The notes beneath the pieces were generated by a model. That model made no database searches, was not told the DNA's origin, and was given only the letters and a program-made list of their open reading frames with translations. This document shows, one piece after another, positions 1 through 27,159 of a DNA stretch of 27,159 nucleotides. Each line of letters begins with the position of its first letter. Positions within the stretch are counted from its first letter, which is position 1. Origin of the DNA: Catajapyx aquilonaris (taxonomy: Eukaryota); contig KZ538271.1 in NCBI GenBank assembly GCA_000934665.2, positions 62,001-89,159 on the forward strand. Direction: 5' to 3'. The position numbers were made by a program, and so were the translations under genes.

Positions 1-389
1 ATAAAAAACCTACGTGGGATCGGACTGCTGCTTCAGTGTTAATCCAAAAAACCCTTTGATCCAAAAATGTGTTTCTTCTTTGTCGTACTGGTTGCTTTCC
101 GTGTCTGTACCATTCCAGGTGGGAGCCGTATTAACCCCAAGTGACGTGAACTTCCACTACATCTACTTCTGTCTGCAGTGTTTCTGTGGGCCATGTCTTT
201 TTATATCAAAACATATGCCTTCTTCTTCTAGGCCTGCTCTTTGTTTTTGTTTCATCCTCCGTCTCCCTGTCCTGTCCCCCCACCATACCTCAAACGGCGA
301 TTGGGGATTTTTTTAAACCCGTGTTATTATTGTAGAGAAGCCCCCGGTTACGACAAAAATGGCAAGTGTTGTTCGTCTTTACCCCGTAG

Positions 390-512
390 GTGTCGCTGGT
401 CAACTTTGCCGCGGGCTTGGTAGGACTGTCGGGGATTCAAGCTTTCAAAACCATGAGGACACTGCGTGCCTTGAGGCCTCTCCGGGCCATGTCCCGCATG
501 CAGGGCATGAGG
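390..512 (+). CDS. para: Nav1/para exon, domain III S3-S4 (L-type member of the mutually exclusive K/L exon pair)
   Basis: AG at 388-389 and GT at 513-514; 123 nt, phase 0. Encodes [41 protein letters not shown], with the IIIS4 Arg repeat, closely matching insect para exon L. Confidence 0.95.
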
Positions 513-717
513 GTACGTTTTTTGGAGGAGCAAAACCTCCCTTAGTCCTCCAACTTTGCGAACAGTCAATTAGGGAAGGTGTAATGTAGTATGCTTCACA
601 AACACAACCCCCCAAGTCCTTCCGCAGCTCCTCAACAAAATAATGCTCGCATATTTTTTTATTTAGTACTTTAAAAAAAATTAATATACAAAAAACTGTT
701 CACAGTCACTAAAAAGT

Positions 718-1420
718 TGCATGCTCCCTTTTTCCATAATTATATATTGTTTTTTACTCGAATGCCTGCACATCGCGTGTCTTCAGTAGAGTACCTTCTT
801 CACTATATTTTTAACAAAATAATAATCTCCAAAAAAATGCATGCTCCCGGCAAGTTTCTATAGTTAGCTAGTCATACCAACGATAGTGCTTTTATTAGAT
901 AAACCCCACTATAGGACATAGGACCATAGTTGAATGTGTTGATCATCCCACTTTTTCTTCTACTTTGTTTGAACCTTTAACTTTTTTCGGAATGAGACCT
1001 CTCGCCGATTAATCCCTAATTACTGTGCTAATTAGATGGCACAGTACTTTTGCGAAACACGCGCGTAAAACCATAACCTCAAACTCCTGTCCCCCCCCCC
1101 CCCCNNNNNNNNNNNNAAAAAAAAAAAATTATCTGACCTGACCAATTCCCTGTTTAACCTTCTCAGAATGCCTGACAATTTTTTTAAAAAAAATTAGCTC
1201 CCCAATCATTGTGGTGTGCATGCTAACTGTGCATGTCTTTGCTTTTTTTGGGCTGCAAAATAATATTGTGCGCATTTGTTTGGAGTGACGTACTCATATA
1301 TGTTTCATTCACTGTTGCAGTCTTCTAGTCTAATGGTGCCTATTTTGAATAGAAAATAGATTTATTAAAAGATCATCACATTTTAGAGCACTTTTATTCT
1401 CAATGGCCAAAAATTGCATG
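718..1420 (+). promoter_or_regulatory. Cluster of five TGCATG (Rbfox-type) intronic splicing elements downstream of the L-type exon
   Basis: TGCATG at 718-723, 838-843, 1217-1222, 1230-1235 and 1415-1420, within a ~1.2 kb intron. Confidence 0.7.
1105..1116. other. Assembly gap (N run) inside the intron after exon L
   Basis: 12 N between a poly-C run and a poly-A run. Confidence 0.99.
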
Positions 1421-1714
1421 CTTCATTTTTTTGTGAAATATATTTTTTTAAAACGGATGGCGCTCTTAAAATGTGGTTTTTGCAGATACATTATTAGCAG
1501 TACAATAATAATTAGACCAATGACCTTTTATGTGCGTTTGTGTGTACGTATTACATGTGTGTGGAAATGCGTTGTGCACATTTTTGTGTGCCAACTTTGC
1601 CTGCACAGTTTGCTCCCACCATTTATCTTTTTTAAAAAGACATTTTTGACTGCTTGAAAAAAAACCTTCTTCAAAGGAAGAGTAGGGATCAATCCTATGT
1701 GTGTGTCCATATAG

Positions 1715-1837
1715 GTCGTGGTGAACGCCTTGGTTCAGGCCATCCCCAGCATCTTCAACGTGCTGCTGGTGTGCCTCATCTTCTGGCTCATCTTTGCCAT
1801 CATGGGAGTTCAAATGTTTGCAGGGAAATTCCACAAG
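1715..1837 (+). CDS. para: Nav1/para exon, III S4-S5 linker and IIIS5
   Basis: AG at 1713-1714 and GT at 1838-1839; 123 nt. Encodes [41 protein letters not shown]. Confidence 0.96.
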
Positions 1838-1904
1838 GTAAATATTCCATCCAATATGTTTCAAATAATTTCAAAAATCTGACTCTTTTTTATTGCGGAT
1901 TTAG

Positions 1905-2099
1905 TGTGTGGATGAAGAAGGACTCATGAAGGATGCGGAGGAGATTCCAGATCGATTGGCTTGTGTCAGGGAAAATCTGACATGGAAGAACCTTCAGATG
2001 AACTTTGACCATGTGGGCAAGGCCTACTTGTCCCTCTTCCAGATTGCCACTTTTAAAGGCTGGATGGACATCATGTACGCTGCCATTGACTCCAGAGAG
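1905..2099 (+). CDS. para: Nav1/para exon, domain III turret and P-loop (selectivity-filter Lys)
   Basis: AG at 1903-1904 and GT at 2100-2101; 195 nt. Encodes CVDEEG...[33 protein letters not shown]; the K of DEKA is present. Confidence 0.95.
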
Positions 2100-2159
2100 G
2101 TAATGTCTTCTTCCACCACTGTCCATCAGAAGTGTAAACAAACTTATTGCTTCTTGCAG

Positions 2160-2408
2160 AACGATTGTCTGCAACCAATATACGAGACAAACCTCTACAT
2201 GTATCTCTACTTTGTCTTCTTCATCATCTTCGGATCGTTTTTCACACTGAATCTGTTCATTGGAGTCATCATCGACAACTTCAACGAGCAGAAGAAGAAG
2301 GCAGGGGGGTCCTTGGAGATGTTCATGACTGAGGACCAGAAGAAATACTACAATGCCATGAAGAAGATGGGTGGAAAGAAGCCTCTCAAGGCTACTCCCA
2401 GGCCTAAA
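2160..2408 (+). CDS. para: Nav1/para exon, IIIS6 and III-IV linker (MFM inactivation gate)
   Basis: AG at 2158-2159 and GTGAGT at 2409; 249 nt. Encodes ...[71 protein letters not shown]. Confidence 0.95.
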
Positions 2409-2574
2409 GTGAGTCCCATGTAGTATAAATCAGAAAGGTTGTTTGCATGTCCAGGCTGTCCACTTCTGTACTACTGAGAGTACTGGAACTTGGCACATCT
2501 CATTGATGATTCAGGGAAAAGTGCACTTTTTTGAAGTCTACAATAACAGTTGCTCTTTTATCTTCTCCACACAG

Positions 2575-2845
2575 TTCAAGCCACAGGCCATGGTGTTTGA
2601 GCTGGTGACCAACAAGAAGTTTGACATGATCATCATGTTGTTCATCGGAGTCAACATGCTGACCATGACCTTAGACCACTACCAGCAAAACGAAATGTGG
2701 GAGACTAGCCTGTACTATCTGAATATGGGCTTCATCGCCATCTTCTCGTGCGAGTGCTTCCTGAAGGTGTTTGCACTTCGGTACCACTACTTCAAAGAGC
2801 CGTGGAACCTCTTTGACTTTGTTGTTGTCATCCTGTCTATCATTG
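2575..2845 (+). CDS. para: Nav1/para exon, IVS1-IVS3
   Basis: AG at 2573-2574 and GTAAG at 2846; 271 nt, ending in phase 1. Encodes [24 protein letters not shown]...[19 protein letters not shown]. Confidence 0.95.
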
Positions 2846-2923
2846 GTAAGATCTTTTTTTTTGTTTGCAGCGCATGTTTGGGGAGTGAGACATACTTTAA
2901 TTTTTTTAAATATAATTCTGCAG

Positions 2924-4080
2924 GTCTGGCCTTGAGTGATCTGATTGAGAAGTACTTTGTGTCTCCCACTATGCTTCGAGTGGTGAGGGTGGCCAAAGTG
3001 GGTCGTGTGCTCCGTTTGGTGAAGGGTGCCAAGGGAATTCGAACCCTACTGTTTGCGTTGGCCATGTCCCTTCCTGCACTGTTCAACATCTGCCTCCTGC
3101 TCTTCCTGGTCATGTTCATCTTCGCCATTTTCGGCATGTCCTTCTTCATGAACGTGAAAAACAATGGGGGATTGGACGACGTGTACAACTTCCGCACATT
3201 TGGCAAGTCCATGATCCTGCTATTCCAGATGTCCACGTCTGCAGGATGGGCCGAAGTGCTGACTGGTATCATCAACGAGGAGGATTGCGACCAGCCTAAT
3301 CCGGACATGGGCAGTCCGGGTGACTGCGGGTCGGCTGTCATCGGCATCACCTTCCTGCTGTCGTACTTGGTCATCAGCTTCCTGATCGTCATCAACATGT
3401 ACATCGCCGTCATCTTGGAGAACTACTCCCAGGCGACTGAGGATGTCCAGGAAGGTCTGACTGATGATGACTACGATATGTACTACGAGATCTGGCAGCA
3501 GTTCGATCCGGATGGTACCCAGTACATCCGGTACGACCAGATGTCCGATTTCCTAGACGCCCTGGAGCCTCCACTTCAAATACACAAGCCCAACAAATAC
3601 AAGATCATCTCAATGGACGTGCCCATATGCAAAGGCGACATGATGTTCTGCGTGGACATGTTGGATGCGCTCACGAGAGACTTTTTCGCGAGGAAAGGCA
3701 ACCCGATCGAGGAGGTCGGGGAGGTCGGGGAGGTCGCTCCGAAACAGGACGCACCTGGGTACGAACCAGTGTCTTCTACGCTGTGGAGGCAGCGTGAGGA
3801 GTACTGTGCACGGTTGATCCAAAACGCATGGAGGAAGCACAAAAGGGCTCAGCAAGAGCAAGGTGGTGGTGGTGGTGCAACCGGTGGTGGTGGTGGTGGT
3901 GATGCTGAAGGTGGTGAGGATGCTGGTTCTGCAGCATCTGCATCAGGAGTCGACGATGATGGTAAGCATCACCAGACTGCGGTGATGGTTGAAAGCGACG
4001 GATTCACCACAAAGAATGGACACAAGGTGGTCATCCACTCCCGATCTCCCAGCGTCACTTCGAGGTCAACTGACGTTTGA
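2924..4080 (+). CDS. para: Nav1/para terminal coding exon: IVS4-S6, EF-hand-like region, IQ motif, Gly-rich tract and C-terminus
   Basis: AG at 2922-2923. Contains [16 protein letters not shown] (IVS4), FQMSTSAGW (A of DEKA), the IQ motif IQNAWRKHK and the para-type ending [25 protein letters not shown] at 4078-4080. Confidence 0.97.
3861..3900 (+). repeat. Interrupted (GGT)n repeat encoding poly-Gly in the Nav C-terminus
   Basis: Two ggt runs encoding GGGGG-AT-GGGGGG. Confidence 0.9.
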
Positions 4081-7000
4081 CCAGAAGCAGCCCTGTTGGC
4101 CCAGGGAACCCTCGCAACCATGGTGAGCATGGTAAGCGGTTTCGGAGGAGTAGAAGGACTCCCTCCGCCAGGATCGCCGCTACCAAAATCACCGACCAAG
4201 TCACCACAGCGATGATTGATTGATTGATATGATTGACCCGTCCTGACCAGCCATGGGGACATTTGCAAGACAAAAAAAGGCCAAGTAGCTAAAGAATGAG
4301 AAAAGCGAAAAAAACCATTTTAAAAACCACTAAACGCCTAAAACACTACGGCTATATTACCGCTACTTAACTTTTAACCCAAAAAAACTAAATATTAAAA
4401 CTAAATACTAATTATACTCTCAAATCAATCACATACCGCGATAATAAATAAAAAAGGCTCCTTCTTGCACACCTTTTTGGACCGCTTTCTAGCCTCGTGT
4501 GTGTGGCTTTTCATATTCGCTGGCTCGCACGCTTTTGGGGACGATAAAAACAATTATTTAAGAATAATAAATAAATAAATAAATAAACCGGACGTGCGTG
4601 TGCGTGAAGACGAGGGACGTGCGTTGTTTTGCGTACGATGAATTTTGTACAACCGGAAGGTCCGCTCAGTGCACTTGTTTTTTTTGGTCTGAACTGGTCA
4701 AAATATTGTGATGTGCACTTCCTCCCCCAAAAAAGTGAAATTTTTTTGGCGGGGGGGTTCGGTTTTTTTTTTGTGGGAGTCGAAGAAACGTCCGAGTGAG
4801 TGATGAGTGAACTTCAAATTTTTTTTTCTGGTGCAAAATATTTAAAAAGGCCTCTCTGGGTTCCAATAGGGGGTGATCGGGATACTGGTCGCAAAATATT
4901 CATAATTATTAAAAATAAATAAAAAAAATAACGACTGTTGGTAGCACGCACAGCAACTATAATAGAAAGTTGAAAAAATAATAATAACCAAAGGAAGAAA
5001 AAAAGGAGAAAGATGAACTCGTCCTGTCCCAACACCATCACCAAACAACACCTTTCCACCGCTACAAACATAATTAATATATTTAAAAAATTAATAATGG
5101 CAGCAAGCAGCAGAAGCAGCTAAAAACATCAGCTTGTGGTTTATTTTTGTAATTCGTTTTTCTCGCCAATTGTGTGATGCTGCTAGATAATAATTAATAA
5201 ATAATAATAAAAAAATTTGAAGGGTGGTAATAATGATGTGGGGGGGTTAGAGGGGTGGGGGAAATAATTTTTTTGGGGTGCAAACATGTTGGGGATGGGG
5301 GGGAGAATAAATGGCGAAAAGGTGAAGCAGAAGAAACGAAAAAAAATATTTGTCACTGTGGCTCAAATAAGACTTGAAACCATCTTGAGAATTTCAAAAA
5401 AAAAAAAAAAGAAGAAGCACACGTTTTTAGCCGTTCGTTCACGGTGATGCTTTTTAGCACCTCGGGCAAATTACAATAGATTTCAAACCAAAAAAAAAAT
5501 GTTTAAAAAAATTACTATACATAAATAAATAACTAAAATAATAAATAATTGCAGTAGTGTTGTGGCCGTTCGTTATACTTTGGAAGTGTTAGTCCTCCAA
5601 GCGTAGTAATCAAGGTTTTTCCACTTGTTATTTTTCTACACTATTTCATTATCGTGGACGGGGGTCGAAATAAGTCTTTTCGCAAACAAAATATGAGTGA
5701 CTGATGTGCAAAAATATTGAATTGTGTCCTCGGAGACAAGGGGTGATGACCTGCTGGAAAAAATAATATATATTAAGTAGAGGCTGCAACGTACCGCTAA
5801 AAATCAATATTGAGGGTTAACTATCAGAAAATATTAATAAGAAAAATTTTAAGGATAACATGGGTCTGTTGCCTTCTGTTTTTACATAACTCCTGATTAT
5901 TTTGATCCTTATAGCTAGAATTTGGATACAAATAATTCCCTTACATTTTAATTTCTGGTGAGGCAATATAAGTCATGTGTCCTTTTAATTCTTCTAATTT
6001 TTTGGCAAACAAACAAAAATGGTGTAATTTTCTTTACATCATGTTAGTGCATGAATGGATGGGTTATGTTCCACATAATAAGCAAATTACTCATGCAAAA
6101 AATAATAATCCCGATTTTAGTCATGTCTCTTCCGGAAGATTATCGGTTGTTAAATCATGTACATAAAAACATATTTTGAATGAATCTTTTGGTAAAGGTG
6201 TTCATTTTTGCAGATTGGTCCGGATTAGTAACATTAAATGACAATTTCCTAATTATTCAATTCATCTGCTTTTTTTGGCACCCAAGCATTTACCTAATCG
6301 CTGTTTTCCACTGAAATAGTGTCAAGTGGTGCTTTTTAATATTATGAGGACAAATGTTGTGTGATGGATACAGTGGACACAGTGTTGACTCTTTTTATTT
6401 GTTTTGCATACAAAAAAGTGTCTGCCTCAATTTCAATTCAAAATGTCGATTACGCAAAAGTTTGGTGCCACGCAAACAGTTGCGAGAAAATTTCTTGTTG
6501 GGAAAGCTATAATTATTGTATTACGAGTAATTACGAGTATTACGAGTAATAAAAAAGTAATGACGTTCATTTGCATTTTGTTGTTGTTGTTGACATGTCT
6601 CAATTAGCAGCCAGGAATGATATTGCATTAAAAATGTACTGAGACTGACCGATAAACGGGATATGAGGAACATGCTCCTATTTTATCCTTCCATATAAAT
6701 ATCCAGCCAATGAGAACTACCTGTAATGAGAGAGAAATAAGTTACGATAGAAACCTTTTTGCCAACCCATCAAATTAGACATCCTTTTTAGCCCCCCCTC
6801 AAAAAAAAAAACCTCCATCCAAAAATTATGCTTCCCACCCCTTTATCAATTTTCTGACAATTTGGTCTATTCCAGCAGGAAAGAAAAATTGGGAATAGAT
6901 TCTCATAGAAAATTGTACAGTTAAATTTTTGAAAAAAAAAGTAGATTAGCTTGATTATCGCAATTTAAATGGGAACGCACACATTCCATGCTCCCCCCCT

Positions 7001-10000
7001 CTCTCCAACCCCCCCGGGCCCTTATTCATTTTTTTTTTAAAAAAATAATTATTTAAAAAATACGATAACACGACACACACTTATGTCACAGGTCACTGTT
7101 TTCAGCGAACGATTCTTTCTATCAATGAGTCGCTTCCTGATCCTGACACACACAAAAATGAACACACACAATACACGTAAACACATCTTTTGCTTTTTCC
7201 ACATCCTTTTATTGACGCTAACATTAGTCGCAAACAAGGGAAGTGTGAATGGGAATGTTATCCAATCCCCCCCNCCCCCCCCAATACAAAAAATACCTCC
7301 AAAATATTCCCCCCCCCCTACTCAAAAAAAGGTGCATAAAAATAAGAAGACACATCAAAATGCGAATTTCCTTCCTTCTCAAAAAAAAAAGAAGTGATAA
7401 ATCGCCATGGTGAATTTTCTTTTCATTGAAGAAAAGATGGGTATTGCCGAAGAAAAGATGACAAAAAACGAGCAGTGTTAAGAGAGATATTATTATAATA
7501 ATATTTAAATGGGGAAAAAAAGTATAAGTGAAAAAAAGCAAAAGCGTACAACACTTAGGTACACTGCGTTTTTTTTCGGGGTCATTGTCATATAAATTAA
7601 ATAAATAAAAAAATTGTATACTAACCTAACAAAGGTGATATTGTCGATGGGTGCTTTCCGTTGTAGAAAATGGACCACTTGTAAATTAAACTAACCCTCC
7701 CCCCCTCTGAAGTTTGCGTAAAAAAATACTAATAATAATTAACATGGTATTTGAAGAAGAAGAAGAAGAAAAAATGCTTTTTGCTTGTGAAGCTGTGGGT
7801 AAAACATGTCTACCAGCCCAGCAATTGTTATACCATAAAAAAATGATTCATCCCAATTCAACATACATTAGAGAAGCTTTTTGTTAGGTTGTATCCCCCC
7901 CCCCCCCTTCATCTGAACTCTTTAATTACTGCTGATCGGGATTGGAGAAAAAGTAAAAGGTGTGTTTTGCCACCATTCAATTTAATAAGAATAATTTAAC
8001 GAATTTAATATTTCAAACAAAAATTTGCCAAAATATTCAGAGAACAATTTCATTGTTGAAATATTAAATTACGCGATATGCATACGATAGCATTGCGATT
8101 AGTGTAAAAGCTGAATATATTACCAATTAGAAAGTGAACAAAACAGTTGCGTAAAAATTAGGAGACGACATTTTGCGCAATTTTCTCTGATAAATTATGA
8201 ATGTGGTAACAATCAACAAATATGCAAATTTTAATTGTAGTGACAGTTAATACTGGAATTACTCTAGTAAAACTATTAGGTAACAGATCACAATTCTCAT
8301 TATTAAAAAAGATTGAAATATTACACATAGATCAAAATTAACATGAGCAAACGTGTCAATTTACTATTTTCTCCACACCCATATTTTTTTTCTCGAATTA
8401 ATTTTCTGTGACCTTTCCCTATACCCTTCCAGCTGACCACCTTTTTAACAAACTAATTACTCACAAAAAGGCGGGAGTAAATTACTCCTGTTAACATATT
8501 TAAAAAAAATCCATCTCGCGTCCAAAAGGTTTTTTTTTTTCTCTTCAAAATAAATATATTGCTGTGCTCACATTTTTATTAAGCAATGCTTGGTAATAGC
8601 GGCAAGCAACATAAAAGTATAAAAAACACAGGTGCTTTTGGTGACTGGACCAAAAAAAGAAGGCAAACAAGGCGAGTGTGTGTAACGTGCAAATGACTAA
8701 TTTAAAAAAACACCTACTGTAAAATAAAATTACAAGTGAGAATATCCCCCCCCCCTCCCATGATAATGACATTTGCTATGCATCTCCGGTAGAACAAAGT
8801 TCGTCCCCCAGTTGTTAATAAGAAAAATCAACCTGAAATGACATGAAAAAAATGTATTAATTTCACCACCTGTACTGTATAAGCTATTTAAAAAAAACCT
8901 AAGCATAAGTATTTTAAAAATTTAAATGAAAGTTTAAAAAAAATGTTTGCTCCTAAACTGCAGCTAAAACAACGACGTTGTAAGTTTTTGCAGTATAAAG
9001 CTCGTAATGGTTTAGGTCCAATTGCGCTCGTCGTAATGATCATTATCATTACAAAGTAGATATGTAACTTTTTCAACAAAAAAATAATCGTATGGAGACG
9101 TCATTTTTTTTTCATTTTTGCCGTTGCGGTGTGTGACAGTTTAATAAACGCGAGTCATTCGGGATGGAAACATAAACTTTCTTTAAACAAAAATTCCCTC
9201 ATGTGCAGCCCGCCAACAAGCCTTTTAAAAAAATAATAATAATTAAGCAAAATAAACGACCTACCGGTGCAGCTTTGAAATTAAAAAAAAAACACACTCT
9301 TCTCCATTTGACTCCAGCTTTTTGGCCCGCCAAAATAAATTTAATTGTGTACGTATGTGGATCCCAAAAAAATGTTGCAGACCAGTTTGAAAAATGTCCG
9401 CAAGTGTCCATATAAATTAAATTGCAATTAATTCATTGTGGTACTTAGAAGTTTTCCGAACTGAGTCGCCCATATTTGGGTCACTTGAAAAAGTAAATTG
9501 GGTGGAATCCTCCTTCTCTTGTTTGAAAAAAAAAAAGTGTTTTCCTATCTATCTCACACTCATCCGCATGAAAAACTTCAATTTTAAATTTATTTATCAA
9601 AATGCTTTATTTTTTGTTCAGTTTTCTCGACCTCCTTTCCCCCCCCTGAACCCCTTTCCCCCCCTCTGTAATAATTAATTCTTGGCGGAAAAAAAATCAG
9701 CATTTCAGTTCACCAGTTTTTAGAGCCAGTAGTACCCATCGTGTCCTGTAGTCTCGTAACAATACGGTATGAGTGACTCGTCTTGTTTCAAAGCAGCCAA
9801 GATTCGTTGATTACACTACATATTAATTAATGATAATTGTTACACACAGAAAAAAAATAGACAATGTGAAAGGGAAAAAAAAATATATAAAAAGAGGCTG
9901 GTTAGACACTCGAAAAAAAATATGTTGGTTCCCATGTAAACATACCAAAAAAAAGAGAGAGAGAGAGTATTATAAATATAATGAGAGTTTTAACAAAAGG

Positions 10001-10175
10001 GAAGAGAAAAAGGTAAGAGAAAGAGTGAAAGAGAATGCAAACCGAGACAATTGATTTCAATTCCCAAAGTTTTGCTCTTGCTTGCACTTCCTTTGTATAA
10101 TGTTTTAAATTTCACAGTTTGTACCATATTATCTGTAAATAATACATCATCGAATAAATTTTTGATAACTTACCA
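4081..10175 (+). other. Probable long 3' UTR of the sodium channel gene (end uncertain)
   Basis: A/T homopolymer-rich non-coding sequence with no recognisable TE. Many AATAAA, including a distal one at 10153-10158 preceded by TGTAAATA (10134-10141). Composition changes after ~10.25 kb. Confidence 0.45.
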
Positions 10176-11012
10176 CATTAAAAAAAATATCTCTGGATTG
10201 ATTTTTTTCCCCCGCAAGTTTTCAAGAAATCAGCAGGTTCTGCGGTGTTGAATTGTATAAATTCCCATAGAAAATATAATACAAGGATATATTATGACCA
10301 CCAAGCATGTCCTCACTAGGGTGACTCGATGAACCGCATTTGGTACTCTCCATTTGGCTCTTCCCCGTTTGGACTCTATGCCTTTTCAGCAGGATTTTGA
10401 TGGGTAGTTGAGTGTTCAAGGTGAGACGAGTTGGGTGGGTGGGTGGGAAAACCTTTAAGGTCACGAGTGTTATTCCCCTCTCTTTGCCCACTTGATCAGT
10501 AATGTTCATACGCACACGTCCTCTCTTGTAATCGTGCACAGCAGCTACAAGCAACACTGTCTTGTGTACGAACATTGGCCATTCCATGTACCACCATACA
10601 GTTTATGCAAAAAAAAAGGTATGTCCTCCCTTGGTATTTACGGTGAACTGGACGAACTGCAGTGTCTAATGGCTACCCAATTTAAGTGTGTGTGTATTTA
10701 AGTGTGTGCCTATATTTATGACAAGTCATTTTCTTGAATCTGAAAATTTCGTGCAATTATTTTGAGGTATTTTTTGGGGGGGGATGTCCATATATCCCAG
10801 GGTTGGATATAACCTAATGAACTAGGTAATGAGTTGACCCAGTGCTTTTTTGTCTGATAAGAATCATAGTGTTTGTATACTGTCATTGTTGACCTTTATT
10901 TGGCTCATGCAACCCAGGATGTATGTGAAAGAGACATGAGAGCAAAGAGGCCTTTAGATTATCACATGTCTCACCCGGATTATGCAACAGGACACATGTC
11001 ACAGCTGAGACT

Positions 11013-11058
11013 GGTAACATTGAGGTAACAACATTGAGGTAACAACATTGGAAGTAAC
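11013..11058. repeat. Short tandem repeat (ACATTGAGGTAACA-type unit, ~3 copies)
   Basis: ggtaacattgaggtaacaacattgaggtaacaacattggaagtaac. Confidence 0.7.
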
Positions 11059-11540
11059 GTAATTATTAACATATCATGTTGTTGGTTACAAAATATCATT
11101 TAGCTTTAGTCAACTGGATACAAACGTGAATGATTATTATGCCTTTGACTAACATTGCGTCTGCTAGTGCTGCAGAAATATTACAGCCGTATGTTGATAG
11201 CCCACATGGTGCATGCGCATTACATGATAAAAGCAAACATGAGTGATATGGTAGTGATAAGTAAAGGGCATTGGACATGGTGAGTCAAAATTTCACATCT
11301 TCAGGGCAACAACAGTGTAATTGTTGGCACAAGACAAAATTGTGGTAATAACAAATGCTGAGACACCAACAGGTATTTATGCAAACCAGACCTTTCAGTG
11401 CTCAACACACGTGTCCACCTGTACTGCTGCATGACTTAATCCTGGAACTTATGCACAGAAGGGCACCTGAGCGTAGCACAAGTCAACTCCTCTTCGCAGC
11501 TGGATGCATAAAATGTGATTTGATGAGATCTTAATGGCCT

Positions 11541-11970
11541 CTAACGAGCTGCACTCATAATCTGAAATTGAGAAATAATGGAATTGGCTGTAACATTGCC
11601 AGTGCTGCCTCCTCCTGCCACTGCTGCTCTCACCTCTTCCAAGTAGCAGACGACTTTTGTTCTTCTTTTTGCCTTGGCACACGCAAGTGCGCCTGTAAGG
11701 TCAGCACCTCTGTCGACAAGCATGGTGGATGGGCTGCTCACCGTGAGGGTCTTGTTTAGCTAAGGGTGCTCCTGCTCTGATCAGGTCTTGGCATACAGAG
11801 AAGCGTCCCTTCTGGCAGCCAAGTGGAGGGCATTCAGGCAAAAACGTCGGTCTTTCCACCTGTCTGCTGGCCATCCTTTGCTCAGAAGGTAGACGTCCAG
11901 GATGCGTACGCAGGTCCTCCATGACAGTCAGGGCAACATGTATAGCATATGGAGTTTTACCTTCCCTTTT
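11541..11970 (-). pseudogene. Frameshifted ankyrin-repeat protein gene remnant (3' exons)
   Basis: Ankyrin-like segments in shifting frames: GKTPYAIHVA; YLLSKG...LNALHLAA; QKGRFSVCQDLIRAGAPLAKQDPHGEQPIHHAC; MLVDRGADLTGALACAKAKRRTKVVCYLEE. A 72-nt GTGAG..TTTCAG intron (11633-11562) leads to IMSAAR*. Confidence 0.65.
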
Positions 11971-14399
11971 AAGAATGAATGTCAGTGTTTAAAAAAATTA
12001 ATTCCTGTTACTGGCAGGTGGTAATATCAGTAGAGGTTACCTCCATTATGTAAAATATGTATTTTGAAGACAGGTGCCTGACAGTGGTACTGCACCAAAT
12101 ATATTATTGTGAGGTATACAGCTTTTTCAAAATATCAACAAAAAGGCTGTCAAAATTTGGTAACTATAGTTACTAATAGAAAAAAAACTCACTTGCAAAA
12201 TAATGTGAATCATCCTACTGTATACCTGTTGTCAAGCGTTCCCAAGCGTTCCCAAATGTTCACAAGCGTGATTCCAGAGTGGCTACTGCGAGGGCTACTG
12301 CAATATTTATTGTTTGTTACCGCCGAATCACTGCTGTCCCATGCCACGTACTTGTGATGGGAATGGATCTCCCATTGCCATACAAAGATTAAGAATCATG
12401 CACATTTTGGCAGCCCTTGCAAATTTTGCAATTTTTGGTAACTTCAAATATTTGAAATCTTGTATATATCAGTTGAGTGTCACTCATTTTTGCAATTCTG
12501 TGTTTCTTGCTTTTCATTCACATTGCTTTGCATCATTTTTGCTACAAAATATTTTTAAGGGGCGCACAGGATTTCAGCAGATCATACTTCATTATTAGCA
12601 CTGTTTGCAAAAATATAATTTTCATTCAAAAAATTAGTGTGATTACTGAATAGGTATTATTTATTAATTTCTGCAGAAGTGAAACCTGATGCGTGATAGG
12701 CACAATAACCTATCATATTCTGTATGTGCCACTTGTTGCCACTTGCCACCAGCCTTCGGCAGTCAACAAGTCCTTCGGTGACTGCCTCGTTTCTGTTTGG
12801 GACTTGCCACACTTGTGACTCATACTCATCCTTTGATATAGGGAATGGCTGAAGGTGTTGCTAAGATGAACACTGGTCCACCTCTACGTTGAATCCTGGC
12901 CCTTCTTTACCCCAATGGCTTCTCCACCTTGTGTCTCCCCGTGACCCCGAAGAGCTATGCCGGCGGTAGATTAGTCTACTGGCAGGGTTTCCCAAGCCGG
13001 ACAGGTCTTTGGGGTAGGAGGTATTCCTTCTCTCCTTCCTTCCTTTTCCTGTCTTTGGACTCCTTGACAGCCAAATAGCCTGAGATGCTTCTGCGCTTGC
13101 AGTTTTTTTTAAAGAATGGTTCCCAACATGATTTCCTTCAGTTGGCATAAAGATAGAGTGATACTCCTTGTGCAGTCTCTTAAAATGCTCACCATCCATA
13201 ACATCCATGCAACATCCATGTGCCACAACATGTGCATTTTGGACAGGTGTGCTTAGACTTCCATACTCCACTACTTCTTGGATACATCACCTTTGACGCA
13301 CTGGCATGTTGCTTGTGCAGTTCCTCCAGGAATGCTGCTGGATGGCTCTTCTGCATGCACCTGTGAAGATGTTTTGTCTCAAAACAAGTACAAACAATTG
13401 TCACTTTGTAGGCAGCTAATGACGCAGCTGCTAAACAAGAAGGCAATGAACAAATAAACACTTTCTATATACTTCAAAGCTTCCGTTGGAGTGATGTGTT
13501 TAATAACGGCACTGATCATAATCGTTACATGTCTAATTTTTCAATAATAATAAGTATGCCTGTTATGCTCTGGTGCAGTGCACCTAATATGTTGATGTTA
13601 TGCTAAAACCATAAGCGTCTGAAGCAAGTTACCATACCTGATGCTTGATCACTTATCTCATCAGTATCCATACTGTCTGAGAACCTTCCTGGCTGCAATG
13701 TGCAAGTTATGGCGGATTCAGTTCTTAAAAAAATCAAGTTCAAATTATTATCAAGAGAACGAAGAATATGTTTGTCTCCAGTCAGTGTTCCATATTCCAT
13801 CAGTTGATGTTAATATTTAGACAAACTTCAAGAGCAACTTGTGGAAATTCTTCTGCAATTCACATCCATATCTTGATTATTGTAATATCATCGTCCAGTA
13901 TGGAATTTTCGCTGCACTATCAACAGTGTCACACTGGCTAGTGCCCCAGACTGGCATTATATTGCTACCAAGTTGCACAGGAGATACAACTACGTATGTG
14001 CACCCTCTCATAAATGCCTTTAATGTTAAGAACAGAAGAAGAAAATCAAAGTGATTACCACTAATTAATATACTAATATACTGATACACTAATGTCATAA
14101 AAGGAATGTTTCATGTTTTGGAATATCATTCATGTCGTAAAATGCTTTTTCTTCTTTGATTTTTACTTGTACTAGTAATCACATAACACTGAGACAAAAT
14201 GGGATTTGCGTTCATATGCTGCTATACGGCTCAGCTACATACGAAAATGTGCAAATTAATACCCAATGACATTAAAATACATTATTTCTCTGGATGTCCA
14301 GAAACTGTAATGATTTCCTCCCTGGAGCATTTCCTATGGATCATCATGCACAATATCTTCGGCCTCTTCCAACGATATGTCGGTATCATCCGTGTCTTG

Positions 14400-14600
14400 C
14401 ACTGAGAAGACCTTTTGGTCGCACTTGTATGGCCCTCCGTGACGATCTTTGTCAGTTCCTTCTTCATCCTGTCTGCTATCCGGTTCTCCGCCCCTTGGAG
14501 CAATCGTTCGATTTCTTCCAGTGTCACCCCCATTTGCTCGGTTCGCTAGACTCTGACTGACTATAATCAGAACGATCTCACCATCACACGTGTGCTCTGC
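14400..14600 (-). mobile_element. 5' fragment of a LINE (ORF1 N-terminus)
   Basis: MGVTLEEIERLLQGAENRIADRMKKELTKIVTE aligns with the ORF1 start of the LINE at 18206 (MGASVEEIEVLLQ/VEERMVLRMMKSEISKVVTE). Confidence 0.65.
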
Positions 14601-15240
14601 GCGGTATAGACAGAGGAGAAGTGATGTACAGGCATAGAATACAAGGCAATAAATGCAGGTTGTTTCTTGACTATTTTCCTGTGGATTTCTTCTTTTTTCA
14701 CCGCATTGTATAATCTAGCAGTGTACATATTAATCGACTCTAATCTTTGTACATATTATTTTAATCCGAAAGGTTGGTTCCATCTACGAATCTGTCCATG
14801 TACATTAGCAGGTCCAATAGAGAGGACTTGTGCTTTTAACTGACAAGGACAACAATATCTGGAAGTATAGTGATATTTTAGTCGATTATGTTAACAAAAC
14901 ACTTAATGTCCTGTCTCCAACCATCAGACACTATCTTTTCACTACTTCCTTCCTACCCCTTCTTTATATAAACAAGATTGGCAAATGACGTGAGCGTGAC
15001 TCGAGTATACTTTTTCTCGTCCGCCACCCGACCAGCCGAAAACAAAGGGAGACAAAAATGTCAGAAGGTCATTCCGACGGGCCCTTTCCCATGCCCCCAG
15101 TCCCCCCCCCCCTTCCTTCCTGATATCCTCACATGACATTCCAGCCACCCCTGACTCCATTAGGTCGCATGGTCAATTTCAGTGGCTATTGTGGGCTAAA
15201 TCCGGGAACTCTAAGAATCTGGACCTTCACCTCTCTTGAT

Positions 15241-15399
15241 ACCACTGCGGCTTGACTACATAAACTCCGCAATGTCTTCAAAAATATTGTTATCGCCAAT
15301 GCCGAGGGTTTGGAGCTTGGCAAATAAATTATCTTGGTTGACAGAATTGAACGCTTGCTTGAGGTCTATGAAGGTCACATATAGTTTGGGTCCATCTTT
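15241..15399 (-). mobile_element. Non-LTR retrotransposon reverse transcriptase fragment
   Basis: Minus-strand translation KDGPKLYVTFIDLKQAFNSVNQDNLFAKLQTLGI matches the FID-x2-KAFDSV RT motif. Confidence 0.8.
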
Positions 15400-16281
15400 T
15401 GAGATGTATCCTATAGGGCCATGACAGCATGTACTTTCTCATTTCTGTACACCTTGCTGTACACTAAAATGTCCTCCAAACACTATAGTCGCACCTGTTC
15501 GTTTTCTCCGCCTCTGATGAAGCCTGATCAACACTCACTTCCTCCGCTGCTATGGCCAAACAACCTGCGCAATTTTTGTCTGTCTTGTCTGTCTGTCTCA
15601 CACACCTGTACCATTAAATGGTGCAATGAGATTCATCTGCTGTGACAAAATTGATCTTACACATTACTACTTGAGTGACTTATTGATGTATATTTACGCC
15701 TACATTCATATATGCAACACCTCACATATTCGTAATCCCTGGGAACATGGTCTTCTGCTATCAATCTGATTCAATCTCATAACATCACAGCCTTTAAGTT
15801 GGTTTTCATCCTTATTGAGTAATGAAGAGTGACTCAGCACCTTGCTCATTTATCATTTTCCTAGAGAAGTGAAATGGACCCCTGTCTGCAAAGTAAAGCT
15901 CTTACGTGGTTTTTGATGCAAGCGACAGAGTGCTCTCATCTAAAATAAAACTGCAGTAGTTATGGACCGAATACATGTAAGGTGGCAGCCTTGAGTCGCC
16001 AGTCCGCCCTCGCAGACCGTTGCTCAACTGCCTGACTGTAGTAATAACCAGCAAGGCAGGCATGTACGGAGGTATCCATACTTGTCAGGTTAGAAATAAT
16101 CATCAACATCGCATCGTCGCCGGCCATTCGGACTCATACCATGCTTCTTCCATAAGTAGACTATTCCCTACCACCAGTACCATTTTGACAGATGAATATG
16201 GGAATAAGGAAAGGAAATAATTTTAAATAATTCAGGCCTCCAAATGTAATAGGCCTACGTTGAGTTCATGGAAGAATATGG

Positions 16282-16282
<1 letters not shown>

Positions 16283-16336
<54 letters not shown>
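16283..16336. repeat. (AAT)18 microsatellite forming the 3' tail of the adjacent LINE
   Basis: Perfect trinucleotide run that directly follows a minus-strand AATAAA (16336-16341). Confidence 0.95.
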
Positions 16337-18497
16337 TTATTATTCCCCTGTGCCCGAAAGCTTGCGGGGAAGACCTCCCATACATTTACAAACCACTTAA
16401 ATCACTGTCATTTATAGTACAATATCACAGAATTTCAAGGATGCTACTGCTAAGGAAAGAAAGTATATATTTGATGAACGGCATGAATAGGCATAGATGC
16501 AAAGAGTAAATGTACCTTATCAGGAGGAAGCTTATTTGGAATACCTCCCAATTTATCCCTTCTCAATGCACGGAAAAATGGACACTCATAAATGAGATGG
16601 AAAAGAGACCAGTTGACATTGCTATTGCAGAGCGAGCATGGATTATCCCGATTTTCGGGAGGGAAGCTCAGTTTATAATCTTTAACGTAAAAAGAATAAG
16701 AATTTTAACTAAACCTTGTCGATTTGTGAAGTCCCCGTTCAACAACCACTCTTTCCAATCAAAACCTGACCTCCAGAACATATTCCCTGGTCGCTCTTGC
16801 CCATTTCAGCTCAACCTTCGCATCAATCATCCAGCACAGAGCTATCTTACTCCACCTGTCCACAGGTAATGCTATTGTTTTTACCAGAAAGTTCAGCAGT
16901 ACGTATGTTGCTTAAAAATGTTGAGATGCAACCTTCCTGTCTCCATCCGTACAAAGTATCCAGCCGTATTTCTAGGGAGGGCCAAAAAAAATTTAATGAA
17001 ATAAGTAATGATAATGAATAAGAAATGAGTAATACTATGGGTCCATCAAGCCTTCGTAATGAAAATGGGCTAATTGTCCTGGGAAACACAATTGCGGGTC
17101 TTGGTATATACCACTGCTGCAGATACTCTGGCCAGACTTCTTGTTCCTCAACATTATGTTTATTGTCCTTACCCCCACTTCTATGAGTTTTTACTAAAGA
17201 CCAGAATTTCGCCATGTCCGAGGTGTCTAACAACTGCTGGATTTTAACACTGTAGATTTTTTTTTTCCTTCGCCTGAAGCTCTTTCTTGTACAACTGGGC
17301 TGCATTGTATATTTTTGTCGTAGAACCTCGGTTGGGTCAGCTTTCCATGTCGCCAGGGCTTTGAGCACGAGCCTTTTATCATTCCGTAATTTTGCGTCAT
17401 ACCAATGAGCTCGAGATTTCCCGCGCTCGCAGTGAAGGATAATTGAAATTCTGAATTATTCCCGTTTCACTCAATAGACCATTAACGGACATAATTTGCG
17501 GCCTTGAGGATTAATCGTTATATCTCTCGAATTTTTCATACTTTGCAGTGAAGAGACCTCGATAGGATCGTATATTAAACTTTGTGATTCAGATCCTATT
17601 CGAGCATTGAAATCTCCGGATAGAATTATATCATACCCTTCATCCAACCAAGGAGTAATAGCTTCTTCCAATTGTAACAAACAATCATCATACTTTTTAG
17701 ATGGATTGATCAGATTGGATTGAGAAATCTTCCGACAGCGACAACCTTGCTTCAACCTTGCTGCATTGCCCATCAGTGCCTTCTTGGCCTTAAAAAATGT
17801 GCAGCGCAGTATAATTGGGCGGATATGGCCCTGCCGAAGCCCTCCTAAACGGTGACATCTCTCCACTGATAAAATGGTAGTCTCTGTCGATGATGCCAAA
17901 GTGACGGATGACCTTCAATGCTGTTTGGCCCATGATTCTTGCCCATCTGGCCCCACCCCAAACAGGATCACATTCTTGCGTCGGCCTCTGTCCTCCATTT
18001 CCGCCACCTTGTGCTCCAGCGCTGCCATTTGACTCTTTACCGTCTTCAGATCTTCCTCCATCGATCCCAGCCGGACATGGACCACTGCCACTTGCTCCTG
18101 GATCGCCTCAGTCACCACTTTGGAGATCTCACTCTTCATCATTCTTAGGACCATTCTCTCTTCTACGCTGTAGTAAAACTTCTATCTCCTCGACAGAGGC
18201 CCCCATTTTCCTAGCGAAATGTCGAGCCCTTATCACTAGCTCTGGAGTCGCAGCCGATTCTCAGAGCATTGAGCTGCTCAATCTCTGCCTTCAGCCTCTC
18301 AATTTCTGTCTTGGATTCGGCCAACTTGGCCCTCAGTTCTTCATTCTTGTCCTGAAGCTTGTCCCACTTTGCCTCAACAATCTGGAGCTCTGCTGGTACC
18401 ATGTCTGCTGAGGTGTCGGCGCTACGTCCAGACATATTATCTCTCTGCTCTCTGATCCGACCGAAGGCTGACTGAAGAGTGAATGCAAGCTCCTTCT
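16287..18497 (-). mobile_element. APE-type LINE, internally deleted (ORF1, partial endonuclease, no RT, CCHC C-terminus, (TTA)n tail), with 13-bp TSD
   Basis: ORF1: coiled coil, EDRGRRKNVILFGV and ERCHRLG..RPIILRC motifs. Endonuclease: GDFNARIG...SRDITINPQGRKL. Linker: WYD...FWSLVK. C-terminal CSLC-x8-HLIYEC. TSD GAATATGGGAATA at 16274-16286 and 18498-18510. Confidence 0.85.
18211..18435 (-). CDS. 74-aa coiled-coil ORF upstream of LINE ORF1
   Basis: ATG at 18435 to TAG at 18213-18211. Heptad pattern KWDKLQDKNEELRAKLAESKTEIERLKAEIEQLNAL. The ORF1 ATG follows after a 4-nt gap, at 18206. Confidence 0.5.
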   Translation of the reverse strand: MSGRSADTSADMVPAELQIVEAKWDKLQDKNEELRAKLAESKTEIERLKAEIEQLNALRIGCDSRASDKGSTFR

Positions 18498-18599
18498 GAA
18501 TATGGGAATACGGTGTATGTAGCGCAAAAAGATGGTGATGATTATTTCTCATTGAAACCAGTTGCATCCATATTTGTGAGCGATATACACGGTACAGTA

Positions 18600-18679
18600 T
18601 ACCTTTTGTAGACCCTATTTTAAGCCCAAGTGTAGGACTACTGAGGTAATGAGATTTTCTTAAAAATGATAGTGACATA
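18600..18679 (+). repeat. Dispersed repeat copy 1 (copy 2 at 20828-21017 is interrupted by a ~108-bp insertion)
   Basis: taccttttgtag.ccctattttaagc...gcccaagtgt.ggactactgaggtaatgagatt is shared by both copies. Confidence 0.8.
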
Positions 18680-19862
18680 GAAGCATAATAAACAGTTCCG
18701 ACATCAGCTTCAATTGTCCTGTCTGAGTGAGAGGCAGGGAAGTATGTCAAAAGAGACAGGGATTATGTGATTCCAACATTTCTTTAACAAGATAATGCAT
18801 GCCAAGTACTATAATATGAAATTGACACATCGACAAACGGACCTTCAGTTCCTGAATTTCTGTCTCCAGGATCGTCCTGTGGCCGTTAGCATCATCGAGC
18901 TCCTTTGACAACTCCCCATTCTTTTTGCTGCGAGAGATTGATTTAAAACCAGCTCCTGCTGTAAGAGTGTATAACCGTTACGAACCTCAACTGCTCCATG
19001 AGGCTATCCACTGATGGTTGCACTGTGTAGGTTATCCTGCAGTTCTCCTGCAGCGACTGAATTGGTGACTGCTCTGAAGAGGAGTTGATCATAAGCACGT
19101 TTTTACAATTTAACTCTTACCATCTGATACCTTTGAGCACTTGAATGAAATTAATATACCGTACCTAACTCTTAGACTTCTCGTGCACTTTTTCAGCTAG
19201 TGAGTTTTCTAGCCCTTTTATAAAACACCGGTACAAAATTATGATTCTTTCAGGTTTCACAGGTTTGGCGTATTCTTAAAATTTAAAATTTGGCGTAGGC
19301 CTACTTCAGACCTTGCAAAAGGGCAACATGAGTCTCCTGGATGCGCCTGGATGGTCAGCCTGAAAGGTAATGATACACACATTAGATGTGATGGCCCATG
19401 CTTAGAGATTTGATTTATGCATAGTATGAGATGTAAAACTTCATTTCACCTAGTCCAGGCATGGACAGATAGGTGACATCATCTGACAGACATACATCAT
19501 CATAAGTCAGAACATTATTTTGAGCTTTCTGTCTTGCAAATCCTTTTGCTTATGTCTTATACAGGGTGATTCTCCCAAATGGAAATCCAAACATTTCCCA
19601 ATAACTTTTTAACTATGGTATGGTTTCCGATTGACATGTACTTCACTTGTATCATTGGCAAGCCCGCTGGCAGCTCCCTGAACCATGTCACTTTCTACCC
19701 CAAAAATATTCTTTTTTTTGCAGTTTATACCTAAAAATCAGTTCAGTTTCCGACATTATAAGTAGGCGTGTAAGTAGGGAGCCCTTGTTCCGAATTTTAA
19801 GTTCAACTTGTAGCATGTTTTTCACAGACACTGTTTTGACTTAAGATTCACTACCCAACCAC

Positions 19863-20016
19863 CTGGGGACTTCTTCCATCTGGAGGGAGGCCTGTCTTCC
19901 CCCTTCCTCATTGACCACAGGCCGCATGCGTTGCAGTACCTCCTTCCAGCTCTGTTCCGCCACTGCGTCGTGCTGGTGGTCCTGCAGTTGCAGCAGGTCT
20001 GGGGCAATGCCCCGTT
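19863..20016 (-). CDS. Exon encoding a divergent single GATA-type zinc finger (gene possibly degenerate)
   Basis: Acceptor TTTCATTCCTAG, then NGALPQTCCNCRTTSTTQWRNRAGRRYCNACGLWSMRKGEDRP. This is C-x2-C-x16-CNACGL with the T-x2-WR motif. Donor position is uncertain. Confidence 0.7.
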
Positions 20017-20294
20017 CTAGGAATGAAACAAAGTGGCTCACACTTTAATAGAACCATCGAAAGCCACTGCATTGTATAGGGGGAAGCATACGTGTATGCT
20101 TTAGAGAGCAGGTGTAGTGACAAAAATAACAATAATCGCAATTATGGCGAAAACCTTCAGAATCGTCATTTGTGATTCCATATAACAACCCTACAAGTTT
20201 ACACTCCGAATCACATCTGTGTGAACCTTTTTGGATACCCATACCCCAGAGGGGGTCGGTATAGAGCCGCCGCGCCACAAAATTAGTTCCCGGT

Positions 20295-20826
20295 ATCTCT
20301 GGCCGCCCCTAGGCATAACCTTATCTGCCGCCCCCCCACTCCCGTCTGTTTTTTAGGTCCGAGATTGGGGAAATTCCTCAATTTGCGGATTTCAAAGCCA
20401 AATATCTCGAAAATTGTTGTTTCAAATTATTTTGAAATTTTGGTGATTCAAGTACTTAGCTAAATCCAGTGAATTTCATCTTGGAAGTTATACATTTTCT
20501 ATGCCGCTCCAAGGTGAATCGGCCGATGCCCAGACAAGTAAGGGTGAAAGTCGCCTGTAGATCCTGCACAGATCCCCACTGTCCTATAGGGGGGAAGGGT
20601 GCACGCGACTTTCGCCTTACTGGTCTCGAGCATCTGGCGATTCATCTTGGGGCGGCACATGAACGGTGACGCCATAAAGTCTTGCATAAAGTACATATTT
20701 TCGCACGCGTCAAAATTTTCTCCTCGATAAAATTATCTTGACTCTAGGGAGGCAAATTTTGCCGCCCCCTAAAATTTGCCGCCCTAGGCACGTGCCTACT
20801 TGGCCTCATTGGTAATATGTCACTGG
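20295..20826. mobile_element. Non-autonomous DNA transposon remnant (hAT-like) with GCCGCCC subterminal repeats and an internal hairpin
   Basis: gccgccc(c)taggca repeated near both ends; the right end reads gcctacttggcctcattggtaatatgtcactg; internal inverted repeat at 20502-20657. Confidence 0.5.
20502..20657. repeat. ~53-bp imperfect inverted repeat with a ~50-nt loop
   Basis: 20502-20554 is reverse-complementary to 20605-20657, with a few mismatches. Confidence 0.9.
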
Positions 20827-20853
20827 GTACCTTTTGTAGGCCCTATTTTAAGC

Positions 20854-20961
20854 ATGCATTGAAAATGAAAATTTTTCAGGAGCTTCGCTGTCACAGTCTT
20901 ACTAAAAAGGGGCTCCATGGTTTGGGAACCACTGCTCTAGTAGTCTAGTTCATACCGTAAT
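20854..20961. mobile_element. hAT/Charlie-like MITE fragment
   Basis: GGTTTGGGAACCACTG at 20919-20934 is the reverse complement of the CAGTGGTTCCCAAAC hAT TIR; it interrupts dispersed repeat copy 2. Confidence 0.55.
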
Positions 20962-21353
20962 GCCCAAGTGTTGGACTACTGAGGTAATGAGATTATCTTT
21001 AAAATGATACTGACATAATTATAAACATAAACGTGACCTACACGTCAAAAATTACCTCTGCAATTTTGTTGTTATTTGATAGCTACCATTGGATACTGTG
21101 AAGGTAATCGTCATCAACTGTTAGATTTGCATATAAAATTATTGCATATAAATGTTTTTCAGTGCTCAATATTGTATTAAACAGCTGATCAGTCATAGAA
21201 TTGCAAAGGACATTCGCCAAGGTGTAATTTTCAGTTAACTGCATGAAAAACCCTAACTTACCTGTTGAACTTCTAATTGAACTATGAAGATTTATGTGCG
21301 GCCTCATAGAAATTTGCACACCCCCATTATGGCAAAAAAAACAGTGTTAACTG

Positions 21354-21748
21354 TGTGACCTTCGTAGTTAGGTCGCAACTACTGTTGGGGATGGTTCCAA
21401 ACAAGTAGACTAGGGTTCAACTCAGGATTTCCATTTAATGTCACTGCCATTTTACAAACAGGGTGAGCGGTTGATTTGGAGGTAATAGGGGTTGTTCAGA
21501 TGGAGGGGGAAAAGTAGACGGAAAAAGAGGCATGGCCAGTGGCGGCAGGTGAGCACCACCAAAGGCCTCGATTGGATACAAGGAGACGGTTTATATAGGA
21601 AAGTTTGATGCATTGTGGGTATGTACAACTGAAGATAAGATGACATCGCAGCATGTACTTGCTCTTCCGAGTCAAACAGAAAAGGTCAGGTTAGATGGAT
21701 AGGGGATAAGACCTGCACAGTTATCTGTCCAAATTTTGCAAGGTCACA
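21354..21748 (-). repeat. 3' LTR of element A (395 bp)
   Basis: TG...CA ends with 9-bp terminal inverted repeats; minus-strand TATATAAA at 21597-21590 and ATTAAA at 21439-21434. Confidence 0.92.
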
Positions 21749-22042
21749 CACCCCTATGCTCAGATATCGCTAACAGCTACAAGGATAAGGAAGGCATAAA
21801 TATATACATTTAACACCCAATCTTTCCAATCGACCCGACCCGGTATAGTTCTCCGACGGCCGGTTCACTTGGGCTCACATCCCAAACAATATTCAAAGAA
21901 ACTACTGACTCAACTAAAAAAAGCAGTTCACTCTTATCTTGTCAAACCATAAGAAAATGGGGCCAGTAGATTATACGAACACAGTCACATTCACCCGGTC
22001 GTCACTCACTTCCCCTGAAGATAACACTTTGTCCAGGTTCAC

Positions 22043-22692
22043 TTAGGGCCATTCATCTTCTTCCAGAAAGGCCGATGAGTAGGTGCCTTCGGGCAGCGTG
22101 AGGTCAATGACGGGGCTGTTCTCCGATGCTAAAGGCGGCTGCATCTCATCGGCTGCAGGGCTGTAGACAGGGGAAGATGGCCTCGGTGAAACGTCCTCTC
22201 CGGGGCTAGATGGTGGTCCGTCAGCGACTAGAAGCAACGGACTGCAGGGGTTCCACCGGGTTTGGTCGAACATGCAGAATGATGTGGCGAAAGGTCGTAC
22301 CACGCCGGTGGGTCCGTCAGCAACAGGCATCACTCCAGCATCACTCCCGTCAGCAATTGACGGGTGGGGTCGATATGTAGATCCCAGCTACACATGAAAT
22401 CCAGCCCCAGTACAATTGGCAGTGCGTCTTCTTGTAGCACTGCAAAAGGCGTCTGGAAAACGGCACCAGCCAGACGAATGGGCAATTCAGTCCTCCCAAT
22501 GGGGTGAATCGCGTGGTTCTCTGACGACACCAACACGGCGTCACCAAACGGCAGTATAGTTGGTTGGAGCCACTCTGGGATGGCCTGGATGACGCTGTTT
22601 GACACTGTTGATAGGACCGCCCCGGGACTGATTTGTCCTATCCACATCTCGTAGACAGCTATCGGCAGCGTGGCTGCAGTCATCATCAGCAT
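22043..22692 (-). pseudogene. Retropepsin-like pseudo-protease with Pro/acidic tail, frameshifted by an 11-nt duplication
   Basis: ISPGAVLS replaces IDSGAVSS; HPIGRTELPIRL and PIVLGLDFM are retropepsin hallmarks. Removing one copy of the GCATCACTCC repeat (22327-22347, 11-nt period) joins ORFs 22330..22692 and 22043..22333 into one 212-aa ORF. Confidence 0.8.
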
Positions 22693-23884
22693 CGTGGTTG
22701 TATTCAGGGCCGCTGGCCATATTCCGGGTTGTAACGGAAAGTTCTTGGATGATGCCCCAAAAGCAGTTGGAACTCTTTCTAATCAGGAGTCAAACGAGCG
22801 AGTGATTATACAGCACACACACAACACATTTTTATAGGGTGGGTAAATTGGGACCCTATTGCCCGATGGGAAAATATCTCCCTTGTCGAATGGTTCCATC
22901 ATCTGGGGGGTCCAATCACTTTTCCNTTCCACGTCTCGAGGCGCTACCTCAACGCGGACGTTAAACTGCACACTTTGCAAGTCCCACTTCACGGGGCCCG
23001 CTTTACAGTACAGGGGAGGTCCCAAAAAAATCAACTCCGGTAACTAGTCCGAATTTTTTTTCCACTTGGATACCGTACACCAGTACACTCACGTACAAAA
23101 GTTTTCCCCTCTAACACAATTTTTCTTAATGCCTCCATCCCCCCTTTTTTGTTAAGTAGCCTATCTCCAGGTACCAGCACGGCTCGTCGTTACAGCGGGC
23201 TGTTGGTCCAATGGGGTCAGTCGTTCCAGTGGTATTGGTACTCCTTTCCTCCATATTTTCTCCATCGTAGGGTTGATGGTTGTAGCGGGGTTGAGCACAG
23301 CCATCAGTATGGCCCTCGTACAGGACCCTCTCGGTTCCGGTGGGAGACTATTTGTCCTCCCAGTTGTACGGGGTCATCGATGTCCTCTTTCTTCGGTTTA
23401 TGCAAGATTGCACCACCAGGAGACGGACAGGATAGGATAGGTTAGAGCAGTAAAGCTCGACTTAGGTCAAAACACAGCAATAGTGCAGGACCGGGAAAGG
23501 ATTTGCTTGTTCGGCAAAATCCAATTGGGAATAGGATTAAAGGGGGAAGGTTAAAAGGTCTGGGAGGTGCTGGGTATGCACATACTCCACTTGACGAAAG
23601 GAAGGGTATGTGTGAACGGGGTTTAGGACACACATGGTTAGGAAAGTGAGACGATAAGACTCACTATTGCTGCATATCAGGATAATACAGACGTGGGGTT
23701 CTTTCCCGTGTTAGGATTGCACGGCGAACCTCCGATTTCCCCAATGCGAGGCAAACACTGGGTCAAATGACTTAGTGTGACAATAGTACACACAGTCCAT
23801 AAGGCAACCACGTAGTGCGACACGACTACGACACATGTCCAATGCACAACAACGTGGGGCAGAGACATGGAACCTAAGTGTCAT

Positions 23885-23902
23885 ATCCCACTTCTGACAC
23901 CA
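23885..23902 (-). promoter_or_regulatory. Primer-binding site of element A, tRNA-Leu(CAA) type
   Basis: TGGTGTCAGAAGTGGGAT, 2 nt inside the 5' LTR; complementary to the metazoan tRNA-Leu(CAA) 3' end ATCCCACTTCTGACACCA (from recall). Confidence 0.85.
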
Positions 23903-24642
23903 TTTGTGACCTTCGTAGTTAGGTCGCAACTACTGTTGAGGATGGTTCCAAACAAGTAGACTAGGGTTCAACTCAGGATTTCCATTTAATGTCACTGCCA
24001 TTTTACAAACAGGGTGAGCGGTTAATTGGGAGGTAATAGGGGTTGTTCAGATGGAGGGGGAAAAGTAGACGGAAAATAGGCATGACCAGTGGCGGCAGGT
24101 GAGCACCACTGTGACCGAAACGGCCATATAGCGTGAGAGGGCAAAAGGGGTAAAGGCCAAAGATGACACGTGGGTTAAAGCTCAAGTTCTCCAATGTATT
24201 TAACAACAGCCAAGGCGACAAAGTGAGAAGGGTAGAAGGGAAATAAAATGAAAAAAGGGAAAGGAGGGAGTGACCAGTGGCCTCACAGTTGAGTGAGACC
24301 AAAGGCCTCGATGAACAGGGGACAGGAGTTTATATAGATGGGTGAAATGCATTGTGGGTAGGGTCTGGTACAAAATATGACATAGTGATGTACGTGGTAC
24401 ATTCCAAACCAAAAGTAAAACTGTCACATACCCCCGTGCCACGATCGAACCATGGCGGTAGTCCAAGGCAAAACAAAAGTCAAACGGAAACAAAAGTTCT
24501 TGAAGGGAGTGAGGAGGACAAAACCAAAAGAAACAGGCCAGGCAAAGACAAACACTGACAGCCTGTACAAAAAGTAACTCAAAACAAAACTGTCCCTTCA
24601 AGGAAAAACTTGAAGAACTGTCAATTCATCATAACACACCCA

Positions 24643-25206
24643 TTAGGTGTAAGTCGCCGCACACACATTCTCGTCGGTGATGGTATCGTTGATGGTGCAA
24701 GCATCTCCATAGTCTATCCATCGATCGTTGGGGTCGTCAGCAGCTCCATCTTCAGATGATGGTAGGGAGTCAGGGATGCTCCCAAAAACTTCCAAGGGCA
24801 CGTGGAAAGGGACGAGGGCAGGATGAGATCCATGTCCGTTATAAACGGTCCCGGTGAGCATGAGTTGGTTGTAGTCGATGGAGCATCGCATGGACGCTAG
24901 AAAGTCAGCAGCCAGAACCACAGGCAAGACGGAAGTACACACAACCAGGAGGTGTAGTTGGATCTCTGCTTCGCCTACGACCACAGTCAGAGTGGTCCGT
25001 CCCAAAGGGTAGATTGGATGGTCATCCGCCACACGCAAGGTCGTCTGAGGGTCAGGGACGAGAGGTGGTCGATCGTCTACAGGAATAGTGTGCCACACCC
25101 TCAGGTCAATGGCTGATGACACAGCACCACTGTCGATCAAAGCGGGCCATGTAGTTCCACATATGCGAACTGGAGCTGTTGATGCTGTCAGCACGTACGA
25201 CGGCAT
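24643..25206 (-). CDS. Stand-alone retropepsin-type aspartic protease (187 aa) with acidic C-terminal tail
   Basis: ATG at 25206 in a good context (agcATG). Active site ALIDSGAVSSAID; flap LRVADDHPIYPLG; PVVLAADFL motif; stop at 24645-24643. Not fused to Gag or RT. Confidence 0.85.
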   Translation of the reverse strand: MPSYVLTASTAPVRICGTTWPALIDSGAVSSAIDLRVWHTIPVDDRPPLVPDPQTTLRVADDHPIYPLGRTTLTVVVGEAEIQLHLLVVCTSVLPVVLAADFLASMRCSIDYNQLMLTGTVYNGHGSHPALVPFHVPLEVFGSIPDSLPSSEDGAADDPNDRWIDYGDACTINDTITDENVCAATYT

Positions 25207-26026
25207 GCTGGTTGCTGTGGGATAGGCTCGAAGTCTAGAAAAGAGAATGGTGAGGTCAAAAAAGCGTGTCACCAAATGGCGATGTGCGGCTTGGAGTACG
25301 TCCTTTTTGTAGAGGCAACGCAAAGCACGATGGGTAATCACCTCAAAAATTATCACACGCACAACCACAGGGTGGTCAAACCTGTAGAAGTGCACAATAA
25401 TTATATTTGACCAAGAATGGAGTCCCATTCTTCCCATCGACACTACCTTGGAACAGACGGCACCGGGTGGTTCATGACCCCGGTCTCCAACTGACGTCTT
25501 TAGATAGGTTTTAATGATGAGGTTAAAGCGGTCATCTCCATTTACAGGGATGCCTTGACATACCCATTCAATGCATAATTGACGATAAGCTTATGGCCTT
25601 CTACACACGTTGGTATACAACTATACAAGGACGGAATAAAATGTACTTAGGAGGGGCGCAGTATTAGACCAATTCCACTAGTCTGGCCATACTGCCATTA
25701 GTAAACATTCGTTACACGGTAGTATTTCGTCGTCTAATGTTTACTAATCCTCCATCACTCAATATTTAAATAACCCCTCTCGAAGGTCACGGATTGCAGC
25801 GGTTAGTAGTTACGTCTAGGGGCACATCAGATAGTCCGGCCTCGCAGGAACAGATCGTATCCAGACATCCAGAAGAACTGTTCGGATTGGTTCGGGATGG
25901 CACATCCGGTTGGACCGGTAGTATCCACAGGCGTTGTCCGTTTTCACCGGAGCAAGGTTGAGGGAGTATACAAAACGCACACACACACAACCGGTCGTAA
26001 CCGTAGGATTCCTCTTCGTATTTGGT

Positions 26027-26088
26027 TGTTCGTATCCGTATCCGTAACAAGGCTGTTCGTATCCGTATCCGTAACAAGGCTGTTCGTA
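26027..26088. repeat. 27-bp tandem repeat (2.3 copies) in the leader of element B
   Basis: TGTTCGTATCCGTATCCGTAACAAGGC twice, plus a partial copy. Confidence 0.9.
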
Positions 26089-26598
26089 ATAATTTTTTCT
26101 TTTGCTCGCACAAGGTCAGGGAAGATAAAGGGAAAAGGAGAGGGGGGCATGATCTCTCCTCTGTAGGTTAATTTGAAGGATGGGTTCACGTGTGGGGAAT
26201 AACACGGATGCTTAGGGAAAGGATATAGACGTAATGTACCAGGATCGTACATAGTCGTAATAATGGAACACCGGTATGAGAGCTTGAGAAATGCTCGTCC
26301 AGTGAAATGTAAGGGAAAAACGAGTTGTGCAGGGAGTTGCCATATGCTGGTAGGTATGCACACTCTAAGTGGCCGTGAATACTTGTTACATAGCCACAAC
26401 CAGACTCCACTTGACCGAAGTCGCGAGTCCACAAGTGTCAATTCCGTAAATACAAGGAATGACGTCAATACAGGACAGGGGAACAGGGAACGAGTCCACA
26501 AGACTCGCGAAGGGGTACGTGCGCCATGCACCACCCACAATTTGGAAATAAGAAATAGGAGCGAGCGAGTAGGAAAACCGGAGGGAGGGACATTTCAG

Positions 26599-26616
26599 AT
26601 CCCACTTCGGGCGCCA
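26599..26616 (-). promoter_or_regulatory. Primer-binding site of element B, tRNA-Lys-like 5' part
   Basis: TGGCGCCCGAAGTGGGAT, 6 nt inside the 5' LTR. The first 11 nt match the tRNA-Lys(UUU) PBS TGGCGCCCGAA. Confidence 0.75.
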
Positions 26617-27010
26617 CGTTTATGTGACCGAAACGGCCATATAGCGTGAGAGGGCAAAAGAGGTAAAGGCCAAAGATGACACGTGGGTTAAAGCTCAAGT
26701 TCTCCAATGTATTTAGCAACAGCCAAGGTGACAAAGTGAGAAGGGTAGAAGGGAAATAAAAGGAAAAAGGGAAAGGAGGGAGTGACCAGTGGCCTCACAG
26801 TTGAGTGAGACCAAAGGCCTCGATGAACAGGGGACAGGAGTTTATATAGATGGGTGAAATGCATTGTGGGTAGGGTCTGGTACAAAATATGACATAGTGA
26901 TATACGCGGTACATTCCAAACCAAAAGTGAAACTGTCACACCACCAAAGGCCTCGATTGGATACAAGGAGACGGTTTATATCGGAAAGTTTGATGCATTG
27001 TGGGTATGTA

Positions 27011-27159
27011 TCATCAGTGAATCAAGTATTGTCCCGCCATGCGGGTTACAGTCTGGCCAGGATAATGGGTCTGTCAGACAGGCGTTCCGTTCGCTCGTCG
27101 CCCCGCTCGCTTCGCGCGCATGGGTCACACTGGCGAGCGTTGCGCTCCGCTGTGCCCTG
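27011..27159. mobile_element. Unclassified insertion interrupting the 5' LTR of element A (runs out of the window)
   Basis: Identity with the 3' LTR of A stops abruptly after gggtatgta (27010). GC-rich sequence follows, with gctcgcttcgcgcgc motifs. Confidence 0.5.

Follow-up and report, generated by a model that had tools for sequence, protein, structure and literature searches.

A candidate stop-codon readthrough extension at the end of the para sodium channel gene

The window, as we call the whole stretch of 27,159 nucleotides that was analysed, opens (positions 1-4080) with the last exons of a para/Nav1 sodium channel gene, whose earlier exons map upstream on the same contig. Four domains, a D-E-K-A filter and a para-type C-terminal tail place the gene in the para/Nav1 family, the filter motifs being TQDFW, CGEW and TFKGW (mapped upstream and in the window) and SAGW in the last exon.

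2924 to 4080, forward strand: last coding exon of para/Nav1, with domain IV S3-S6, an EF-hand-like region and an IQ motif (Pfam Ion_trans, GPHH and IQ_SCN5A_C); the protein matches are named para, the exon start is taken from the sequence and the tail ends in SRSTDV.

A genome search with the C-terminal region returned the window itself as the one close match and two distant ones (39% and 32% identity). With para as the only close Nav1-type match, channel diversity would have to come from splicing, editing and recoding. Two quick trees, built from taxa without any wingless insect or dipluran and with support (92 and 93) under the starred level, recover the window's protein as the sister lineage of the sampled winged insects taken together, springtails and crustaceans falling outside that clade; such a position would fit an early-branching hexapod.

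The domain IV pore loop (window 3238-3261) reads AGWAEVL where the usual form is AGWDGVL, so that the outer-ring acid is lost or moved by one, and a loop of this type is common to three of the four springtail channels examined; the available part of PMC6259924 reports that substitutions at this site reduce tetrodotoxin sensitivity in other animals. The domain III pore loop (window 2050-2082) departs from the insect FKGWIQIMND, with residues identical to those of the ostracod Notodromas. The domain III S3-S4 exon exists in two alternative copies (window 390-515 and G000:C487:61844-61969), which resemble the mutually exclusive k/l exons of insect para and occur in this apparently early-branching lineage. 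A Gly-rich linker encoded by GGT repeats (window 3853-3960), variable among homologues, separates the IQ motif from the conserved tail, and further downstream ORF translation reveals retroelement-like remnants at window 16800-18800 and 21354-27010, the latter being putative protease-only LTR elements.

The end of the last exon and the DNA beyond it contain the following features.

4069 to 4077, forward strand: terminal T-D-V, a sequence pattern that fits a class I PDZ ligand.
4078 to 4081, forward strand: first stop, TGA followed by C, read from the sequence; candidate readthrough site, its orthologous stop being a published candidate in fly and mosquito.
4081 to 4212, forward strand: second open reading frame of 44 codons, the candidate readthrough tail; the DNA search, within its sensitivity, detected no second copy in the genome.
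4189 to 4212, forward strand: tandem S-P-x-K/R motifs SPTK and SPQR, which would be the end of a long isoform.
4213 to 4236, forward strand: second stop TGA with TGAT repeats; the coding score drops steeply beyond it.

The initial annotation had described this region as a candidate readthrough extension of the channel, and its basic observations hold: TGA at 4078-4080 with C at 4081 directly follows ...STDV, 44 sense codons at 4081-4212 encode the peptide it gave and end in TGA at 4213-4215 amid TGAT repeats, and a segment with a GC content of 0.60 gives way to A/T-rich DNA from about 4260. The C after the stop provides the leaky context of a Jungreis-type readthrough candidate. Several AATAAA hexamers follow at window 4443-5545, the first at 4443 and a cluster at 4566-4582. 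All sampled words of 3400-4700 occur in five sequencing runs (one organism, two studies), none of those listed being RNA, a result that was not taken as evidence on expression.

Dinucleotide shuffling (5000 shuffles for each length) produced an open run of at least 44 codons in 28% of cases for 4081-4212, 17% for 4081-4260, 9% for 4081-4380 and 6% for 4081-4580. Beyond the stop, frame +2 is also open for 46 codons, and frame +1 for 14. Because 6-28% of shuffles equal it and frame +2 is open as well, the open frame is real but weak evidence. The same sequence could be an untranslated, GC-rich, T-poor proximal 3' UTR carrying a long hairpin (for stability, localisation, as an editing substrate or by chance), with background leakage at the stop and nothing more, which is the main alternative and which we hold to be possible if doubtful; it agrees with the presence of only 18 T in the 132 nt of 4081-4212 and with two open sense frames of three, as seen in 11.8% of shuffles.

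The tail itself shows three-base periodicity (p = 0.002). Under a second-order model trained on para its frame 0 scores +15.3 bits, the best of six frames, and the next 132 nt score -33.6. Of 2889 stop-free non-coding windows, which overlap one another, 99.4% score below the tail, and among true coding windows the tail ranks in the bottom fifth. Composition-matched stop-free shuffles equal the coding score in 2.4% or 10.7% of cases, depending on the model, and A occupies 45% of third positions in the tail versus 12% in the last exon. Across 12 coding models the best sense frame is frame 0 in four and frame +2 in seven, a lack of frame specificity that would be expected of an untranslated segment.

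The three best imperfect near-tandem repeats in the tail, from a search blind to reading frame, recur at lags of 9, 12 and 15 nt. Each of their three mismatches is silent when read in frame 0 and changes the amino acid in frame +2. Both observations are post hoc, the repeat scores lie within the ordinary range (p 0.08 and 0.24), and the ranking also includes a perfect 5-nt repeat at lag 13. Two close tripeptide repeats, also noted post hoc, arise in 7 of 3000 stop-free shuffles. Lags in multiples of three with differences that are synonymous in frame 0 remain unexplained if the segment is untranslated. A rough baseline of nine unverified gene ends in 730 kb, a small sample, cuts both ways: none has a positive frame-0 score or a GC content of at least 0.59 in the next 132 nt, which speaks against an untranslated segment, and one combines TGA-C with a 55-codon open frame of negative coding score, which speaks for it.

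Predicted RNA folding after the stop involves four elements.

4091 to 4106, forward strand: small 5-bp hairpin CCCTG/CAGGG with a 10-nt spacer, right for a stimulator; weak and context-dependent.
4117 to 4133, forward strand: ACCATG/CATGGT stem, outcompeted by the long hairpin.
4119 to 4137, forward strand: 9-nt tandem copy (MVS-MVS) with two donor-like sites, pattern G-GT-R-AG at 4122 and 4131.
4122 to 4193, forward strand: long predicted RNA hairpin of about 23 bp with bulges, entirely within the second open reading frame.

The two hairpins put forward initially as aids to readthrough are present as sequences where they had been placed, but are minor folds, and the dominant hairpin at 4122-4193 had been overlooked. 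The ACCATG/CATGGT stem reaches z -3.05 when folded alone and drops to a pairing probability of 0.0 in all four longer contexts. The CCCTG/CAGGG hairpin (z 0.10 alone) has a probability of 0.98-1.0 in two contexts and 0.05-0.09 in the other two. The long hairpin, by comparison, is predicted at -33.5 kcal/mol (z -4.25; none of 1000 shuffles is as low), has the lowest z among the 80-nt windows scanned across 2940-5600, and shows probabilities of 0.94-1.0 for its outer, middle and inner helices; z -3.9 or beyond is reached by 6 of 500 GC-matched genome windows. As the strongest local fold it would suit a structured UTR, and since its arms are G-rich and C-rich, it could alone explain the Gly/Val and Pro content of the tail and its few stops.

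Spacers of published readthrough stimulators are 7-12 nt (PMC3159437, as far as the available part goes). A distance of 41 nt separates the long hairpin from the stop, and a stem of the kind described by Firth et al. in 2011 (about 9-14 bp, starting 7-12 nt past the stop) is absent here, the fold at that distance being the 5-bp stem at 10 nt. In the portion of the published fly data available, conserved RNAz structures lie less than 100 nt from the stop in 9-10% of candidates versus under 1% of other transcripts, and the predicted long hairpin of the window falls inside this distance too, a point in favour of readthrough. The 8-mer CAGCAGCA is absent.

The two donor-like GTs, at 4123 and 4132, share phase 0 of the tail frame and a place in the 5' arm of the long hairpin. 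It is conceivable that an intron begins at one of these putative donors in some transcripts, so that the 3' UTR would contain an intron or, with readthrough, 14 or 17 tail codons would be spliced to a downstream exon, with the hairpin hiding the donors and setting the ratio. Both sites fit the donor pattern of the para introns of this gene, and 14 and 17 codons are near the 12-18 codons of most insect tails; against this, the two sites are one 9-nt duplication, and unused matches to the pattern number six across 5481 nt of exon cores, a genome sample giving 0.38 per kb; we consider such splicing quite improbable.

Still less credible, to the point of being very improbable, is another form of recoding at this stop, whether A-to-I editing of the UGA, selenocysteine insertion or a frameshift into frame +2. 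Para is heavily edited in flies, the UGA lies within a short predicted stem, and frame +2 offers its 46 open codons. That stem around 4078-4080 is unremarkable, however (z -0.25), no Rfam family, SECIS families included, matches within 3900-7000 at E up to 5, and the tail repeats speak against frame +2 by their mismatches.

The terminal T-D-V conforms to S/T-x-hydrophobic, the class I PDZ-ligand pattern. Among 238 fetched proteins, a set dominated by fly isoforms (the best 120 of 146 and the best 120 of 1021 matches, the first search limited to 2000 residues), TDV ends 37 and ADV 181; the available part of PMC6259924 likewise describes the arthropod Nav1 C-terminus as a PDZ-type motif xxA/TDV. 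An extension beyond the terminal motif is absent in 197/238 fetched proteins carrying the motif, an absence that is uninformative because ordinary annotation ends at the first stop, only the best matches were taken and the 2000-residue limit applied. Two proteins, P0247 and P0248, continue past DV with W and have tails unlike the window's; judging from the protein, this W is probably a TGA translated as Trp by the gene caller.

No Pfam family matches the tail. A search of 1.84 billion representatives with an 83-residue read-through query gave 14 matches, all to the normal C-terminus and none past residue 41, and no relative turned up in the prokaryote and viral contigs scanned. A tail peptide without homology is compatible with an untranslated segment. 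At least two S-P-x-K/R motifs appear in 0.5% of 5063 stop-free shuffles (a post hoc count); we take SPTK and SPQR to be of the CDK-type consensus. It had been proposed that readthrough would mask the T-D-V ligand and add SP phosphosites. Masking follows by definition if readthrough happens; PDZ binding and phosphorylation are predicted from motifs.

The most direct link to known readthrough comes from the stop itself. The window's terminal residues align with fly para, so that its TGA is orthologous to two entries in Data S1 of Jungreis 2016 (PMC5100048): para-RA of D. melanogaster (14 codons, TGA-G, flagged Preliminary, that is, from the first-pass list) and AGAP004707-RA of A. gambiae (18 codons, TGA-G). 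In that data file both rows are stop-orthologous 'Ancient' PhyloCSF candidates with TGA throughout the aligned species. An untranslated UTR leaves unexplained why the published candidates have TGA at this orthologous stop, unless readthrough is restricted to the insects where it was reported, or lost outside them, as that reading supposes. A literature search, with subscription journals and bioRxiv supplements outside it, found no study testing para readthrough or PDZ masking by experiment and no published readthrough screen of the window's lineage.

A metagenome scan yielded at least 21 further loci, of which 11 have a readable DV end and form six groups.

L004-5: ant-like, TGA-T, 66 low-complexity codons.
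L006-10: insect, TGA-G, 13 codons.
L011: insect-like, TGA-G, 12 codons.
L019: insect-like, TGA-G, 16 codons.
L024: springtail-like, DV end, TAG-G, 24 codons.
L021: unplaced, DV end, TAG-T, 7 codons.

Left outside the stop count are loci with other termini (L013 with TGA-C and 37 open codons, L015 and L017 with TGA-T, L020 with TAA, L014 with TAG) and those with no readable true end (L012, L016, L018, L022, L023). One of the former, the copepod-like Nav1 locus L013 (1212-1326), carries its TGA-C and 37 open codons after a different terminus, STSIV. TGA is thus the stop in all four distant insect-like groups with the canonical end (L004-5, L006-10, L011 and L019), and TAG in L024 and L021. A following C is found in none of the four insect-like groups and in neither published case, which weakens the argument for leakiness drawn earlier from the C at position +4.

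L006 and L019 both carry RPPLP in their tails, encoded with two synonymous differences; the protein score of this pair exceeds all 1000 shuffles and the likeness is significant at the DNA level too. Counted by codon position, the two tails differ at 5 first, 5 second and 6 third positions, showing no excess at the third. The tails of L011 and L004 are not alike that of L006 (p 0.19 and 0.35), and the window's tail shows no likeness to five other para tails in any frame (protein p 0.36-0.90, DNA p 0.43-0.96). A one-base-shifted likeness between the start of the window's tail and L006 was tried and is not significant. According to the part of PMC5100048 available, orthologous readthrough regions are frequently unequal in length and without visible likeness. 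No significant fold follows the stop in L004, L006, L011 or L019 (z +2.9 to -0.9). At L006 (2098-2170) and L019 (2740-2835) the bases directly 3' of the TGA can pair with a segment past the second stop, with whole-region z not significant.

Taken together, we consider it rather probable that a minority of ribosomes read through the UGA-C at the para stop, adding a 44-residue tail that hides T-D-V and brings two S-P-x-K/R motifs. The proposal of a readthrough extension is plausible and gains support from the orthologous stop, which published PhyloCSF work lists as a candidate in both D. melanogaster and A. gambiae, while several of the arguments first given for it fared poorly: the open frame is near chance, one of the hairpins is absent in context and the peptide has no detectable relative. 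Most of the weight for readthrough lies in the orthology of this stop to those of the published fly candidates and not in the features listed in the initial annotation. Readthrough is not new for para, and the window probably adds one more case at a stop already on a published list.

The stop may be envisaged as an ancestral leaky para stop, at which most ribosomes would end at UGA and produce a channel terminating in T-D-V. In a minority of events a near-cognate tRNA would outcompete eRF1, with help from the C after the stop and perhaps from RNA structure further 3'. Near-cognate tRNAs at UGA are those for Trp, Cys or Arg. The product would gain one residue and then the 44-residue Gly/Pro/Ser-rich tail, burying T-D-V and finishing in the two S-P-x-K/R motifs. 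What would be kept across hexapods is the leaky UGA at the para end and not the tail sequence, and for that reason the likeliest role would be a C-terminal docking switch, acting in anchoring or trafficking, and not a conserved new domain. Should the stop be read through in the window's lineage, the cases listed for fly and mosquito would extend to before the winged insects, and such an age, if true, would be an argument for function. It is tempting to go further and suppose that leaky para termination predates winged insects and is kept for capping and uncapping the PDZ-type end, that the tail turns over freely, and that the hairpin hides the two in-phase putative donors, so that readthrough and splicing could together give three C-termini; we regard this fuller scenario as unlikely.

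Compared with para-RA and AGAP004707-RA, the window has the same gene, the same TGA and a stop after the conserved ...SR(S/T)(T/A)DV. It differs in context and length, with TGA-C and 44 codons here versus TGA-G and 14 and 18 codons there; the fly rows carry no RNAz structure entry, whereas a long hairpin is predicted in the window, and the evidence is multi-species PhyloCSF in the published cases and a single genome in ours. The Drosophila headcase and kelch genes and the alphavirus UGA-C, as covered in the available part of Firth et al. 2011 (PMC3159437), share with the window UGA, a following C and predicted 3' structure. Their stems start at 7-12 nt, span 9-14 bp and have comparative support, whereas the window has 5 bp at that spacing and its strong hairpin begins at 41 nt. 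Abundant readthrough characterises Pancrustacea (PMC5100048), and in the bumblebee TGA-C marks 20.2% of candidates versus 3.5% of non-candidates (PMC7826183), both as given in the accessible parts of these papers. The window resembles the cases described there in being the end of a long, many-exon neural gene with TGA-C, an intermediate coding score and a fast-changing tail, and differs in coming from a lineage that branches outside the winged insects sampled in the trees.

Follow-up and report, generated by a model that had tools for sequence, protein, structure and literature searches.

Ty3/gypsy retrotransposons reduced to gag and protease are already known in plants. In the published descriptions, 934 of 2322 ATHILA elements of Brassicaceae are gag-protease-only, and 28 of 115 non-autonomous families of sugar beet keep only GAG/PROT remnants; as far as these accounts go, such derivatives retain the protease, have lost RT, RNase H and integrase, have intact LTRs, primer-binding site (PBS) and PPT, and are presumed to be mobilised in trans. 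The TR-GAG elements of plants, as defined in their description, are short (<4 kb) non-autonomous LTR elements with a single ancestor-derived ORF, which is gag, elements with protease similarity being filtered out by definition. LARD and TRIM elements have LTRs, PBS and PPT around a non-coding internal region, and a set of non-coding LTR elements in Culex is described as having an internal tandem repeat and no identifiable master copy.

The stretch analysed here (the window) is 27,159 nt of Catajapyx aquilonaris contig KZ538271.1, and it contains two small LTR retrotransposon copies, A (21354-27010) and B (24110-26940), in each of which a retrovirus-type protease is the sole recognisable gene. 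They resemble the ATHILA and sugar beet derivatives, as these are described, in all the features listed above except that gag is undetectable by Pfam, CCHC scan and tblastn; they are also much shorter (~2.8 kb against ~8.8 kb for ATHILA derivatives), live in an animal host and have a very low copy number. The earlier sequence-only reading, which took known non-autonomous types to be solely non-coding or gag-containing, was thus too narrow in view of the plant gag-protease-only types described. Like TR-GAG elements, as published, A and B are short and carry one ancestor-derived frame, which in their case is the protease, and unlike LARD and TRIM they keep a long coding frame; by the quoted size limits they fall between TRIM (<1 kb) and LARD (>4 kb). 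B has an internal 27-nt tandem repeat, and neither A nor B has an identifiable master copy, both as in the Culex set so far as it is described. Autonomous insect Ty3/gypsy elements of the 412/mdg1-like kind share with A and B their protease homology, TG...CA LTR ends and 4-bp TSD, and differ in having gag, RT, RNase H and integrase.

Anatomy and nesting of the two elements

Both copies follow one order, LTR, PBS, non-coding leader of ~1.2-1.4 kb, a single retropepsin frame, a short acidic tail, a PPT-like tract and LTR (Table 1), which is the common layout proposed earlier. In contrast to that description, the sense strand of each element is the minus strand, and B is nested in A, whose 5' LTR it interrupts. 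The LTR termini of A and B are identical, starting TGTGACC and ending GTCACA, in agreement with the ends first read from the sequence, and remeasured internal lengths are the same 2156 nt (A) and 2194 nt (B). Each LTR pair is 97.8% identical (over 270 aligned nt in A; K2P 0.0225), close to the ~2.5-3% divergence first estimated. The CCAC duplication around B, also noticed previously, is exact; CCAC is present once at the matching place in A's intact LTR, and removing B with one copy restores A's LTR sequence. A 4-bp TSD fits the Ty3/gypsy group. The 5' LTR of A ends early at 27010, with ~272 of 395 positions present and about the first 123 nt (element orientation) missing, which restricts the TSD evidence to B; from 27011 on summed contig depth is ~1250-1700, against ~25-47 in unique flank.

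Table 1. Features of elements A and B, in window coordinates
Feature	Position	Strand	Remarks
A 3' LTR (element orientation)	21354..21748	-	395 nt; TGTGACC...GTCACA on + strand; direct repeat with 23905-24076
A short PPT-like purine tract	21749..21761	-	directly 5' of 3' LTR; reads ...AGCATAGGGGTG; read from sequence
A acidic Pro/Ser-rich tail frame and stop	22043..22330	-	95 codons; frame differs from protease core
A exact 11-nt tandem duplication at reading-frame change	22327..22347		Tandem Repeats Finder: period 11, 1.9 copies, 100% matches
A protease-like frame from its ATG	22330..22692	-	120 codons + stop; 119 aa align with B at 32% identity (E 2e-15)
A non-coding leader	22693..23884	-	longest sense frame 86 codons, equalled by 762/2000 shuffles
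A PBS-like tract	23885..23902	-	TGGTGTCAGAAGTGGGAT; 2 nt inside 5' LTR; read from sequence
A 5' LTR, internal side of B insertion	23905..24109	-	direct repeat and alignment
B TSD CCAC, left copy	24106..24109		read from sequence
B 3' LTR	24110..24428	-	319 nt; 311/318 aligned positions as in 5' LTR; differences 7 transitions + 1 indel
B 3' untranslated stretch with PPT-like tract	24429..24642	-	...CACGGGGGTA by LTR; read from sequence
B protease ORF	24643..25437	-	264 codons from first ATG; ORF list
B leader	25591..26597	-	216-codon stop-free frame 25944-26594; 27-nt tandem repeat 26027-26088 (TRF)
B PBS-like tract	26598..26616	-	TGGCGCCCGAAGTGGGATC; 6 nt inside 5' LTR; read from sequence
B 5' LTR	26623..26940	-	318 nt; TATATAA at 26848, minus strand
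B TSD CCAC, right copy	26941..26944		read from sequence
A 5' LTR, far side of B insertion	26945..27010	-	repeats 21554-21625 (72 nt, 99% identical)

A and B can be aligned in the protease and in one LTR patch of 107 nt, and nowhere else. The 3' LTR of A has TATATAA at 21597 (minus strand). The PBS-like tracts, which had been claimed for both elements, begin TGG and share GAAGTGGGAT; their acceptor-stem parts differ, and there is no tRNA gene in the window to match against them. A's PPT-like tract is weak and only putatively functions as a PPT.

Pfam searches of 13 frames detected neither gag nor RT, RNase H or integrase in A or B. The same holds for tblastn, in which the 44 retroelement proteins used as queries included polyproteins of 1573 and 914 aa and matched at 22297-22689 and 24739-25281 only. 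A CCHC scan of every sense frame gave no zinc knuckle; these results agree with the earlier statement that no Gag is recognisable. A's leader has no Pfam match and no similarity to that of B. The 216-codon frame in B's leader is longer than any in 2000 shuffles; it has no relatives in Pfam, a word-based protein search or Atlas, and its Atlas recognition score of 1086 is within the range for shuffled proteins. ATGs number 17 in A's leader (19 expected) and 19 in B's (17.7 expected).

Protease homology, fold and divergence

The protease frame of B runs stop-free to 25590 (315 codons), a length reached in none of 2000 dinucleotide shuffles, with Met78 at 25204-25206, DSGA at 25123-25134 and VLAADF at 24901-24918; it keeps DSGA and has Ala176 where at least 90% of relatives have Gly. 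In A the open frames are 150 and 114 codons with one break at ~22330-22347, where the protease and tail frames overlap at the 11-nt duplication, and the catalytic motif, at 22618-22632, reads ISPGA, a degenerate form that lacks the catalytic Asp. The claim of a single intact ORF per element therefore stands as to one retropepsin-like frame in each, open in B, and fails for A, whose supposed protein string LTGVMPVADGP... spans the frame break.

Pfam matches to the two frames are sub-threshold (E 0.018 and 0.065). Retropepsin homology rests on the modelled fold, on a profile search and on an exhaustive phmmer search, the last with 34 matches (best E 5.5e-8) of which 31 bear retropepsin Pfam families and two run on into RVT_1, one of them after a zinc knuckle; A's frame also matches database retropepsins in tblastn. 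A profile search found 19 long polyproteins, with RVT_1 in 18 and rve in 17, the sole retroelement-named match being "Pol polyprotein from transposon 412"; their protease region is matched by B in 17 cases and by A in only three. The word-based search found no related protein of similar length. The homology of B to the polyproteins passes the protease core into the linker, to ~24740-24800, and extends upstream to about residue 53.

In the AlphaFold2 model of B, block-mean pLDDT is 79-97 over residues 81-200, 72-85 from there to residue 220, and below 52 over residues 1-80; the first 77 codons model as disordered, as does the acidic tail from about residue 226. Foldseek with this model matched the DDI1 RVP domain and HIV-1 protease, the best matches being DDI1/DDI2 RVP (E 1.8e-7, TM 0.71-0.80, target-length normalised). 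The sequence relatives of B are retroelement proteases and not DDI1, and B further differs from the cellular DDI1/DDI2 proteins in the position of its frame between LTRs with a TSD and in the lack of a ubiquitin-like domain. A homodimer model of B scored 0.82 against 0.35 for the best control, with active-site residues at the interface, agreement between runs of at least 91% and partner pLDDT of at least 84. Of the solved structures used for comparison, 21 of 30 homodimers and none of 23 monomers attained that mark; the model may owe this pass to solved retropepsin dimers that it has memorised. By sequence comparison and modelling, the protease of A and B is of the Ty3/gypsy type, and that of B is confidently predicted to be a retropepsin.

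The two proteins are indeed very divergent, as first described (32% identity; Table 1). In the protease phylogeny they are sisters, in a clade with support of 98/91, and A has a very long branch (3.33 versus 0.39 for B). Their tails are both acidic, as reported (14 D/E versus 3 K/R in A, 12 versus 1 in B), and have no significant similarity; the alignment beyond the protease core seen at first reading is not significant, 1841 of 2000 shuffles scoring equal or better. Identity between A and B at codon positions 1, 2 and 3 is 44, 58 and 25%, a coding pattern in which the first two positions are conserved and the third is saturated.

Downstream of the protease-proximal Met (protease and tail) the variants listed from sequencing-run contigs are 13 synonymous and 7 non-synonymous (28.6% synonymous expected, P about 8e-4), and upstream they are 1 and 6 (Fisher P 0.029 versus downstream), two of the latter being stop codons within B's first 77 codons. 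Among listed indels the one in a frame is 3 nt, and the internal ones outside frames are 5, 1 and 2 nt. The contrast points to probable recent constraint on protease and tail, and is only suggestive, since it covers the 40 listed of 190 variant places, alleles and paralogues are not separable and the window may have been assembled from the sample behind these runs.

Copy number and contig support

Summed contig depth over the elements is ~1-3x that of unique flank and the LTRs show no excess, which suggests a low copy number of about 1-3 and speaks against the many-copy family first envisaged. Nor was an autonomous partner with similar LTRs found among the sequencing contigs at a likeness of at least 80%. 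Among the contig pieces, joints and loose ends listed (641 pieces and 135 loose ends lie beyond them), none continues from protease into RT or gag. Listed contigs span the leader/protease boundary as well as the protease-tail/3'UTR/LTR one, and for A some of them are diverged versions at ~92-93% identity.

Unrelated repeat pieces joined into a chimera during assembly could mimic two short elements, and such an artefact would be compatible with a single N at 22926, with run contigs 5 nt shorter than the window at 22922 and with A/B junctions (24109/24110 and 26940/26941) that are unbridged among the contig pieces listed. It is very improbable given the exact TSD that restores A's LTR, two colinear, 97.8% identical LTR pairs, and listed contigs, possibly from the assembly's own sample, that bridge flank/A LTR, A 3'UTR/frame end, A frame start/leader and A leader/LTR, as well as B LTR/3'UTR/tail, B protease/leader and B leader/LTR.

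Origin of the protease-only layout

We favour, at about an even chance, the explanation that A and B are related low-copy non-autonomous Ty3/gypsy (Metaviridae) elements that are copied in trans and whose protease-only segment is left over from a deleted gag-pol. They retain what is needed in cis, namely LTRs with TGTGAC...GTCACA ends, a conserved TATA/start-site patch, PBS and PPT; with gag, RT, RNase H and integrase all missing, a helper element would have supplied the proteins for their copying and integration. The ancestor was presumably a gag-pol element that suffered the gag-protease-only type of deletion described for plant Ty3/gypsy elements and whose gag part no longer codes; the coding remnant would be the protease segment of pol with the beginning of the linker to RT. 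Protein-level constraint would have acted on the protease during the greater part of the divergence of A and B, and the protease would now be unneeded for transposition and probably without a present role, dead in A and intact-looking in B. The decay of A (ISPGA, frame break, long branch and matches to three of 19 polyproteins), Ala176 of B, the low contig depth and the plant precedents favour such a leftover. The translation prospects of the frames appear poor, given the chance number of upstream ATGs (17-19 per leader) and, in B, the disorder modelled for the first 77 codons and the two stop variants there.

The shared layout might instead be a coincidence between two fairly recent, independent deletion derivatives of different autonomous gypsy-type elements present, now or formerly, at other places in the genome, a coincidence made easier by a recurrent hot spot for deletion after the protease. 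The proteases of A and B are just 32% identical and B is about as near to database proteases (up to 35-37%), the PBS acceptor stems differ, the reach of B's homology into the linker and up to residue 53 is that of a piece cut from pol, and loss of RT to IN that spares gag and protease recurs in plant Ty3/gypsy elements as described. At least two events per element (loss of gag coding and of RT to IN) with similar boundaries and sizes would be required, however, and the leaders did not code even at the stage of identical LTRs; this, the lack of protease-to-RT or protease-to-gag continuations among the contig pieces listed and the absence of LTR depth excess make us consider it improbable.

Less doubtful, and still clearly behind the leftover explanation, is a long-lived PR-only lineage whose protease frame is kept by selection. 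Translation would start near the protease-proximal Met (Met78 in B, the ATG in A), and B, as a free homodimeric retropepsin, with A as a catalytically dead partner, would act on or interfere with processing of a helper's Gag/Gag-Pol for the element or the host. Consistent with this are one layout in two lineages (clade support 98/91) with saturated synonymous sites and conserved codon positions 1 and 2, frames that are open where the leaders are not, the excess of synonymous variants (13 of 20 versus 1 of 7 upstream), the 3-nt indel, a domain modelled confidently from residue 81, just past Met78, the dimer score if it is not memory, and junctions of A common to diverged contigs. Against it stand the frameshift and missing Asp of A, the Ala at a near-invariant Gly in B, upstream ATGs without depletion, depth of merely ~1-3x, a synonymous excess limited as noted above, the lack of a similar-length relative in the word-based search and the unalignable tails.

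We note several features that sit oddly with a leftover. The leaders were fully non-coding at insertion (LTRs 2.2% diverged) and the protease frames are still open (315 codons in B; 150 + 114 with one break in A); A and B have the same boundaries and near-equal internal lengths despite their unalignable remainder. Identity is down to saturation (25%) at third codon positions, against 58% at second positions, the listed variants in protease and tail are biased to synonymous ones, and B has a confident fold and passes as a homodimer, possibly from model memory.

The earlier suggestion that the protease serves helper maturation or host defence is purely conjectural. Resting on very few copies, the protease-only layout of A and B is an unusual one.

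Structure and nesting of elements A and B

Elements A and B are two LTR elements on the minus strand, the second nested in the 5' LTR of the first. All four LTRs begin with TGTGACC and end with GTCACA, and so have the TG...CA ends of LTR retrotransposons; TATATAA is present in each, on the minus strand. These termini, the sizes of the internal regions and the intact target-site duplication (TSD) of B, all proposed in a sequence-only reading of the window, were recovered from direct repeats and from sequence and coordinate checks. A TSD was found for B only (CCAC at 24106–24109 and 26941–26944), and because a single CCAC lies at the matching place in A's other LTR, the insertion of B into A's LTR is seen to have duplicated 4 bp. 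The two LTRs of B are 97.8% identical (311 of 318 aligned positions; seven transitions, one indel, K2P 0.0225) and so are those of A (264 of 270); the low divergence claimed in the sequence-only reading thus stands, with these values in place of its estimate of about 2.5–3%.

Coordinates of elements A and B within the window
Feature	Position	Strand	Remarks
Element B	24110-26940	minus	LTRs of 319 and 318 nt; internal region 2194 nt
Element A, complete LTR	21354-21748	minus	395 nt; internal region of A 2156 nt
Element A, second LTR, split by B	23905-24109 and 26945-27010	minus	breaks off at 27010

Tracts of 18–19 nt that resemble primer-binding sites (PBS) and start with TGG lie 2 nt (A, TGGTGTCAGAAGTGGGAT) and 6 nt (B, TGGCGCCCGAAGTGGGATC) from the 5' LTR; a tRNA scan of the whole window found no tRNA gene. 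Short G-rich purine runs, like polypurine tracts, adjoin the 3' LTRs of both elements. At the DNA level the similarity between A and B is limited to a 107-nt patch around TATATAA that is 73% identical, in which the conserved blocks are the TATA box and the sequence just downstream of it. An Rfam search of 20500–27159 (E ≤ 0.1) gave no match, and a bacterial-type promoter and terminator scan of the B LTR was set aside as not meaningful for a eukaryotic element.

The split LTR of A covers about 272 of the 395 positions before it stops at 27010, and a high-copy repeat begins at this break (27011–27159, summed contig depth ~1250–1700 versus ~25–47 in unique flank) and runs past the end of the window, with contig loose ends at 27006–27007, 27030, 27065 and 27097. 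The locus lies in a repeat-rich stretch ~17 kb downstream of a para/Nav-type gene for a voltage-gated sodium channel, whose last exons (1905–4080, plus strand) encode the end of repeat III, the inactivation-gate linker and repeat IV, and then the C-terminus up to the stop codon; these frames have Ion_trans Pfam matches and, among solved structures, are closest to NavPaS of cockroach (E 5e-169), and so mark the window as animal DNA. Several frames of 147–202 codons at 16847–18762 (minus strand), one of them coiled-coil, resemble the remains of a non-LTR retrotransposon and include a motif, SGDFNARIG, that we take to be endonuclease-like; Pfam found no retroelement family in them.

Coding content and the two protease-like frames

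Pfam matches among 13 frames came from the two protease frames alone, both below threshold (Asp_protease_2 in B, E 0.018; Asp_protease in A, E 0.065). With the 264-codon ORF of B as query, an exhaustive phmmer search found 34 matches among 1.84 billion representatives (best E 5.5e-8, none below 1e-10), 31 of which contain retropepsin Pfam families; two run on into RVT_1, one of them after a zinc knuckle. A profile built from these sequences matched 19 long polyproteins with E down to 1.6e-26, one of them named as the transposon-412-like Pol of a thrips, and since 18 of the 19 contain RVT_1 and 17 contain rve, the protease is of the Ty3/gypsy kind. The protease region of these polyproteins is matched by B in 17 cases and by A in three. 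A word-based search for proteins of similar length to the B ORF scored 0 of 763 candidates, and the one locus from a metagenome single-protein scan was rejected: it matches by chance, in an alternative frame, and the long ORFs of its contig look bacterial.

Homology of the protease alone places A and B, putatively, in the Ty3/gypsy group (Metaviridae), and of the usual pol order of protease, reverse transcriptase (RT), RNase H and integrase only the first is present. With 44 query proteins, including polyproteins of 1573 and 914 amino acids, tblastn matched the window only at 22297–22689 and 24739–25281; there is no CCHC knuckle in any sense frame, and the protease is the sole tblastx match between A and B. 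By these searches and Pfam no gag, RT, RNase H or integrase is detectable in either element. The HMM check for gag, RT and integrase families proposed in the sequence-only reading accordingly found none, with tblastn and the CCHC scan in agreement. The leaders between PBS and protease frame give no gag signal, and those of A and B have no similarity to one another in DNA or protein; a gag decayed beyond recognition may nevertheless lie within them.

The frame of B is open for 315 codons, a length reached by 0 of 2000 shuffles, and carries the D-S/T-G-A motif of retropepsins (peptidase family A2) as DSGA at 25123–25134. Its AlphaFold2 model has block-mean pLDDT values of 79–97 for residues 81–200 and 72–85 up to residue 220, with values below 52 for residues 1–80, 52 for 231–240 and lower from 241 onward. 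Foldseek found 54 matches to this model at E ≤ 0.001, led by the RVP domains of DDI1 and by HIV-1 protease. Modelled as two copies, residues 78–225 score 0.82 versus 0.35 for the best control, with residues 100–106 at the interface, at least 91% of contacts in agreement between runs and a partner pLDDT of at least 84; among solved structures, 21 of 30 homodimers and 0 of 23 monomers attain the mark applied, although the pass may come from model memory, since retropepsin dimers have already been solved. A retropepsin fold and homodimer are thus predicted in silico for B only. At one near-invariant position B departs from its relatives: the glycine of the hydrophobic-hydrophobic-Gly motif that precedes the C-terminal strand, shared by at least 90% of 36 aligned sequences and kept in A (VLGLDF), is replaced in B by Ala176 (VLAADF).

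In A the catalytic motif is degenerate (ISPGA at 22618–22632), and the reading frame switches at about 22330–22347, the site of an exact 11-nt tandem duplication. The sequence-only reading had assigned a single retropepsin ORF to each element, which fails for A; the A string that it aligned spans this break. Nor could its alignment of A and B beyond the protease core be upheld: the tails, both of them acidic, have no significant similarity (1841 of 2000 shuffles equal or exceed their score).

The leaders contain about as many ATG codons before the protease frame as base composition predicts (A, 17 versus 19.0; B, 19 versus 17.7). On a full-length RNA, few scanning ribosomes would get as far as the protease frame, and its translation would need a spliced or internally started message. 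A 216-codon stop-free frame lies directly after the PBS in the B leader (25944–26594, minus strand; reached by 0 of 2000 shuffles), and frames are open here on the opposite strand too (26203–26649, 148 codons). The 216-codon frame has no relatives by Pfam, by protein search (0 of 243 scored) or in the Atlas (no usable match; recognition 1086, which is low), and it was treated as not coding. The same leader contains a perfect 27-nt tandem repeat of 2.3 copies (26027–26088).

Divergence, further copies and variants

Over 119 amino acids, with a single gap, the A and B proteases are 32% identical (E 2e-15). They form a clade (support 98/91) in a maximum-likelihood tree of 36 protease cores, whose outgroups were chosen by similarity to B from databases that contain no elements from this host; their end branches are 0.39 for B and 3.33 for A against a median of 0.98. 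A further well-supported clade of database retropepsins comes from short metagenome contigs (P0001, P0002, P0010, P0025 and P0032, the first three joined at 100/97); in all but the 112-residue P0032, which is too short to show a tail, a charged low-complexity tail replaces the usual linker and RT after the protease, a layout reminiscent of A and B. In a gap-free alignment of 102 codons, A and B agree at 44%, 58% and 25% of first, second and third codon positions; synonymous sites are saturated and the protein was conserved, so most of the divergence of A from B took place under protein-level constraint. Such constraint fits leaders and LTRs that can no longer be aligned. That two independent deletions produced A and B is improbable, in our judgement.

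The four sequencing runs, all of one sample that may be the one from which the assembly came, contain 70–73% of the stretch's sampled words, and their contigs were matched at 80% likeness or more. The contigs listed bridge the junctions of A (flank to LTR, 3'UTR to frame end, frame start to leader, leader to LTR) and of B (LTR to 3'UTR and tail, protease to leader, leader to LTR). Among those listed there is no contig joint, and no loose end falls at a protease boundary among the 24 of 159 loose ends listed (32 of 673 pieces listed). In the A leader, 5 nt of the assembly at 22922 are missing at full depth from the contigs of all four runs, and 22926 is a single N, so the assembly is probably slightly wrong there. 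As an explanation of the elements themselves, an assembly artefact is very improbable. Summed contig depth over A and B is, as a rough guide only, ~1–3 times that of unique flank (42–128 versus 38–47 in X1), with no excess seen over the LTRs. Two pieces of A are diverged (in 594 nt, 41 other letters and 25 gaps; in 236 nt, 18 other letters and 3 gaps), which points to one or more additional A-like copies or haplotypes with the same junctions.

Among the 40 of 190 variant places listed, 27 lie within the frames. Downstream of the protease-proximal Met (Met78 of B, the ATG of the A frame) 13 are synonymous and seven non-synonymous, where the transition bias seen here predicts 28.6% synonymous (P about 8e-4); on the upstream side one is synonymous and six are not (Fisher P 0.029 versus downstream), two of these being stop codons in the N-terminal extension of B. 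This pattern, from a partial list of what are either alleles or paralogues, suggests constraint on the protease and tail and none on the first 77 codons of B. Six listed variant places lie within 69 nt (25162–25230), where the B protease core starts and shortly upstream of that point, on a contig path at about half depth in three runs; this path could represent another haplotype, or else conversion from a copy that has diverged.

The sequence-only reading proposed a protease-only lineage in which a protease, or a dead protease, is kept by selection. The synonymous excess among the listed variants, the layout common to A and B and the frames that stay open beside non-coding leaders lend it some support, but the A frame is dead and broken, B has Ala176, ATGs precede the frame in both leaders and copy number is very low, and we regard the proposal as possible but rather doubtful.

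Relationship to known non-autonomous LTR elements

The usual classes of non-autonomous LTR element are either non-coding (TRIM, LARD) or gag-bearing (TR-GAG, gag-protease-only). TRIMs are shorter than 1 kb and LARDs longer than 4 kb, both without coding capacity, whereas A and B are ~2.8–2.9 kb and have a protease frame. TR-GAG elements have gag only and exclude by definition candidates with protease similarity; theirs is a single GAG ORF without protease or pol, whereas in A and B there is no match to a gag family, CCHC or gag part and the sole frame is the protease. Closer are the gag-protease-only derivatives of Ty3/gypsy elements: only GAG/PROT remnants occur in 28 of 115 non-autonomous families of sugar beet, and 934 of 2322 ATHILA elements of Brassicaceae are gag-protease-only. 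A and B are like these in the kept protease and the deleted RT, RNase H and integrase, but those derivatives keep gag and the A and B leaders give no signal of it. Non-coding LTR elements without a master copy are reported from Culex, with tandem repeats inside them, as in the B leader. In our literature search no LTR element was described whose sole ORF is a protease; the repeat databases Repbase, Dfam and GyDB may list one.

We give an even chance to the conservative reading that A and B are non-autonomous Ty3/gypsy-type elements mobilised in trans, their protease being a remnant of pol; they would then be close to the known gag-protease-only type, minus a recognisable gag. An unlikely but more far-reaching reading is that of an old LTR lineage that lost gag and the other parts of pol and in which selection has preserved the sole remaining gene, a stand-alone retropepsin. 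In B the product would be soluble protease without a Gag tether, in A a catalytically dead dimer partner, and the target would be the timing of Gag and Gag-Pol cleavage in a helper gypsy-type element. In retroviruses, premature activation of the protease alters particle maturation. If this stand-alone reading is true, the element would be a parasite that tunes its helper or, should there be a single copy that the host retains, a restriction factor based on a protease.

With two copies, one nested in the other, and a small number of contig variants behind it, the case is best seen as a lead for a genome-wide survey rather than an established family. An animal element type that keeps nothing but the protease would add to the list of non-autonomous LTR elements and, if the protease is constrained, would raise the question of whether a free or dead retropepsin acting in trans can alter the particle maturation of a helper.

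Follow-up and report, generated by a model that had tools for sequence, protein, structure and literature searches.

The window analysed here, the whole 27,159-nucleotide stretch of a contig from the arthropod Catajapyx aquilonaris, contains a Ty3/gypsy-type LTR element (element B) that is non-autonomous and has moved recently. In the lineage of this element gag, reverse transcriptase (RT), RNase H and integrase are gone, and the Pol protease domain has become a free-standing gene. The best overall explanation of how this gene is expressed, with a probability of about 55%, is that an internal promoter drives a short protease mRNA and that a conserved 3' splice site serves as a second entry.

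Element B spans positions 26940-24110 of the minus strand (2,831 bp) and is inserted within the 5' LTR of a second element, element A. Its main parts are the following:

26941..26944, minus strand: left copy, GTGG, of the 4-bp target-site duplication (TSD); the right copy is at 24106-24109
26623..26940, minus strand: 5' LTR with TGTGAC...GTCACA ends, carrying its own TATATAAA at 26848
26599..26616, minus strand: primer-binding site, in a variant form of that common to protease-only (PR-only) and autonomous relatives
24643..25206, minus strand: stand-alone retropepsin ORF of 187 aa, with D25-S26-G27 at 25134-25126 and Ala99 at 24912-24910
24429..24435, minus strand: purine tract, adjoining the 3' LTR
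24110..24428, minus strand: 3' LTR

The two LTRs, both of the TG...CA form, differ by 7 mismatches and 1 gap over 319 columns. With a TSD in the 4-6 bp range, a tRNA primer site (which we take to be of the tRNA-Leu type) and a purine tract, the element has the parts that define Ty3/gypsy-type LTR elements. A tblastn comparison of B with partner gag and with the partner sequence from RT onward gave no match, so that B lacks the Gag, RT/RNase H and integrase of an autonomous element. The nearest long-frame relatives in the genome, in which gag precedes and RT follows the protease, have the same primer site as B, and no direct match was found between the LTRs of B or A and 10 partner loci (best E 0.018, 16 nt). 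A full-length LTR transcript of B would serve as the copying template and would be mobilised by gag-pol partners sharing the primer site. The non-coding interior contains tandem 27-nt repeats at 26090-26030. An inverted pair, TGGTCAAA...TTTGACCA, is located at 25413-25374, upstream of the promoter, and has matching changes in some relatives; its folding energy is not significant, and conserved RNA hairpins in this region were not supported (z +0.2 to -2.0 in 10 rows).

The protein encoded by B has 107 matches in its own genome (133 candidates scored). Sixty of the better matches were examined with their surroundings, together with A, B and the nearest copy of B, giving 63 rows; 15 autonomous-type rows were set aside, 8 rows without an assignable start were left out, and the 40 ORFs kept, each of which has an ATG of its own, make up 24 families (<60% identity). 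Two rows first called autonomous (C1938:17421 and C4672) are actually PR-only, and stand in neither the tree nor the promoter controls. Most of the kept ORFs (32/40) are at least 140 aa long. In 17 of the 63 rows the element is bounded by LTRs on both sides, is free of gag and RT inside, and has LTRs that are 95-100% identical; these elements measure 1.9-3.7 kb, with a 4-bp TSD in 11 of the 12 checked. The genome contains 143 primer sites of this kind. Four loci with the same primer site (L175, L177, L181 and L184) are LTR-bounded without a protease hit, and are non-coding or carry RT-onward pol fragments only. Three loci (L039, L041 and L072) are deletion copies of the B family: in two of them the primer site is fused nearly directly to the protease, with the promoter and start lost, and in the third the LTR promoter is fused to the internal promoter.

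When 32 PR-only proteases are placed in a tree with 11 Pol proteases, a single branch separates the two groups with support of 99/97; because the tree is midpoint-rooted, a single origin of the PR-only group is allowed rather than demonstrated. The grade to which B belongs is closest to the Pol proteases and retains D-S/G-G. PR-only proteins share a C-terminal strand motif that is absent from the Pol rows. Of 18 pairs compared, which share branches, 15 have a nonsynonymous rate below the synonymous rate (p<0.05), and this holds for catalytic and non-catalytic families. Among these 15 pairs dN/dS is 0.09-0.27 where computable (3 are saturated); the remaining 3 pairs are not significant, with dN/dS of 0.49-0.59, and include both A-family pairs with C3328. 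For B and its nearest copy dN/dS is 0.27, while for B and C7921 the synonymous sites are saturated and dN is 0.23.

Judged from these sequences, the protease ORF is a maintained gene under purifying selection, given that selection, the start codons of its own and the shared C-terminal strand motif. The earlier note had claimed that the protease is an independent protein and not a remnant of Pol, and the ATG, the dN/dS of B and the separate branch all point the same way. An unexpressed Pol remnant with signals that arose by chance would fit the many broken copies (8 of 48 non-autonomous rows have no assignable start). It is largely refuted by purifying selection in both kinds of family, and the start codons, the strand motif that Pol rows lack and the promoter enrichment described below also speak against it; we consider it very improbable.

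No relative of the B protein outside its own genome was found at E<=0.001 among proteins of 102-328 aa, in collections poor in animal genomes. Outside profile hits are mostly core-only (best 5e-22), the 10 inspected look Pol-like, and one weak metagenome locus is among them; in these collections, with few animal genomes, no close relative was found outside the host genome.

The predicted structure of the B protein is a retropepsin fold (pLDDT 82.6), with Ddi1 RVP domains as the best structural matches (E 2e-7), and the D-[ST]-G triad of retropepsins is present. The protein also has an extra strand at residues 130-137, shared by the family, and an acidic disordered tail. As previously reported for this stretch, the DSG site and the frame are intact; the frame is open from 25206 to 24643, over 187 aa. 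A longer frame of 264 aa from an ATG at 25437 appears to be due to chance, and the nearest copy closes it 7 codons upstream of the ATG. The intact DSG does not show activity. Ala99 takes the place of the glycine expected in the second motif of an active retropepsin (hydrophobic-hydrophobic-G-x-D), a glycine that probably matters to catalysis, as in HIV-1 protease. All Pol rows but one with a gap (10/11) have Gly at this position, as have 118 of 150 outside hits; Ala is found in 15 of 32 PR-only rows, compared with 0/11 Pol rows and 0/150 outside hits. The catalytic triad is kept in 11 of the 32 PR-only rows, the Asp only in 4, and the Asp is absent in 17. The catalytic activity of the B protease is therefore doubtful, and the protein may form a dimer of retropepsin fold in which catalysis is low or altered.

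What such a protein would do can be proposed only tentatively. The first candidate is an action in trans on the processing of partner Gag and Pol, by binding or by mis-timing, which is possible without being probable. The main alternative, an action on host silencing factors, is held with somewhat greater reserve. A plain helper protease is unlikely.

In the other PR-only clade, 9 of 15 families have tails in which a hydrophobic stretch is followed by an acidic one, compared with 0.3 expected from shuffles and with 0/7 in the grade of B, for a pattern that was chosen post hoc. These tails, which presumably resemble SUMO-interacting motifs (SIMs), are seen in L050, L052, L054, L067, L070, L080, L089, L091 and L095. 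The integrase tail of one partner (L060) ends with a SIM-like stretch too.

The earlier note had overlooked what appears to be an internal TATA-initiator promoter upstream of the ORF. In B its TATA-like box and initiator lie 105 and 73 nt upstream of the ATG. The features between the LTR and the ORF that bear on expression are the following:

25441..25451, minus strand: conserved motif CCAnnG(T/C)AG around the candidate donor GT at 25446; present in 7 of 11 rows checked, with GT in 6 and GC in 1
25325..25334, minus strand: CCCA-nn-(A/G)TGC motif, CCCATCGTGC in B, which precedes the TATA-like box
25304..25311, minus strand: degenerate TATA box TACAAAAA of B, homologous to the TATAAA of relatives
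25274..25279, minus strand: initiator-like CCATTT, the putative transcription start, 32 nt after the TATA-like box
25235..25259, minus strand: conserved 3' splice site, made up of a branch-like TTGAC, a pyrimidine tract and the AG; no usable donor between the initiator and it

Evidence for the promoter is clearest at the level of families. TATAWA is found at -165 to -55 of the ATG in 16 of 24 families, compared with 12/182 background windows and 0/13 Pol proteases. Ten of the 16 TATA-bearing families have an initiator-like YCANTY at +29 to +32, which occurs in 40 of 737 windows. The stretch from the start to the ATG is free of ATGs in 15 of these 16 families, whereas equal stretches further upstream contain an ATG in 14 of 16, a count in which in-frame ATGs are partly excluded by the choice of start. 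A Pol II TATA-initiator promoter is marked by a TATA box some 30 nt upstream of the initiator and by an ATG-free leader, both of which are seen at family level.

B itself is one of the 8 families that do not have a TATA box by the strict rule. With a profile made from the 16 other families, its TATA-like site has a low score and ranks 3 of 1950 positions; in two close copies of B the site falls below the top 4. There is no ATG after the initiator in B. The ordered module of CCCA motif, TATA-like box and initiator occurs once, upstream of the ORF, in each of the 14 rows of the grade of B and is absent from the 348,707 bases that 49 other rows comprise, although it was defined on the same 14 rows, with windows and rules set after seeing the data. 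In a held-out sample of 40 primer-site loci, 2 contain the module (E 6e-12 and 5e-10); both have broken ORFs and keep the order of the motifs, and in both the strict TATA and acceptor rules fail. New intact ORFs were nearly absent from this sample.

The CCCA-nn-TGC motif also precedes the TATA boxes of the LTRs in both element types. An origin from snRNA-type (PSE) promoters was considered and set aside, the motif being absent from host U1/U6 upstream sequences. LTR promoters (the 26790 region; L050, L059, L064, L070, L078 and L093) have GAGGCC about 22-27 nt and TGGTC about 55-60 nt after the TATA box, the latter presumably at a DPE-like distance. On the anatomy of the family, the protease of B would be translated mainly from a second, short mRNA that starts at the internal promoter, some 73 nt upstream of the ATG, and ends in the 3' LTR, which begins about 215 nt downstream of the stop codon.

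The predicted start lies about 43 nt upstream of the acceptor. The position given for this acceptor in the earlier note is correct: TTTGACCTCACCATTCTCTTTTCTAG ends with the AG at 25236-25235, 28 nt upstream of the ATG at 25206. The site is better than expected by chance, with 11/12 pyrimidines and a branch-like A in TTGAC 22 nt upstream, and it is the top one of 3 sites along B that pass a rule (YAG, at least 9/12 pyrimidines and a branch motif) written after seeing the sequences. By the same rule, 6 of 8 families of the grade of B have an acceptor no more than 75 nt from the ATG, compared with 7/320 background windows and 1/16 other families; in the two families of the grade that miss the rule, the site is looser or more distant. 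The branch A is 18-29 nt upstream of the AG in 13 of 14 rows. The lack of such conservation had been named in the earlier note as part of what would refute its proposal, and the acceptor is kept among relatives. Short tandem repeats lengthen the leader downstream of it in L038 and L064. The 3' splice site may be a functional second entry, through which longer upstream RNAs are spliced to the coding exon.

A simpler possibility is that the internal promoter alone makes the mRNA, and that the branch, pyrimidine and AG tract is never spliced and is kept as a leader or a promoter-proximal signal. Most rows have no donor between the initiator and the acceptor and none is conserved upstream, and 15 of the 16 families of the other clade carry the same type of ORF without the tract. 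However, the three features hold the order and spacing of a splice site across families at 35-40% protein identity, and the tract of B is like the host acceptors in the introns of para. We regard this possibility as rather unlikely, and prefer the reading in which the promoter is the main source of mRNA and the acceptor is used in addition.

An acceptor just past a start, without a donor, is also what spliced-leader trans-splicing would leave. A 40-58 nt outron transcribed from the internal promoter would then be replaced at the acceptor by a host leader RNA. In all 14 rows the AG follows the initiator by 39-58 nt, whereas the distance from AG to ATG varies from 18 to 114 nt, and there is no shared donor. 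Published work reports trans-splicing for copepods and for an amphipod (PMC4664967, PMC3282834), and the host is also an arthropod. Against this, the host is not known to trans-splice, and shared ancestry alone could hold the spacing. Searches for leader-RNA genes, based on the PSE pattern and on linkage to 5S, gave only U1, U5 and 5S; these searches are insensitive, since U2 and U4 were likewise not recovered. In the genome, U1, U5 and 5S form repeated units in which their genes are linked (L104, L105, L115 and L132). A GT that lies 5 nt past the initiator A, in B as well as in two close copies, would define an intron of 36-38 nt; the host introns seen are at least 60 nt long. Trans-splicing is considered unlikely, the more so than an unspliced promoter transcript.

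A more elaborate proposal takes the lineage as a satellite whose sole gene is a liberated protease, expressed through a very short internal-promoter outron and capped with a host spliced leader. Its sister clade would have lost the acceptor and mostly the Asp, gained the SUMO-interacting-like tails and become a non-catalytic regulator of partner particles or host silencing. As a whole this is a speculative long shot. The loss of the acceptor and the loss of catalysis are not strictly tied, as one family of the other clade retains DSG.

The route proposed in the earlier note, in which the protease is expressed mainly by cis-splicing of the LTR transcript from 25446 or another donor, has the conserved acceptor in its favour, and the donor lies in a conserved motif. 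The GT named as donor, AAG|GTAGTG, is indeed at 25446, but its strength is not above chance: it has 4/7 consensus letters, and 14 of the 111 GT sites in B match or beat its score. Two of four host donors are equally weak, at 4/7. However, the base preceding the GT is a G in only 4 of the 7 rows with the motif, and what the motif keeps is +4 G and +5 T, not the letters that pair with U1. Twenty-two ATGs follow the LTR start upstream of the ORF, and 20 of them would remain in exon 1 after splicing from 25446. No donor of at least 6/7 was found in the LTR or the interior leader of the 6 rows of the grade of B with the primer site in range, and none is shared. A conserved acceptor just before the ORF is thus present, as in env-type transcripts, while a donor near the LTR that would remove the interior and its ATGs is not. 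The TATA-initiator pair would be left unexplained.

Nor do the partners suggest an env ancestry. Neither an env gene nor a second protease was seen after integrase in 11 loci, about 4 of which reach the end of integrase with a readable 3' region. The protease lies in an env-like place in geometry only, near the 3' LTR, and the partner 3' ends suggest that this place results from the loss of downstream pol. The upstream ATGs and the letters conserved at 25446 argue against env-like expression through one splice of the LTR transcript, which is improbable as the main route. The promoter-driven mRNA with the acceptor as second entry remains the preferred reading.

Element A carries related features:

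23885..23902, minus strand: primer-binding site of element A
22800..22836, minus strand: internal promoter of element A, with TATAAA at 22836 and an initiator-like TCACTC 31 nt on
22043..22720, minus strand: protease-like gene of element A; catalytic Asp absent, broken near the start and at 22330 in this copy
21354..21748, minus strand: 3' LTR of element A

The downstream frame of the protease-like gene (22043-22330) ends in a SIM-like stretch. The GTGAGT at 23092 and the AG at 22780-22779, which the earlier note had paired as the analogue of the sites in B, are both present; the analogy does not hold, since this acceptor fails the rule and the clade of A is generally without one (1/16 families). 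The LTRs of A (27129-27011 and 21748-21626) share their 3' parts and differ in the first ~120 nt, and no TSD flanking A was found, for which reasons this copy appears to be a chimera; 30 nt further on from 27129 the contig comes to its end. Positions 1403-4080 contain the 3' end of a gene for the voltage-gated sodium channel para, whose introns here are short, at about 60-150 nt, and whose product has a C-terminal insert rich in glycine; among named hits, its identity is 78% to a protein of a springtail and 73% to those of crustaceans.

The usual view of non-autonomous LTR elements takes them for non-coding parasites or for keepers of Gag. Here a whole lineage keeps the protease domain alone and rebuilds its expression, and selection persists after catalysis is lost, which implies a trans-acting job of a free retropepsin beyond ordinary polyprotein processing. 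The natural series of catalytic, doubtful and dead proteins, the last with SIM-like tails, may bear on the ways in which a satellite can control its helper or the silencing by its host. The lineage is also a case for how stand-alone retropepsin genes can arise. No protease-only LTR lineage was found in the literature searched, which lay outside Repbase and most subscription papers.

As a fold, the B protease is comparable to the Ty3/gypsy Pol protease, the RVP domain of Ddi1 and retroviral-like aspartic protease 1, with which it shares D-S-G. It differs from them in being mobile rather than domesticated and in having Ala at the second-motif Gly, the extra strand and the acidic tail; moreover, most relatives of B lack the Asp.

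Among LTR elements, TRIM and LARD have LTRs, a primer site, a purine tract, a TSD and a long non-coding interior, as does B (PMC13570524). They are, however, defined there as non-coding, and B keeps a selected ORF of 187 aa. TR-GAG and GAG/PROT-only elements of plants are closer: as described in the same source, they are LTR-bounded, non-autonomous and partner-dependent, with a subset of the coding domains. Unlike these, B has an animal host and lacks the gag that defines TR-GAG, and the B-type protease is 3'-placed, has its own ATG and a putative promoter, and is selected across 24 families.

In foamy viruses, according to PMC7828637, a protease-bearing protein is made apart from Gag and there is an internal promoter, as proposed for B; however, foamy Pol stays a PR-RT-IN polyprotein with no free protease, and the internal promoter does not serve pol. 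The p22 protein of Ty1, a copy-number control factor (PMC4599808; see also PMC8458377), is a piece of a polyprotein made from a sub-genomic transcript, and acts in trans on particle assembly and maturation. It is half of Gag, from an autonomous copia-type element, whereas the B-type protein is a protease domain from a separate, non-autonomous gypsy-type lineage, and an inhibitory action of it would be hypothetical. By analogy, B appears to resemble a satellite of the TR-GAG type and, in its expression, Ty1 p22, but it belongs to neither, since it has no gag and its cargo is a protease.
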